From assembly GCA_965219385.1 (NCBI GenBank), contig CBDCNM010000002.1, positions 592,639 through 656,638 on the forward strand: a DNA stretch of 64,000 bases, in the 5' to 3' direction. A model generated the notes under the pieces. The model worked only from the letters and a program-made list of their open reading frames with translations, did not search any database and was not told the origin of the DNA. Below are positions 1 to 64,000 of the stretch, in pieces (positions within the stretch are counted from its first letter, which is position 1; each line of letters starts with the position of its first letter). Both the position numbers and the translations under genes were made by a program. Source of the DNA: Candidatus Latescibacterota bacterium. GTDB taxonomy: Bacteria > Latescibacterota > UBA2968 > UBA8231.

Positions 1-470
1 GGTCACGGCCCTCGGCGTGGATGAAATCCAGTATCGCAAAGGCCATCATTATCTGACCTTGCTGTACCAGATCGACACTCACCACCGCCGCCTGTTGTGG
101 AGGGGCGAAAAGCGGACGATAAAGACCCTGGACGACGGCTTTACCGAACTGGAGCAAGAGCACCAGCGCAAGCAAGAAGCGGCCGGCGAGCAGGAGCCGA
201 GGAGCTTCCTCGGCCCGATTGCCGTCATCTGCTCTGATATCTGGAAAGCCTACCTCACCGTCATCGACCAGCGGCGGCCGGCGGCGGTACACGTTCTCGA
301 CCGCTTTCACCTCATGCAGCCCTTCAGCAAGGCCCTCGACAAAGTCCGTGCCGAAGAGGCCCGCCGACTCAAAGAACAGGGCCAAGATCCCGTCCTGAGC
401 AAGAGCCGCTGGTGCTTCCTGAAGCGCAAGGAGAACCTCAGCGACCCCCAGGCTTTGAAGCTATCCGCGC
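1..470 (+). pseudogene. ISL3-family transposase fragment, truncated by IS630 insertion
   Basis: LGVDEIQYRKGHHYLT, ICSDIWKAY, HVLDRFHL and SRWCFLKRKENL are typical ISL3 DDE motifs. The frame runs into the IS630 end at CTAG 470-473. Confidence 0.85.
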
Positions 471-1654
471 TAGTGTTGTGTCGTAGAGATTCGTTCACAA
501 AGTCTCTTGATTTTCGCGAGGATGGAATCGGCCGTAGCCGTCCATACGAAAGGGTGCGCGTTGGCGTTCCATTGGGCGGTATAGCGTTCGATGCGCTCGA
601 TGCGCTCGATGCGCTCTCTTACCTTGCGGAACGAGTGCCGCCGAACCGCCTGGCGCGTGATGATGTTGAACCCAATCTCCACCTGGTTGAGCCACGAAGC
701 ATAGGGGGGGGTGTAGTGAAGGTGAAATCGGGGGCGCCGCGCCAGCCACTTTTTGACCTTGGCATGCTTGTGGGTGGCGTAATGGTCAACCACGAGATGC
801 ACGTCGAGACCGCGGGGGCACGTTGTCCTCGATGTGGCGTAGGAACGGGAGGAACTCCTGGTGACGATGACGGGGCTTGCACGGAGTCATCACTTCACCG
901 GTGGCCACGTCCAGGGCGGCAAACAGAGTGGTGGTGCCATGGCGCTTGTAGTCGTGCGTAACCCCTTCCACGTAGCCCAGGCCCAGGGGCAACAGGGGCT
1001 GACTTCGTTCCAACGCCTGGATCTGGCTCTTCTCGTCGACGCATAAAACCAGGGCGTGCTCGGGGGGATGCATGTATAAGCCGACGATATCCCGTACTTT
1101 GTCGACCAAGAAAGGATCGGTGGAAAGCTTGAAGTGCTTGTGTCGGTGGGGCTGCAAACCATACGTGCGCCCGATGCGATGCACCGCGTCCTTGGTGAGG
1201 CCGGTTTCCGCGCCCATGGAGCGCACCGACCACTGGGTTCGGTCTTTGGGGCTTGGTCTTCAGCGTCTTGTATACCACCTCGGCCACCTGCTCGTCGGTG
1301 ATCGATCGCGGCGCCCCTGAACGCAGTTCATCATGCAAGCCATGGAGTCCGTTTTCGAGAAAACGCCGGCGCCACTTGCCCACCGTAGCGCGCGTCACAC
1401 CCACCGCTGCAGCGACCGCTTCATGGGGCCAGCCTTCGGCGGCCAAAAGGACGATCTCCGCTCGCCGCACCCACCCGTGTGGAAGACTCCGTGATTGGGC
1501 CATCGATTCCAATTGTTCTCGGGCCGACGCACTCAGCGCTAACGGCGTTAACGGACGCCCCATCGCCATAGATCTCTCCTTTCAGAAGGGGTGGTAAGAG
1601 AAACCTACGACATGACCACCATCTCGTAAAGTTATTTATACGACGCAACACTAG
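470..1654 (-). mobile_element. IS630-family insertion sequence with a frameshifted transposase
   Basis: Terminal IRs CTAGTGTTGTGTCGTA (470-485) and TACGACGCAACACTAG (1639-1654), with CTAG at both ends. Transposase split over ORFs 895-1569 (HTH), 786-1226 (VLCVDEKSQIQAL, HDYKRHGTTTLFAAL) and 470-802 (HLVVDHYATHK, SWLNQVE). Confidence 0.92.
588..614. repeat. 9-bp tandem repeat (TCGATGCGC)x3 inside the IS630 transposase
   Basis: Directly visible; encodes ERIERIERIER on the minus strand. Confidence 0.85.
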
Positions 1655-2379
1655 ACCGGGAAGAGCTGGAGCAGGTCGTGGACGATGCCACCCGGGTGCT
1701 GATCCTCAACACCCCCCACAACCCCACAGGCAAGGTGTTTACTCGCGCAGAACTGCTCTTCATCGCCGATTTGTGCCAGCGCCGCAACCTCCTGGTCATC
1801 ACCGACGAAATCTACGAGCACATCCTCTACGACGGACGCCGGCACTACTGCATGGCCACCTTTGAAGGCATGAAGGACCGGACCTTTGTGGTGAACTCCA
1901 TCTCCAAGACCGGCAATGCCACGGGCTGGCGGATCGGCTGGGTGCTGTCTCCTACCGCCTACACCACCCGCATCAGGAGCATTCACGACACCCTGGTCGT
2001 CCAGGCGCCCACGCCTCTGCAAAAAGGCACCGAGCAATTGCTCGGCCTGGACCGCCAGGTATACGGCAAAATCGCCCGGCACTATACCCGGAAACGCGCG
2101 GTGTTGGTGCAGGGGCTAAGAGCGGCGAGTTTCCGCGTTTCCCTGCCCGAAGGCTCCTACTATCTCTTTGCGGACTACCGCCAGGTGCCGGCCTTGCGCC
2201 GGCTGGGACCTGAAGACGCGGCCCTTTTCCTCATTGAGAAAGTGGGTGTAGCTCCGGTGCCGGGGGCCAACTTCTACCACATCGGCGACGAGGGCGACCG
2301 CTACCTCCGCTTCGCCTTTTGCCGCAGTGTCGAGAGCCTCCAGGAAGCCTGTCACCGGCTGGCGCGGAATCTTGGCTAG
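1651..2379 (+). pseudogene. PLP-dependent class I/II aminotransferase, 5'-truncated
   Basis: NTPHNPTG, DEIYE, SISKTGNATGWRIG and YLRFAF motifs. The frame begins exactly at the IS630 CTAG and the N-terminal region is missing. Confidence 0.85.
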
Positions 2380-3575
2380 CGAATCTGCCGCACCAAAAGC
2401 CGCACCTTTGGGGGCCTGACCTCCACCACCTTCAGACCGGCCGGATGGCGCACGGCCTCGCGCGAAATCGCGAAGGTCCGGCGCCTCAGTTTGACCAGGG
2501 ATGTATCGCCTACGATCAACTGAAAATCCGCTACCTGAGCCAGCAGCAACGCCCGCCGCGGCCCCTTCACCGTCACCTCCACCACCTCCGGCTCCACCCC
2601 TTCGAGGGCGTACCCCTGCGGCATGTTTTCCACCACCACGGGCACGATATAGGTTAACTGACCCACGGTCGAACCCGGCACGAACACTACCCAGCCGGCC
2701 AGGGCCAGGACAAAGGCGGCCAGGCCCTCCAGACCGCGACGCCGCACCTGCTGCCGCTGGGCCCGGCGCCGCCGGCCGGATTGCGGTCCCAGGCGCGCCA
2801 GGTGCTGGCGCATGGCGCCCTGCAGGTGCTCGGGATCCTCCAGCACCTGCAGCCGGCCGCGGCGGGCCACCGCCACCGTGCCGCGTTCCTCCGACACCAC
2901 CACGCACAGGGCATCGCAGCGCTCGGCCAGCCCCAGCGCCGCGGCGTGCCGCGTGCCTCCCGGTCCCAGGCGGGCGTGGTCTTCGGTGAGGGGCAGGTGC
3001 ACGGCAAAACGCACGATCCGGTCGCCCTGGACCAGGATCGCGCCGTCGTGCCCCGGCGAACTTGGGTCGAAAATGCTCAGCAGCAATTCTTCGCTGATCA
3101 CCGCATCCAGGGCCGTACCCCCCTGGAGGTGGCGCTCCAGGGGCTCGCGGCCCGGCAGGACCAGCAGGGCGCCGGTGCGGGTGCGCGCCAGGTGCAAAAG
3201 AGCGCCGGCCAGGATGGCGAGGCCGTCGGTGCGGGTGCGCGCCGGACGCCGGCGCAACCCCAGGACGGCGATTTGTTCGAAGAGGCGGCGCAGATCGTCC
3301 TGAAAAACCACCACCAGGAGGATGACCACCACGGCGAAGAAACCCTGGAAGAACCAGGCCGTCAGCTGCAATTCCAGCTGCAGGGCGATCAGGTAGAATC
3401 CGCCCAGGATCCCCAGGCCGAGCAGGGCCAGGCTGGCGTGGACCCGGCGCGTCCAGGCGATCAAGGCCCACAGCAACAGACCTACCACCCCGACGTCGAC
3501 TACATCTTTCACCCCAATTACTACTCCGACGTCGACTATGTCTTTCATCCCGATTTCCAGCAAGGAGTCCAGCAT
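2376..3575 (-). CDS. cdaA: Diadenylate cyclase (CdaA/DisA_N) with N-terminal TM helices and a C-terminal YbbR-like domain
   Basis: Three TM segments, VVVFQDDLRR, SPGHDGAIL and GTRHAAALGLAERCDALCVVVSEERG. After a further TM helix the C-terminus is YbbR-like (VPVVVENMPQGY...VEVTVKGPR). Confidence 0.85.
   Translation of the reverse strand: MLDSLLEIGMKDIVDVGVVIGVKDVVDVGVVGLLLWALIAWTRRVHASLALLGLGILGGFYLIALQLELQLTAWFFQGFFAVVVILLVVVFQDDLRRLFEQIAVLGLRRRPARTRTDGLAILAGALLHLARTRTGALLVLPGREPLERHLQGGTALDAVISEELLLSIFDPSSPGHDGAILVQGDRIVRFAVHLPLTEDHARLGPGGTRHAAALGLAERCDALCVVVSEERGTVAVARRGRLQVLEDPEHLQGAMRQHLARLGPQSGRRRRAQRQQVRRRGLEGLAAFVLALAGWVVFVPGSTVGQLTYIVPVVVENMPQGYALEGVEPEVVEVTVKGPRRALLLAQVADFQLIVGDTSLVKLRRRTFAISREAVRHPAGLKVVEVRPPKVRLLVRQIR
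3483..3554. repeat. Imperfect 36-bp tandem duplication in the cdaA 5' end
   Basis: Two 36-nt units, 30/36 identical, encoding IGMKDIVDVGVV / IGVKDVVDVGVV. Confidence 0.85.
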
Positions 3576-3638
3576 ACCGGTTCAACTCGCGGCGTAGCGC
3601 AGCGCCGATTCACGGGGCTTGCAGCCACCCGTAGGATC

Positions 3639-5252
3639 TCAATCCGGATAAATCCACGGCACTCCCCGGATGAGCGCCTCGCGTTGCTCCTCCATCATGA
3701 CCTCGATCACGGTCGGCCCCACCTCTTTCAGGGCTGCGGCAAAGACCGCGGGAAACCCCTCCGGCTCTTCCACCCGGATGCCGCAAACCCCCATGGCCCG
3801 GGCCAGATCGGCCAGGTGGGGGGTGTGCATGTCGGTGTCGATGGTGCGTCCATCGAAATCTTTGGCCTGGGATCCGCGGATGGCGCTCAGACTGCCGTCG
3901 CTGACCACCACGAAAACCACCTGGATCCGATGCTCGGCCGCGGTGGCCAGTTCGTAGGCGGTCATCTGGAACCCGCCGTCGCCGCAAAAGGCCACGACCT
4001 GCCGGTCGGGACAGGCCAAGCGGGCGCCGATGGCCGCCGGCACCGCAAAACCCAGGGTGACGTAGTGGCACGGGTAGAGGAAGGTGCGGGGCTGGTACAC
4101 GGGGAATTCGTCAAAGCCCCGGTAGGAGATGCAGGTGACGTCCATCACTGCGATGGCGTCGGGGTCCAGGAGGCCCCGCATGGCCGCCAGGAGCGGCAGA
4201 GACGGCTGCGCCGCGGTTTGATCCCGGCGCAGCTGCTCCACCAGGCCGTCCCACCCGGTTTGTCCTCCCTGAGCCTGGAGGGCCTCCTGCAACAGGGGAA
4301 GGGCCTGCTTCAGGTCCCCGACTACCCCGGCGTCGACTGGGAACTCGCGGCCGATCTCGGCGGAATCCGGGTCGAGTTGCACCCGGGGCACGGGCCGGTC
4401 CATGCTCCAAGCTGCCGTGTCGATCTGGGTAAACCGGCACCCGAGCGCCAGCAGCCCGTCCGCCGCGCCCAGGATGCTCCGGCCCAGCCGGCCCTGGCAG
4501 TGCTCGCCGCACAGGGGGTGGCCGTCGGCCAAGGTGCCCTTGCCCAAGCGGGTCAGCACCACCGGGGCTTGCCACGCTTCGGCCAACTGGCGCAGTTCGG
4601 CGGTGGCCCCAGCCGCCATCACGTTCCCTCCGGCCAGGATGGCCGGACGCCTGCACCCACTCAGGATCGCGGCGGCACGCCGCATGGCCTCCGGGTCGGG
4701 CGCGGGCAGGTCCCCCTCCACGTAGGTGGGGATCTCCACATCCCCTGGAGTGGCGGCCACATCCGCGGGCAGGTCAATGACCGCCGGCCCCGGCCGCGGC
4801 GCCCGCAGGGCTTTGAAGGCCCCGATCAGGGCCGCGGGAATTTCCTCGACGCTGCGGGGTCGGGCGAAAAAGCGGGTGATGGGCGCAAAGAAGGCCGCCT
4901 GGTCCAGGCCGTGAAAGCACTTGCTGCGCGCCCGCCCGTCGTAGGCGACTTCGGTGCCGCCGGTGATCAGGAGCACGGGCACGCAGTCGGCGCAGGCGTC
5001 GCCCAGCCCGGTGGAGGCATTGGTCGACCCGGGGCCCGGCACGGTGAGGGCCACCCCCACCTCGCCGGAGGCGCGCGCATAGCCGCTGGCCATCAAGGTG
5101 GCGGCCTGTTCGTTGCGGATCAGGTAGTGGTTGATGCCCCCGCCCCGCAGCAGGCAGTCGTATATGCGGCTGTTCTGGGTGCCCGGCATCCCCACCAGGC
5201 AACGCACCCCCTGGGCCTTGAGGCCCTCGATCAGGATCTCGCCCCCTATCAT
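3639..5252 (-). CDS. Thiamine pyrophosphate-binding protein (acetolactate synthase-like)
   Basis: RNEQAATLMASGYARASG, VPGPGSTN and the TPP motif GDGGFQM. Start taken at MIGGEIL. Confidence 0.88.
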   Translation of the reverse strand: MIGGEILIEGLKAQGVRCLVGMPGTQNSRIYDCLLRGGGINHYLIRNEQAATLMASGYARASGEVGVALTVPGPGSTNASTGLGDACADCVPVLLITGGTEVAYDGRARSKCFHGLDQAAFFAPITRFFARPRSVEEIPAALIGAFKALRAPRPGPAVIDLPADVAATPGDVEIPTYVEGDLPAPDPEAMRRAAAILSGCRRPAILAGGNVMAAGATAELRQLAEAWQAPVVLTRLGKGTLADGHPLCGEHCQGRLGRSILGAADGLLALGCRFTQIDTAAWSMDRPVPRVQLDPDSAEIGREFPVDAGVVGDLKQALPLLQEALQAQGGQTGWDGLVEQLRRDQTAAQPSLPLLAAMRGLLDPDAIAVMDVTCISYRGFDEFPVYQPRTFLYPCHYVTLGFAVPAAIGARLACPDRQVVAFCGDGGFQMTAYELATAAEHRIQVVFVVVSDGSLSAIRGSQAKDFDGRTIDTDMHTPHLADLARAMGVCGIRVEEPEGFPAVFAAALKEVGPTVIEVMMEEQREALIRGVPWIYPD

Positions 5253-5262
5253 GCGTCCTCCG

Positions 5263-5457
5263 CTAAAGGCCAATGGCCGCGATAAAGGGTCGCCGAGGCG
5301 CGAAATCACCGTTGCGCCCGTGGGCATAGTAGCTCAGGTTGGGGCCGCGGATGCCGCAGGAGCGCACCTTTACCAGGACCTGATTGGGATCGAGTGACGG
5401 CGCCTCGTCCTGCTGGGCGCGCGGGTCTTTGGCGCCATGCAGGTAATAGGCTTTCAT
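5263..5457 (-). pseudogene. N-terminal remnant of a Zn-dependent alcohol/sugar dehydrogenase
   Basis: MKAYYLHGAKD...QVLVKVRSCGIRGPNLSYYAHG resembles a degenerate GICGSD motif; stops after about 64 aa. Confidence 0.7.
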
Positions 5458-5532
5458 GGAATCAATCAATTTTCCTTGCCTCCCATCCGGGCGGAAAAGC
5501 GCGCCTGCAAGCGGGGGTTTTCAGGCGGTTTC

Positions 5533-6717
5533 TCAAAGAGAGCGCAATGCCGTGCCGATGCTGCGTAGCTGCTCCTCGCGAAACAGCCCGTAGCTGTGGA
5601 ATATGGCGCCTGCCACCCCGGCATCCGCTACCGCTCTCATCTCCTCTGCCAGCAGATCCTGCTCGGGAGCCGCACGCGCCTGTAAAGTGACGAAGACCTT
5701 GCCCTCGGGCGCCATCTGACCGACCAGATCCCGCACCTCCTGGCGCGCCTCGTCTCCCTTCGAGGCGAGGTGGTGGATAGCGCGATCGATGCTTTTGTTG
5801 ATGGCCGGCTCCAGGTCGTTGCGCCGGGCCGAATCCGGGGTGGCCAGGCTGGTGTGGATCCTGGCCCCGCTGGCGTGGATCACCTCGGCGACCTGGAGCC
5901 ACAGATCCGTGGTGTGCTTGCTGCCGATCTCCAGGTATTGTTGAAGCCGGCCGTCGAATTCTGTTGCGCTCCACTCCTCGGTGACCGGCAACAGGTCCTC
6001 CTCGGTGGGCACGCGTGCCAGACGGGGCCGAAGCCATTCGACTACTTCGCGGCGAAAGCCCTCGGCGTCCATGCCCGCTGCCCTGGCGTTTGCCACCGAA
6101 GCCGGATTGAAGCACAGCGCCAGCACGAAAGCGCAGCGCGGCGTTATGTCTCCGCGCCGTTTGGACGGGGCCGAAAACCCCCGCCGCATCAGGGATTCGA
6201 TCACCACCCCCGCAGGTTTGAATCTTTCGACGATCTCACCGGTCAAGGCCAGGAAGTAGCCCTGGACATCCCGGGGCGCGGTGCTGAGCTGGCCCACGTA
6301 GGGGGTGCCAAAGGCATCGTGCCTGGCGAACTGGGGGTAGTGTTCGGTCAGGTAGTCCTGGAAGGTGTACACGGTCCAGGCGACGAACTCCAGGTCGCGC
6401 CGGTTTATGGCTTCGACCATGCGGTCGAAATAACCGTGGTTTGTGACCTCCACGCTGACCCGGGGCTGTATGCGGGTGTCGCTATAGCGGGAACGATCGG
6501 GCGAGAAATAGATCGCGCCGTTCTCACCGAAGTAGATGGGTTTTTCGGGATGGTGCGGCCGGAAGAAGATCGAGCGGTGGTAGCAGGGGGTCAGCCAGAC
6601 TTCCCGGCAGCCGGTCAGATCAACGATCTGGCTCAGGGCCTCGTCGATGCCCTGGTCGGCCAGGGCCCACGGGTAGGTATAAAGAGCTCCGATGAATTTG
6701 TCTTCAGGCATGTCCAA
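5533..6717 (-). CDS. Hypothetical protein, possibly glycoside hydrolase-like TIM barrel
   Basis: 394-aa ORF with protein-like composition (YTYPW...CYH motif); the fold call is tentative. Confidence 0.6.
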   Translation of the reverse strand: MDMPEDKFIGALYTYPWALADQGIDEALSQIVDLTGCREVWLTPCYHRSIFFRPHHPEKPIYFGENGAIYFSPDRSRYSDTRIQPRVSVEVTNHGYFDRMVEAINRRDLEFVAWTVYTFQDYLTEHYPQFARHDAFGTPYVGQLSTAPRDVQGYFLALTGEIVERFKPAGVVIESLMRRGFSAPSKRRGDITPRCAFVLALCFNPASVANARAAGMDAEGFRREVVEWLRPRLARVPTEEDLLPVTEEWSATEFDGRLQQYLEIGSKHTTDLWLQVAEVIHASGARIHTSLATPDSARRNDLEPAINKSIDRAIHHLASKGDEARQEVRDLVGQMAPEGKVFVTLQARAAPEQDLLAEEMRAVADAGVAGAIFHSYGLFREEQLRSIGTALRSL

Positions 6718-6943
6718 TCATGTCCAATCTCCGGTTTGTCGGTAATTGTACGTGCTGTCGGCGAAGGTATTGCAATCCTATCCGGCCGTCAAGCAAGCAG
6801 CGGAGCGCTGGGGCGAAAGTTTACCCGCGTTAGCTGGACTTGCACCAGAAAGCGGCAGATTATATACTCGATACCTCTCGGACGGCCGCCCGCCGATTTC
6901 GCCAGGCACCGACCGTCAACACAACCCGGAGAATGAAAACCCA

Positions 6944-7981
6944 ATGCCCGAAAAAACCGTAGACCTGAGAAGCGATACAACCACCCGCCCCACCCAGGAA
7001 ATGCGCCAAGCCATGGCCCAGGCCGCTGTAGGGGACGACGCCTACGGCGAAGACCCCACCGTAAACCAACTCCAGGACCTGGCCGCGGCAAAGCTGGGCA
7101 CGGAGGCCGCCCTCTACGTGCCCAGCGGCTCCATGGGCAACCGCTGCGCCCTGACCACCCAGACCAACCCGGGCGAGGCCGTGCTCTTCGAGGAGCATGC
7201 CCACCCCTCCGTGTGCGCCGCCGGAGAGTACGCCGGAGTGCAAACCTATCCCCTAGCAGCCGAGTACGGCATGATCACCCCCGCGCAAGTCCGGGAAATG
7301 GTCAACGCTGCCCGCGCCGACGGGGCCCGACCCACCTTGCTGTGCGTCGAAAACACCCACAACTTCAGCGGCGGCGCCGCGTGGTTGCCCGCCGACCTGG
7401 AAAAGCTGTGCGGCACCGCTCGCGAGCACGGCCTGAAGGTCCACATGGACGGCGCCCGGCTCTTCAATGCAGCGGTGGCTCGGGGCGTGGAGGTGCAGGA
7501 GTTCACCCGGGGCGTGGACTCGGTCATGTTCTGCGTGTCCAAGGGCCTCAGCGCACCGGTGGGCTCCCTGCTGTGCGGCAGCCGCGAACTCATCGACCAG
7601 GCCCGTACTGTGCGCAAGGACCTGGGTGGGAATATGCGCCAGGCCGGCGTGATTGCCGCCGCCGGCATCGTGGCCCTGGAAAACATGGTGGAGCGGCTGG
7701 AGGAAGACCACCGGCTGGCGCACTACCTCTTTAAAAAGCTACAACCCATCTCGGGCATAAAAGCAACACAACCCCCCACGCCCACCAACTTCGTCATGGT
7801 GGACGTCTCCGCACTGGGCTGGAAGGCCGAGAACCTGACCGAAAAGTGGAAGGCCGTGGGCATCCTGGCGCACCCGCGGCCCCCGACCCGGACCCGTCTG
7901 GTGGTCCACCGCCACCTCACCGCCGAAGATGCGGATTACGTGGCAACGACCACGCGCCGACTCTTAGAGGAAGAAGGATGA
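6944..7981 (+). CDS. ltaE: Low-specificity L-threonine aldolase
   Basis: [34 protein letters not shown] and [10 protein letters not shown] motifs. Confidence 0.9.
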
Positions 7982-8165
7982 GTCAGTACCCCGGCCTCGG
8001 CCACCATAATCGAGCGCCTCAAGACCTGCCAGGACCGCCCCATGCTCGCCCACCCCGTAGCCCCCGAAATCCCCATTGCCCACAAGAGCGGCTCGAGCGG
8101 CCGCGTCAAGGGGGATGTGGGTATGATCTTTCTACTCGACCAACCTGTCATAAGCCTCTCTACCC
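7982..8165 (+). pseudogene. C-terminal remnant of a class A beta-lactamase-like serine hydrolase
   Basis: IPIAHKSGSSGRVKGDVGMIF matches the H-K-[TS]-G...D-V-G box. No N-terminal SxxK region. Confidence 0.6.
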
Positions 8166-9577
8166 TGGCGGAAGAGATCTTTGACATCCTGGCGCTGCTG
8201 GTCGTTGTTGTAGCGCCCCACAGTGTCAATCCACTTGAGGGACTCGTCAATGGAGTGCAGGAAGAAACGGGCTGCATCCGAACGCTGGGGCGGTGGCGGG
8301 CCGCACTTGAAGTAGGTGGGACTGGAGTGGGCGTAGAGGGACTGGTCAAAGCTGTCGCGCGCCTCGCCCCACAGCCGGGCGGCGACCCAGCCGTCGCGCT
8401 CGACCTCGAACCGGTGGCGGAGCTGGCCCTCCCGCAAACCTTCGGGCCACTCCTGGCCGTGCACCACCGAGCCGTTGACCACCAGCTCGACCCGTTCCAG
8501 CGGGTAGTGCGAGCGGAAGCTGACCTCGGCCTCCACCCGGCCGCCGCCCGGCAGCTCGACCGTGCCGCCCATTTCCTGGTCGTTCACCCGCAGGTCCATG
8601 GCCGGTCCGTTGGTGATGAAGGTGCGACCGGCCTTCATGCCCTCGATCCAGCTGGCGTAGGAGAATTCTTCCCGAGTGTTCACGTAGACCCGGTTGTTGG
8701 AGCACACGAACCAGTCGGTGCCGGTGGAGGCCGGCAGGCGGATGCCGCAGTTGAGCAGCTTGTACCACAGATCGTACTCCGGGTCCATCCAGAACGGGTC
8801 GAAGAGGTTGAAGGCGTCCAGCTTGCCCAGGGCCGCAGCCACGGGGGCTTCCATGCCGCGGCCGTTGTGGCACCAGATCACCACCCCGCCTTGGTCGCGG
8901 GTTTCGTCGCAGCAAAAGCACAGGGGCGGGTAGTCCGGATCGAACTGGGCGGTGAGGGTGTGGCCGCGGCTCACCGGCTGCACCAGATTGCGGATGTTGA
9001 GGAACATGACGTGGCCGTAGCCGAACCCCCAGGGCGAGTGGTCGCCGTAGTGGCGGTTTTCCTCGCCGATGTCGAGGACGTGGTGAGCGGTGGTGAATTC
9101 GTTCATCACGCCGATGGGGTACTTGTTGCTGGCATAGGGAAGCTGGCGCCGGTCCAGGACGCTGACCACGGTCACATTGTAGCCCTCGACGCTGCAGTCC
9201 ACCCCCAGACGCTGGTCCGGCCGGGTTTCCTTCTCGTCGTAGTGGATGTGGGTATTGCCCGGGTACCAGTGGGTTTCCTGGGGATAGTACCAGCGCTTGA
9301 TGGGGACCTCGACGTCCACGGTGCCCTTTTCGGGCAGGTCGACCACGACGCGGGCGGGTTCGTACTCGGTGCCGCGTTCGACCAGGATGTCGGTGCGCCC
9401 CCGACCGCCCCGGACCTCGAATTCCCCGTCCGAAAAAAAGAAGGGGGTGCCCGGGCCGCGCTTGAGCAGGGCTCCGGCCGGGTGCGAAAAACCGCCCATG
9501 GCGTCGACCACGTGGACCTTGGCGTCGATCTTTTCGTTGGTGGCCGCGTCGATGATGGTGCCGTGCAGGAGTCCCAT
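8132..9577 (-). CDS. CehA/McbA-family (PHP-like) metallohydrolase
   Basis: GNTHIH, EENRH, WCHNG, STGTDW, GRTFITNGP and AHSSP motifs. Confidence 0.8.
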   Translation of the reverse strand: MGLLHGTIIDAATNEKIDAKVHVVDAMGGFSHPAGALLKRGPGTPFFFSDGEFEVRGGRGRTDILVERGTEYEPARVVVDLPEKGTVDVEVPIKRWYYPQETHWYPGNTHIHYDEKETRPDQRLGVDCSVEGYNVTVVSVLDRRQLPYASNKYPIGVMNEFTTAHHVLDIGEENRHYGDHSPWGFGYGHVMFLNIRNLVQPVSRGHTLTAQFDPDYPPLCFCCDETRDQGGVVIWCHNGRGMEAPVAAALGKLDAFNLFDPFWMDPEYDLWYKLLNCGIRLPASTGTDWFVCSNNRVYVNTREEFSYASWIEGMKAGRTFITNGPAMDLRVNDQEMGGTVELPGGGRVEAEVSFRSHYPLERVELVVNGSVVHGQEWPEGLREGQLRHRFEVERDGWVAARLWGEARDSFDQSLYAHSSPTYFKCGPPPPQRSDAARFFLHSIDESLKWIDTVGRYNNDQQRQDVKDLFRQGREAYDRLVE

Positions 9578-9587
9578 GATCGTCCTC

Positions 9588-10640
9588 TCAATTCAGGTTG
9601 TAGGTCTCGTAGGGTTTTTCGCAGGGGTTGCCCCGGCTTATGTGGATGCGCCCGGCGTCGGCCTCGATGATCACCGAGAATACGCTGACCCAGAATCCGT
9701 TGGTGGGGTGCTCGTTGGGGTGGCGACAGATGGATTTGGGATGATTGTCGTGGTCCCGCAGGGCCGCCTTCATGCTCTCCAAGCTCAGGGGGAGGTCGCT
9801 CTGGTCGAAAAGTTTTTCGATCCGCAGCTTGCGCGGTTTGGACTGGATCAGTTCGGCAAACTGGTCGTTGATCGGCACCAGGTCCGGGTGCAGGCAGTGG
9901 TTGGTGTGCACCACCCGGCCCTGGCTCTCGTCGCGCAGCACGTGGACGTCGTCCACGGTTATTTCTAGATCGGCCGGTCCCTGGGGCGTGGCCAGGATGA
10001 GGTTGGCGGGGATGGCGCGCTCGGCCCGACGCACCGCCTCTATGGTGTCGTAGAGGGTGTTGGTTTCGTAGATGGCGCGCACCGTGAAGTAGTGCGGCAC
10101 GCCCAGGCGGCGGCTGGGTGCGGGCAGGGTGTTCATGCACATGCCGATGCCCTGGTCGTTGAGGCCGATGTAGGCGATGAGGCCGGCCTGGGTGATGGTC
10201 ATGAGGGCGGGTTTGCCCTCGGGTCTCCGCGTCAGCACCACGGTGAAGGGATCCAGGGCCGGGTCGTTGTCCCAGTTCTGGCCGACGATGGCGCTTTCTT
10301 CGGTGCTGGCTCCGCGGGTGATCGAAAAGGAGGTGCAGCCGGCGTCGGGCTGCAGCTGGTTGCGGATCTGCAGCAGGATCAACTCCTCCAGGGAGACGCC
10401 GGCGCCTTCCTGCATGCCGCGCAGCTCTGCGAGCATATCCGGGCTGTAGGCTTGGATATGGGGGATGCTGTCGCGGCACACGGCCATGGCATTCTCGCGC
10501 GATACGGGGATGGTTTTGTTGACGCGTTCGAGGGCGATGGCGGCAAAGCCGCGGATTTCTTCGCGCGCGGCTTTGCCGAGCTGGCGGCCCATTGCGAAGG
10601 GGGTGCCGCTCACTTCGATTTCGCGGTAGCGGGTTTCCAT
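9588..10640 (-). CDS. Peptidase C45 / acyl-CoA:6-APA acyltransferase-like Ntn hydrolase
   Basis: GCTSF autocleavage site, GQNWD and HTNH motifs. Confidence 0.85.
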   Translation of the reverse strand: METRYREIEVSGTPFAMGRQLGKAAREEIRGFAAIALERVNKTIPVSRENAMAVCRDSIPHIQAYSPDMLAELRGMQEGAGVSLEELILLQIRNQLQPDAGCTSFSITRGASTEESAIVGQNWDNDPALDPFTVVLTRRPEGKPALMTITQAGLIAYIGLNDQGIGMCMNTLPAPSRRLGVPHYFTVRAIYETNTLYDTIEAVRRAERAIPANLILATPQGPADLEITVDDVHVLRDESQGRVVHTNHCLHPDLVPINDQFAELIQSKPRKLRIEKLFDQSDLPLSLESMKAALRDHDNHPKSICRHPNEHPTNGFWVSVFSVIIEADAGRIHISRGNPCEKPYETYNLN

Positions 10641-10690
10641 CGGGTCGTCACCTCCTTTAGAAGCCTTCTTAACTACGCGGCCCATCAGAT

Positions 10691-11668
10691 TCAACCTCTC
10701 ACGGTGAGCACCACCTTACCGATGTTGCGGTTCTGCTCCAGGATCTGGTGGGCTTCCTCGGCCTGGGTAATGGACAGCACAGTGTCGATGATGGGTTCGA
10801 TTTTGCCTTCGACCAGCAGGGGCCAGAAGCGCTTTTTGAATTCCTTTACAATCTCTGTTTTTTCTTGTAGAGAACGGCTGCGCAGGAGCGAGCCGATGAG
10901 GCGCAACCGCTTGCTCTGCACCACGCCCAGATCAATCTGGGCGTGGGCTCCCGCGAGCAGGGCAATGACGACCAGGCGGCCCTTGAGCTTGAGGAGACGC
11001 AGGTTGCGCTCCAGGTACTCGCCCCCGGCAATGTCCAGGACCACGTCCACCCCGTCGGTGTGTTGCAGGATGGCCTCGGCAAAGTCCCGTTCCCTGTAGT
11101 TGACCCCGAACTCGGCGCCCAGCTCCATACAGCGGTCCAGCTTGGCCTGCGTGGAGGCGGTGACCAGAACCCGGCAGCCGGCCTGGCGGGCCAGCTGGAT
11201 GGCGGCCGTGCCCACGCCGCTGGCGCCGCCGTGTACCAGCAAGGTCTCACCCGGCTGCAATCCGGCCTCCATGAAGATATTCACAAAGGCGGTGTAAAAC
11301 ACCTCCACGACGGCCGCTCCGGTGATGAAGTCCCACTCGTCCGGCAGCCGCATCAGGAGCTGGTGGGACACGGTGACCTGTTCGGCGTAACCCCCGCCGC
11401 CCAGGAGAGCGCAGACCCGATCCCCGGGTTGCCACTCCCCCACGTGCTCGCCGACCTCGGCGACGATGCCGGCCATTTCCAGGCCCAGGTACGGGGGGGC
11501 TCCGGGGAGAGGGGAATAGCGACCGGCCCGCTGGTGCAAATCGGCCCGGTTCACGGAGGTGGCGTGGATGTCCACCAGGACTTCGTCCGGTCCGTATTCG
11601 GGATCGGGGACCTCTTCCCATTTGAGGGGATGGCCCTGACTGGTGGAATCTACTACGATGGCTTTCAT
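10691..11668 (-). CDS. NAD(P)H-quinone oxidoreductase (PIG3 family)
   Basis: VNRADL, GLEMAG, HGGASGVGTAAIQLA and NIGKVVL motifs. Confidence 0.9.
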   Translation of the reverse strand: MKAIVVDSTSQGHPLKWEEVPDPEYGPDEVLVDIHATSVNRADLHQRAGRYSPLPGAPPYLGLEMAGIVAEVGEHVGEWQPGDRVCALLGGGGYAEQVTVSHQLLMRLPDEWDFITGAAVVEVFYTAFVNIFMEAGLQPGETLLVHGGASGVGTAAIQLARQAGCRVLVTASTQAKLDRCMELGAEFGVNYRERDFAEAILQHTDGVDVVLDIAGGEYLERNLRLLKLKGRLVVIALLAGAHAQIDLGVVQSKRLRLIGSLLRSRSLQEKTEIVKEFKKRFWPLLVEGKIEPIIDTVLSITQAEEAHQILEQNRNIGKVVLTVRG

Positions 11669-11943
11669 GGATTGGACTGTTGGCTCAGTTTCTCAGACCG
11701 TTTGCCAATAAATTAACCCAGAAGATCGGCTGGGGTCAATATAGCTCTCTGTTTACGGCAGGACAACAGGTTCAATCGGCTCAAATGGGTGTACTGGCTT
11801 CCAGACGGTGCGCCGCCACCGCAAGCGGCTGTGTCTCAAGGGCGGCGAGAAGTGGATGTCCTACCTTGAGTACAGCCACGGCAAGAGAAAATCCTGAGTC
11901 GTGCAGTGCTTGCCTAAGTAGTAGGTTAGGCATAAATTTATTA

Positions 11944-12032
11944 GAAGCTATCTTAAAATTCCTGGCGCGCCCCGAGCGTGAGCGAAAAAGCGGCGGCCGG
12001 GCCAAGGCCGTCAGGGGTTTTGAGACAGCTTC
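11944..12032. mobile_element. MITE with IS5-like terminal IRs, copy 1
   Basis: Ends GAAGCTATCTTAAAA / TTTTGAGACAGCTTC, flanked by TTA and TCA. Internal similarity to the reverse complement of 47167-47281. Confidence 0.7.
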
Positions 12033-12106
12033 TCAGGCAGGCTGGGCCCGTGCCGCGGCACTGGAGCCGATGGATCCATCCTACAGGCGGAGCGGAAATT
12101 CACACC

Positions 12107-12625
12107 ATGACCAACATCGAGATCAAGGCGCATTGCCAGGATACCAAGCGCGCCGAGGAAAACTTGAGTTCCCTGGGAGCCGGGCCGGCCGGTAGCTTCC
12201 ACCAGAAGGATACCTACTTCAAGGTCGATAAAGGTCGTCTGAAACTGTGCGAAATGAGTGCGGATGAGGGACATCTGATTTTCTACCGGCGCGCGGACGT
12301 AGCCGGGCCCAAACGCAGCGACTACGAAATTGCCTTTACCACCGAACCCGACGCGCTGCGGGAAATGCTGCGCGCCGTGCTGGGAGCCTGGGTCGAAGTC
12401 GAGAAGACGCGCCAGGTGTGGCTCTGGGAGAACGTGCGCATCCATCTGGACGATGTCAAAGGCCTGGGGCAGTTCGTCGAGCTGGAGGCCGTAACCGATG
12501 AAAAGGGCGTGGCCGAGAGCCACCAGCGAGTGGAAATCCTGATGCGAGCCCTGGAGATCAAAGGCGACCAGCTGGTGGAAGGCTCGTACGGCGATATGCT
12601 GGCGTCGGAGGCGGCGAATCTCTAG
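12107..12625 (+). CDS. CYTH-domain protein (class IV adenylate cyclase-like)
   Basis: N-terminal EIK, QKDTYF, GRLKL, VEKTR and HLDDVKGLGQFVELE motifs. Confidence 0.88.
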   Translation: MTNIEIKAHCQDTKRAEENLSSLGAGPAGSFHQKDTYFKVDKGRLKLCEMSADEGHLIFYRRADVAGPKRSDYEIAFTTEPDALREMLRAVLGAWVEVEKTRQVWLWENVRIHLDDVKGLGQFVELEAVTDEKGVAESHQRVEILMRALEIKGDQLVEGSYGDMLASEAANL

Positions 12626-12715
12626 TGTCGCATCCCCGGTGATAACAGGTGGAATTCTGGCGCTGAGGCGCCCGGCTCGCAAGGCGTCTGAGACAGCGTC
12701 CACGCCCTCCTGTAG

Positions 12716-14092
12716 TCATCCTTCCGCCGCGATTATTCCCTCCGCTTCGTCACACAGGCTTTGAGCCTCCTCGGGACTCCCGCTTTCGGCCAGGATGCGG
12801 ACTATGGGTTCGGTATTGGAGGCCCGCAGGTGGATCCAGGGACATTCCAATTTTCCGTTGAGGTAGAGTTTGGAGCCGTCCTGTACGGGATGGACAAAGG
12901 CGCGGCTATGCGTCTGGCACAGCCGCGCGACGGCCTCTTTCAGGCGGTCCGGGGCGCACTCTACTTTCCGCTTTTCGATCGAGTACCTGGGCAGGGCATC
13001 GAGCAGGTAAGTCAGAGGCCGCGCGGCATGGGCCAGGGCCTCTAGGGCGATGGCCAGCCCCACGGCTGCATCGCGTCCTGGATCCACCTCGGTCAAAATC
13101 ACCCCCCCGTTGCCCTCGCCGCCGATGACGGCCTTTTCCTCCAGCATTTTTTCGACCACGTGGACCTCACCCACCGGAGTCAGGACCACCGGGCAGTCGT
13201 GCGCCCGGGCCGCGTCCGAGACGGTCTGGGAGGTCGAGAGGGTGGTCACCACCGGGCCGCGCCTCCGTGCGGTCCGGTGGTGAACCGCCAGCGCCAGGGT
13301 GTAGTCCTCGCCCACGCAGCGGCCCTGCTGGTCGACCAAGGCGACGCGGTCGGCGTCCGGATCCACGGCAAAACCTATGGCGCTGCCGTGCTGGCGCACC
13401 CCGTCGCACAACTGTGTCAGGTTGGCCGGCACCGGCTCTGGATCGTGGGCGAAAAGGCCGTCGGGCTCGCGGTTGAGGCAGAGGGCGTCGATCCCCAGTT
13501 CGTCGAGGAGCTGGGGGATGAGCAGGCTGCCGGCGCCATTGCAAAAATCCACGGTCGCCGAGAGGCGGGCCGCGCGGATGGCCTCCACGTCCACGTGGGC
13601 CAGGAGGCGTTGCAGGTGGCGGCGGCGGCAGAGGTCCAGGTCCAGCTGCAGGAGGCGGCCCCCGGGACGGCGGCGGAAGGCACCGGCGTGGAAGATCTCC
13701 TCGACCTGCCGGCTCTGGACCGCGTTGAGAAAAACGCCGTCGCCGCGGATGAGTTTGAGCCCGCTCCAGGACGCCGGGTTGTGACTGGCGGTGATGATGA
13801 GGGCACCCAAGGCCTGCTCTTCGAGGACCATCAGCTTGGCGGTCGGGGTGGTGCACGGGCCCAGCTCCAGGACCTGGCAGCCCGCCTCCTGGAGGGCGGC
13901 GGCGGCCTCCAGGGCAAAGGCCGCACCCGAGGGGCGAGTATCGCGCGCCAGCACCACCCGGGCGCCCTCGGGGAGCCAGGTGGCAAACGCCGCGGCAAAG
14001 CAGCGCACGACTTGCGGTGTCAGGGACTGATCCACGATGCCGCGGATGCCGGAAATGCTGATGATGAGCGGAGCGTCTTGGGACATGGACAT
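12716..14092 (-). CDS. glmM: Phosphoglucosamine mutase / phosphomannomutase
   Basis: SISGIRG, TASHNP (phospho-Ser), DPDADR and GGEGNGG motifs. Exact specificity uncertain. Confidence 0.8.
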   Translation of the reverse strand: MSMSQDAPLIISISGIRGIVDQSLTPQVVRCFAAAFATWLPEGARVVLARDTRPSGAAFALEAAAALQEAGCQVLELGPCTTPTAKLMVLEEQALGALIITASHNPASWSGLKLIRGDGVFLNAVQSRQVEEIFHAGAFRRRPGGRLLQLDLDLCRRRHLQRLLAHVDVEAIRAARLSATVDFCNGAGSLLIPQLLDELGIDALCLNREPDGLFAHDPEPVPANLTQLCDGVRQHGSAIGFAVDPDADRVALVDQQGRCVGEDYTLALAVHHRTARRRGPVVTTLSTSQTVSDAARAHDCPVVLTPVGEVHVVEKMLEEKAVIGGEGNGGVILTEVDPGRDAAVGLAIALEALAHAARPLTYLLDALPRYSIEKRKVECAPDRLKEAVARLCQTHSRAFVHPVQDGSKLYLNGKLECPWIHLRASNTEPIVRILAESGSPEEAQSLCDEAEGIIAAEG

Positions 14093-14359
14093 CCTAGGGG
14101 GCACCTTCCTCAGCGCTCCTGTTCTGGTTGGCGGGCTCAAGCGGATTGTCGCGCTCCGGGGAGGTGCCCTGATGGCGGAGAAGATCTGGGCACAGCAGGA
14201 CGAAAATGTCGAAATAGCGCCAATGCATCGAAATAGCGCCAATGCATACTTGGTTCCTCGCGAATGTCCCCTTTTTAATGTAAGGGGAAAGGCTCTGTTC
14301 TTCCACTGTTTTCTGTTCCTTGACACTGCGGGTGTCTCCATCTATCGTTTTCGTTTGTC

Positions 14360-15673
14360 ATGCGCTATGTATTTAGACTTTGTGTTGGGCTCGCCACGCT
14401 CCTGCTTTTGTCGTGTGTGGGACCGTTTGCCCGAAAAGAACCAGCGCGGCTTTCGGGACCGCCCTCGCCGCAGGTACGCTTCGACAGCAGCACGGCCGCG
14501 GCCTACCTCACCTGGGACCGCGCTTCCAAGCGGGGCTTTTCACATTACGAGATCCAGCGTTCCCAGGGCAGGGGTTTTGATGGGATCGGAGAAATCAGGA
14601 ACGTCGACGATACCAGCTTTGTGGATACCGGGCTGCGGGCGAACCACACCTATCGCTACAAAATAGTGAGCTATTTCATCGATAGCGAGGAAACCCTGCA
14701 ATCCCTGGCCACCACCGCGGTCGAAGGAGGGATCCACAACTTCGCAACCATGTGGAACCTGCCCATGGACGGCCCCGGGTTCAGGCCCACTCGACTGGTG
14801 ATCAGTGCGCGGGGGGTCGTCTCCGTGGTCGGGGTGGGTGCGGGCCGCGTGGAGCGCTTCGACCGCGCCGGCAATTCCCTGGGAAGCCTGGAATTCACCC
14901 CCGCACCCCTGGCCTGCCTGGAGACCGGAACCCTGGATGGTCCGATCCTGGCCCTGGATTCGCGCGACAACCTCTACGTGGCCTATAATCTACAGGAGAA
15001 GGGCGGTGCGCCGCGCGCCTTTTGGAGCAAGTTCAACGCCGAGGGCCAGCGGTTGTGGACCCTGCCTTTGGAAGGGTTGTTCGCCCGCCATATCGCCGTC
15101 GACCGCGAGGATCGCCCCTTCATCGAAAGCATCAGCCAGCTCCAGCAGTTCGATCCCCAGGGCCGGCCCCTGGCCCGGTTCAATATTCCGGCTCTGCTGG
15201 TTTCCAGTCTGCGGTTCTGGAAGGAGAATTTCGCCGCCCTGGTCGAACCCCTGCAGCTAGTCGAAGGCACCTGGCAGGCACCCAGGCTGGTGGTGTACCG
15301 AGGTCTGGAACGCAAAACAGCGGCCCTCACCATCGGCAGGGATCCTTTTTCACCCGAAGACCGCGGCAGTGGTCTGCTGGTGCGTCCCACCGATTTTGTC
15401 GTGGACGAAATTTCTTCCCGGGCCTTTGTGGTCAATGCCGGACAGAACCGCATAGAGGTGTTTCGGGACGGCAAATTCCTGACCCACTGGGGACGGCAGG
15501 GAGAAGCATCCGGGCAGTTCCGCTTCGCCGGCACGACCACGGTGATAGACGATCTCTCCACGGGCACAACCGCGGAGCGCCAGGTGGTGGCCGGCGGCAT
15601 TGCGCGGGATCTCAAGGGCTATCTGTACGTGGCCGACACCTTCAATAACCGCATTCAGAAGTTCCAACCATGA
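14360..15673 (+). CDS. Lipoprotein with FN3-like and NHL/beta-propeller domains
   Basis: Lipobox LLSC; FVDTGLRANHTYRYKI (FN3-like); YVADTFNNRIQKF (NHL). Confidence 0.75.
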   Translation: MRYVFRLCVGLATLLLLSCVGPFARKEPARLSGPPSPQVRFDSSTAAAYLTWDRASKRGFSHYEIQRSQGRGFDGIGEIRNVDDTSFVDTGLRANHTYRYKIVSYFIDSEETLQSLATTAVEGGIHNFATMWNLPMDGPGFRPTRLVISARGVVSVVGVGAGRVERFDRAGNSLGSLEFTPAPLACLETGTLDGPILALDSRDNLYVAYNLQEKGGAPRAFWSKFNAEGQRLWTLPLEGLFARHIAVDREDRPFIESISQLQQFDPQGRPLARFNIPALLVSSLRFWKENFAALVEPLQLVEGTWQAPRLVVYRGLERKTAALTIGRDPFSPEDRGSGLLVRPTDFVVDEISSRAFVVNAGQNRIEVFRDGKFLTHWGRQGEASGQFRFAGTTTVIDDLSTGTTAERQVVAGGIARDLKGYLYVADTFNNRIQKFQP

Positions 15674-16602
15674 AGCACCTGACCATCCTGCTGGTCTCGA
15701 CCTTGTGCCTGTGCATCGCGGAGCACGGCCAGACCAGAGAAAAGTACAATCTGTGGGCCAAGGAGCGCATCCGCTATCTGCGCACCAAGGTGAACCTGAA
15801 TCCCTACGACCCGCAGCTGCGGGTGTTGCTGGCCAATGCCTATTACGAAGACAAGCAAGCCTACGAAGCACTGGAGCATCTGGAGAAAGCCCTGAAGATG
15901 CAGCCGGACTTTGCCGAGGCGCATTGCAACATGGGCGTAATCCTGCACATCCAGGGACGCCTGACCGAAGCCAAGGTCCACTACGAGAAAGCCCTGCAAC
16001 AGGATTCCACCCTGGTGGAGGCCAGGTCCGGTCTGGGCACCTTGCTGTGCCGCACAGATCGGGAGAAAGCCGGCCTCAAGTATCTGAAACAGGTATTAAA
16101 AGAGGATCCCCACCGGGTCAACGCCCGTTTCAACATTGCCGTGGCCTACCACAAGCTGGGCGATTTCAAGAAGGCCATTGAGCACCTGGAAAAGGTGCGC
16201 GAAACCAAGGCGAATTATCCGGGGCTGAAGCGGGCCCTGGGTCGCGCCTACTACAGCCAGGGGCTGGTCTACCTGCAGGCCGAACAGGCCGTGCCGGCCC
16301 TCGAGGCGTTGGGGCGGGCTTCGCAGTATCTGAAGTACAATGCCAACATCTACTATGCCAAAGGCCTGGCCCACGTGAAGCAGAAAGAGCTGGACGAGGC
16401 CGAAATGGCCTTCAAAGAGGCGGTGGAACTGAATATGGATCACGTGCCCGCGCTCCATAATCTGGCCGCCCTGTGCGAGCGGATGGATCGTCCCCGGGAA
16501 GCCCTGTCTTATTACAAAAAGGTGCAGGCGCTCACGCCGCACCTGGGCACCATTGATGCGGTCAAACACGCCAAGTACGACGTGAAATTCCTTGTGGAAT
16601 AG
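15670..16602 (+). CDS. Tetratricopeptide repeat protein (secreted)
   Basis: Signal peptide and repeated TPR units (AEAHCNMG, ARFNIAVAY, ALHNLAAL). Confidence 0.85.
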   Translation: MKHLTILLVSTLCLCIAEHGQTREKYNLWAKERIRYLRTKVNLNPYDPQLRVLLANAYYEDKQAYEALEHLEKALKMQPDFAEAHCNMGVILHIQGRLTEAKVHYEKALQQDSTLVEARSGLGTLLCRTDREKAGLKYLKQVLKEDPHRVNARFNIAVAYHKLGDFKKAIEHLEKVRETKANYPGLKRALGRAYYSQGLVYLQAEQAVPALEALGRASQYLKYNANIYYAKGLAHVKQKELDEAEMAFKEAVELNMDHVPALHNLAALCERMDRPREALSYYKKVQALTPHLGTIDAVKHAKYDVKFLVE

Positions 16603-16633
16603 GGCGCGCGACGGCCAGGGGAGGCCAAAAGCG

Positions 16634-16662
16634 TTGACTTTTGCGCGACAAATACTTAAACT
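16634..16662 (+). promoter_or_regulatory. Sigma70-like promoter of infA
   Basis: TTGACT-N17-TAAACT. Confidence 0.6.
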
Positions 16663-16828
16663 ATCTTTTAAATCAACTCTTTAGGGCGAAAAATCCGTCT
16701 GGGGAGCGCCGGTATGACCTGCTGAGATGTCCATTTTCAGGTTGCGAGAGCGAGTAAAGCCTCGTCGGGAATTTTTCTCGGGGGTTGGACTCGCTCTTTT
16801 TGTGTTCTACATGCAGCAAGGAAGAGAG

Positions 16829-17047
16829 ATGGCGAAAGAAGAATCCATCGAAGTCCAGGCCGTGGTCAAGGAAGCCTTGCCCAATGGCTTCTTCAAGGTA
16901 GAGATGGAGAATGGCCACGAAGTCCTGGCCCACGTCTCCGGCAAGATGCGCAAGTACTGGATCAAGGTCCTGCCGGGCGACCAGGTGATCGTGGCGCTTT
17001 CTCCCTACGATCTGACCCGCGGGCGCATCACTTTTCGCAACCGCTGA
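16829..17047 (+). CDS. infA: Translation initiation factor IF-1
   Basis: [19 protein letters not shown]...AHVSGKMR...[14 protein letters not shown]. Confidence 0.97.
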
Positions 17048-17259
17048 GACCAGGGCCCGGATCCCACCAGGCTCCAGGGCGCCCATCCTGCAACAAGCCG
17101 GAGTAGTCTGACCGCGCGGTGATGCCGCAGGGTCCAGAGGTCTCCCAATTGTAGCGGCGCTACCCTACTTCCACGCCCTGGAGTGGCTGTCCCCCTCACG
17201 GCGCAACCTGTAGCGCCGAAAGCGGGAATACATCGGCAAGACACACCGGGAAGATCGCT

Positions 17260-18822
17260 ATGCGAGAATACAAGGCCTGGCCCTTTCGCGAAGCCGAGCA
17301 GATCCTCGGGCGGCGTTTCCCAAAGGACGAAAAGCCCGTGCTCTTCGAAACCGGATTCGGCCCCAGTGGTCTGCCCCATATCGGCACCTTTGCGGAGGTG
17401 GCCCGTACCACCTGGGTGCGCCAGGCCTTCGCCCATCTGAGCGGGCGGCCGACCCGTCTGCTGGCCTTCAGCGACGACATGGACGGTCTGCGCAAGGTGC
17501 CGCAGAATCTGCCCCGGGGCGATATCCTGGCCCAGCACCTGGGCAAGCCCTTGCACGCCGTTCCGGATCCCTTTGAAAGCAGCGCCAGTTTCAGCGGCTA
17601 CATGAACGACAAGCTGAAGGAGCTTCTCGATACCTACGCCTTCGACTACGAGTTCCAGAGTGCCCACCAGGCCTATACCCGGGGCGACTTCGACGAGGGG
17701 CTGGCGGTCCTTCTGGACAAGGTGGAAGAGGTGCGGGCCCTGATCCTGCCCACCCTGCGCGAGGAGAAGCGCGCCGGCTGGTCGCCGTTTTTCCCCATCT
17801 GTCCCTCCTGTGGTTCGGTCTACGCCACCCAGGTGAAGGGCTACCACCCGGAGCGCCGCACCCTGGACTTTGTGTGCAGCGGCGCGGCGGGCGGCGTGGA
17901 GGGCTGTGGCGCCGATGGCGAGATCTCGGTGCTGGGTGGGCAGGCCAAGGTCGGCTGGAAGGTGGACTGGGCCCTGCGCTGGTACACCTACGAGGTGGAC
18001 TACGAAATGTACGGCAAGGATCTGATCGACTCGGCCAGGCTCTCCGGCCACATTGTCCGGCTCATGGGCAAGCAGCCTCCCGTGGGCCTGACCTTCGAGT
18101 TGTTCCTGGACGAAGAAGGCCGCAAGATCTCCAAGAGCGTGGGCCGGGGCCTGACGGTGGATGCCTGGGTCCAGTACGCGCCCATCGAGTCCTTGCTCTA
18201 CTATATCTACCAGAATCCCAGAAGGGCGCGGCGGCTCTACTGGGACGTGGTGCCCCGGTGCGTGGACGATTACCTGGAGGCGCTGCGCCGCTACCCGGAG
18301 GCGGAAGCGGAAAAGCAGCCCGAAGAGGACGTATGGCACATCGGCAACGCCGGCCGCGACGTGCCCGAATACGGCGCCCAGGTAAATTTCTCGGTGGTGA
18401 ACAACCTGATTTCGGCCCTGGGTGCCGACGAGGCTGGATTGCTGATGGACTACCTGGAGCGCTACGATCCACAGGCCACTGAATACCATGAGGTGGTTGA
18501 GGACCTGGTCGAAAAAGGCCTGAACTACTACCGCGACTTTGTGCTGCCCAACAAGAAGTTCCGTTCCCCCACGCCCGCGGAGGGGAAATTGCTGGACCGC
18601 ATCAAGGAGCGGCTGGTCGCCTCCACCAGCGTCGACGAGGCCGAGCTTCAGGCCATTCCCTTTGATGTGGCCCGGGAGGCCGGCATCGAGCCCAGAAACC
18701 TGTTCCGCACCATCTACGAGGTGCTCCTTGGGCAGGAGCGCGGCCCGCGCTTTGGCTCCTTCGTGCTGCTGGTGGGTAGGGACAGGGTGCTGGAGATGCT
18801 GGAGGAAAAAACCGCCTCATGA
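17260..18822 (+). CDS. lysS: Class I lysyl-tRNA synthetase
   Basis: GPSGLPHIGT (HIGH-like), KISKSVG (KMSKS-like), WKVDWALRW and GPRFGSF motifs. Confidence 0.93.
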   Translation: MREYKAWPFREAEQILGRRFPKDEKPVLFETGFGPSGLPHIGTFAEVARTTWVRQAFAHLSGRPTRLLAFSDDMDGLRKVPQNLPRGDILAQHLGKPLHAVPDPFESSASFSGYMNDKLKELLDTYAFDYEFQSAHQAYTRGDFDEGLAVLLDKVEEVRALILPTLREEKRAGWSPFFPICPSCGSVYATQVKGYHPERRTLDFVCSGAAGGVEGCGADGEISVLGGQAKVGWKVDWALRWYTYEVDYEMYGKDLIDSARLSGHIVRLMGKQPPVGLTFELFLDEEGRKISKSVGRGLTVDAWVQYAPIESLLYYIYQNPRRARRLYWDVVPRCVDDYLEALRRYPEAEAEKQPEEDVWHIGNAGRDVPEYGAQVNFSVVNNLISALGADEAGLLMDYLERYDPQATEYHEVVEDLVEKGLNYYRDFVLPNKKFRSPTPAEGKLLDRIKERLVASTSVDEAELQAIPFDVAREAGIEPRNLFRTIYEVLLGQERGPRFGSFVLLVGRDRVLEMLEEKTAS

Positions 18823-19763
18823 ATGAGCAACAGGACCTGTTCGAGGATTTGCTGCCCAGGCCGCCGGGTTTGCAGCACCTGGAAAAGCTGCACCAGGCCC
18901 AGGCCGGGCTGCCGGAGCGGCTCTTCCTGGGGACCACCAGCTGGACCAGCGAGGATTGGGAAGGTCTGGTTTACCCCCAGGGTTGCACTTCCCAGGACTA
19001 CATCGAACACTACGCCCGGGTCTTCGGGGCGGTGGAGGTGGACTCGACCTGGTACCGGATTCCCTCGCCGCGCATGGTCGAAGGCTGGCTGCGGCGCACC
19101 CCCCAGCACTTCAAGTTTGCCGCCAAGGTGCCCCGGGCCATCACTCACGAAAAGGGCATGGTGGACTGCGGGGCGGAGATGGAGGAATTCCTCGCCGTCA
19201 TGAGCCGGCTGCAGGAGCGGCTGGGGCCGTTGCTGTTGCAGTTCGAGTACATTGCCCGGGGCCGAAACGCCCGCGAGTACGAGTACGGCGAGGATTTCCT
19301 CGATCGTCTGGGGCGTTTTTTGCCCTCTCTGCCCACGGACGAATTCGACTTTGCCGTGGAGGTGCGCAACGGCAAGTGGGTGCGACGCGGGCTGGTAGAC
19401 CTGCTCGCCCAGCACCGGGTGACCCTGGCCCTGACCAGCTACTACACCATGCCGGGCATCGCCGAGGTACGCCAAAAGCTGCTGGATCCGGTGACCGCGG
19501 ATTTCCTCTACGTGCGTTTTCTGGGGGACCGCAAGCAGATGGACGCGCACGTGCAGCAGCTGATCGAGACGGGCGCTAAGAAGCGCCAGTGGGACGAGTT
19601 GTTGTGGGACCGCCGGGCCGAGATCGAGGATTGGGTCAAGCACCTGAAAGAGCTGATCGCACAGCAGCCGGGTCTGGCGACCTACGCTTTCTTCAACAAC
19701 CACTACGCCGGGTACGCGCCGGGCTCCCTGGAGATGTTCGCGCGGGCGTGGAAGGGGTTGTGA
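18819..19763 (+). CDS. DUF72-domain protein
   Basis: GTTSW, VEVDSTWYRIP, FAAKVPRAITH, AVEVR and FFNNHYAG motifs. Confidence 0.9.
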   Translation: MNEQQDLFEDLLPRPPGLQHLEKLHQAQAGLPERLFLGTTSWTSEDWEGLVYPQGCTSQDYIEHYARVFGAVEVDSTWYRIPSPRMVEGWLRRTPQHFKFAAKVPRAITHEKGMVDCGAEMEEFLAVMSRLQERLGPLLLQFEYIARGRNAREYEYGEDFLDRLGRFLPSLPTDEFDFAVEVRNGKWVRRGLVDLLAQHRVTLALTSYYTMPGIAEVRQKLLDPVTADFLYVRFLGDRKQMDAHVQQLIETGAKKRQWDELLWDRRAEIEDWVKHLKELIAQQPGLATYAFFNNHYAGYAPGSLEMFARAWKGL

Positions 19764-19803
19764 GCAAAAAAGGCATTCGGAAAGGCCCGTCGATCTCATA
19801 CAG

Positions 19804-19945
19804 CTACTTCACCTCGATAACTTCCTCTCCCAACATATCTACGATTTTCACCGCCACTTTTGCGCCGGCGCGGGGGAGAGTCGGTTCATACTCGCCTTTG
19901 ATAAAATCGGTTTTCCTTTGCGGCAGGTCGCTTTCCACTATTTCC
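19804..19945 (-). pseudogene. C-terminal remnant of a probable site-specific DNA methyltransferase
   Basis: Not in the ORF track. Minus strand reads IVESDLPQRKTDFIKGEYEPTLPRAGAKVAVKIVDMLGEEVIEVK*; the VAVKIVD..G.E tail resembles that of Mod-like/N6-N4 methylases. Confidence 0.55.
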
Positions 19946-20348
19946 AGGATCTGTCGACGGCGCTGCTGACGCTCTTCCGGGTGGTGACGCTGGAGGACTG
20001 GACGGACGTGATGTACTCCAGATGTACGGCAGCAATGCTTATCCGGGCTACGCCGACTACGCCCAGGCCCATTTGCGCGAAGCCTCGCGGGGCCTGCCGA
20101 TCCTCGGGGCCGCCTACTTCGTGTCCTTCGTGATGCTGGGTACGATGATCATGCTGAATCTGTTTATCGGCGTGATCATCAACTCAATGGACGAGGCCGA
20201 GGCCGAAAGGGAGGCGACGGCGCGGCGACGGCACATTGAACGGGACGGCGAGATCAGCGTCGGCGACGAGATCCGCCTGATCGAGGAGGAAGTGCAGAAG
20301 CTGTCGCGGCGTTTGGGGGAGTTGCGGCGGCGGGCCGATGGGGAATGA
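19936..20348 (+). pseudogene. Bacterial voltage-gated Na/Ca channel (ion transporter) pore fragment, truncated and frameshifted
   Basis: LLTLFRVVTLEDWTDVMY selectivity filter; S6 helix YFVSFVMLGTMIMLNLFIGVIINSM plus coiled coil; frameshift near 20017. Confidence 0.85.
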
Positions 20349-20394
20349 CTGTTTAGACCTATCCGCCTGCCTTGAAGCAGTCACAACCATCTCC

Positions 20395-21339
20395 TCAAGG
20401 TTGGGCCGGGTGTTTTTCGTCGTAGAGTTGGGCGATCTCGGCGCCCAGGATGAAGATGACGGCCGCGTAGTATATCCACAACGCCACAACCACCAACAAA
20501 AGATAGGCTCCGTACAGATATTGGATAGAGGCAGAATGGCTCAGGTAATAGCCGAACCCCTGTTTGGCCAGTTCCCACAGCAGGGCCGCCCATAAAGCAC
20601 CTATAGCCAGCCCTTTTGTCCGGGGCCTCTCGTCGGGCACCAGCCAGTACAGGGACAAGAACACCGCAAAGATCAGGGCGAAGGAGGCGATGCTGAGGTA
20701 GCCCATGTAAGAGTGCAGCGCCTTGTCGACAATGGCCTCCAGAATGGGCATGTTGTCGGCGACCGCCCCCATAATCGGCATCGAGATGACGGACAGCAAA
20801 AACAAGAACACCAACAAGAACACTAAAAGTAAATATTTCGCGGTGACCGCCACGACCTTCTTCAATGCCCTCACCACGGCGTACTTGCGCTCAGGCTTCT
20901 CGAAGGCTGCGCGAATCTTGTCCAAAGCAGACCTGCTCTTTTGCTCGCGCTCAGACGCCGAGAAGACCGCGTTGAGGATGGTCCTCATGCTCCTGAACAG
21001 GCTGCTGGTACTCACTAGCAGGATCAACAGGCCAGAGAGTCCATAAGCCTCCTTGAATACCACGACTTCGGGGATGCGCGCAAATAGGATTTCCTTCAAG
21101 TGCGCGGCGTGTATTTCATAGGGGAAAATTGCGTCCACCACCCCATTGACCAAGCGAGCCATGGAGCCCGCGTCCAGGGTCGCCCCTAGGGCGAAGAACA
21201 TCAAGAAAAGAGAGGGGATCGCGCCGAGGAAGGTGGCAAACGCCAAGCCAGCGGCAAACAGGAAGAGGTGGTTTTCGTTCATCCTGCGGTACAGGTTACC
21301 CAGATAGTGGCAGAGGGTTTTAATAGCACTCAGTGCCAT
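20395..21339 (-). CDS. YihY/BrkB-family membrane protein
   Basis: AAGLAFATFL, LWELAKQGFGYYL and LYGAY..LWIYYAAVIFILGAE motifs. Confidence 0.88.
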   Translation of the reverse strand: MALSAIKTLCHYLGNLYRRMNENHLFLFAAGLAFATFLGAIPSLFLMFFALGATLDAGSMARLVNGVVDAIFPYEIHAAHLKEILFARIPEVVVFKEAYGLSGLLILLVSTSSLFRSMRTILNAVFSASEREQKSRSALDKIRAAFEKPERKYAVVRALKKVVAVTAKYLLLVFLLVFLFLLSVISMPIMGAVADNMPILEAIVDKALHSYMGYLSIASFALIFAVFLSLYWLVPDERPRTKGLAIGALWAALLWELAKQGFGYYLSHSASIQYLYGAYLLLVVVALWIYYAAVIFILGAEIAQLYDEKHPAQP

Positions 21340-21740
21340 CGGCTTGGCCTAGGGGCGCGTCTGGCGGAAGGGCGCATGACGATATAGCAGGCCGGGAGGT
21401 CAATAGCCAAATCTTCCATGTAGTCGGCAATATCGCAGGCAAAGATAAAATCGGCCTTTTCCTCGGCAAAACCAAAATCGACCAACGCGCGGATTATTTC
21501 GGTGCCCAAGCCCTTGTTCCAATGCTGTTTTTCGCCAATGGACAGATCGATGCGGCGGCAGTCGAGGCCAGGGTGGGTCTCGATAATGCGGGACAGATTC
21601 ATGGTCTGCAACCAAGCCTCGGCTACGGGCTGGCCGTCGAGTTCGGCTAAAAAGCAGGCGGACCACGGCGCCGCTTTCGCGGCCTGGGTTACAAACGGCG
21701 CTGCCCTCCTTGCCGGGATCAGCCATCGGCAAAGGATCAC
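21330..21740 (-). pseudogene. GNAT acetyltransferase fragment
   Basis: RIDLSIGEKQHWNKGLGTEII acetyl-CoA motif; both ends look degenerate. Confidence 0.65.
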
Positions 21741-22372
21741 ACGGTCGCCGCTTCTGGAGAGCGGGCTTTCGCCACCCCAATCATACTGTCTCGGGTGACG
21801 AGATCAGCCAGTTCAGCTTCGGTCAATCCTTCAGTATCCTCCGGGCGCTGTGGAACGACGAGATAACGCATGTCGGCCGTGCTGTCATACACGCGAATCT
21901 GCACATCGTCGTCCAGTTCCAGACCAAATTCTGCCAAAATACTGCGCGGTTCAGCAACGACCCGGGAGCGATATGCCAAACTTTTGTACCAGGCAGGTGA
22001 AAGACCGAGGAGCGCGGTAGGATAGCAAGAGCACAGGGTGCACACCACTACGTTGTGCATTGTAGCGGTGTTTTCAACAGCGACCAGATGAGGCGCTTCC
22101 ACATCCATATCCAGCTCGGCAATCGCGGTCTTGGCATTTTCCAACAACCGCGCTTTAAAATCGGAATCAACCCACGCCCTCGCAACGACCTTCTGCCCCT
22201 TCGCTGGCGTATTTTGCATATCCAACCGCTCAACCGCTTCTCGAATCCTATCAGCCGCAAGCAGACCTTTCTCAATCAAGAGCGCCTGAATGGCCATGCC
22301 GCGCCTGGCCTGAGCACTGGGTTCAGGATGATCAGGCTGGTGGTCGCGATCGTCGTGATGATGTTCAGACAT
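21737..22372 (-). CDS. Co-type nitrile hydratase alpha / thiocyanate hydrolase gamma subunit
   Basis: Metal site VCTLCSCY; also KVVARAWVD, WYKSLAYRSR and VTRDSMIG. Confidence 0.93.
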   Translation of the reverse strand: MSEHHHDDRDHQPDHPEPSAQARRGMAIQALLIEKGLLAADRIREAVERLDMQNTPAKGQKVVARAWVDSDFKARLLENAKTAIAELDMDVEAPHLVAVENTATMHNVVVCTLCSCYPTALLGLSPAWYKSLAYRSRVVAEPRSILAEFGLELDDDVQIRVYDSTADMRYLVVPQRPEDTEGLTEAELADLVTRDSMIGVAKARSPEAATV

Positions 22373-22385
22373 GGTATTCTCCCAA

Positions 22386-22664
22386 TCATGCAGGTTCGAG
22401 CCAGTGTTCGTAAAGATCGAGTAAGACCTGATCTTTCGATGTCGAATCGTAGTGGTCCCAGATGTGCGTTTGGGCAAAGCTGACCAGATAAAGGGGCTGT
22501 TTGGGTTCTGCGCTACCCCCCTGATCGGGGTTGCCCAATCTACCGTGAAGCCTTTCAATCGTCCCAATTCTGCCCTGAACAAAAGCAGGTGTTCGATGGT
22601 GCCCCGCAGCCATGTTGGTGCGAACCACGACCCGGTCACCAGGCTTAAATTGCGCGGCCATCAC
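22386..22664 (-). CDS. SH3-like subunit (NHase beta C-terminal half / SCNase alpha-like)
   Basis: FKPGDRVVV, HHRTPAFVQGRIGTI and DLYEHWLEPA motifs. Confidence 0.85.
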   Translation of the reverse strand: MMAAQFKPGDRVVVRTNMAAGHHRTPAFVQGRIGTIERLHGRLGNPDQGGSAEPKQPLYLVSFAQTHIWDHYDSTSKDQVLLDLYEHWLEPA

Positions 22665-22951
22665 GCACCCTCCATTTCCCGAACTTTCGCGTCGATTTCT
22701 TCCCTGGTCAACACGCCAGCCTCAATGAGCTGAGTCTCCATAGAAGCGATCCAGCGTTCGTAGTAGCTAAACGCTTCGTAATCGTCGGGCGGAATGGCTT
22801 CAATAAATTCCCGACTACCTGTGATCAGTTTGAGCTCTCGCCCCAAAATGCCCATGAGCACATGCGCGTTCTTTTCCCATTGGGCCAGATCGCGTTCCGA
22901 CAGGTCGATCGGCCCGGCAGGCTTGCCGCCCACGTCGTGTGGTCGCTCCAT
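22661..22951 (-). CDS. NHase beta N-terminal half / SCNase beta-like subunit
   Basis: PHDVGG, WEK, YEAFSYYERW and LIEAGVLTREEI motifs. Confidence 0.85.
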   Translation of the reverse strand: MERPHDVGGKPAGPIDLSERDLAQWEKNAHVLMGILGRELKLITGSREFIEAIPPDDYEAFSYYERWIASMETQLIEAGVLTREEIDAKVREMEGA

Positions 22952-22979
22952 AACGAACTCCTTGCAAAAGGTGTGTGCC

Positions 22980-23009
22980 ATGATACAACGGACATACCCC
23001 TGTTGTCAA
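22980..23009 (-). promoter_or_regulatory. Sigma70-like promoter of the nitrile/thiocyanate hydrolase operon
   Basis: TTGACA-N18-TATCAT on the minus strand. Confidence 0.55.
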
Positions 23010-23394
23010 TTCACGACGAGCCCTTGCCTCTGGTGCATTTGTTGTAATGATTTGATACGTAACACACTTACACCTTTATTGAAGGTCGGTAATCTGCGAG
23101 AATCTCCGCGGCAAACAGGTGGAACCCCACTCTTAGATTAGACCAGATTTCTGGAAACAAGCTGACTTTGGCTTGACTTACTCGCCTTCAAGTGTATAAA
23201 ATGATGGACAGGACAATAGTAATGAAGGGACTGGATCGTGGAAAGCAAAGCGCATGTTGCGACACGTGATTCTGGTTGCCGGCTTATTGTTTGAGGCGTG
23301 GGGATCGTCCATGATCTCGATAGCCAGAGGCACAAGCCCCGCACGGCCGACCGCCGATTTCGTGAACTACTGAGTAGCTCTCCATGGAGAAATA

Positions 23395-26300
23395 TTGATG
23401 ACAGAATTCGTTTTTGAGCATTCCCGCCACTTTCCCCGCACCGACCTCGCCGCCGATACGGCCCTGGTAGTTCCGGATGGTCTCGAAGCGATTGAGCCTG
23501 TTGTCCGGCTACAGGGGATTATGGCTTCAGTGGCCGGGCGGGCGCCCGACATCATAGCGCAGAAGGATTTCGCCGAGACCCTCTTTGGCGATGTGCAGGT
23601 GATCGCCTGCGGCAATATGGTGAACAATGCCGCTCTGCGCCGGCTCTACACGGCTCGCTGCTGTTTTGTCGACACCTTTTTTCCCGGCGGGGACGGCTAT
23701 TTTGTCAAGTCGATTTCAGATCCCTTCGGTCATGGCAAAAATTGCATCACTCTGGGCGCCAGCAGCCGGGAAGGTCTGCTCGCGGCCTTTGCCGCGTTCG
23801 AGGACCAGGTCCGCAGCGGCGAACTGGACCGGGTGCACGCTGCCCGGTTCCAGCATCCGCTTCCCCCGTTTCCCGCTGAAGCGCAACTGGAGCGGATGGT
23901 TCAGGCCGACCTCGATACCTGGGAAGGCATCTGGGTCTCCACGCCTTTTCGGGGGGGGCAAGTGGAGAACTACGCCTGGTATTATTACCTGAGCGACCAC
24001 CCGGTGTGGGGGCGGGCCGTGCCGGCCATCTTCGCCGGTTCTTTGGAACCCTGGCTGGCCCAGCGGCGCGACCACCCGGAGACCTACCACTGCTTTTTTC
24101 ACTTCCACAGCCTCATCCACCTCTGGGATCTGATCGAGGACAGTCCGCTCTATACGGAGGCGGAAAGGCGCGGCGTGGTGACCATGATAGGCGAGATGTT
24201 GCGCCACCTGGCCGGACTGTTCTACCTGAAGGAAGAAGTCAATCCTCCCGGCCAGATTCGCCAGAACCACACCACCTACATCGCCATGGATCTGGCCGTG
24301 GGCCACGACTACTTGAGCAAGCGCTACGGCATCCGGGAATTCGAGCCCACCGAGGAGATGGCAGAGCGGATTTTTGCCGGCCAGGCCGACTGCTACAAGG
24401 CCAACGACGACGGCGGGGTGGGGTACGCCTGGCTCGTGCCCCAGGAGACGCTCTCTTACGCTTTGTTGAAAAAGAACGACTACAGCTACATCGAGGACGG
24501 CCACATCGCCGATCTGTGCACCCTGGCGGTGGTGACCACGGACAATATGCGCAGCGAGAGCAACCACGGGGATACCGCGGGCTATGCCCTTTTTTCTCCG
24601 TCCGAGGGATGGGAAGGCCGTTTGTGGGCGCCGATGGTCTCCACCTGGTATGCGCGCAACCCCGAGCATCTGTGGATCCTCAACTGGCTGGGAGCGGGCA
24701 AGAGGCCGACGCTGACGCACGTATTGCGGGGGCTTTATGCCGGCGTCGAATGGAGCGAAAATGGATTTGCGCTCACCGCTTGTGTCCCCGAGAAACCGGT
24801 CGGTCTCCTGGGAATACAAGCGGTGAAATTGCCGGCCGAAGCGCTGCGGTGGGTGCGCGCTTACGCCCCGGCTGATAACCGGCCCGATCCCCCAAAAGAC
24901 TACTTCGACAAGCTCTCTCTGCGGCGCGACTTCAATCCCGCGAGTGAGTACCTGTTGCTCGAAGGGAGCGGCACTTTTTGCCACGGGCACGAAGACAGCA
25001 ATACCATCGTCCGGCTGACCTGGAACGACCGGGCCTGGCTGGGGGACGGCGACTACATCCGGGCGGCGCCCAAATTCCACAATTCAATCGCCGTCATCCG
25101 CGACGGCGTGGGCGTGTTGGAGCCGCCGGGAGAGGGGTTGCTGATGCCGCTACTGGCCTCGTTGAACTACAGCAGCGAGAGTGCCGCCTTTGGTCTGGTG
25201 CAGACCGAGGCTTCCGGGTACAACGGGGGCGACTGGCGGCGCAATATCTTCTGGGCCAAAGGGCGCTATTTTGTGGTGATCGACCAGCTGCAGTGCACCG
25301 AGGCCGGGGACTACCGCTGCTACTGCTTGTGGCGTCTGGTGGGCAAAGCTGAACTCAAGGGCTCCAGGGTGAGTCTGCACCAGGAGGGCGAGCACTTCTA
25401 CATCCACAATGCCGATGGGGCAGCGCAGGAAATCGTCGCCGACTTGCACGAGAAAAGCCGCTGGAGGAGTTATCCACATGCGGGCGATGCGCTACACGTC
25501 CTGCACCAGCAAGCCGCCCGCACCATGCAGCCGGGGGAGAGCCTGGCCTATGTGAATCTGCTGACGCCGCATCCCGACATACGCCTGGAACGCCTGAATG
25601 AAATGGTGGTGAAGATAAGCGATGGGGCGGAGGCGACCATTCTGGGCGTGGGCCACACCCGTCTGGGCGAACTGGCGATCGAGGCCGAGATGTTCAGGAT
25701 CTCCCTAAAGGGAGACAGCCTGAGCCTGCAGGGCATTGAGCGGCTGGGCTTTGCCGATGGCGAGAACTGGAACTGGGAGGTGTTCGACGGAGCGCACGAG
25801 ACGCTCGAAGCAGGACAAAGCGAGATAGCCCAGCGCATTCGCGCCGCCCTGAATGCCGTCGCGCCCGAAGCGCCACCCTCTGCGCTGAAACCTTCCTCGC
25901 TCCGGCCGGAAGGCGGCTGGAACGCAAAGTGGAACCGGGAGCTGGGCCCGACCGAGATCCGCGATGTAGCTGTCCATGGCGCGGTTCTGCTCGCCGGCAC
26001 CGGGGCAGGGGAAGTCGTCCAGTTGGGGCTCGGGGACGGTGCGGCCAGGTGGACGCACCGGTTGGACGCGGACGGTGCGGCCAGCGCCCTGCTCCTGGCC
26101 GACATCGATGACGATGGCGTGGTGGAAGCGCTGGTGGGCACGGACGATGGGCAATTGGCCGTACTCGAAGGCGAAAGCGGCGGCCAGCGCTGGTGCAGGG
26201 CCTTGAAGAACTCGGGGTGGGGTTCCAGGATCTCCGGCCTTGCCGTGGCCAATCTGGAAGGCCGTGGCCGCACCAGCATCCTGGCCTCAACCGTGGGCTG

Positions 26301-26988
26301 GTACGTAAACGCCTTTGCCGCGGATGCCACCTTCGAGTGGGCAGAGTGGGTGCGCTATCATGCGATTACCGCGCTCGCAGCCGCGGATGCGGACGGCGAT
26401 GGCAGGGCCGAGGTGATGGTGGGGACCGAGTATTCCACCCCGCTGAACGTGCACAACAGCGATGGCTCCTTCCGCTGGACCACCTTTGAAGAGGTGGGGT
26501 CCGAGGGCAATGCCACCACGCCGAGGCGCGGCATCGGGCTCACCCACATGCAGCTGGTGGACCTGGATCGAGACGGTGTCCTGGAAATTGTCTACGGCAC
26601 CCAGGACGGCTGGATCTACGCGGTCGAGCCGCGGGATGGAGCCGAGGTCTGGCACGCCAATATCGTTGGTGAAGTCGTGGGGCTCATTGCCTTTCCCTCC
26701 GCTCTGGTCGCGGCCAGCGAATACGGCGAACTCTACTCCTTCAGCCATCGAGGCGATCTGCTCTGGCACATCCGGGTCGGCGAGTGGATACGGGCCATCG
26801 CCCAGGTAGAGGAATACATTGTTGCGGCCGTGGAGGAGGGGGGTCTGCGGGCCTGTGATGCGGAGGGCCGGTGCGTGGGCTCCATTGCGCTAGAAGCGGA
26901 GATCCGCGGTTTGTGGCCGTGCCGCGGCGGCGCGGTGTGCAGTCTGGCGGGGGGGCGGTTGAGTTGTGTGGAACTCGGCGTTTACTGA
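23395..26988 (+). CDS. Large hypothetical protein: heparinase II/III-like core plus C-terminal FG-GAP/PQQ beta-propeller
   Basis: HGHEDSNTI...KFHNSI...WRRNIFW..YFVVIDQL; repeated DIDDDG/DADGDG/DLDRDG loops. Confidence 0.7.
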   Translation: MMTEFVFEHSRHFPRTDLAADTALVVPDGLEAIEPVVRLQGIMASVAGRAPDIIAQKDFAETLFGDVQVIACGNMVNNAALRRLYTARCCFVDTFFPGGDGYFVKSISDPFGHGKNCITLGASSREGLLAAFAAFEDQVRSGELDRVHAARFQHPLPPFPAEAQLERMVQADLDTWEGIWVSTPFRGGQVENYAWYYYLSDHPVWGRAVPAIFAGSLEPWLAQRRDHPETYHCFFHFHSLIHLWDLIEDSPLYTEAERRGVVTMIGEMLRHLAGLFYLKEEVNPPGQIRQNHTTYIAMDLAVGHDYLSKRYGIREFEPTEEMAERIFAGQADCYKANDDGGVGYAWLVPQETLSYALLKKNDYSYIEDGHIADLCTLAVVTTDNMRSESNHGDTAGYALFSPSEGWEGRLWAPMVSTWYARNPEHLWILNWLGAGKRPTLTHVLRGLYAGVEWSENGFALTACVPEKPVGLLGIQAVKLPAEALRWVRAYAPADNRPDPPKDYFDKLSLRRDFNPASEYLLLEGSGTFCHGHEDSNTIVRLTWNDRAWLGDGDYIRAAPKFHNSIAVIRDGVGVLEPPGEGLLMPLLASLNYSSESAAFGLVQTEASGYNGGDWRRNIFWAKGRYFVVIDQLQCTEAGDYRCYCLWRLVGKAELKGSRVSLHQEGEHFYIHNADGAAQEIVADLHEKSRWRSYPHAGDALHVLHQQAARTMQPGESLAYVNLLTPHPDIRLERLNEMVVKISDGAEATILGVGHTRLGELAIEAEMFRISLKGDSLSLQGIERLGFADGENWNWEVFDGAHETLEAGQSEIAQRIRAALNAVAPEAPPSALKPSSLRPEGGWNAKWNRELGPTEIRDVAVHGAVLLAGTGAGEVVQLGLGDGAARWTHRLDADGAASALLLADIDDDGVVEALVGTDDGQLAVLEGESGGQRWCRALKNSGWGSRISGLAVANLEGRGRTSILASTVGWYVNAFAADATFEWAEWVRYHAITALAAADADGDGRAEVMVGTEYSTPLNVHNSDGSFRWTTFEEVGSEGNATTPRRGIGLTHMQLVDLDRDGVLEIVYGTQDGWIYAVEPRDGAEVWHANIVGEVVGLIAFPSALVAASEYGELYSFSHRGDLLWHIRVGEWIRAIAQVEEYIVAAVEEGGLRACDAEGRCVGSIALEAEIRGLWPCRGGAVCSLAGGRLSCVELGVY

Positions 26989-27045
26989 GCGGCATAGAGG
27001 GCAAATAGCCTGGCGCGGTCCATATACACTTTGACCTTGAGCCCC
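26936..27045. repeat. 110-bp direct repeat, left copy
   Basis: Identical to 38605-38714 (TGTGCAGTCTGGCGG...GACCTTGAGCCCC). Confidence 0.97.
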
Positions 27046-27352
27046 TGCACGATCTTGCTGATGGACTGGGTCGGCCGATAGGCCAAGAACATGTGCACAT
27101 GGTCGCGGCTGACCTTGCCCGTAATAATGTCCAGCTCATGCTCCAGGGCAATCTGGCGCAAGATATCCCGCGTACGGATCGCCACTTGACCAGTCAGCAC
27201 CCCTTTGCGGTATTTGGGAATCCAGATCAGATGGACTTTCAGGTCGGTTTTGGTATGAGCCCCTAAAGTATAACGTCGCATAGCAACAGAAAGATAATCT
27301 TTGCTTCGCCTGAAGGCGAGGGGTTTCCACCATCCCCGAGCGAGATACTAAA
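26982..27352 (-). mobile_element. tnpA: IS200/IS605 tnpA (Y1/HUH), 3'-truncated, with a subterminal hairpin
   Basis: HLIWIPKYRKGVL and DHVHMF (HUH) motifs; hairpin TTCGCC-TGAA-GGCGAG at about 27305-27320. The C-terminus is replaced by repeat-derived sequence. Confidence 0.88.
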
Positions 27353-27837
27353 CATTACATTTAATACTACTTTGTTAATTGGCGGATAACGTGCTCATTT
27401 GTCCACTATTTTTGCCTATTTTGGTCGCAATCTTTCGGCCAATACCGATCAGGATTTGTGCTGTAAGGTCCGAAGAAACAGCGCATTACCCCAAACAGAT
27501 CGCTTTCAAGCCTTTCGGTAATCTGCTGAAAAATAGGGACTTATGGGACCAGCACTCCTAATCAACAAAGTAATATTAAGACGGCTTCTTATATACCCTA
27601 GGAATCTCTGATTAAGTCTCCTGGCAAGTTCTTCCCTGAGAGGCTATATTATTACTGGACTTTTGCAAAAATCGGAAAATTTGTAGAAAATCATCGTTTC
27701 ACGAAAAGACAGCCCATTGAACCGCTTTGACCTATTTCATCTATAAGTAATTTAAAATCAACATATTGGGCATTGTGTAAAAATGCACTTTTGCAGGATG
27801 GACAGCCGATTAGATCAGACGAGAAAAATAGGTCTGT

Positions 27838-30800
27838 ATGAAAGTAACTCTCTTTAGCTGCGGGCCGGCCGTCAACGAGAGCGAGCGGAGGGCCTGCGAG
27901 CGGCTTAAAACAGGCTTAATTTCCAAATTGGGTGATGGTGAGTGGCTGCTGTTGACGAACCTCGCGTTTTCCACCACCCATCGTCGCCAATCAGACGAAA
28001 TCGACATTGTCGCCATTGGCCCGCCCGGAGTCCGGGTCATTGAAGTCAAGCACTGGACCGCGGCTTGGGTGAACCGGAATGACGAACTTGTGGAACGCGA
28101 GGCCGAGCGCATAATGGACAAGGCACGCAAGGTTGGTACCACATTGCGCCGGATCATCTCGGAACTCGGTCGGGTGGATGGGGTGTTCTTGGTCACGCAG
28201 GATGCCGCGAAAGTCAAGCCGCTTGAGGGACGGGAAGTCCGCGGAGTTCGGTTTCACACGTTGAGAACTTGGCAAGGTGCCTTGGCACTGGATGCGCCAG
28301 CGTCCCTATCGCCGTCGCAGGTCAAGATTCTGGGCAAGGCTCTGTACCCAAAGGCCAGTGTGGCTATGGGAGGTGCATTGAGACGCTTGGCTGACTATGT
28401 CAATCTGACGCTCCAAACCCCTGCGGACGAGCGGTCTCACCGAATTTACAAAGGTACACATTCCACACGTCGAGATCCCGTGCTCCTGCACCTCTATGAC
28501 GTGTCGGCGACCGAACAGCGGGATCCGGAGGCGAGGGCGCGGAGGGAATTTGACGCGCTCCACCGGCTGCAACTTCACGCTTGGGCACCGCGTATTGTCG
28601 ATTCATTCCAAGAATCACCGGGGTACGCTGGCGAGATGTGGTTCTTCACGGTCGCAGACCCGGCGGCCCCTAGCGTCGAGCAACGCGCCGCCGACGACAC
28701 TTGGGATGCGAAAGCGCGAATAGCCTTTGCTCGACAAGCAGTAGAAGCATTGACGGAGTTGCACGAAGCGGGTGAAGGCGAGGAACCCATGCTGCACCGG
28801 AACCTCACGCCGGGAACGATTCTCGTCAGACATGACAACACGCCGATCTTAACAGGTTTCCAGTACGCCCGGATTCCTGCGGACGTCACAGTGGCGGTCT
28901 CCGGCGGCGCAGAGGACGAGTGGGACGTTGCGGTGGCACCCGAGATTACGCAAGCAGGGCCTTGGGGCGGGGGATCGTCAATCCGATGTGTATTCGTTGT
29001 GCACCAGTCTGTCCGTGCTGTTCGCGAAACGAGACGATGACGAAAGTTTGGAGGCTAGCATGGCGCTGGCCGAGGGTAGCGCGGACGATCCGGCGGAGCG
29101 AACTACATTGGAAAAACTCCACGACTCGTTGTCGGCCCTGCTGGGCGAACCGCCGGCAGTCGTCGCGCCACCGGCCCAATTTTGGACCGAAGATCAGATT
29201 GTGAACTTTCGCGGCCGGGATTACCGAATCGTTTCGCGTCTCGGTTCCGGCGGGGTCGGAACCACGTTCAAGGTGGTGAGAATCGATGGCGCGACCGGCG
29301 GCGATCTCGGTGTCTACGTCGCCAAAGTGGTCAGCGACGAAGAAACGGGCCGGCGAGTCCTTCAGGCATACAATCTGGCGCATTCACACCTCAATCATTC
29401 GGCACTTTCAACTATCTTCGATACGGCGGAGAAGTGGCGCGACAACGACTTCGTTGCCTTGATGCACTGGATCGAAGGAGAACCCTTGATCGAACGCGCC
29501 GGTGTACTCCCGATTCTTGCCGAAGACTTCCACGAAGAATCGGGGGAGGCACTGGCGTTGCGTTGGCTGCGAACGGTTTGCGATGCGTTGGATGTTCTGC
29601 ATCGAAACGGCTTGGTCCATGGCGACGTCAGCCCGCGTAACATGATCGTTGCTGACGGCGAGATTGTTTTGACGGACTACGACTGCGTAGCCAAGGTGGG
29701 TGAGCCGGTCGCCGCTCCCGGCACCGTCATGTATAGCTCGAATTCGCATCTTGAAGACCGCCCGGCTGCGCCCGCGGATGACTTCTTCGCGTTAGCCGCC
29801 AGCTTTTTCCATGTGCTTTTTGAAAAAGAGCCGTTTATGTACGATGGTAGCCGAGCCAAGGAACGCGGCTTGAACTGGGAGGGCGTCGAGCGTGAGGAGT
29901 ACCCAACCGTCACCACATTTCTAGCGAAGGCGACGAATCCCGACCCCGATCAGCGATTTGCGTCTGCGGCTGAAGCAAAGGCTGCTTTGAGTCCACCTCG
30001 GCATACGGACACTGATGAACCTGTTGACGAGGGCGGCGGTGATGCCATAGAGCCGAGATCAGAACCTCTCGTTCGCAGCGAGAACGAGGTGCCTTGGCTG
30101 CAATCCTTGCTGCAATCTTACCCCGGCTCTCGCTGGGGAAACAGCGAAACGCGCGGCCTCGACACGGACTTTGCCGCGCAAACCTACGTTGAAACCCCTC
30201 TTGAAGACGCGCTGTATCACGATATTCTACGTCGAAAAGTCCGGCTCGTCATCCTGTGCGGCAACGCCGGCGACGGGAAAACCGCACTGCTTCAGCACCT
30301 TGCCAGAGGCCTTGGGTTTGGCGTCCACAATTCTTCAGAGCGCATTCTGGAGAATCAGATGGACGATGGCCTGATCGTCTGCATGAATCTCGATGGGTCG
30401 GCGTCGTGGCAGGGACGTTCCGCTGATGAGCTTTTGGATGAATTCTTGGAGCCGTTCCAAAAAGGTGAGCCCGCGGAGGACATTGTCCATCTTCTGGCGA
30501 TCAACGATGGGCGTCTCTTGGAGTGGATTGATAGAGTCGAAAGTGAAACGCCGTTGACACAGGCTCTCGACAGCTTGCTCAACGGCGAGGAATCCGCCCC
30601 CGAATCGCACATCCGCTTTATCAGCCTCAATCAACGGTCTCTTGTTGGAAGTGTTGTGCCAAGTGAATCGGACATTGAAACTGGCTTTCTTGAGAATTTG
30701 CTAGACAGTCTCTACGGCAGAGAAAAGGCTCGCCAGATTTGGGCACCTTGCGAGACGTGTTCGGCCCAAGACCGGTGTGAGGTCCGCCGCGCCATGCGGC

Positions 30801-31843
30801 GGTTTGGTCCCAAAGGGCTTCCCGGCATGGTCCCGGAAGATGAGCGCAAGCGGGCTCGGCAACGGCTGTTTGAGATGTTGCAAGCCGTTCACCTGCGCGG
30901 CGAAACCCACATCACGGTCCGCGAACTACGGGCTGCACTGGTATATGTCCTGTTCGGCGTTCACTTCTGCCGCGACTATCACAACGGTGCGGACGCTCCG
31001 TTGCCTTATTGGGAGCGCGCCTTTTCGCCGAAGTCGCCAGGGCGGCAGGGAGAAGTGTTGCAAGAGCTAATTCGTTTTGACCCGGCCCTTGAAGCCCATC
31101 CGCAGATTGATCGGCACCTTCTGCGAACCCCCTCTGTTGATACCTCTGAAGGTGCTCCCCACTATCCGAGGTTGACGCTGGAAGAAGCCCGGCGGCGGGC
31201 CTATTTCGAGTGGACCAAAAACAACATAGCCGCGCTCGCCGTAGATCTTCACGCCCTCGACTTGGCCCAAGCTCGGCATTATCGGGAGTTCAGCAATCTC
31301 CCAACCGCCGCAGGAGATCTCGACGATCTTTGCCAAAGGCTGTGCAAGGGGATTGCACACTTGGAAAGTCTGCCCCCCCAAGCAGTTGACCGCCTCGGTG
31401 TCGTCCCGCTACGCATCACGCCGCGAACGCCTACGGAAACCGCGTTCTGGGTCGAGAAGCCACTGACTAACTTTCGGCTTAAAGCTGACCTGCCAGCCGA
31501 AGCTGAGGGACTTGACCGCCTGCATCGCCAAGCCTTCCTGATTTACCGCTATCGGGATGGGCGTGAAGAGCGGCTCCGCCTCGGTGCCGACCTGTTTCAC
31601 CTACTGCTGGAACTTAGCGAAGGCTATCAGTTGGGCGATGTTTCGACCGATGACACCTTTGCTCACTTGTCGATCTTTGTGCAGCGGTTGGTGCGCGAGG
31701 ATGACCGCAGAGTGTTGGCTTGGAATCCAATGCAGGACGCGGCGATCTACGAGGTTGCTGCGAAGATCGTCGAAGGTGCCGGTGCTGGCGTTCAGCAACA
31801 GATGATTATTCAGAAATGGCAGGAGACGGAAAATGGCAGATAG
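27838..31843 (+). pseudogene. NERD nuclease - degenerate kinase - Ser/Thr kinase - P-loop ATPase fusion (MAD6/DndF-like), one +1 frameshift at about 28946-28948
   Basis: NERD EIDIV..VIEVKHW; kinase 1 HRNLTP/APE/SDVYSL; kinase 2 LGSGGVG/VAK/HGDVSPRN; Walker A CGNAGDGKT; AINDGRL. Joined product about 1334 aa. The frameshift could be a sequencing error. Confidence 0.8.
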
Positions 31844-33635
31844 TGCTCGAAAACTCGTCGAAGAAGTGTTGTCCCCCGGCATGACCCGAGAAATATGGTC
31901 CGGTAACTATGACAAGGTGCTGCCAGTCTCGGTGCAGGATTTCGAGTTGTCTTCGATCCTTCCCGCGGTCTTCTATATGTTCCGCTTTGGGCACCGTAGA
32001 GGCAAGGGAAAGTTTATAGAAACCTTTGGGTTGCGAGAGGGTTCGGAAAGCGAAAAAAGACGCTCTGCGACTGTCGATCGAGTCGCAGAAAGACTTTCCA
32101 GTACAGTAGGGTTAGACGGTTTTAACGGAGAACCCGAAAAGGCCATCCTCGGCGACCTACTGCTCTGTTTCTGTCTCGAAAATATCAAGCACAATCTCGG
32201 TCGCGACCATCAGATCCAGCGGGTCGCGCCGGCCCATTACATGGCGAGTTGGATTGATCTGCCAGACAGAGCGGTGAACCTCCGCTACGTTCCCGAAATG
32301 ATAGTAGCTATGCTGGCCAATCAGAAGGGCGAATCTGTCGGACAGAGCGACGATAAGAAAACATGGTTTCCGGTGGGGAAAAAGTACGAGGAGAACGTTT
32401 TGTTGGGTGCTTTCAGCCAAGGAGTTACCCGCCGTGGAGAGGTCTTGAGTGACTTGGCATCGGATCGATTCGAGGAGGAAGACAACTCGGTCGGACTGGA
32501 TCAACTATTAATGATCCGGCTTGCGCAGCAACTCAAGACGGCACCGGACAAGATGCGTGGTAAAGAGGGCGGCCCAATCTCCAATCAACGCCCTATTGCT
32601 GAGCAAGCGGCGCGGAACTTTTCCGAGGACATCCGCCGCTTTGTGCGTTCTTATGCAGTCCCGATGCCGCGACACGCTTTAGTAGAGATGCTGGAATCCT
32701 GCATTGCCATAGGTCTGACGACTATTCTTACCAGTACGGTCGAGCTGTTGTTGCAGTGGGCGGAGACAGGCACTGTCCCGGACTGCGAGGAACAGCTACC
32801 CGCACCTTTGTTCGTGGATTGCTCTAATGGGATCGAGCGAAGTATCCGGGCTGCGGCCGAGCAGTCGATGGATGACTACATGCGGCGTATGGAGCATTTC
32901 CCTGTCCTTCTGATGGTATTGCGGCTATTGGACTATCGGGCGCGGTACAACCAGAAAATCAAAAAAGAGGGTATTGCTATCCGACCTTATGCCGCCGCTT
33001 GGCTGAATCTGTTGGGGGATTTGCTGCACAACCGCCACTCGGAAGCGCAATTAATCCTGTACAGCATTGGAGATACGGCCGCAAGACTGGCCGAGAAACT
33101 GGAGGATGATTACCCCGAAACTACGGAGATTTTGGATGATGTTGATAACCAGCCGAATCCGGTCTGGCGGCTTGCCGATGGTTTGATGGTGCTAATGGGG
33201 CCGAAATCTCGTAACAAATTCATCGGGATGATCGACTCAAGTTTACTCACCGGGCGTCCAAACGGTCTGGCAGCTAAGAGAACGACGACGCGGGGTCTCG
33301 GTGGAAGCACAACGCGCCGGAAACGCGACCTTCGTTCCCTCGTATTCACCGATTCGGTGCTGGACTATCTGGTCCATCTTCACTTATTGAAAAGCGGCAA
33401 CAAACCGGGCGTCCGCGCCCTTTCGTTCGGGGGGTTTCTCGAAGAATTGCGCGAACGCTATGGATTTCACGTAGATGCCGCCCCGCCGGGGATGACGATC
33501 TCCAACGAATTGCTGCAAAGGAACCGTGCGATTCTGGAGCGGCGTCTGCGCGATCTGGGGCTTTTGGTGGGTGTCAATGATGCAGAAGCGATGAAGTGGC
33601 TGTCGCCTCGCTTCAAGCCGACGATGGAAAACTGA
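31833..33635 (+). CDS. Hypothetical 600-aa protein (MAD7/DndG-like position)
   Basis: Overlaps the upstream stop; C-terminal LERRLRDLGLLVGVND; assignment rests mainly on context. Confidence 0.7.
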   Translation: MADSARKLVEEVLSPGMTREIWSGNYDKVLPVSVQDFELSSILPAVFYMFRFGHRRGKGKFIETFGLREGSESEKRRSATVDRVAERLSSTVGLDGFNGEPEKAILGDLLLCFCLENIKHNLGRDHQIQRVAPAHYMASWIDLPDRAVNLRYVPEMIVAMLANQKGESVGQSDDKKTWFPVGKKYEENVLLGAFSQGVTRRGEVLSDLASDRFEEEDNSVGLDQLLMIRLAQQLKTAPDKMRGKEGGPISNQRPIAEQAARNFSEDIRRFVRSYAVPMPRHALVEMLESCIAIGLTTILTSTVELLLQWAETGTVPDCEEQLPAPLFVDCSNGIERSIRAAAEQSMDDYMRRMEHFPVLLMVLRLLDYRARYNQKIKKEGIAIRPYAAAWLNLLGDLLHNRHSEAQLILYSIGDTAARLAEKLEDDYPETTEILDDVDNQPNPVWRLADGLMVLMGPKSRNKFIGMIDSSLLTGRPNGLAAKRTTTRGLGGSTTRRKRDLRSLVFTDSVLDYLVHLHLLKSGNKPGVRALSFGGFLEELRERYGFHVDAAPPGMTISNELLQRNRAILERRLRDLGLLVGVNDAEAMKWLSPRFKPTMEN

Positions 33636-33636
33636 T

Positions 33637-36600
33637 ATGGGGTGGACCAAACTACATGGCCAAGCACTAGGGCGGGCGTTTGAGAGGGTGCTGGGCCGCG
33701 CCGAAACCGGAGCCATGGCCTTCGTCCGTTGCCTGACGCCGGATGTGGTGGCAAAGCTCGCTGCGGACGACAACTTCTGCGTACAAAATTGGCAGGTGCG
33801 GCGGGTGGCGGATTCGGACAATGCAGACCGGCGGACCCTTACCGCAGACCGCGCGGTCGAGATGCGCGAGGCCAAAGGCAATGCCACCTTGCTGCTGGTG
33901 GATACGCATCTTGCCGGGGCTGGCATGGACGGCATCTATAGCGCCTCGCGGGAAGTGGACGAAGCAAGCCTGTTCAAGGAGGCTCGAAGACTAGCTGGTG
34001 CTGAGGTGACGCGACGGTTATCGAGTGCTCATCGCCAATATGCCGAGCGGGCCATTAGAAAAGCCGAAGGATTCGGTAGTCAGTACAGCGTTTCGCCTTG
34101 GACCGCGTTCGATTTTCTCTGCCGCATTGCGGCGCACAAACGGCATCCAGGCGCGTATCTGCACCTGCTCGGACTATGGCTAGTCGCTGAATCTGCGGAC
34201 TTAGACGAGGGAGCACTGGACGACTCGCGCCGGTTTGTAGAGCACCTGTTGGGAACGGCGGCCTCTGGGCTGACCATCCCGGCGCGCATTGAGTCGCTGC
34301 GGCTGGCGGAGCCGACGGCCGAACAACGCGGCGCTCTCGCAGTTTTCCTGCACACCGCAGAAACCCAACCGCTTTTGTCTGCTCTGGAAAAACTGGCCGA
34401 CAAGAAACAACTGTGGGTGGGCGAATTGCAGATAGAGAGTGCCCATGATATCCAAGCCATCGAACTTGTGTCTTGGCGCAATAGGAACGGCTCGATTGCC
34501 AAGTGGTCGGGATTAGACCCCGAGGTGAAATCATTGGCTGAAGAATCCGACCAGCAACTACCAGTTCTGATCCTGAAGCCCGAAGCCACGTCGGCGGCTG
34601 ACTATTCAAACCTAGAGATCCGCTGGAAGGCCCGACCCGGCAATTTGGAAAAGAACGCGGTGGATTATCGAGTTGCCGTAGTGGCCGGTGCGGATGAAGA
34701 GCTGGCCGTGCGCGACGTGAGTCACTCGGCAAAAAAGGCGGAGAAGTGTCGGTTCAGTAATGACGACTTCTCGATGCTGAACGAGGACTCTCGGATCTCC
34801 GCCAAAATGGTGATTTCCGTGGTGGGCAACGACGCGATTGACCCTCAAGAGAGCGAGGAATTCAACATCCGCTTTGGCGAGCCACCCGAAAAAACCGCCG
34901 GAGGGGCTGGCCGCAAGGTCCGTGCGTTCAGCGAGGGATTGGTCGAACTCGATGATTGGGAGAGCATGTCCACCATCGCCGATAGTACGGCGAATTTCGA
35001 CTTTGATGCGAAGGGCAATTTGGCGCTATTGCGCACATCCGTAGGTACAAAACGGTTGAGTTTTCGCGTACCCTGCCCGCCACTGATCCGCGACGTGGAA
35101 AAGCAATGGAGGGAGCGCGGCGGAGCGATTGGGCATTGGCGCGTCAATGTGCGTGCGTCCGGTGCTCGAGCGGGGGATGTGGAGTTCATTCGCTATCAGG
35201 GTAGGGGGCCGACATGGAAGAAAGCCTCCGTGGCGAGCCGAAGATTGGCGGCCCGCGTCTACAAGGACGGCGGAGTAGTGGGCCATGTTTATGACGATAA
35301 GGCGAAAGCGTTTGATTCGGTCAAAGAGTACATCCGCGCTTGGACTGCATTGTTGGAGAGTGGCGATCCATCCTTGGCGCTGTGCAACACCGTGGAGGTA
35401 CGGTCCCTTGCTGGGCGGATGATTGGCCTCATCGTCCTGCCGATGCACCCGTTGCGCGTCGCGTGGCATGCAGCGTATGACAATCTCGTTTTCCACGCGG
35501 CCTTTGAGCAGGGTCAAAAGGCAAAAGACGTAGGAGACGAGCTTCAGTGCTTGGACGGTGCCATGTTCCCGGCTTTTCTCCCGAATCTGGACGGCGGATC
35601 GTTTGTCTTTGCGGACACCCTCGGCTTTCATGCGGTCGGCATGGTTCCCGATACAGACAAAGAACCCAAAGCTGCGGTGGCGATGCTCGCCCGTGCGCTG
35701 GGGGAAGATGAGTCAATGGACGCTGCTCCGACGGTAGGGGGACAGAGCGCAGAGGTGGTCGGTGACGAGATTGTCAAGTACTTGGATTGCCACAACACGT
35801 CTGAACTACTCCATGTCCACGCCCTTCGGGCGGGAGATGGTCTGACTATCGCCCGGTCGTTGGGCCGTGTCCACGACCGCCTGCGCCAAGCTGACGACGC
35901 GGATGATTCGGAGGATGAATCGCAGGATGCGCCCGTCTTCTCGTTGGAAATGTATCCTTCTGAGGAGCAGCGCGGAATTGCCGGGCGGTTCATCGCCGAG
36001 GCGCGGGAACGGCGGCGCAGTGGTGCTGGCGTGGTGTCAACCGACGATCAGTGGATGCTCGAATCCCGGCCTCTGCCCGGCGGCGTGAACATGCCGAAGT
36101 TGCGCTGGGCACGCAAAGATGTACCCGATCCGAAGACCGCAGCCCACATTGCCGTTGCGTTTGACACATTCGAGTCGGAGGTAAAGCTGGACAAGCGGGA
36201 GAGGCCGAGCGACGGGACGTTCCATGCGTTTGGCCTGCTCTCGTTCTACGAGCGCGACTTCGCCGCCAAGCCCTCGCCGCTATGGCGCAGTACGGTCCCG
36301 CTGGCGAAAGATGGCGAGAGGCACCCGGCGGACCGCGCACATACTAAACGCTTGGATGATTTACAGCGTGTCATACAGGAGACTGTGGCGCGACATGTCG
36401 GTGCCGCGAATGGAGAACTGCCGGTACTGTACACAGAGGTATCACGGGAAAAGGAAGACGGCCTCGCGGAACTCCACCGGCTTTGTGATTGGGTCATTAC
36501 GCTGGACCGAAACGCCGGCATCGAGTACTTCGATTCCCCACGGGACAATCAGACAATCTACGATGCTTACGTGATTGACTGCGTTCCAGAACGGGAGGAC

Positions 36601-38601
36601 TTGGGCTGCTTACAGCTAATCACCTCTACCAGCAATTTGGAGGAGGTACGCGTCCTGTTTGATGATGCCTTGGATCAGATGGGGCTTAGCCACAGCCGCC
36701 GCAACGCGGAATTCCTTTTGGAGCATCTGAAGGCCCTCAGCGGCCGGCTCGCCATTCGCCTCACCGGAGACAAACCGCCGACTTCGGAGTTGATCGCGCT
36801 CGCTGTTGCACAGGCAAATTGCCAGCAGGCACAGGAGACGGATCCATGCTGGGTATCGCTGGAACGCGGTTTCATCGTTCCCGTCGATGATGTTCGGGAT
36901 CTCTTGCCGCCGTTGACGGATAAGGACGGTGATGAGAGGGAGGTGCGGCCGGACCTGATATACGTGACTACGGCACCGAGAAAGGGACTGATGTTCCATT
37001 TCGTCGAGGTCAAGTACCGTCGAGATCTACGCGCTGCAAGGTCCCCGCACATCCTGCGCCGCATTCGGGAACAGACCGCTGCGATGCGCAAGCGTTGGGA
37101 CGATTGGTACTCGCATGAAGAGTGCTCTGCGTTCAGAGCAGTTCGTCGTGCCAAGCTGGCACGGGTTCTGCGCTTCTATGCAGATAAGGCACGTAGACAC
37201 GATTTACCGGCGGCGCGGCATACCGAACTCGTGGCCGAGATTGATCGCATGATCGAAAAGGGCGGCGACTACCGGCTGGATACGGACAGAAGCGGCGACC
37301 GCGGCTGGGTGTTTTGCCCCGAGTATGCCGGGGTGAGTCCGTTGGAGATTTCTCCGGACAATTGGAGTACGAAGGTATTCCTATGCGGTCCTGACCTGCT
37401 GCCGGACTTGGACTTTCGCGGTGAAATGACCACCAGCTTCCCTGAATCGGAGGCTCGACCGTCGTCAGAGCAGGACGCCGCAAGGGGCACCGGCAATATA
37501 TCCGTTGACCATCTGGAAGCCATTGGTGGAGAAACGGAAGATGCCATTGATGCTATACCCTCGATCTGTTTCGGCACCGATCCCTTTACTAACACAGAAG
37601 TTCGATGGCCGCTGACCGTACAGGGCAACCCGCACCTTCTGATAGCGGGGCTGCCCGGTATGGGCAAGACTACCTGCCTTCTGAACCTGTGCAATCAGAT
37701 GATGGCAGCCGGTATTCGCCCGCTCATCTTTTCCTATCATCAGGACATTGACGAGCGACTTGGGCAGTCGGCTGATTCGGTTCGGTTCATCGATTTTGAT
37801 GGTTTGGGCTTCAATCCGCTGGAGGTGGTCAATCGAGGATCTTGGATGGCGCATCTCGACGTGGCGGGCGCGATGCGGGATATTTTCGCAGCGATCTACC
37901 CAGAACTCGGCGACATTCAGGCCGAGCGCATTCGTGGAGCCATCAAGGAAAGCTTCGTTGAGGTGGGGTGGGGAAACGCCAACGAGGCTGCCTCGGATTT
38001 GCAGGAACCGACGTTCAGGCGCTTTGTCGAGATTCTGCGCGGCGATCCGAAACCGGACCGCGGGTTGCGTACGCTGCTCGCACGTTTGGAAGAACTTGAA
38101 GACTACGGTTTCTTCAATCTCCGTGAGTCCCACAGTAGCCTATGGGAGAGCGAGCAGCCGACCGTCATTCGGATTCACACGACTCAGAATGATAATCTTC
38201 AGCGGGCTTTTGCGTCGTTGGTGTTTTACGGTCTCTACAAAGACATGTTCCGCAGAGGTATCCAAGATCGAATCACGCACGCCTTGATTTTCGACGAGGC
38301 GCACCGGGCCGCAGGGTTAAAGCTCATTCCCACCATGGCGAAAGAGTGCCGGAAGTACGGTATTTCGCTAGTGCTTGCCTCGCAGGAGGCGAAGGACTTC
38401 GACGTCTCGGTATTTTCGGCTATCGCCAACTATCTCGTTTTGCGATTGACCGAAGCGGATGCTAAGTCGCTTGTACGGAATGTGTCGAGTTCGCAGCAGG
38501 AACGAGTATTGATCGACAAAATCAAACAAATGGACCGATTCAAAGCCCTGTATTTCTGCGAGGGTAAAAGTAAGCCCTACCCCGTAGAGCTTTCTTCTTG
38601 A
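33637..38601 (+). CDS. 1654-aa protein with a PD-(D/E)xK motif and C-terminal HerA/DUF87-like ATPase (MAD8/DndH-like)
   Basis: RPDLIYV...FVEVKYR; Walker A GLPGMGKT; Walker B LIFDEAH; ECRKYGISLVLASQ. Confidence 0.8.
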   Translation: MGWTKLHGQALGRAFERVLGRAETGAMAFVRCLTPDVVAKLAADDNFCVQNWQVRRVADSDNADRRTLTADRAVEMREAKGNATLLLVDTHLAGAGMDGIYSASREVDEASLFKEARRLAGAEVTRRLSSAHRQYAERAIRKAEGFGSQYSVSPWTAFDFLCRIAAHKRHPGAYLHLLGLWLVAESADLDEGALDDSRRFVEHLLGTAASGLTIPARIESLRLAEPTAEQRGALAVFLHTAETQPLLSALEKLADKKQLWVGELQIESAHDIQAIELVSWRNRNGSIAKWSGLDPEVKSLAEESDQQLPVLILKPEATSAADYSNLEIRWKARPGNLEKNAVDYRVAVVAGADEELAVRDVSHSAKKAEKCRFSNDDFSMLNEDSRISAKMVISVVGNDAIDPQESEEFNIRFGEPPEKTAGGAGRKVRAFSEGLVELDDWESMSTIADSTANFDFDAKGNLALLRTSVGTKRLSFRVPCPPLIRDVEKQWRERGGAIGHWRVNVRASGARAGDVEFIRYQGRGPTWKKASVASRRLAARVYKDGGVVGHVYDDKAKAFDSVKEYIRAWTALLESGDPSLALCNTVEVRSLAGRMIGLIVLPMHPLRVAWHAAYDNLVFHAAFEQGQKAKDVGDELQCLDGAMFPAFLPNLDGGSFVFADTLGFHAVGMVPDTDKEPKAAVAMLARALGEDESMDAAPTVGGQSAEVVGDEIVKYLDCHNTSELLHVHALRAGDGLTIARSLGRVHDRLRQADDADDSEDESQDAPVFSLEMYPSEEQRGIAGRFIAEARERRRSGAGVVSTDDQWMLESRPLPGGVNMPKLRWARKDVPDPKTAAHIAVAFDTFESEVKLDKRERPSDGTFHAFGLLSFYERDFAAKPSPLWRSTVPLAKDGERHPADRAHTKRLDDLQRVIQETVARHVGAANGELPVLYTEVSREKEDGLAELHRLCDWVITLDRNAGIEYFDSPRDNQTIYDAYVIDCVPEREDLGCLQLITSTSNLEEVRVLFDDALDQMGLSHSRRNAEFLLEHLKALSGRLAIRLTGDKPPTSELIALAVAQANCQQAQETDPCWVSLERGFIVPVDDVRDLLPPLTDKDGDEREVRPDLIYVTTAPRKGLMFHFVEVKYRRDLRAARSPHILRRIREQTAAMRKRWDDWYSHEECSAFRAVRRAKLARVLRFYADKARRHDLPAARHTELVAEIDRMIEKGGDYRLDTDRSGDRGWVFCPEYAGVSPLEISPDNWSTKVFLCGPDLLPDLDFRGEMTTSFPESEARPSSEQDAARGTGNISVDHLEAIGGETEDAIDAIPSICFGTDPFTNTEVRWPLTVQGNPHLLIAGLPGMGKTTCLLNLCNQMMAAGIRPLIFSYHQDIDERLGQSADSVRFIDFDGLGFNPLEVVNRGSWMAHLDVAGAMRDIFAAIYPELGDIQAERIRGAIKESFVEVGWGNANEAASDLQEPTFRRFVEILRGDPKPDRGLRTLLARLEELEDYGFFNLRESHSSLWESEQPTVIRIHTTQNDNLQRAFASLVFYGLYKDMFRRGIQDRITHALIFDEAHRAAGLKLIPTMAKECRKYGISLVLASQEAKDFDVSVFSAIANYLVLRLTEADAKSLVRNVSSSQQERVLIDKIKQMDRFKALYFCEGKSKPYPVELSS

Positions 38602-38604
38602 AGT

Positions 38605-38714
38605 TGTGCAGTCTGGCGGGGGGGCGGTTGAGTTGTGTGGAACTCGGCGTTTACTGAGCGGCATAGAGGGCAAATAGCCTGGCGCGGTCCATATACACTT
38701 TGACCTTGAGCCCC
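38605..38714. repeat. 110-bp direct repeat, right copy
   Basis: Identical to 26936-27045. Confidence 0.97.
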
Positions 38715-40111
38715 CCGCGTGCCTGTGAGACCATCTTCTCCTCGAGCCCACCCGCTCCGGTCCCGTCTGTGGCTTGCGAATCGCTTTTCCATTTTACCCG
38801 GTATTCCGTTTCATCCGCCGAGAAGGGTATGCAGTCGTCTTTGCCAAAACCCGGCACGACCCGGTCAAACGGATCGACTATCTCCACTTGCAGTGACCCG
38901 CCGGTCGCGTCGGCATTGATCCACAATGCACTGGGATCGATACTCAGCGGGACCGTGGTCACGACCCCCTGCGCGTCCGACTTCAGACAGACCAGCCGGT
39001 CCTTTTCGATCTTTGCCAGATTGATTCCCCTCCGGAGTTCCTCGCCGTAGCGCGGCGCCTCGCCGTGCAGACCGTTCGAGCAGCCGTGATAGACCCATAT
39101 CTCCTCGCCCAGGACAAAAGGGGCATGTGGGGGATAGACGTTTCCACTGTCGTGGCTGCCGCGGGGGCCACAAGTCAGAATGGATTCGCGGTTGCCCGCC
39201 CGATGCCAGGTGCGGCCGTCCTTCGAGTAGGTCAACTGAACATCCATCTGGTTCATCCATTCGGGCATCCAATCTTCGATCTGGTTCTGGGCGATCCACC
39301 CCTCGTAGAGGGTGTGAAACACGGACAGGAAGCCGATGCGAAAGTCGCGATACGCCAGCGAACTCATGCCGTAAAACTCGTGGTCCTGGGGGGGATCGAG
39401 TTCATCGGGTGCGACGATGATCCGGCGCGGGGTCCAGTTTTCAAAATCATCGCTCTCGGCCATGCAAATGATGCGCACGTTGGGCCGGCCCCGCAGATAG
39501 ACGACGTAGCGGTGGATTTTTGCATCCCAATAAGCGACCAGGTGGGTATCCGAGCCCTGTGGAATGACCGGGTTGAGCCAGTGTCGGGGCACGTCCCAAT
39601 GGATCCCGTCGGCAGAATACGCCACGCAGACCGGCTGGACAATGCCGGCGAATATCATGTCTCCGCTCTGGAACATAAAGAGCATCTTGTAGCGCTTGGC
39701 CGGGTCTGTTTCAATGGGGTCTTTCATGACTCCGGTCCCGGCTCCCCACCTGAAAAATGGAAAGATCAGGTTATTCTCTTTGCTGCCGCCGTCCTCGAAG
39801 AGGTTGAGGACGGGTTTTTCCCAGTGGATCCCGTCCTGGGAGACGGCGTAGGCCAGTCCGTCCGCCTGGTCGCCGCGCGCTTCGCTCAATTTTCGGCCCA
39901 CGCCGTACCACATCTTGAAGATGTTTTCGTCGTCGTCGTACACGACATTGATGTAGCTGCCGATCAGCCACTCATCTTCCCAGGCTCGATCCTTCTCGAT
40001 CAGCGGTTGTGGCGAAACCTTCTTTGCGGGTACGACCCCTTTCACGATACTGTCGAGATTTTCGATAAAGGTATCGTCAATGAACAAAAAGGCCGATTTC
40101 TCGTCCGTCAT
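38651..40111 (-). CDS. Hypothetical five-bladed beta-propeller glycosidase-like protein
   Basis: Repeated S.DG.HW motifs (SQDGIHW, SADGIHW, SDDFENW, SKDGRTW). Confidence 0.7.
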   Translation of the reverse strand: MTDEKSAFLFIDDTFIENLDSIVKGVVPAKKVSPQPLIEKDRAWEDEWLIGSYINVVYDDDENIFKMWYGVGRKLSEARGDQADGLAYAVSQDGIHWEKPVLNLFEDGGSKENNLIFPFFRWGAGTGVMKDPIETDPAKRYKMLFMFQSGDMIFAGIVQPVCVAYSADGIHWDVPRHWLNPVIPQGSDTHLVAYWDAKIHRYVVYLRGRPNVRIICMAESDDFENWTPRRIIVAPDELDPPQDHEFYGMSSLAYRDFRIGFLSVFHTLYEGWIAQNQIEDWMPEWMNQMDVQLTYSKDGRTWHRAGNRESILTCGPRGSHDSGNVYPPHAPFVLGEEIWVYHGCSNGLHGEAPRYGEELRRGINLAKIEKDRLVCLKSDAQGVVTTVPLSIDPSALWINADATGGSLQVEIVDPFDRVVPGFGKDDCIPFSADETEYRVKWKSDSQATDGTGAGGLEEKMVSQARGGLKVKVYMDRARLFALYAAQ

Positions 40112-40475
40112 GTTATTTCTCCTCGTGAAGCGCCTGCAAGATTTCCAGCACTTTCAGCCTGGTCTTTTCCGCAATGGCGGAAGGGTTGTTTTGCAGGTGC
40201 TCTGCATAGTGGGTGCCAAAGCGCTCGGTCACTTCGTCAGGTCGATGGGTCGCTCACAAAGAGGATCCGATGGTCGCCTCGGGGCGCTGGTCTCTGGTAG
40301 ACTATTCCCGTCATGTTCCGTCTCCTGGCCTGCAGGCCCGTGTATTATACCAGCTACCACGATCTCGATCGCCGCGAGACCGGCGTTGGTTCTGGAGCAC
40401 ATGTGCCCCTTGCCCGCCCAGAAAAAATATGGCATGATTGTTCCTAAGCTAATCCTTACAAAGAAAGGGGCCAAT

Positions 40476-41492
40476 ATGAAAATTACAGGCATTCAGAATA
40501 TTCCCATCGAGGTGCCTTATTACGAACGCCTCGGTCCCCACATGCAGCGAGTCCGGCAGACGCCCCAATATCCGACCATTCGCACCCACATCTACATTGT
40601 CGAGACCGATGTGGGGCTGACCGGCTACGGCGATGGGCCGAACCTGGGTGCACAGGTCGAAGCCTACATCGGGCACCATCCGGTGGAATACCTCATGGAC
40701 GACGGGGCCAAGGGGGTCCAGATCGCCTGTTACGATCTGGTGGGCAAGTTTCTCGGCGAGCCAGCCCACCGGCTGTACGGCCCCCAGGTGCGCAGCGAGG
40801 TGCTCATGTGCTACTGGACCCACTGTTTTGTACCCGAGATGATGGCGGCCGAAGCCCGACTGGCGCGAGAAAACGGCTTTCAGCTGCACAAGATCAAGGC
40901 TCGTCCCTGGGAGAATACAGTGGAACAGGTCGCCGCCATGGTGGAGGGAGCGCCATCCAGCTACCGCATTGTGGTGGACCCCAACGGCTCCTACGGCCGG
41001 CCCACCGAAGCTCTGCGCATCATCCGCGATCTGGAAGCTTTCCCCCATGTCTGGGCCCTGGAGGAACCCATTTCCTGGGACCAGATCGACGGCTATAAAT
41101 TTCTCAAGAGCCACATCGATTTTCCAATCGCCCTGCACGCCGATATCCCGTCCGTACTCACTGCCGTCCGCGAAGGGCTGTGCGACTATTTTGTCTCGGA
41201 ATTCCACTATTCGGCCAAACTGGTGCAGGACTGCGGCGTGGCCCGGGCCGGTGAAAACAAGGAATTCTGGGTGGAGAATGGCCTGTGGACCGGCATCTCA
41301 CACGCCTTTCAACTGCACCAGGCCGCGGCCATCCCCAATATCTACTTGCTGATCACCCTTTCGGTGCTGGCGGAAGACGATATGATTGTCGAACCCATGA
41401 TCGTGAAAGACGGCCATATGGCCGTGCCAGAAGGTCCTGGACTGGGCGTCACCCTGGACATGGATGCTCTGGAGAAATACCGCGCGGGCTAG
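40476..41492 (+). CDS. Mandelate racemase/muconate lactonizing (enolase superfamily) enzyme
   Basis: ETDVGLTGYG, HKIK, VDPN, LEEP and PEGPGLGV motifs. Confidence 0.85.
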   Translation: MKITGIQNIPIEVPYYERLGPHMQRVRQTPQYPTIRTHIYIVETDVGLTGYGDGPNLGAQVEAYIGHHPVEYLMDDGAKGVQIACYDLVGKFLGEPAHRLYGPQVRSEVLMCYWTHCFVPEMMAAEARLARENGFQLHKIKARPWENTVEQVAAMVEGAPSSYRIVVDPNGSYGRPTEALRIIRDLEAFPHVWALEEPISWDQIDGYKFLKSHIDFPIALHADIPSVLTAVREGLCDYFVSEFHYSAKLVQDCGVARAGENKEFWVENGLWTGISHAFQLHQAAAIPNIYLLITLSVLAEDDMIVEPMIVKDGHMAVPEGPGLGVTLDMDALEKYRAG

Positions 41493-41667
41493 ACCTTAAT
41501 GTATTGGCCTGAATACAGAAGGACCTCCTCCGCTCTCGGTTATCGGGGGTTATCTTTGGACAAACGGAGTTCAACCAAAGACCTATCCCCAGCGAGAAGG
41601 AGGAGGCCATGTCTAAATCTACGAAAATCGTCGCGTTGGGCATACACAAAGATTCGAGTACAGGCTC

Positions 41668-42735
41668 TCAGCGCACCACTACTTGACTCACTTTAACGCG
41701 GCGGGCGCTGCCTTCCGGACCCTGGACGGTGAGCACGACAGTGTATCCCCCGGCTTTTTTGTACTGGTGTATGGGATGCTGATCGGTCGAGGTGGTGCCG
41801 TCGTCAAAATCCCATGACCAGGAGGTGATGGTGCCGTAGGAGCGGTCTTTGAACGCCACCAATCTGCGTTCCATATCCACCACCTGGAATTCCCACTGCG
41901 CTTCGAGCGGCTTGCGGAAGCGGCTTGCGAGCGGCATGAGCCTGAAGGCGCACAAATTCGAGGCGTCCGAGTCCATGCGGGTCTGGTGGGACAGGTTCCA
42001 GAAACCCTCGTACGAGCCGTTGTTTTCGTCGTAGTCGAGCACGGCCCACGATAGTCCGATGATGGCATTTTCCACCAGCCTGGACACGACCGCTCGTCCG
42101 GGGCCCTCGTAGGGGGCGTAATCAAAAGGGGTGATCCAGAATTCGAGCACCAGCCGGCCGCTCTCGCCCTCCTCGAAATGGTAGGCGTAGGCGTGGTTGG
42201 CGTAGGGCAGGTTGCCGATCCACGGCTGGCAGCCCCAGACAAAGACCCAGTCTCGGCCTTGTCCGGGCGGGGTGAAAATGTGGTAATTCTGGGCGTGCAC
42301 GCCCTTGAACGCGAAGTGGCTTTCCCACCGCTCCATCTGGGGGTTGTTTATATTGGGGCCGCCCGAGCGGTCCGCATCGACGGCGACTTCGAAAATGTCG
42401 CCGCGGCGATAGTGCATATTCCAGTAGTCGTCGTAGGCTTCGTAGAGGAAGTAAAGCCGATTCAAGCCGTTGACCCAGCCCACTTGCACCTCGACATCCA
42501 GATCTTCCGGATCGTGGTTGGTGCCCTTGCCCTTGACCGTTTCGGCGAGTTCCCCAATGCCGATTGCGTAGGCTTCGGGGACGATCTCCCAGTCGTCGGT
42601 CTGGCCGTCGATGCGGGGTATCATGTTCGGGGGAAACTGGAAAATCTTGAATTCCTTGTCGGGTCGTTCGAGCGCTTGTGAGGGGGAAATGGTCAATAGA
42701 GCTAGACCCAGGAGTCCGGCCAGGATTCGGATCAT
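41668..42735 (-). CDS. Secreted PKD-domain protein
   Basis: Signal peptide; C-terminal WSWDFDDGTTSTDQHPIHQY..GYTVVLTV. Confidence 0.8.
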   Translation of the reverse strand: MIRILAGLLGLALLTISPSQALERPDKEFKIFQFPPNMIPRIDGQTDDWEIVPEAYAIGIGELAETVKGKGTNHDPEDLDVEVQVGWVNGLNRLYFLYEAYDDYWNMHYRRGDIFEVAVDADRSGGPNINNPQMERWESHFAFKGVHAQNYHIFTPPGQGRDWVFVWGCQPWIGNLPYANHAYAYHFEEGESGRLVLEFWITPFDYAPYEGPGRAVVSRLVENAIIGLSWAVLDYDENNGSYEGFWNLSHQTRMDSDASNLCAFRLMPLASRFRKPLEAQWEFQVVDMERRLVAFKDRSYGTITSWSWDFDDGTTSTDQHPIHQYKKAGGYTVVLTVQGPEGSARRVKVSQVVVR

Positions 42736-42944
42736 TGCGGCACATCCTTTAAAAAAGCTTCTCAGAGGGTTTTGAATACATTTCGTTTGAATATAGCAGG
42801 GACACGGTCCATCCATTTGCTGCCCCGTCTGCGGCGTTATACTTATTTTCAGTACTTCACTTTTAGGATACCAGCGAGGCCCAGGTTGTCATCGCTCGTT
42901 CCGCCACAGCGGTCTCACAAAGAAATTCAACCAGGGGGCGATAT

Positions 42945-44789
42945 TCAGGTGGACGCACCCGTCTTCGACCCGTTCTGGGCCTGGTTGATGGCCCGGTCGA
43001 TTTTTTCGTACCAGGGATCCGCCACGCGGCCCTGGTACCTGCCGTCGTTGAAGTAGGCGCCTTTGGGCATCCAGCGGTCTTCGAGAATGGCCTGGCGGTA
43101 AGCCCTTTGGAGGCGGGGTTTGAGTTTGCCCAGTTCGGCGGCCTGGTGGCGGGCTGCCGGGCCGGGGGGCATGGATAGGATTTCGTCGGCGGTGTGCCAG
43201 CCCCGGATGAGGGTGGCGGGAAAGTCGAACCAGCGGCGGATGTAGTCGATTCTCAGGCGGACGAGCGGGTCGCGCGAGGCCTTGCGGGCGCGGGCGAGGA
43301 GGGTTTCGAGCTCGTCGACGTCGTCCAGGGTGAAGCAGGGAACCTGGTCGTGGAGGCCGCTCAGACCCTGGAACCAGCGGCCTGGCCGGGGGCGTTGCCA
43401 GATGGCTTCGAGGCGGTCGTAGAAGGCCCTCACGGCGCCGGCCGCCTTGTGGAAGAGCCGGTGGAAAAACTCGTCCAGGAGCCCTTCCACATCCTGGTCC
43501 GAGTCCCACCAGAGCCTGGAGGCCAGCCAGATCTGGGGGCCGAAGCCGGGCCAGTGGGGATAGGCCTCGGCGTAGAAGCCTTTGACGCCGGTGCGGTGCT
43601 GGAATTTGATATCCTCGGCCAGCAGGTGGGGGAAGAAACGGGGCAGGACCCAGCCTAGGCCGTAGTAGTCGTACTTGCAGACGTGGTCGCATTGCCTGCT
43701 CCAGGCGCGGATGAACTCGCGGTCCTCGTCGCGGTACGCAGGGTCGAAGTGCTGGGCGGTGTCCTGGGTGAGGAAGATGGCGACGTTGGGCTCCAGATGG
43801 TCGATGGTCTGGGGGGGCGATTCCACGTTGATGTAGGCCAGGCAGCCGACGAACTTTCCCGGGTGGGAAGCCTGCAAAGCGCGGGCCACCGCGTCGATGT
43901 AGGTGAACCACCGGTCGGAGTAGACCGGACGGTCGCGAAAGACCAGGCCGGGCACGTCGAGCGCCCGGCAATTGTCGCACTGGCAAAAATTCGCGTTGTC
44001 GTTCATGCCCAAAGAGAAGCAGTGGGCCTCGGGGTTGGTCTCGAAGTAGCGGCGCGCGGCCTGGATGGTAAGGTCGACGACCGCGGGATTGCTGGTGCAG
44101 GGTTGGCCGAAGAGGGCGTTGCTTTCGGCATCGCTGGCGGGAATGAGGCGCTGGCCGTCTATGAGGGCGTAGTACTCGGGATGGGTCCGGCCGTAGCGGG
44201 CGACCGGGAAGATGCTGTAGAGGGCGTGGTGGAAGCCGGCGTAGGGCAATTGCGGCCGGCGGCGGCTGATCCGGTTGCGGCGCTCCCACTCGGCTCCCTC
44301 CAGACCGGAGATGCCGCTGAATTCGCGGTGGAGGAAATGGGGTCGCTTTTCCTCGTTTACCGGGGCCAGCCGCAGGGTGGTTTGCACGGGGATGTCGGCG
44401 AAGGGTTCTCCGGGCATGAAAAAGCGGACGCCGAGGTGGTCTTCGAGCAGCCCGTACACGCCGTAGACCGTGCCGGAGTCGCTGCCGCCCAGGATGAAGA
44501 GGTCTCTGCCGGAGGTGGCCAGGCGGTAGCCCTCGACGCCCACGTCTCCGGCGTCCAGCCCCAGGGATTGGGCATATGCGGTGGCACCCAGGTGGAGGGC
44601 GGTGCTGCCCCGGGGGGCGGGTTTGCCGTCGTCCGCTCTCAGCGGAGGAGCCAGGCCGATGATTTTTTCGAGGATGGCCTGCAGGTCCATGGCCGCTTCG
44701 CGGAAAATTTCTCCGGCCTCCTGGGGCAGGACGATGGCGGTTTTGGGCGCGCCTTTATGAGCCAGGGTGAAGGTCTTGGAAGGGGCCAT
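42945..44789 (-). CDS. DUF4838-like glycoside hydrolase-related protein
   Basis: GTVYGVYGLLEDHLGVRFF, HPEYYAL, QPCTSNP and MNDNANFCQCDNC motifs. Confidence 0.75.
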   Translation of the reverse strand: MAPSKTFTLAHKGAPKTAIVLPQEAGEIFREAAMDLQAILEKIIGLAPPLRADDGKPAPRGSTALHLGATAYAQSLGLDAGDVGVEGYRLATSGRDLFILGGSDSGTVYGVYGLLEDHLGVRFFMPGEPFADIPVQTTLRLAPVNEEKRPHFLHREFSGISGLEGAEWERRNRISRRRPQLPYAGFHHALYSIFPVARYGRTHPEYYALIDGQRLIPASDAESNALFGQPCTSNPAVVDLTIQAARRYFETNPEAHCFSLGMNDNANFCQCDNCRALDVPGLVFRDRPVYSDRWFTYIDAVARALQASHPGKFVGCLAYINVESPPQTIDHLEPNVAIFLTQDTAQHFDPAYRDEDREFIRAWSRQCDHVCKYDYYGLGWVLPRFFPHLLAEDIKFQHRTGVKGFYAEAYPHWPGFGPQIWLASRLWWDSDQDVEGLLDEFFHRLFHKAAGAVRAFYDRLEAIWQRPRPGRWFQGLSGLHDQVPCFTLDDVDELETLLARARKASRDPLVRLRIDYIRRWFDFPATLIRGWHTADEILSMPPGPAARHQAAELGKLKPRLQRAYRQAILEDRWMPKGAYFNDGRYQGRVADPWYEKIDRAINQAQNGSKTGAST

Positions 44790-44936
44790 TTCAGTGCCTC
44801 CTTTATCGCTTTTCCGTTTTTAGCCGGAATTCTGTTTCGTTTGCCGCGCCGGCCCGGCGATTTGCATCTTGCTCGCCAGGGAGAAATACGGCATAATTAT
44901 CCCCCGAGGCAACCCTTACGCAAGAAAGGCGACAAC

Positions 44937-46079
44937 ATGAAAATCACTGCCATCAAAACCTGCATGGGGCTATTCAGCGGCCGCAACCGCGGCCTGATCA
45001 AGGTCGAGACCGACGAGGGCATCCACGGCTGGGGCGAAGCGTATTCCATTGGTCCCGACCTCTCGATAGAACCCATCGCCGACTACATCTTCGAAATGAT
45101 CAAGGGCGAAGACCCCCGCCGCATCGAATACATCATGCTCAAGCTCACCCAGCAATTCCGCTTTCCCCCCGGCGGCACCGGCCTGGCCGTGAGTTCGGCG
45201 GTCGACCACGCCCTGTGGGATATCTCCGGCAAGGCCGCCGGCCTGCCGGTCTACATGCTTCTGGGCGGCGCCTGCCGGGACCGCATCCGGGTGTACCAGG
45301 GCGCGGGTGGCCGCGACGGCAAGGAGGCGGCCGACAGCGCCCGGCGCCTGAACGAAGAGTGGGGTTTCACAGCCTTCAAGACCAGTCCTTTCCGCCTCGA
45401 CCCGGACGCCGACCGCTGGGGCCGCATTTGCGCGGAGGCGGCCAAATACTTCGAAGAGATTCGCCGGCACGCGCCCGAGAACTTTGAATTCGCCTTCGAC
45501 CCCCACGCCAAGATCTTCGAGCCCGTCCGCGCCCTGCAGCTGGCCAATGCCCTGGCGCCCTACGACCCCTACTTCTACGAGGAGCCTCTACGCCCCGAGC
45601 ACACCCCCGCCTGGGCCAAACTGCGCCAGCAGATGCAGATTCCTCTGGCCACCGGTGAGTGCCTCTACACCCGTTGGGAGTTTCTGGATCTGATGGCGGC
45701 CCAGGCCGCCGACATCATCCAGCCGGACGTGTGCGTCTGCGGCGGCCTGCTCGAAATGCGCAAAATCGCCGCCATTGCCGAGGCCCACTACGTCACCGTA
45801 GCGCCGCACAACCCCATGGGGCCGGTGGCCACTGCGGTCAACGTGCACTTTGCCGCGGCCACTCCCAACTTCAAGGTCCTGGAATACATCTCGCCCTTGA
45901 ACAATGAGTGGAAGGACTGGGTGGACGAGCCCTACCTGCCCAGGGACGGCTATCTCGAATTGCGCGACCAGCCAGGGTTGGGCATCGATGTAAACGAAGA
46001 CGCCATAAGCGAAGACAGGTACGTCCACTGGCAGCGCACCTGCCCGGTCCGGCCGGACGGCTCGACCGGGTACATTTAG
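44937..46079 (+). CDS. Galactonate dehydratase-like enolase-superfamily enzyme
   Basis: MKITAIK, ETDEGIHGWGE, HALWDISGK, FYEEP, ATGE, IIQPD and APHNP motifs. Confidence 0.9.
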   Translation: MKITAIKTCMGLFSGRNRGLIKVETDEGIHGWGEAYSIGPDLSIEPIADYIFEMIKGEDPRRIEYIMLKLTQQFRFPPGGTGLAVSSAVDHALWDISGKAAGLPVYMLLGGACRDRIRVYQGAGGRDGKEAADSARRLNEEWGFTAFKTSPFRLDPDADRWGRICAEAAKYFEEIRRHAPENFEFAFDPHAKIFEPVRALQLANALAPYDPYFYEEPLRPEHTPAWAKLRQQMQIPLATGECLYTRWEFLDLMAAQAADIIQPDVCVCGGLLEMRKIAAIAEAHYVTVAPHNPMGPVATAVNVHFAAATPNFKVLEYISPLNNEWKDWVDEPYLPRDGYLELRDQPGLGIDVNEDAISEDRYVHWQRTCPVRPDGSTGYI

Positions 46080-46145
46080 CTTGCAGCCCACCCCACCCTG
46101 CCGGCAACATCCCCTCCCGGCCTTGACTGAATACCAAGGGCAGGA

Positions 46146-47111
46146 TCATATATAGTTTCCCTTCTTTTTGCGCTCCCAGCCACTCGTCTTCCAGACCTGA
46201 CCTGGCGCCTGGTGGTCCTCGTCTCTGGGGGGCAGCAACCGGCGCAGGTGCCGGCACCCATACGCCAGCCCCGCCAGCCCCGGCATGCCATTGTCCTCGT
46301 TCTCCACGCACAGCACGTAGTCGTAACCCGACTCCACCAGCGCCCCGATGATGGTCGCCCAGTTCAACTGACCGCGGCCCGGGACCCGGTACTGCCACCA
46401 CCAGTTGCCGATGATGCCCTGCCGGTAGAGCATGCGCGAACTGATCTCGCAATCCTTCACATCGGCGTAGTACCACTTGCCGGCGTAGTCGCGGATCACG
46501 TCCTCGACCGGCAGAATCATCAGCCACAACCAGTGCGATGGATCGCAGGACAACCCCAGGTGATCCGAGGGCACGGCATCGAGGATTTTCTCCCACATCT
46601 CCGGGTTGCAGCCGATATTGCCCATGCGCACCGCCACGTCCAGGGCGATCTTTGTATCGTGGTCTTCGGCCACCTCGACCACGGGCGCGAACATTTCCCT
46701 GAAGCGCTCCACCAGCTCGTCCGAGCGATCGCCCGGATTGCCCGGAGGCTGGGAGTACATGCCGTAGAACTGCCCGTTCTTCACCGGGGCCCCGCTGCCC
46801 GTGATCACCACCGGACATTGTAGGGCGCGGGCCGATTTGATGGCCTTGATCAGGCGCGTCTGTTCGGCCCGGCGCACCTTGGGATCGTCGTCCAGCAAGT
46901 TGCAGTGCGAGCTTATGCAGGCCAGGTACTGATCGTACCTGGCCAGGGTCTCCCTGACTTCGTCCGGCCCTTCCTCGAGGATCCGGTCCGAATCCAGGAC
47001 CCCATTGTCGCTCAAGCGCACGCAATCAAAGTCGTGCTCCCGCGCCCATCGGGCGCACTCTTCCAGACTCCAGCCTCCGCCTCCCGCACCGGTCTGAAAA
47101 CTGATGTCCAT
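46146..47111 (-). CDS. Sugar phosphate isomerase/epimerase (xylose isomerase-like TIM barrel)
   Basis: GLSCDPSH, VKD, RVPGRGQLNW and VENED motifs. Confidence 0.85.
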   Translation of the reverse strand: MDISFQTGAGGGGWSLEECARWAREHDFDCVRLSDNGVLDSDRILEEGPDEVRETLARYDQYLACISSHCNLLDDDPKVRRAEQTRLIKAIKSARALQCPVVITGSGAPVKNGQFYGMYSQPPGNPGDRSDELVERFREMFAPVVEVAEDHDTKIALDVAVRMGNIGCNPEMWEKILDAVPSDHLGLSCDPSHWLWLMILPVEDVIRDYAGKWYYADVKDCEISSRMLYRQGIIGNWWWQYRVPGRGQLNWATIIGALVESGYDYVLCVENEDNGMPGLAGLAYGCRHLRRLLPPRDEDHQAPGQVWKTSGWERKKKGNYI

Positions 47112-47166
47112 GAGTCCCTCCTTCTTGAAATTGTGAACGCTCTGCCTTAGATTCTGTGCCGTCTAA

Positions 47167-47281
47167 GAAGCCGTCTCAAAACCCCCGTCAGCCTTCGCCC
47201 GCCTTGTCCGCTGCTTTTGCCTGCCACAAGGCAGCCAATGCGCTCGGGCTCGGGGCGCACCAGGAATTTTGCAAAGGCTGC
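47167..47281. mobile_element. MITE with IS5-like terminal IRs, copy 2
   Basis: Ends GAAGCCGTCTCAAAA / TTTTGCAAAGGCTGC; TAA duplicated on both sides; related to 11944-12032. Confidence 0.72.
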
Positions 47282-47301
47282 TAAAAAAGAAAGCGCTTAT
47301 C

Positions 47302-48531
47302 ATGGCCTTGATCAACGAGCACTACCTCAAACTCAAAGCCGGCTATCTCTTTCCCGAGATCGCCCAGCGCGTCAATGCCTTTGCCGCTGCCCATCCCGAA
47401 GTCAGGGTCATTCGCCTGGGAATCGGCGACGTGGTCAAGGGGATTCCCAGGGTCATCGTCGACGCCATGAAAGACGCGGTCGAGGAAATGGCTCACGACG
47501 AGACCTTCCAGGGCTACCCGCCGGACCAGGGTCGCGACTCTTTGCGCCGGGCCGTGGTCGAGCGCGACTTCAAAACTCGAGGGGTGGACATCGACCCGGA
47601 CGAAGTCTTTGTCTCGGACGGCTCCAAGTGCGACTCGGCCAATATCCAGGAGATCTTCGGCCTGGGGAATACCGTGGCCCTGACCGATCCGGTCTATCCG
47701 GTCTACTGTGACACCAACGTCATGGCCGGACGTAGCGGCCCGGCCGACGACACGGGCCGCTACGCCGGCCTGGTCTATCTGCCCTGCACCGCTGAAACCG
47801 GCTTCCTGCCGCCCCTGCCGGAGGGGCGCGTAGACCTGATCTACCTGTGCTCGCCCAACAACCCCACCGGTGCCGTAATGACCCGCCAGACCCTGGCGGA
47901 ATGGGTGGACTACGCCCGCGCCGAAAAGGCCGTCATCCTCTTCGACGCAGCCTACGAGGGGTATATCTCCAACCCGGATATCCCCCACTCCATCTACGAA
48001 ATAGACGGGGCGCGCCAGGTCGCCATCGAGTTCCGCAGCTTCTCCAAAAACGCCGGTTTCACCGGCATCCGCTGCGCCTTCACCATCGTGCCCGGCGAGC
48101 TCAAAGGATATGCCGGCAACGGTGAGGCCGTGGACCTCCACCGGCTGTGGGCCCGGCGTCATTCCACCAAGTTCAACGGGGTATCCTACCCGGTACAGCA
48201 AGGCGCCCTAACTTCCTACTCCCCGGAAGGCCGCAAGGCCGTGGGCGAACTGATTGGATTCTACATGGACAACGCCCGCCTCATGCGCACCAGACTCACA
48301 GCCGCAGGCCTGACCGTGTACGGCGGCGACAATGCACCCTATCTGTGGTTGGAGACCCCGGAAGGACAGGACAGCTGGTCCTTTTTCGACACCTTGCTGC
48401 AACAGGCCCACGTGGTCGGCACCCCGGGCGCCGGCTTCGGCGCCGCCGGAGAAGGCTACTTCCGCCTCTCGGCCTTCAACCACCGCGATGCCGTTGAGGA
48501 GGCCTTGGACCGCATCGGCCAACTTGGCTAG
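47302..48531 (+). CDS. dapL: LL-diaminopimelate aminotransferase
   Basis: [42 protein letters not shown] and TKFNGVSY motifs. Confidence 0.95.
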
Positions 48532-48582
48532 AGGCTCCATGCTTCCAAGACGCGCCAAGAGTGATATTTCCGTAAAATAGCG

Positions 48583-48664
48583 TTGACATTCCTGTAACAT
48601 TAATTAATTTCTATACATATATTGAAGGATTGACATATATAAATTATATATAAATTATACAATC
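48583..48664 (+). promoter_or_regulatory. AT-rich promoter/operator region with two TTGACA boxes and a tandem 11-bp repeat
   Basis: TTGACA at 48583 and 48630; ATATATAAATT x2 at 48635-48656. Confidence 0.6.
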
Positions 48665-48883
48665 ATGCCCGGTGAAAAGACCAGAAAGAGCAACAGAGCC
48701 AGGGTTCGCACCTTTTCGGCTACCGCCAAAGACGACGAGATGCTGAGTGCCATCGCCCACTACCACGGCGCCAGCAAGAGCGCCATGATCACCGGTCTCG
48801 TCCGCAAGGAATTCTGGCGCATCTTTCCCAACGGCACCGAGACCATCCCCCCCGATGAAGGAGTTGTGACAAACCATGAGTGA
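48665..48883 (+). CDS. Small ribbon-helix-helix (CopG/MetJ-like) DNA-binding protein
   Basis: RVRTFSA (strand) - DDEMLSAIAHYH - G - SKSAMITGLVRKE (helix-G-S-helix). Overlaps the nadA start. Confidence 0.6.
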   Translation: MPGEKTRKSNRARVRTFSATAKDDEMLSAIAHYHGASKSAMITGLVRKEFWRIFPNGTETIPPDEGVVTNHE

Positions 48884-49868
48884 GGTTCAAACCCCCGCAT
48901 CGATGACCAGTGGGGCCTATCACCACTACGATCTGCCCCGGGAAGAATTGATTGATCAGATCAACCGTTTGCGGCGCGAGAAAAACGCCGTCATCCTGGC
49001 CCACAACTACCAGGTCCCCGAAGTCCAGGATATCGCCGATTTCACCGGTGATTCCCTGGGGCTCTCGCTCGAAGCCACCCGCACCGATGCCAACATCATC
49101 GCCTTTTGCGGGGTGCACTTCATGGCCGAGTCCGCCAAGATCCTCAACCCGGAGAAGCGAGTCCTGTTGCCCCATCTGGGCGCTGGTTGCTCCCTGGCCG
49201 ACTCCATCACGCCCGAAACCCTGGACGATTGGAAGGCGGAGTACCCGGACCATACCGTGGTCACCTACATCAACTCCTCGGCCGAAGTCAAGGCCGAATC
49301 CTACATTTGCTGTACCTCGGCCAATGCCGTCTCCGTGGTCCGCAGCCTGGACTCCGACCGGGTTCTCTTCACTCCCGACCGCAACCTGGGCCGCTGGGTG
49401 GCCGAACAGGTAGCGGAAAAGCAGATCGCCATCTACGACGGGGTCTGTCCCACCCACGATGTGCTGCGCAGTGCCAGCGTCGAACGCACCCACAACCAGC
49501 ACCCGGAAGCCATCATCATCGCCCACCCGGAGTGTCGCCAGGACGTGGTCGAGGTGGCCCACGAGGTCTGCTCCACCACCGGCATGCTGGCGGCCATCGA
49601 GAAGTACCCGGAGGCCAGCACCTTCATCATCGCCACCGAGCACGGCATGCTGCACCAGATGAAAAAGCGCTTTCCCGACAAGGAATTCATCCCGGCCGAC
49701 GGCTGTATAGGCTGTCGCCTCCACTGTCCCTACATGAAGGTGACCGGTCTGCAGGACCTCTACTTTGCCCTCGACGAGGAGCGCTACGAAATCACCCTGG
49801 ACCAGGAAGTCATCAACGGGGCCCGCGCGGCGCTGGAACGCATGATGGCGGTGCCGCGGGATAACTAA
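48876..49868 (+). CDS. nadA: Quinolinate synthase
   Basis: ILAHNYQ, FCGVHFMAESAKIL, GCSLAD, YINSSA, AHPEC and CPYMK motifs. Confidence 0.96.
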   Translation: MSEVQTPASMTSGAYHHYDLPREELIDQINRLRREKNAVILAHNYQVPEVQDIADFTGDSLGLSLEATRTDANIIAFCGVHFMAESAKILNPEKRVLLPHLGAGCSLADSITPETLDDWKAEYPDHTVVTYINSSAEVKAESYICCTSANAVSVVRSLDSDRVLFTPDRNLGRWVAEQVAEKQIAIYDGVCPTHDVLRSASVERTHNQHPEAIIIAHPECRQDVVEVAHEVCSTTGMLAAIEKYPEASTFIIATEHGMLHQMKKRFPDKEFIPADGCIGCRLHCPYMKVTGLQDLYFALDEERYEITLDQEVINGARAALERMMAVPRDN

Positions 49869-49943
49869 AACCAATACCGTTTAATTAAGCAGTTTCACCG
49901 AGACCCTTGAGGCGCGTGGGGGGTGGTTCCGAAGCGGATTCCA

Positions 49944-50192
49944 CTAGCCCAGTTGCTCGGCCACGCTGTAGATCCGCGGATCCTCCAGGAGTGAGGCCAT
50001 AAACAGGGTCTCCGGCCCCATCGTGGTGGTCACCTGCTTTTTGGTTCCGTCGAAAGGTTTGTGGGCATAGTCCGCATCCAGAGCCCGTTCCAACTCGTCA
50101 GCGCATACGGAAATCTCGTCGAGGCTCAGGACCTGCCGGATGACGACGAAGCCGAACGCCTTGTAGTGTGCTACCTGATGTTCTGAAAGCAT
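49944..50192 (-). pseudogene. N-terminal fragment of a phytanoyl-CoA dioxygenase-family protein
   Basis: MLSEHQVAHYKAFGFVVIRQVLS is a typical PhyH start; stops at 82 aa. Confidence 0.7.
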
Positions 50193-50351
50193 GATCGCCT
50201 CCGTTTATCGCCGCGCGGTGTACCGAATCGCCACTGTGCGATACCGAAGCTACGACGATAAGAAAACAGGCATTGCCTGGAAATGGCAAGTCGGGAAAGC
50301 GATCCGCAGGTGGAAAATCGTCCGACCCATCCCCAACTGAAGAGGAGCCAT

Positions 50352-51632
50352 ATGTCGCGCATTGTGGAAATCGAAGCCCACGACATCTTCCCTGCATATC
50401 AGGATTTCAACGCCACCCATCTGGCCCGTTCACACGGCCGGATAATACAGGGCCGCATCATCCTGGTTGTAAAGACCGACGACGGTCTGGAGGGCCTGGG
50501 GGAATACTGGGGTTTCGGCATCAATGTGGATGAACTGCGCGCCCGCTACATCGGTACCGATCCGTTCGACTGGTTGAACTCGCCCACCGAGTTGTGGATG
50601 AATATGGCCACCTATGATCTGATGGGCAAGAAGCTCGGGGTGCCGGCGTGGAGACTGATCGGTCCCCAGGTGCGTTCCTGGGTGCCGGTGGCGGCGTGGA
50701 CCGTGTCGCGACCGCCGGCGGACATGGCCGAAGAGGTGCGGCAGGCGGCCCGTCGCGGTTATCGCTGGATCAAGTACCACCTGGATCAGACGCAAAACGT
50801 CCTCGACCAGACCGAGGCCATGCAGGTGGCGGCGCCCCCCGGCTTCAAGGTGCACTACGACTTCAACGCCGACCTGGAATTCTACACCATCTGCCCGATC
50901 GTAAAGGATCTGGAGCGCTTTCCGGTTGCCGGCCGGATAGAGGACCCCATGGACCCTGGCGACGAAGACGGGTACCGGCTGCTGCGGGAAAAATGCAAGT
51001 TGCCCATGATCACCCACCACGGCCCGGCCGAGTTCATGGTCAAGAGAATCTGCGACGGCTTCATGGGTGGCCACGCCCCGGTGGGGGTGGCGGCCAAGCT
51101 GGCGGCGGTGGCGGAGATGACCCGCACTCCATTGATGCTGCAGAATTGTGGCGGCATCATCAACCAGGCCTTTCAGGCGCATCAGGCCGCCGTCTTCAAG
51201 ATGGCCACCATCGACCACGTAAATGTATGTCATTTGTGGAGGGAAGATGTCACGGTGGAACAGATGCCGGTGGTGGGCGGCTGGGTGCAGGTGCCGGAGG
51301 GACCGGGACTGGGGGTCACCCTCGACCGCGACAAGCTGGAGAAGTGCGCCGGCCAGAAGCCCCACGACCGGGGACGCTTTCTGGTGCGAATCCGCTACCC
51401 CGACGGCCTGACCGTGTACGTGCGCCACGATCCGGATCAGCCCGGAAGCGGTGGGGGAAGGCTGAGGGTTCTCGAACGCCTGCACGGGTTTGAAGTGCCT
51501 TCGCACGTTCCCTCGTACGCCGCTGCGGTGGCCGCCGACTTCTGGGAAGACAGCGAAGAGCCGGAGGCGTTTGCCCGCTGGTGGGCCGCAACCGAGTCGG
51601 GACCGGCCTGGGAGCAGCGGCCCCACGACTAG
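50352..51632 (+). CDS. Enolase-superfamily (MR/MLE) protein with a C-terminal extension
   Basis: KTDDGLEGLGE, YDLMGK, IKYH, YDFN, IEDP and PEGPGLGV motifs. Confidence 0.82.
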   Translation: MSRIVEIEAHDIFPAYQDFNATHLARSHGRIIQGRIILVVKTDDGLEGLGEYWGFGINVDELRARYIGTDPFDWLNSPTELWMNMATYDLMGKKLGVPAWRLIGPQVRSWVPVAAWTVSRPPADMAEEVRQAARRGYRWIKYHLDQTQNVLDQTEAMQVAAPPGFKVHYDFNADLEFYTICPIVKDLERFPVAGRIEDPMDPGDEDGYRLLREKCKLPMITHHGPAEFMVKRICDGFMGGHAPVGVAAKLAAVAEMTRTPLMLQNCGGIINQAFQAHQAAVFKMATIDHVNVCHLWREDVTVEQMPVVGGWVQVPEGPGLGVTLDRDKLEKCAGQKPHDRGRFLVRIRYPDGLTVYVRHDPDQPGSGGGRLRVLERLHGFEVPSHVPSYAAAVAADFWEDSEEPEAFARWWAATESGPAWEQRPHD

Positions 51633-51649
51633 AAATGGAGGACTGATTT

Positions 51650-52321
51650 ATGAATCTCGTGTTCGTTGGATGTGAATACACCGGCAAGTCCACCTTGGCC
51701 GGCGAGGTGATGAAGTGGGCGGAAAAGACCCTGGGAGGCACCAGCCATTTCCACGACCATTTCAGCGTCCCCTCGAGCGAGCTGACCCCGGAGGCGCAGG
51801 AATCGGTGCTGAAGGTGCATCCCCAGTTTCTGGAGATGTTCCAGCGCTTCTCGCTCACCTACCACCTCGACGATGCGTTCTACGCCCGACCCGATCACAA
51901 CCTGATGGGCTTTGTGATCGAAGAGGCCGTGTACGCGCCGCTCTACTACGGATACGGGGGTAGAGACACCCAGTCTCCCCAACGCAGCCCGGAAGGCCAG
52001 CGCACGGAAATGGCGCGCCGCTTCGAGGAACAGATGCTGGGGAAAGCGCCCGGTACGGTGCTGGTGCTGTTCAAAGCAGCCCCCGAGGTGATTCGGCGTC
52101 GCATGACAGAGGCTCCGCACGCGCACCAGATCGTCCGCGCTGAGGACGTCGAGTTGGTGCTGGCACGTTTCGAGGAGGAGTTCGAGGCCTCGCTGATACA
52201 GAAACGGATCGTCCTCGACACCTCGTCCTCGACGGTGGAGGAAACCCTGGCGGAGTTCGTGGAGCACTACCAGCCGTTCTTCAGCAGCGCCGACCTGCTG
52301 CGGATCCAGCCGACTCAATGA
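51650..52321 (+). CDS. P-loop nucleotide kinase-like protein
   Basis: VFVGCEYTGKST Walker A; APEVIRRR lid. Confidence 0.7.
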   Translation: MNLVFVGCEYTGKSTLAGEVMKWAEKTLGGTSHFHDHFSVPSSELTPEAQESVLKVHPQFLEMFQRFSLTYHLDDAFYARPDHNLMGFVIEEAVYAPLYYGYGGRDTQSPQRSPEGQRTEMARRFEEQMLGKAPGTVLVLFKAAPEVIRRRMTEAPHAHQIVRAEDVELVLARFEEEFEASLIQKRIVLDTSSSTVEETLAEFVEHYQPFFSSADLLRIQPTQ

Positions 52322-52510
52322 GCGCCAAAAGAGCGGTGCTGTCTTTTGAGTTCCCAAAGATGTGAAAGGAGTGATATAACCATGGTAGATTTTTTGGTGG
52401 GATGATTTAGCTTGACTTTGACACAAAAAATATGTAATATATACCTTACTTTAAAACAAAAATTTAGAAAATTACCTTTATTTTATTACAGATAGCGCGA
52501 CTTTCTGCCT

Positions 52511-53857
52511 GTGTTTTTCAGAAACATAATCGACCATCTGGAAGCCTGGGCCGACGATAAAGATCGAAAACCCCTGATGCTCAGAGGGGCCAGACAGGTA
52601 GGTAAAACAACGGCCGTACACCTGTTTGCCCGTCGTTTCGACCAGTACCTCTATCTCAATCTGGAAAAACCCGAAGACGCCGAACTCTTCCGGCGACCAC
52701 GCCCCGTCGCCGAACTCATTCAGGCCATCTTCTTCCTGAAAAATGCCTCGCCCGCCGCCGGACGCACCCTGCTTTTCCTCGACGAGATCCAGCAGGTACC
52801 CGAAGCGGTGGCTGCCCTGCGCTACTTTTACGAAGAGGCACCAAACCTCCACGTCATCGGCGCCGGCTCTCTGCTCGAAGCGCTGATTGGCGCCCGACAG
52901 ATCAGCTTCCCCATAGGCCGGGTGCAGTATCTGTTCATGTATCCACTGACCTTTGACGAGTTTCTGGGAGCCATCGGAGAAGAGCCGAGCCGGGCACTCT
53001 ATCACCAGGTGCCCTTGCCCGATTTCGCCCATTCCAAAATGCATCGCAGCTTCTATCGCTATGTTCTGATCGGCGGCATGCCGGAGGTCGTGCAGAAGTA
53101 TGCCGCGTCTCAGGACCTGGCAGCCCTCGGCTCGGTTTACCAGGCGTTGTTGACGGGTTATCTGGACGATGTGAGCAAGTACGCCCGCAACAGCACCATG
53201 GTCGAGGTAATCCGCCACGCCATAGAATCGGCGCCGTCCGAGGCCGGCAAGCGCATCAAGTTTCAGGGCTTCGGCCGATCCAATTACCGCTCGCGCGAAA
53301 TGGGTGAAGCCCTGCGGACCCTGGAACGGGCCATGCTGCTCTACCTGCTCTACCCTTCCACCTGCACCCGGATACCGGCTCTGCCGGATAAGCGCAAAGC
53401 CCCCAAGCTACTCTTTCTGGATACCGGATTGATCAATTACTTCGTCGGCCTGCAGCGGCACTTCTTCGCTTATGAAGATCTGCACGCCTTCTACCAGGGC
53501 ATCCTGGCCGAGCACATTGTTGGACAGGAACTGGTGAGCACCCATGCGGAGAGCAATCAGAAACCCGTGTTCTGGGTGCGGGAGAAAAAGCAGTCCAGCG
53601 CCGAGGTCGATTACCTCGTTCCTTGCGGAGATGTCCTCATTCCGGTGGAAGTCAAGTCCGGCAAGACCGGGACGCTGCGCTCTCTGCACCAGTTCATGGA
53701 ACAGACGAAACACCCTTACGCGGTGCGGCTGTACGCCGGTCCTTTGGAAAAGAGGCAGGTGAGCACGCCCGGCGGCAGGGGATTCACCCTGCTTAGTATG
53801 CCGTACTTTCTCGCCGGACAGCTCGAGCGCTACATCGAGTGGCTGACCGCTGGATAA
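52511..53857 (+). CDS. AAA_14 ATPase + DUF4143 protein
   Basis: GARQVGKT, LFLDEIQ, GGMPE, DTGL and EVDY..PVEVKSG motifs. Confidence 0.9.
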   Translation: MFFRNIIDHLEAWADDKDRKPLMLRGARQVGKTTAVHLFARRFDQYLYLNLEKPEDAELFRRPRPVAELIQAIFFLKNASPAAGRTLLFLDEIQQVPEAVAALRYFYEEAPNLHVIGAGSLLEALIGARQISFPIGRVQYLFMYPLTFDEFLGAIGEEPSRALYHQVPLPDFAHSKMHRSFYRYVLIGGMPEVVQKYAASQDLAALGSVYQALLTGYLDDVSKYARNSTMVEVIRHAIESAPSEAGKRIKFQGFGRSNYRSREMGEALRTLERAMLLYLLYPSTCTRIPALPDKRKAPKLLFLDTGLINYFVGLQRHFFAYEDLHAFYQGILAEHIVGQELVSTHAESNQKPVFWVREKKQSSAEVDYLVPCGDVLIPVEVKSGKTGTLRSLHQFMEQTKHPYAVRLYAGPLEKRQVSTPGGRGFTLLSMPYFLAGQLERYIEWLTAG

Positions 53858-53874
53858 AAACTTTATTTGCGTTG

Positions 53875-54759
53875 CTATTGGGAGGGGGGAAAGGTCTCCG
53901 GCCACTTCGGCTCGTAGTCGCTTTCGAAGAGCCAATCGAAATGGTCTGGCACGATGTGGGCGCGGTCCGGGCGCAGTTTGCGCCGCAGCCGGGGAAAGAA
54001 CATCATCACCTCATCGCGCTGGTTCTTCGGCAGCCCGCATGACACCCCTGCGGCGACCCACGACGTCCCCATCGCCTTGCGGGGCACGGTGTCCTCGTTC
54101 TGCCAGGCCGAGTGCAGTCCCGCGCTGCACAGCACCAGGATCTGACCCCGGCGTGCGACCGCGGCGGTCGGCTCGCGCTCGACCCAGGGCGTCTCACCCA
54201 TGTCCGGGATGTACTCGAGGAAGGCTGCGGCCGTCTCCGGCACCGGTCGCAGCCCGTGCACGCGGGGCAGGCTGACTTTGTGCTCGGGTCGAAGGATCCG
54301 GTCCCAGTGCTCCATGATGGGGCGGTGGCTGCCGGGAAGGATGCGCATGGCGCCGCGGTGCGCGGGCACGTCATTGAGCCAGAACCACAGCTCGGCCCGC
54401 ATCCGGCGAGGGGTCGCCTCGAAGTCCTCCAGCGTGGCCTGGATGTCCACGTGGCACCCCTGCGCCCACTGGTCGCGGCTGTTGACGTACGGCGGTTTGG
54501 CCGGGGCCCGCTCGTGGGGGGCCAGGCCCCACCACAGGTGAACCGCATCGGCGCGCAGCAGCTTTTTGGCCACCTCTTCGAAGTACGGGTGCTGAACGAT
54601 TTCGACGTAATCCGGCTCCTCGTATGGCGCACGGCCGTTCTGCTTCAATCTATCCCACGCCGCCTCCGCTCTGTCCAGCTGCTCTGTCGTGAAGGGGCTG
54701 TCGATGGTCACGGCCCCTTGCTCCTCGTACTGGGCCAACTGCGCGTCGGTAAACATCAT
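53875..54759 (-). CDS. Phytanoyl-CoA dioxygenase-family (2OG-Fe) protein
   Basis: HVD metal motif, GAMRILPGSH and LHSAW. Confidence 0.85.
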   Translation of the reverse strand: MMFTDAQLAQYEEQGAVTIDSPFTTEQLDRAEAAWDRLKQNGRAPYEEPDYVEIVQHPYFEEVAKKLLRADAVHLWWGLAPHERAPAKPPYVNSRDQWAQGCHVDIQATLEDFEATPRRMRAELWFWLNDVPAHRGAMRILPGSHRPIMEHWDRILRPEHKVSLPRVHGLRPVPETAAAFLEYIPDMGETPWVEREPTAAVARRGQILVLCSAGLHSAWQNEDTVPRKAMGTSWVAAGVSCGLPKNQRDEVMMFFPRLRRKLRPDRAHIVPDHFDWLFESDYEPKWPETFPPSQ

Positions 54760-54853
54760 GGACGTTCTCCATTGTGTTCCGGTTGGCCTGCCCTGACGCC
54801 CTGGGTGGCGGTGTTTCGCCGGCCGCCGCAATGGAACGGCGCCCCTGCCCCCT

Positions 54854-55912
54854 TCAGCTCACCGTCAGGAACTTCAGGCACACCGGCGTCGGCGCCGCGG
54901 TCTCGTCCCCCGTCGCCTGCAGCCGGCCGCTGGCCTGGTCGATGCGGAAGACCGGGATGGTGTCTGTGTTCTGCCCCCCCGAGTAGAGGAACCTGCCGCT
55001 CGGATCGAGAGCGAAGTTGCGGGGCGTCGCCGGCACCGCCTGGTGGCCCAGGGGGGTGAGCCGGCCGTCCTGGCCGATGGCGAACAGGGCGATCGAATCG
55101 TGGCCGCGGTTCGAACCGTAGAGGAAGCGGCCGTCCAGGGTCACGTGGATATCGGCGGTGTAGGTCTGCTCGCCGTAGTCGTCGGGGATGGTCGAGATCT
55201 CCTGGATCTGGCTCAACGCGCCGGCGGCCTCGTCGTAGGCGAAGGTGGTCACGGTGTTGCCCATCTCGTTGATCACGTAGCCGAAGCTGCGATTGGGGTG
55301 GAAGGCGAAGTGCCGCGGACCCGCGCCGGGAGTGACGTCGGTGGAGCCGTGCTCCTGCAGCTTGCCGCCCTCCAGGTCGAGTTCGTAGACGAGGATCTTG
55401 TCGAGGCCGAGGTCGGCGCAAAAAGCGAAGCGGTTCGCCGGATCGATGTTGAAGGAATGCGGGTGGGGGCTCTCCTGGCGCTGCGGGTTCGCACTCGAGC
55501 CCTCGTGCCTCTTGAAGTCGGTCATCGCGCCGAGGCTGCCGTCGCCGAGGATCGGGTGCATGCAGATCGAGCCGCCGCCGTAGTTCGCGCTCAGCACGTA
55601 GCGGCCGCTGGCGTCCACCGTGTTGTGGCATGGCGAGCCGACCGTGGGCTGCAGGTTGAGGAAGGTGAGCCCCCCCGAGGCGGGGTCGATGGAAAAGGCG
55701 CTGACGGCGCCGCCGCCGTCGAAGGTGTTCACCTCGTTCACGGCGTAGAGGTACCTGCCGCTCGGGTGCAGCGCCAGGTACGACGGGCAGTCCTCACAGG
55801 GGGTCTTGCCGAGGATCCTCAAAGCGCCGGAGGTGGTGTCGACCTCGCCATGGTAGATGGCGGCGTCACCTCTGGTGTAGTTGCCCAGGTAGACGAGAAG
55901 GCGGGAAGGCAT
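54854..55912 (-). CDS. Lactonase family (6-phosphogluconolactonase-like)
   Basis: YAVNE, ANYGGG, RQESPHPH, GAGPRH, SNRGHDSI and PRNF motifs. Confidence 0.9.
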   Translation of the reverse strand: MPSRLLVYLGNYTRGDAAIYHGEVDTTSGALRILGKTPCEDCPSYLALHPSGRYLYAVNEVNTFDGGGAVSAFSIDPASGGLTFLNLQPTVGSPCHNTVDASGRYVLSANYGGGSICMHPILGDGSLGAMTDFKRHEGSSANPQRQESPHPHSFNIDPANRFAFCADLGLDKILVYELDLEGGKLQEHGSTDVTPGAGPRHFAFHPNRSFGYVINEMGNTVTTFAYDEAAGALSQIQEISTIPDDYGEQTYTADIHVTLDGRFLYGSNRGHDSIALFAIGQDGRLTPLGHQAVPATPRNFALDPSGRFLYSGGQNTDTIPVFRIDQASGRLQATGDETAAPTPVCLKFLTVS

Positions 55913-56108
55913 GTCGGGACGGTCTCCTTTTGGGTTGCCGCGGGTGGCGGCGTACACAAGCACACAGGAAGAGCTTCAAAAAAAGAAGAAGGATCTGAAC
56001 ACCAGAAAAATACGATTTATCATCGCACTGTCAAGCCCGTTCTTCACCCGGCCGCAGCCGACCCTTCGACGCGGTCTTTTCAGGGCATTCATTGGTCTGG
56101 CGCCCTGC

Positions 56109-56855
56109 TCAATACGTCGCTCGTCCACCGCTGATATCAAAGCACTGCCCCGTGGTGAACGTCGACTCGTCCGAGGCCAGGAACAGGACGGTCGCCGCCA
56201 CCTCCTCGGGCCGGCCCAGCCTGCCAAGGGGGATCTTCAAGGTCAGAAAGTCGACGCGTTCCTGCTCCATCCCCTCCAGTATCGGCGAGTCGATCAAGGC
56301 CGGTGCGACACAGTTGACGCGGATCCCGTCCTCCAGGACTTCCCTGGCCAGGGTCTTGGTAAAGCAGATGACCCCCGCCTTGGATACCGAGTAGGGCGCC
56401 ATGTTGGCGTTGCCCTCTTTGCCGGAGATCGATCCCAACGAGACGATGACTCCCGACTTTCTGGGGATCATGTAGCGCAGAGCCGCGCGCGAGCACAGGA
56501 AGGTCCCCTTGAGATTGATGTCGAGGACGCGATCCCAGTCGTCCTCTTCGAGGGCTGCGACCGGCGTGTCGGTCCCCACAATCCCGGCGTTGTTGACCAG
56601 AATGTCCAGGCCTCCGAACCGGTCGACGACCGCGGCGAAGGCCCGGTCCACTTCGGCGGCCCTGGCCACATCGACGCCGATACCCATGGCAGATCCGTTG
56701 ATCTCATTCGCCGTTCGTCGGGCGCCGTCCAGGTTCACGTCCAGGATCGCGACTCGCGCGCCTTCCGCGGCAAAGCGCTGGGCAATGGCAGAGCCGATGC
56801 CTTGCGCCGCGCCGGTGACAATTGCGGCTTTTCCGTTGAGCGGTTGTGCGTCCAT
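56109..56855 (-). CDS. SDR-family oxidoreductase
   Basis: TGAAQGIG, NNAG and YSVSK motifs. Confidence 0.92.
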   Translation of the reverse strand: MDAQPLNGKAAIVTGAAQGIGSAIAQRFAAEGARVAILDVNLDGARRTANEINGSAMGIGVDVARAAEVDRAFAAVVDRFGGLDILVNNAGIVGTDTPVAALEEDDWDRVLDINLKGTFLCSRAALRYMIPRKSGVIVSLGSISGKEGNANMAPYSVSKAGVICFTKTLAREVLEDGIRVNCVAPALIDSPILEGMEQERVDFLTLKIPLGRLGRPEEVAATVLFLASDESTFTTGQCFDISGGRATY

Positions 56856-56917
56856 GAGGATCCTTTCTACACCAGGTCGATGCCGAGCAAGCCGGCATTG
56901 ACTTGGATCGGGTTATG

Positions 56918-56958
56918 AAAAACGGCCCCGAAGGCATTGCTCTTACTCTCCGGGGCCG
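56918..56958 (-). terminator. Probable intrinsic terminator downstream of tRNA-Arg
   Basis: Stem CGGCCCCG/CGGGGCCG followed by T5 on the minus strand. Confidence 0.6.
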
Positions 56959-56965
56959 ATCAATA

Positions 56966-57042
56966 TGGCGTGCCCAGCAGGATTCGAACCTGCGACCGTC
57001 TGCTTAGAAGGCAGATGCTCTATCCAGCTGAGCTATGGGCAC
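56966..57042 (-). tRNA. tRNA-Arg(TCT)
   Basis: GTGCCCATAGCTCAGCTGGATAGAGCATCTGCCTTCTAAGCAGACGGTCGCAGGTTCGAATCCTGCTGGGCACGCCA: cloverleaf, TCT anticodon, encoded CCA. Confidence 0.96.
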
Positions 57043-57295
57043 ACCTTAAGGCTGGCCTTAAACTTACAGCCATAAGTACGTAGAAATAATAGCTTTATAT
57101 AATATGAGTGGGTTCTATACTCTCCGATCTATTTATATCCTCTTCGCTCTGTTTGGGTTTGTTTTGGCCAATTTTGGCCAATTTTGGGCACCAAATACGA
57201 TAAATTATAGATCTTCTGCGCTAGATAGAAACGACGTAAACCCCGTTCTAATCTTAAAAAAATAGATATTCTTCTAAATCTTAACAAGGCCGGGC

Positions 57296-57562
57296 TCAAT
57301 CATTCTCAAAGTCGACCATATCTGCCTGAGCGCCGAAATGTAAGGCAATGGAATGATCGTAATAATCGTCTGTGGTCTTTGGAGAGGTATGTCCAAGTAA
57401 TTTCTGCACTATATCCAGGGGTACACCTTTGGAACGTAGATAGGTGGCATAGGTATGCCGTAGTGAGTGGAGAGAATAATATTCTGGCAAATCAGCGTCT
57501 CGGAGATATTTCTTGAACATATGGCTGACAGAATCTTTATGCCAGGACTTGTCTTTTCTATG
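57296..57562 (-). pseudogene. Tyrosine recombinase/integrase C-terminal remnant
   Basis: LHSLRHTYAT...VQKLLGHTSPKTTDDYY motifs. Confidence 0.88.
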
Positions 57563-57824
57563 TGATCCTCTTGATCTACTATTAGTTTCAGCAGATCCCA
57601 GACCAGATCCCTCTATCCATTGCCCAAACGTTCAAAAGTTCCAATTGTATCGAACCCTCCATGCTTTAGGTAGTCTGTTGATAAATTCCGCTAGACCAGA
57701 ATTGGCCAGAGAATATATAGAGGCATCGAACCAATATTTTCGTGACGTAATACAACATACTAAACGAAATGGTGTAAGCCTCAATATCTACGAACCTAAT
57801 TTGGCGGGCGGACTCACTTCTTTA

Positions 57825-58756
57825 GAGGCCGTCTGAAAACCATGTTTATTCTAAGCGAGTCGTTTGAGTAGCAAGTAAATCATGGCGATCTGAATCAACG
57901 CTTCGCTGTGGCGGGTCAACACTTCATAATCTCGGGCATGCCGACGAAAGTTCATCAACCACGCAAAGGTTCGTTCGACCACCCACCGTCGTTTGAGCGG
58001 TGTAAATCCATTTCCTTGTTTAGCGACGACTTCCAAGTCGATCTTATGCGTCTTTTTTAAGTCGGCTACCCACCCTTTGAGATCGGCTCCCGCAGAGCCG
58101 CCATCAACCCACAGCTTACGTAGCCTAGGTAGGCCGGGCGCAACATAGCGGGTCAACACCCGCTTCAAGCCGTCCCGATCGCCCACATCGGCGGCGGTGA
58201 CTTCCACCGGCCGGATCCATCCCAAGGTATCTACCCACAGGTGACGTTTGCGTCCTTTGATCTTTTTGCCGGCGTCATAACCGATTGTTTCTCCTTGGGT
58301 TGCCGTCTTGATGGTCTGGCTATCGACCCCGCCGGCCGACGGGGTTGATAGCCGACCCTGCCGGCGGCGTTCCCGCTGGGTGAGTCGATCCAATATCGGC
58401 GGCCAGACCCCTTGTAGGCTCCAGCGGCGAAAGTAGTCATACACCGTTTTCCACGGCCCCAAACTCGCGGGTAACAAAGCCCAAGGACAGCCGGTCTTGG
58501 TCAGATACAAAAGACCATTGATGATCTGGCGTGGATCCCGCCGCGGGCGGCCCGGCCCGCCAGGAGGCCACGTCGAGGCGGGTAGTAACGGCTTGATTAG
58601 ACGCCATTGCGCATCGGTTAGATCGGTGGCATATTCGTCGGCAGGCGTACTCATCATAGGGGCCTTTCTATTCAGATTTTGTGGTGAAACCTGAATATGG
58701 CCCGATGAGTACGCCGATTCAAATACGGGCTACATCAAGAGTTTTCAGACGGCCTC
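57825..58756 (-). mobile_element. IS5-family (IS1031-like) element 1; transposase 57851-58657
   Basis: 16-bp IRs GAGGCCGTCTGAAAAC; YATDLTDAQW, VDSQT, KGRKRH, WVDGG and RRWVVERTFAW motifs. Flanks are TTA and TGA. Confidence 0.93.
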
Positions 58757-58958
58757 TGAGGCGGCCGGCGGCATAGCGCGGATCCTCCAGGGCCTTTAGC
58801 AGGGGCTCGACTGCCTGCTCTTTGGCCAGTAGCAACTCGTGCTGGGCGTTGAGCTGGTCCTCTGGGCTGCCGCTCAGATTCTCGATGTGGTCTTCCAGCG
58901 AGGGGCCGCAGGCAAGACATAGAAACACGGGGGGGAACAAGGGTAAATAGAATTGCAT
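58757..58958 (-). pseudogene. Lipoprotein (HEAT-like) N-terminus truncated by IS5
   Basis: Lipobox CLAC; AVEPLLKALED; the frame runs into the IS end. Confidence 0.6.
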
Positions 58959-59152
58959 AAGACCAAAACAACGTAACTCGAAGCGACCTGTATCAAGGCT
59001 TCACCTAGATGATGGCTTCGATACGACTACAGGAACTCAATTTCGCAGTTTCTCAAGCAATTCTTTCCAAGTATTTGTGTTTTGTTTGTAGCTCACTGCG
59101 GCCATGAGTCCCTCATCAGGAGACTGAACCGCCAAAGCCCATCCAAGCCTTA

Positions 59153-60082
59153 GAAGCCGTCTGAAAACTCTAATTTTCATTTGATTCGTTTAAGTAGCAA
59201 GTGGATCATGGCAATCTGGATCAAGGCTTCACTATGGCGGGTCAAGACCTCATAATCTCGGGCATGTCGGCGAAAATTCATCAACCACGCAAACGTGCGC
59301 TCGACGACCCACCGGCGTTTAACTACGGTAAATCCGGAGCCTTGTTTGGCGACGACTTCCAAGTCTATTTTGTGCGTCTTTTTTTGGTTGGCCACCCACG
59401 TTCGGATGGCCTCGCCTTGGTAGCCGCCATCAACCCACAGCTTGCGTAACCGAGCCACGCCGGCGGCCTTCAAGCGGGTCAACACCTGCTTCAAACCCTC
59501 TCGATCCTCGACATCGGCGGCGGTGACCACCACCTGTCGAAGCAAACCCGACGGGTCCACCAACAGATGCCGTTTGCGGCCTTTGATCTTTTTGCCGGTG
59601 TCATAACCGGTTGTTTTACCATGCGTTGCGGTCTTAATCGTCTGACTATCGACTACGCCAGCCGACGGCATCGCAGCCCGGCCGCTCTGGCGGCGCTCCC
59701 TCTTGGTCAGCCGATCCAACACCAGCGGCCAGACCCCTTGCAGGCTCCAGCGACGAAAGTAATCATACACCGTTTTCCACGGCCCAAAACAAGCAGGCAA
59801 CAACGCCCAAGGACACCCCGTCTTGTTCAAATACAAAAGGCCGTTGACAAGCTGGCGTCGATCCCGCGGCGGCCGACCCGGACCGTGAAGCCGCCAGCGC
59901 GGCGCGGGCAGCAACGGTTCGATCCGCTGCCATTGTGCATCGGTTAGATCGGTGGCATATTGCATACGCGGTGTACTCATCATACAAGCCTTTCTGTTCA
60001 GAGTTTGTGGTGAAACCTGAATATGGCTCGATGAGTACGCCCGTTCAAATGCGGCTACATCAGAGGGTTTTCAGACGGCTTC
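59153..60082 (-). mobile_element. IS5-family element 2; transposase 59177-59983
   Basis: IRs GAAGCCGTCTGAAAAC; TTA target duplication; intact 268-aa DDE ORF. Confidence 0.95.
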
Positions 60083-60139
60083 TTAGAGCTATTTGGATAG
60101 ACCCGGCGTGTGGTATCGAATGACAAGCCGCGCAAGTGT

Positions 60140-61231
60140 TTAGTGACCCGCATTGTCCACAGCATAGATTACTAGTATCTCTAGCTTCAGTCCATATGCT
60201 CGTGCCAAGAACCCCTGTGCCTCTTCAAGGGAGCGGATGGGAATCTCTACGTCGTAATGGCCAGAAAGACCCGTCTCGTCCCAGATGACACACCCAAGAG
60301 CCAGTTCCAGTCGGTACGCTATCTCAGCCATACTAGCTCCAGTGATAGTGAGCATGTCTTGGGTCTTATTCGCGTGACTGCCAGCTCCCGGGGTCGTTAC
60401 ATCCTGCAAACGAGGGCTCTGTGCCGATAGCATCCATCCGTGGGTTGTCTCGCATATGACCTTTGTGCGCACACCAAAGGCGCTGGCGAAGATATCGGCC
60501 GCGCGTCGGTGCATCAACGCCAGGTCAACTCCGTTGAACACTACGTTTAAGTCTACAAACTCCTGTGGAAGGTTGCCGACTACCCGCACTCGCGTTGACG
60601 GCATGTCGTGTAGAAAACCTATGGCATCACCCAGGGCCAGTCCCTTGGCACCGGCTCTCAGCTTCTGAGTATCGGCGTCTACGCACATGCTCATCTCGCT
60701 GTTGCCCCCCTCTCCTTTGCCGATGGTGAGAGCGACCATCACCTCATCATCGCTGCGCTCCTGTAGTCGAGTTTCCGGCGGAGACTCGGATTGGGGAGCT
60801 GAGGGAAGCTCCTCATCGTTGAGTAACGCGGCGAGCATTTCGGGTTTGAGGGACGCCGGGTGCCCCACCCACCGAATGCGCCTGTCAACATCAATCAGGA
60901 ACACATGCGGGATCGAACGCACACCAAAGGCGCCAAAGATCTCTCCATTGGGGTCGAGCGCCACGTAAGCATGCATGGGGCGCCGAGAGAGAAAAGCCTC
61001 GGCCTGGGTTCGTTCATCCATCGTCACGGCGATGAAAAAGATTCCTTGAACGCTGAATTGTTCACTCAGCGCGTTGAGATGAGGCACAGCGGCAGCGCAT
61101 GGCCCACAGTGCGATCCCCAGAACTCAAGGACGATGCACTTACCCCCAAGACCGCCAGAGGGGGCGGAGTTCATCCAACAATCAATCGGTACCTCCGGAG
61201 CTTTCTCGCCTAGTTCAGCAGTGCCTGTCAT
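60140..61231 (-). CDS. TlpA-like redoxin fused to a DUF3738/TIGR03435-like domain
   Basis: VLEFWGSHCGPC thioredoxin motif; C-terminal WDETGLSGHYD...YGLKLE. Confidence 0.7.
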   Translation of the reverse strand: MTGTAELGEKAPEVPIDCWMNSAPSGGLGGKCIVLEFWGSHCGPCAAAVPHLNALSEQFSVQGIFFIAVTMDERTQAEAFLSRRPMHAYVALDPNGEIFGAFGVRSIPHVFLIDVDRRIRWVGHPASLKPEMLAALLNDEELPSAPQSESPPETRLQERSDDEVMVALTIGKGEGGNSEMSMCVDADTQKLRAGAKGLALGDAIGFLHDMPSTRVRVVGNLPQEFVDLNVVFNGVDLALMHRRAADIFASAFGVRTKVICETTHGWMLSAQSPRLQDVTTPGAGSHANKTQDMLTITGASMAEIAYRLELALGCVIWDETGLSGHYDVEIPIRSLEEAQGFLARAYGLKLEILVIYAVDNAGH

Positions 61232-61362
61232 TAGCTACCAATGTCCCGAAAAATCGATCCCTTGATTGTCAATTTCCATCTCCTGATTTGTGAGTGGGCC
61301 GCGGATAGGTGGCATAACGCTTTCTGCACAGATATACCGAATGAACCTTTGATTCCCTGTCC

Positions 61363-61557
61363 TGGCATGACCCCATAAAACTGGACAGGTTTGGATGTGA
61401 GTATTTTCTTTACCTCACCTCACCGAAGAGGTCTACATGTACAAGCGGATCCATTCCGCTTTAGCCTATCTGACACCGGCAGAATTCGAAGCCCAGTTTC
61501 ATGCCGGGCGTTAGATCAAACACCACTAAAGGTGTCCAGTGTTATGGGGTCACTTCA
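61363..61557 (+). mobile_element. Internally deleted IS3-family mini-element (195 bp)
   Basis: 25-bp imperfect IRs TGGCATGACCCCATAAAACTGGACA / TGTCCAGTGTTATGGGGTCACTTCA; internal YKRIHSALAYLTPAEFE. Confidence 0.8.
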
Positions 61558-61629
61558 ATGATTCGACACCATCTATACTAGGAGATTATCGGATCGCTGC
61601 CATCCTTTTTGGATAAAGTCGAGATAAGT

Positions 61630-62078
61630 CGATGAGCGAGTTGCTCGTCGATCTGGGGGTGATCAAAAGCCATTCCAGGCCCCACGTGTGTGAGGACAAT
61701 CCCTATTCGGAAGCCCACTTTAAAACCCTCAAATATCGGCCCGATTTTCCCGATCGATTTGGCAGCTTGGCCGATGCGCGCGGCTGGAGTCGGCCCTTTT
61801 TTTAGTGGTATAATGAACAGCATTATCACAGCGGATTGGGCTTACTCACCCCCGCCACCGTCCATTATGGACACCACCAATCGGTCCAGGACCAGCGGCA
61901 AGAGGTCCTCGACGCGGCCTTTGCCGCCCACCCCGAGCGCTTTGTCCGCGGCCGACCCTCCCTCCAACCCTTACCGGAGGCCGTATGGATTAATCCGCCC
62001 AAAGAATCAGGGGACTACCCCCGAAAATGCTTCACTAAATTCACCCACTGAAGTGTCTCAAAACCCTTGACACATTCC
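61630..62078 (+). pseudogene. IS3-like (rve) transposase C-terminal remnant with right end
   Basis: SHSRPHVCEDNPYSEAHFKTLKYRPDFP...*WYNEQHYHSGLGLLTPATVH, with an internal stop. Confidence 0.8.
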
Positions 62079-62096
62079 TCTATATAAGGCGGTATC

Positions 62097-63536
62097 TCAG
62101 GTTACGTCAACTCTTAGGAAAGCCACATTGGATGCCATAAACGCAACTAAAGCAAATAAAGTAAGCAAGAGTAAATCATGAGCCGTTGCCACAACCGTCG
62201 AACGTGCGGACAGATCTTCCATAAAAATGGGCACTGTCTCCGGTGGCACGGATATATGAGACATGCCCTCTGTCAAGCCCAGCAAGTGAAAACTTTCTGA
62301 ATCGCTCGCATCCCTCTCCTTGATAAAATTCCGAAATACAGACTCAAATTCACCTGCGTCTTGGATAAACCGGTAATGCCGTGAGATCCCCGTGTCAGCC
62401 AAGGATTCGAGTGCGTACTGGAATACCCCGTACGGGGAGATGCGATTCAGTTTACGACCCCACTCGACTTGAGCCAACTGCTGTTGCAGAAAAACCTCTT
62501 CAAATTGATGCTCTACAGAGTACCATTCAGCGACGTAATCGGCGAACTTCTCGACATAATCAGCGGGCATTTTGCCCTCGGGATTGGGATTCTGCAGCCG
62601 GTCGATGCCATGTTTATGCTTCACAGCATCCACGGCATCCCGGCGTTCTTTCCATTGCAGATCCTTCATCTCGAAACTACTGCTGATGCCTGCCGTGGTA
62701 TTGGGCAGGAGTACGATGAGCACGGTCCAGACCAGAAGCAAGATCACCAGACTGGCGGTTGGTCTCTCAAAACGTGATGAAACCAGAAGTCCCAGCCCCA
62801 CGAAAAAAGCCAGGTAGAGCAACGCGGCTACGCCCATGGTCGCAAGTTTGAGTCCGATCTGAAGGGTTAGTATCATCGAGCCGAAAAGGGTGATGACCAA
62901 CAGATTTACCAGCACCCCCAACGTTAGCGCCAAGGCCAGGACAAAAAAGGCTCCCAGGAACTTGCCACCCAGCACGGTAGTACGCGACACAGAGCCGCTG
63001 AGCAGAAGTGCAAGAGTACCGTTCTGACGCTCGCCACTGATACTGTCAAAAGTGAGCAGCACAGCCATCAAGCTGAGCACGAAACCGATGATGAACACCC
63101 AGTCGATCTCGACAAAGTCAGACACTACCCCTGAGGGAGGCAGCTCATTCGGGGTGCTGTATCTGAGAAACCAGGGGCTGTACAGCGTCAGACCCCAGTC
63201 AAATCTACTGATGCTTTCTCTGCTGCCCCCGTAAATAGTTTGCGGCAGATATTTATCGCGACCTGAAGCGCAAAAGACCAGAGGACTGGGTTGCTTGTAC
63301 AGGACTCCAACGCCTTCGATATACAGGTTTGACAGGTTTCCAGCGCGGTTTTGTAAATGCTTGATACTATTCTGTCTGTTCTCTATGAAATCATTCATTT
63401 GTCGCTGAAATGGACCGCCGGCAAAGAGGATGCCGTTCAGCGCCAGGAGCACAACGGCTAATACCAGAGTCAGGGCAAAGCGCACGCTCATCAGGTGGTC
63501 CAGCAGTTCGCGTTTGAAGATAACCCACAGCACCAT
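62097..63536 (-). CDS. ABC-2-type transporter permease subunit
   Basis: IFKRELLDHL and FDSISGERQNGTLALLLS motifs; multiple TM helices. Confidence 0.85.
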   Translation of the reverse strand: MVLWVIFKRELLDHLMSVRFALTLVLAVVLLALNGILFAGGPFQRQMNDFIENRQNSIKHLQNRAGNLSNLYIEGVGVLYKQPSPLVFCASGRDKYLPQTIYGGSRESISRFDWGLTLYSPWFLRYSTPNELPPSGVVSDFVEIDWVFIIGFVLSLMAVLLTFDSISGERQNGTLALLLSGSVSRTTVLGGKFLGAFFVLALALTLGVLVNLLVITLFGSMILTLQIGLKLATMGVAALLYLAFFVGLGLLVSSRFERPTASLVILLLVWTVLIVLLPNTTAGISSSFEMKDLQWKERRDAVDAVKHKHGIDRLQNPNPEGKMPADYVEKFADYVAEWYSVEHQFEEVFLQQQLAQVEWGRKLNRISPYGVFQYALESLADTGISRHYRFIQDAGEFESVFRNFIKERDASDSESFHLLGLTEGMSHISVPPETVPIFMEDLSARSTVVATAHDLLLLTLFALVAFMASNVAFLRVDVT

Positions 63537-63543
63537 AAACCCC

Positions 63544-64000
63544 CTATGCAACCTCGCAACGCCGGAAGCGCCAGTAGGTGCCCAAAAAACAGAAGACACT
63601 GAAGGCGCCCAGGACCAACAGATTAGGAGCAGCGTAGGCCAGGCTCTGCCACAGGTTCAGCGGCGTCTCGTGAAAGCGGGGCAGCCCTTCCAGGGTAACC
63701 TTTTCTTCCTGGTCATTAAACCACTCGCGCGCAGAAAAATATCCTTCTTCTTCAAAGTGTTTGATCAACTGTTTGCGGTACTGCCGCGCATCTTCCAGGA
63801 AACGCCAGTAGTCCTCGCGATCGGTGCGCGCCATAATGGCGGTGGCATTCAGGAAGGCTCCGGCCGGCGATAGCAGCATCAGGTTGTGTGTCCAGGCTGC
63901 TGTCTCTCTCATGTATTCCTCCAATGGAGCCCAGGCTTCTGCCCAAATCTGATCGGCGTACCGGATACGTAGCTGCTGCGCCGCTGCGAAGAATTCCTTG
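63544..64000 (-). CDS. ABC transporter permease paralog (partial, continues beyond the window)
   Basis: LLSPAGAF...LPRF...C-terminal TM helix, similar to the tail of the neighbouring permease. Confidence 0.7.
   Translation of the reverse strand, partial: KEFFAAAQQLRIRYADQIWAEAWAPLEEYMRETAAWTHNLMLLSPAGAFLNATAIMARTDREDYWRFLEDARQYRKQLIKHFEEEGYFSAREWFNDQEEKVTLEGLPRFHETPLNLWQSLAYAAPNLLVLGAFSVFCFLGTYWRFRRCEVA

Follow-up and report, generated by a model that had tools for sequence, protein, structure and literature searches.

The locus analyzed here is related to three-protein cores that are described from the Dnd, Ssp and MADS systems. In the accessible parts of the published accounts, the tested trios of these three systems work with a self-mark, and comparative genomics says that many travel alone. 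SspFGH and DndFGH harm hosts without PT marks, and the tested systems are PT-dependent (PMC8092258). MADS tells self by methylation (bioRxiv 10.1101/2023.03.30.534895, Maestri et al.), and DndFGH is inactivated through phosphorylation by a phage kinase (PMC12345140).

In the available sections of Rakesh, Aravind & Krishnan 2024 (PMC10853773), a fusion of NERD, an inactive kinase and an active kinase to DndF is named, and DndF is marked by a canonical Walker A motif, a Walker B asparagine, an N/D after strand 2 and an optional Zn insert. The N-terminus of DndH is assigned SWI2/SNF2-like, HTH, beta-sandwich and TRD domains there. DndFGH is argued, from in silico comparison, to be stand-alone, with a proposed role in the interception of segregating or conjugating DNA. 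Both the kinase-fused DndF architecture and the stand-alone idea are thus already published in silico. No experimental test of a mark-free F-G-H trio was found in the literature covered, outside which subscription journals mostly lie. The trio described below appears from its sequence to be a damaged copy of a widespread relative of this anti-phage DNA-cutting core, without self-marking genes.

The three genes and the insert that carries them

The window (the whole 64-kb stretch of Candidatus Latescibacterota DNA that was analyzed) contains the following features.

26936..27045, no strand: left copy of a 110-nt perfect direct repeat, covering the 3' end of the 1197-aa gene on the left and a duplicate of the right 486-aa gene's 3' end
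27046..27281, minus strand: 5' part of an IS200/IS605 tnpA, cut at the left repeat (Pfam Y1_Tnp, E 1.3e-21, model 2-75/121; NF033573 over cut-off)
27361..27579, no strand: MITE-like element of about 220 nt with terminal inverted repeats of about 21 nt (13 genome matches including its own copy)
27645..27775, no strand: second dispersed repeat, cut short, just upstream of gene 1 (five copies including its own)
27838..29040, plus strand: N-terminal piece of gene 1, DndF/MAD6-like (NERD nuclease and pseudokinase, 400 aa; out of frame after codon 370)
28928..31843, plus strand: C-terminal piece of gene 1 (active-type Ser/Thr kinase and DndF core, 971 aa)
28948..28948, plus strand: extra base (A) breaking the frame of gene 1, absent in L001, L002, L003 and L051
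31833..33635, plus strand: gene 2, DndG/MAD7-like, 600 aa
33637..38601, plus strand: gene 3, DndH/MAD8-like, 1654 aa
38605..38714, no strand: right copy of the 110-nt repeat, 3 nt past the gene 3 stop codon

An earlier note on this DNA had described three tightly coupled genes resembling MAD6-8 and DndF-G-H. The junctions, an 11-nt overlap between genes 1 and 2 and a 1-nt gap between genes 2 and 3, bear out the coupling, and profile, fold and tree bear out the family guess. The domains that the note read in gene 1 (NERD, a degenerate kinase, an intact kinase and a GNAGDGKT ATPase) were recovered by profiles and motifs, and for gene 3 the DndH profile and the motifs agree with its description as a 1654-aa protein with PD..EVK and a HerA-like ATPase. 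For gene 2 the length of 600 aa stands, but the label "unknown" does not, as the predicted fold matches DndG.

The frameshift that the note had placed in the operon is one extra A at 28948 relative to four homologues. The two gene 1 ORFs (27838-29040 and 28928-31843) overlap in different frames, and the N-terminal piece shares 89% identity with the first 374 residues of L002, whose protein is intact; to judge from the alignments, gene 1 is a single gene split at this base. Intact relatives are about 1330-1365 aa long. Contigs over 28948 come from one study, possibly including the source sample, and those lacking the base account for 19.7 of 29.6, 14.9 of 20.7 and 7.9 of 15 of the depth in public runs X1-X3. 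Because only part of the contig depth lacks the base, and the depth left over resembles that of window-identical pieces, the insertion is probably genuine in the strain. An in-frame ATG at 29060 in the C-terminal frame has GGAGG five bases upstream, and translation could restart there to give a product with kinase and core. A programmed or conserved split was ruled out, since the breaks in relatives are scattered along gene 1.

The NERD domain scores over its Pfam cut-off (E 1.9e-10). The pseudokinase has HRN, without the catalytic Asp, and the second kinase retains GxGxxG, VAK, HGD, N and DYD (Pkinase, E 5.8e-16). The core carries GNAGDGKT, NLDG, AINDG and CxxCx5C and matches the SspF (E 3e-16) and DptF (E 1.3e-4) profiles; with these counterparts of the Walker A, Walker B Asn, N/D and Zn insert, it is by sequence a DndF in the sense of Rakesh 2024. 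Among 59 full-length gene 1 relatives, the NERD D/E/K residues are retained in 58, the catalytic Asp of the kinase HGD in 57, and each of Walker A GDGKT, N-x-D-G, the Walker B Asn (AINDG) and the three Cys in all 59.

The structure model of gene 2, built from 48 sequences (pLDDT 77), has DndG (7EXX) as its sole Foldseek match at E <= 0.001 (E 4.7e-5), and by VIA the same comparison gives Z 19.5 (rmsd 6.4, 376 residues aligned; runner-up Z 4.2). Gene 2 is thus predicted to carry the DndG fold, and from its likeness to DndG it may bind DNA. Against the MAD7 profile NF047733 it scores 134.8 bits, with a cut-off of 410.

In gene 3, a methyltransferase fold (about 679-1000) is followed by a PD-(D/E)xK nuclease (1106-1126) and a HerA/FtsK ATPase (about 1308-1644), with the motifs PD..EVK (D1106, E1124, K1126), GLPGMGKT, DEAH and ECRKYG..SQ. 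The DndH profile match (E 1.6e-21) is confined to the C-terminus. Foldseek gave nothing at E <= 0.001 for a model of residues 261-1290, and its rows for a predicted all-beta region in that model are weak. In a wide fold search, all 50 rows among the matches listed align to about 679-1000, and nearly all are class I methyltransferases (top row Z 11.5, rmsd 3.5, 173 aligned). The catalytic [DNS]PP[YFW] after strand 4 is absent from this fold, which is best modeled as a degenerate methyltransferase without its catalytic motif. Its glycine-rich motif I, RAGDG, keeps G733 and D734 in 57 of 57 relatives, and residues 951-1000 have a mean conservation of 0.85; apart from the ATPase, no part of gene 3 is better conserved than the RAGDG loop together with the DRNAGIEYFDSP...VPEREDLG segment. 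The nuclease D, E and K are retained in 53, 55 and 53 of the 57 relatives, and the HerA Walker A GKT and DEAH in all 57. An inactive methyltransferase, an REase and a HerA/FtsK domain with Gln sensor and Arg finger, in this order, are what defines DndH in PMC10853773, and gene 3 has this layout.

The 11.6-kb insert between the repeats is filled by the trio and transposon debris. The 110-nt repeats, of which the genome holds only these two copies, are a duplication of the stretch in which two convergent host genes overlap at their 3' ends, and both genes are therefore intact. Both junctions are supported by contigs from other runs: at the ends of the left repeat these read across or branch, and the right-repeat junction is present in contigs from runs X1 and X4. 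Both dispersed repeats are non-coding, and the second is probably the end of another mobile element. No integrase was found in the insert, no Rfam match within the island at E 0.1, and a promoter scan of 27250-27900 gave one site against 1.4 expected by chance. In a search for an empty insertion site among 30 relatives, the flanking genes were not adjacent in the four loci checked. In RNA runs, 0.05-0.08 of words were present. With gene 1 frameshifted and the upstream region scarred by mobile elements, the window's copy is probably decaying.

Spread, neighborhoods and self-marking genes

In a tree of the F core, the window and 30 relatives form one group (31 rows; SH-aLRT 99, stem 1.31), separate from four M+S-linked and three PT-family outgroup rows, in a tree made by a quick method with long branches and these seven outgroup rows. 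Within the phylum, 12 of 153 genomes have the trio, and the relatives closest to it come from Candidatus Latescibacterota assemblies. It also occurs across phyla at 50-85% identity, and it is proposed from these sequences to move horizontally as a three-gene cassette. Scoring of 8000 candidates gave 1495 relatives of gene 2, and the loci surveyed (n=123) comprise 43 from genomes, 79 from metagenomes (from the best 80 of 472 confirmed) and one from a plasmid. Where the flank leaves room, gene 1 lies upstream in 108 of 110 loci, and 96 of 98 have gene 3 downstream; the F-G-H order is fixed across these loci.

Decay is frequent. Eighteen of 54 whole-trio loci were flagged broken; 16 have a frameshift or stop, a count that may include assembly error, and in the other two (L008, L009) gene 3 is cleanly truncated, without the HerA domain. 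A single query, run without a positive control, found no separate HerA copy in either of these hosts. It may be that the frameshifts and stops reflect toxicity to unmarked hosts. The least similar window between close pairs falls in a linker in 32 of 35 cases for gene 3 and 30 of 41 for gene 1. Type I systems have swappable TRDs, unlike this linker variation, and no hypervariable target-recognition region or specificity swapping was seen.

The flanks in view reached about 6 kb on the upstream side and 5 kb on the downstream side. At the genome loci, 282 of 286 flanking ORFs were scanned against Pfam (four antisense shadows were left out), and 188 of 213 at the metagenome loci (25 were left out as repeats from near-identical loci or as shadows). 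A methylase or HsdS gene occurs at nine of 122 loci (L010, L023, L025, L026, L106, L111, L115, L132 and L134), on either side and either strand, and four of these have their own restriction subunit in view. Close homologues that always sit beside methylase or HsdS genes, the finding that the earlier note said would overturn its reading, were not observed: R-M genes are present at five of the 34 loci that have 3 kb of sequence to either side, a set that includes near-duplicates. No dnd or ssp family genes were reported in the Pfam flank scans of the 122 loci, and many copies are flanked by housekeeping genes. In the flank of L042, the last genes in view are a helicase and one that is cut off, maybe an R-M system. 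The trio of R. anhuiense has two methyltransferases directly downstream, and that of R. phaseoli has a type ISP enzyme 5.8 kb off, beyond IS elements. A conserved fourth gene is ruled out, as no flanking cluster occurs in more than three of 43 loci.

Toxin-antitoxin genes are often inserted within the operon, and the flank scans found no conserved phosphatase beside the clade's trios. Some trios are on conjugative plasmids, and one adjoins a SIR2 gene. A DNA search of gene 3 against plasmids gave no match, and no viral copy was confirmed among 67 IMG/VR pattern matches.

The repeat-bounded island itself holds no methylase, HsdS or dnd gene, just as the earlier note had said, and the genome search that it called for found no dndC, dndD, dndE or, at E 1e-20, MAD2 match in the source genome (94% complete). 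Matches to the mad2 and mad5 profiles are likewise missing from the 64-kb window, and scans of the island and flanks gave no linked sspBCD. The source genome has one PAPS-reductase match, 2.4 Mb away. It is also rich in type I M and S genes, and of the strong matches among these the nearest lies about 170 kb from the trio. Among the 43 host genomes, which are incomplete assemblies, dndC is over cut-off in five and dndE in three by the same searches that found neither in the source genome, MAD5 is over cut-off in none, and dndC is unlinked to the trio where its position could be placed. Because the MAD5 profile is no test for ordinary HsdS, PF01420 was searched besides it; in these incomplete assemblies it matched an HsdS domain in 34 of the 43 hosts and gave no match in nine. 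One of the nine, G004, is a single-chromosome assembly with an intact trio.

How self DNA might be spared

The clade is thus an F-G-H family cassette that joins a nuclease to a motor, has its motifs intact and lacks a linked mark. As to how it works, we lean, at slightly better than an even chance, towards a stand-alone complex that responds to a fixed cue by moving along invader DNA and cutting it. The products of genes 1-3 would assemble in a single complex. DNA would be bound by gene 2 and the central part of gene 3, the HerA domain would drive the complex along it and the PD-(D/E)xK domain would nick or cut invader DNA. Since there is no mark and no swappable specificity region, the trigger would most likely be a fixed feature missing from self DNA. 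Candidates are a modification on foreign DNA, or nucleotides of phage origin that the P-loop of gene 1 would sense. NERD and the kinase pair would be an add-on (a suicide back-up or tuning) and not an essential switch. The retention of the kinase module in most relatives counts against the add-on, and the need of the tested Dnd, Ssp and MADS relatives for a self-mark, in the accessible accounts, counts against a mark-free reading.

The trio could also act as an effector arm whose self-mark is supplied in trans, by host type I HsdM/S or a common solitary methylase, as MAD6-8 does with MAD2/MAD5. Such an arrangement would be in keeping with the methylase and S subunit upstream of gene 1 in four of four distant kinase-fused plasmid relatives, with the HsdS domains in 34 of 43 hosts and with the many type I M and S genes of the source genome, and frequent decay after transfer would suit incompatibility with new hosts. 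However, no linked partner is retained despite movement across phyla at 50-85% identity, nine of 43 hosts have no HsdS match (among them G004, with its intact trio), and the source genome lacks a MAD2 match at E 1e-20, so that a borrowed mark seems unlikely. A phosphorylation gate, in which the built-in kinase keeps the nuclease off (or turns it on) as a safety catch in place of a DNA mark, is quite unlikely. The kinase catalytic residues are nearly invariant, a phage kinase is reported, in the accessible text of PMC12345140, to inactivate DndFGH by phosphorylation, and a PP2C phosphatase gene follows gene 3 in two of the four MADS-type plasmid relatives. Yet mark-dependent MAD6 has the same kinase pair, which therefore did not arise to replace a mark, and no conserved phosphatase lies beside the clade. 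Gating is further put in doubt by L038 and L109, in which gene 1 is about 625 aa, there is no trace of NERD or either kinase upstream, and genes 2 and 3 are open. The earlier note had proposed either a stand-alone, phosphorylation-gated system or an effector arm served by a modification encoded elsewhere; the lack of a linked mark agrees with the stand-alone part, and the gating is weakened by these two kinase-less loci.

That the locus is a truncated, non-functional MADS remnant, left after loss of mad1-5, is extremely unlikely. Gene 1 is homologous to MAD6 over its full length, MAD7 and MAD8 are matched in part, and the window's copy is broken. But the trio forms a separate, long-stemmed clade with 1495 gene 2 relatives among 8000 candidates scored, its catalytic residues are conserved, its HerA is nearer DptH than MAD8, and all its scores fall below MADS cut-offs that a true MADS locus passes. 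A clade of its own, about 25% identity to MAD6-7-8 and scores below every MADS cut-off largely refute truncation for the clade, as far as sequences can tell. It may be that the same enzymes serve against plasmids or in maintaining the cassette, as an addiction module, rather than in phage defense. Toxin-antitoxin genes are often found within the operon, and the available text of PMC10853773 suggests interception of segregating or conjugating DNA; this is nevertheless very unlikely, because tested relatives restrict phages in the accessible accounts (PMC8092258; bioRxiv 10.1101/2023.03.30.534895) and frequent inactivation without loss speaks against strong addiction.

A further and bolder reading is distinctly unlikely: that the trio is the first F-G-H restriction machine to need no DNA mark, kept inactive by its own kinase, by a ligand (possibly SAM) on the degenerate methyltransferase fold, or by both, and triggered when a phage disturbs this state. 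If so, it would guard against phage counter-defenses acting through SAM depletion or altered nucleotide pools, and it would illustrate how one effector trio is re-wired to a PT mark, a methyl mark or none. As a clean and coherent mark-free example of the predicted stand-alone DndFGH, the clade offers a way into the question of self-sparing. An intact trio carried by plasmid pRphaR630c of the cultured, non-pathogenic Rhizobium phaseoli (WP_064829459/WP_064829458/WP_237358108) makes that question testable; the window's copy, with its broken gene 1, is ill suited to such a test.

Comparison with described systems

Type 2 BREX PglW shares the N-terminal order of NERD, pseudokinase and kinase, according to the accessible text of PMC12839542. 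The C-terminal half differs (NF033442, 20 bits against a cut-off of 990), and instead of adjoining pglX or pglZ the trio has DndG- and DndH-like neighbors. With the Dnd and Ssp PT systems the trio shares a homologous F core, the DndG fold and the DndH HerA, whereas three PT-family F proteins of 614-798 aa have no kinase fusion.

In MADS, MAD6 has the same layout as gene 1, of NERD, HRN pseudokinase, kinase and GNAGDGKT. Nine of 15 plasmid records were examined, and one locus, L057, served as a control that passes the NCBIfam cut-offs for MAD2, 5, 6, 7 and 8; its MAD6 has the same five-part layout and about 25% identity to intact gene 1. L057 and three others are the kinase-fused plasmid relatives mentioned above; in the three others the methylase and S subunit lie immediately upstream, and two of these three carry the PP2C phosphatase gene downstream. 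All three genes of the trio are about 25% identical to their MADS counterparts, with MAD7 and MAD8 matched over part of their length (gene 3 at 25% to MAD8 over 594-1193). Against the MADS cut-offs, the scores are 188/460 bits for MAD6 (intact L002 protein) and 135/410 for MAD7, with no match for MAD8. The N-terminal model of MAD8 is unmatched, the HerA domain of the trio matches DptH and not MAD8, gene 3 is shorter (about 1650 against about 1850 aa), gene 2 is longer (600 against 520-557 aa), and the trio has no linked mad1-5.

The trio is most like DndFGH in the sense of Rakesh 2024. Set against the available sections of that account, it has the same three-gene order, DndF core and fusion of NERD, inactive kinase and active kinase, the same DndG fold, a DndH with dead methyltransferase, nuclease and HerA, and the same decoupling from PT genes, and no structural difference was found. 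In detail, the methyltransferase fold of the trio retains motif I, RAGDG, which is eroded in DndH according to those sections (PMC10853773).

Breaks and domain losses in the trio genes

In a related strain represented by four public sequencing runs (X1-X4), and in the related trio locus L001, gene 1 carries a 4-nt deletion (window 29060-29063; L001:7216). This deletion differs from the frameshift in the window, which consists of one extra A, and lies ~110 nt downstream of it; this part of gene 1 has thus been broken a second time, independently.

Entire domains are missing from some relatives of the trio. Gene 3 lacks the HerA domain in two Bryobacterales copies (L008:11811-15632 and L009:11808-15614), both of which end cleanly at an identical place, after the nuclease. 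The phosphorothioation genes dndC and dndE are also present in these host genomes, elsewhere in the genome. At two other loci (L038:8094-9983 and L109:8110-9981), gene 1 consists only of the bare DndF core, ~625 aa in length, and genes 2 and 3 are open.

Inserted genes and mobile elements

Small genes are inserted within the trio operon in two subgroups of loci, which differ both in the site and in the type of gene.

Small genes inserted within the trio operon at related loci
Between genes 1 and 2: PIN, MqsA-like or DUF29 genes (L065, L067, L080-L082, L090, L099, L100, L104)
Between genes 2 and 3: nucleotidyltransferase-domain genes (L071, L074-L079, L083, L084, L087, L094)

The window itself contains a member of a MITE-like family of ~220 nt (27361-27579), with 13 matches in the genome that are 78-100% identical. 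Where a region of lower GC content begins, a tRNA-Arg is followed by two tandem copies of a 268-aa transposase-like gene (56966-60087), which are diverged (77-88%) and have terminal inverted repeats.

Neighbouring genes and MADS-type operons

On a Priestia plasmid (L140:8235-21718), a trio annotated as dptF-dptG-H adjoins a Dam-type methylase and an AlwI-type nuclease, and no dnd genes are annotated within the 27 kb shown. Two Bacteroidota plasmids, L138 and L139, carry reduced MADS-type operons comprising a methylase, an S subunit and F-G-H, with mad3/4 absent from the annotation. Each operon is followed by a PP2C phosphatase gene (L138:15632-16336; L139:22001-22666), which suggests reversible phospho-control there. 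An AAA_21 ATPase and a small partner gene adjoin the trio at two further loci (L081:13458-15340; L034:2350-4134); the pair, which is not conserved, resembles mad3/mad4 of MADS.
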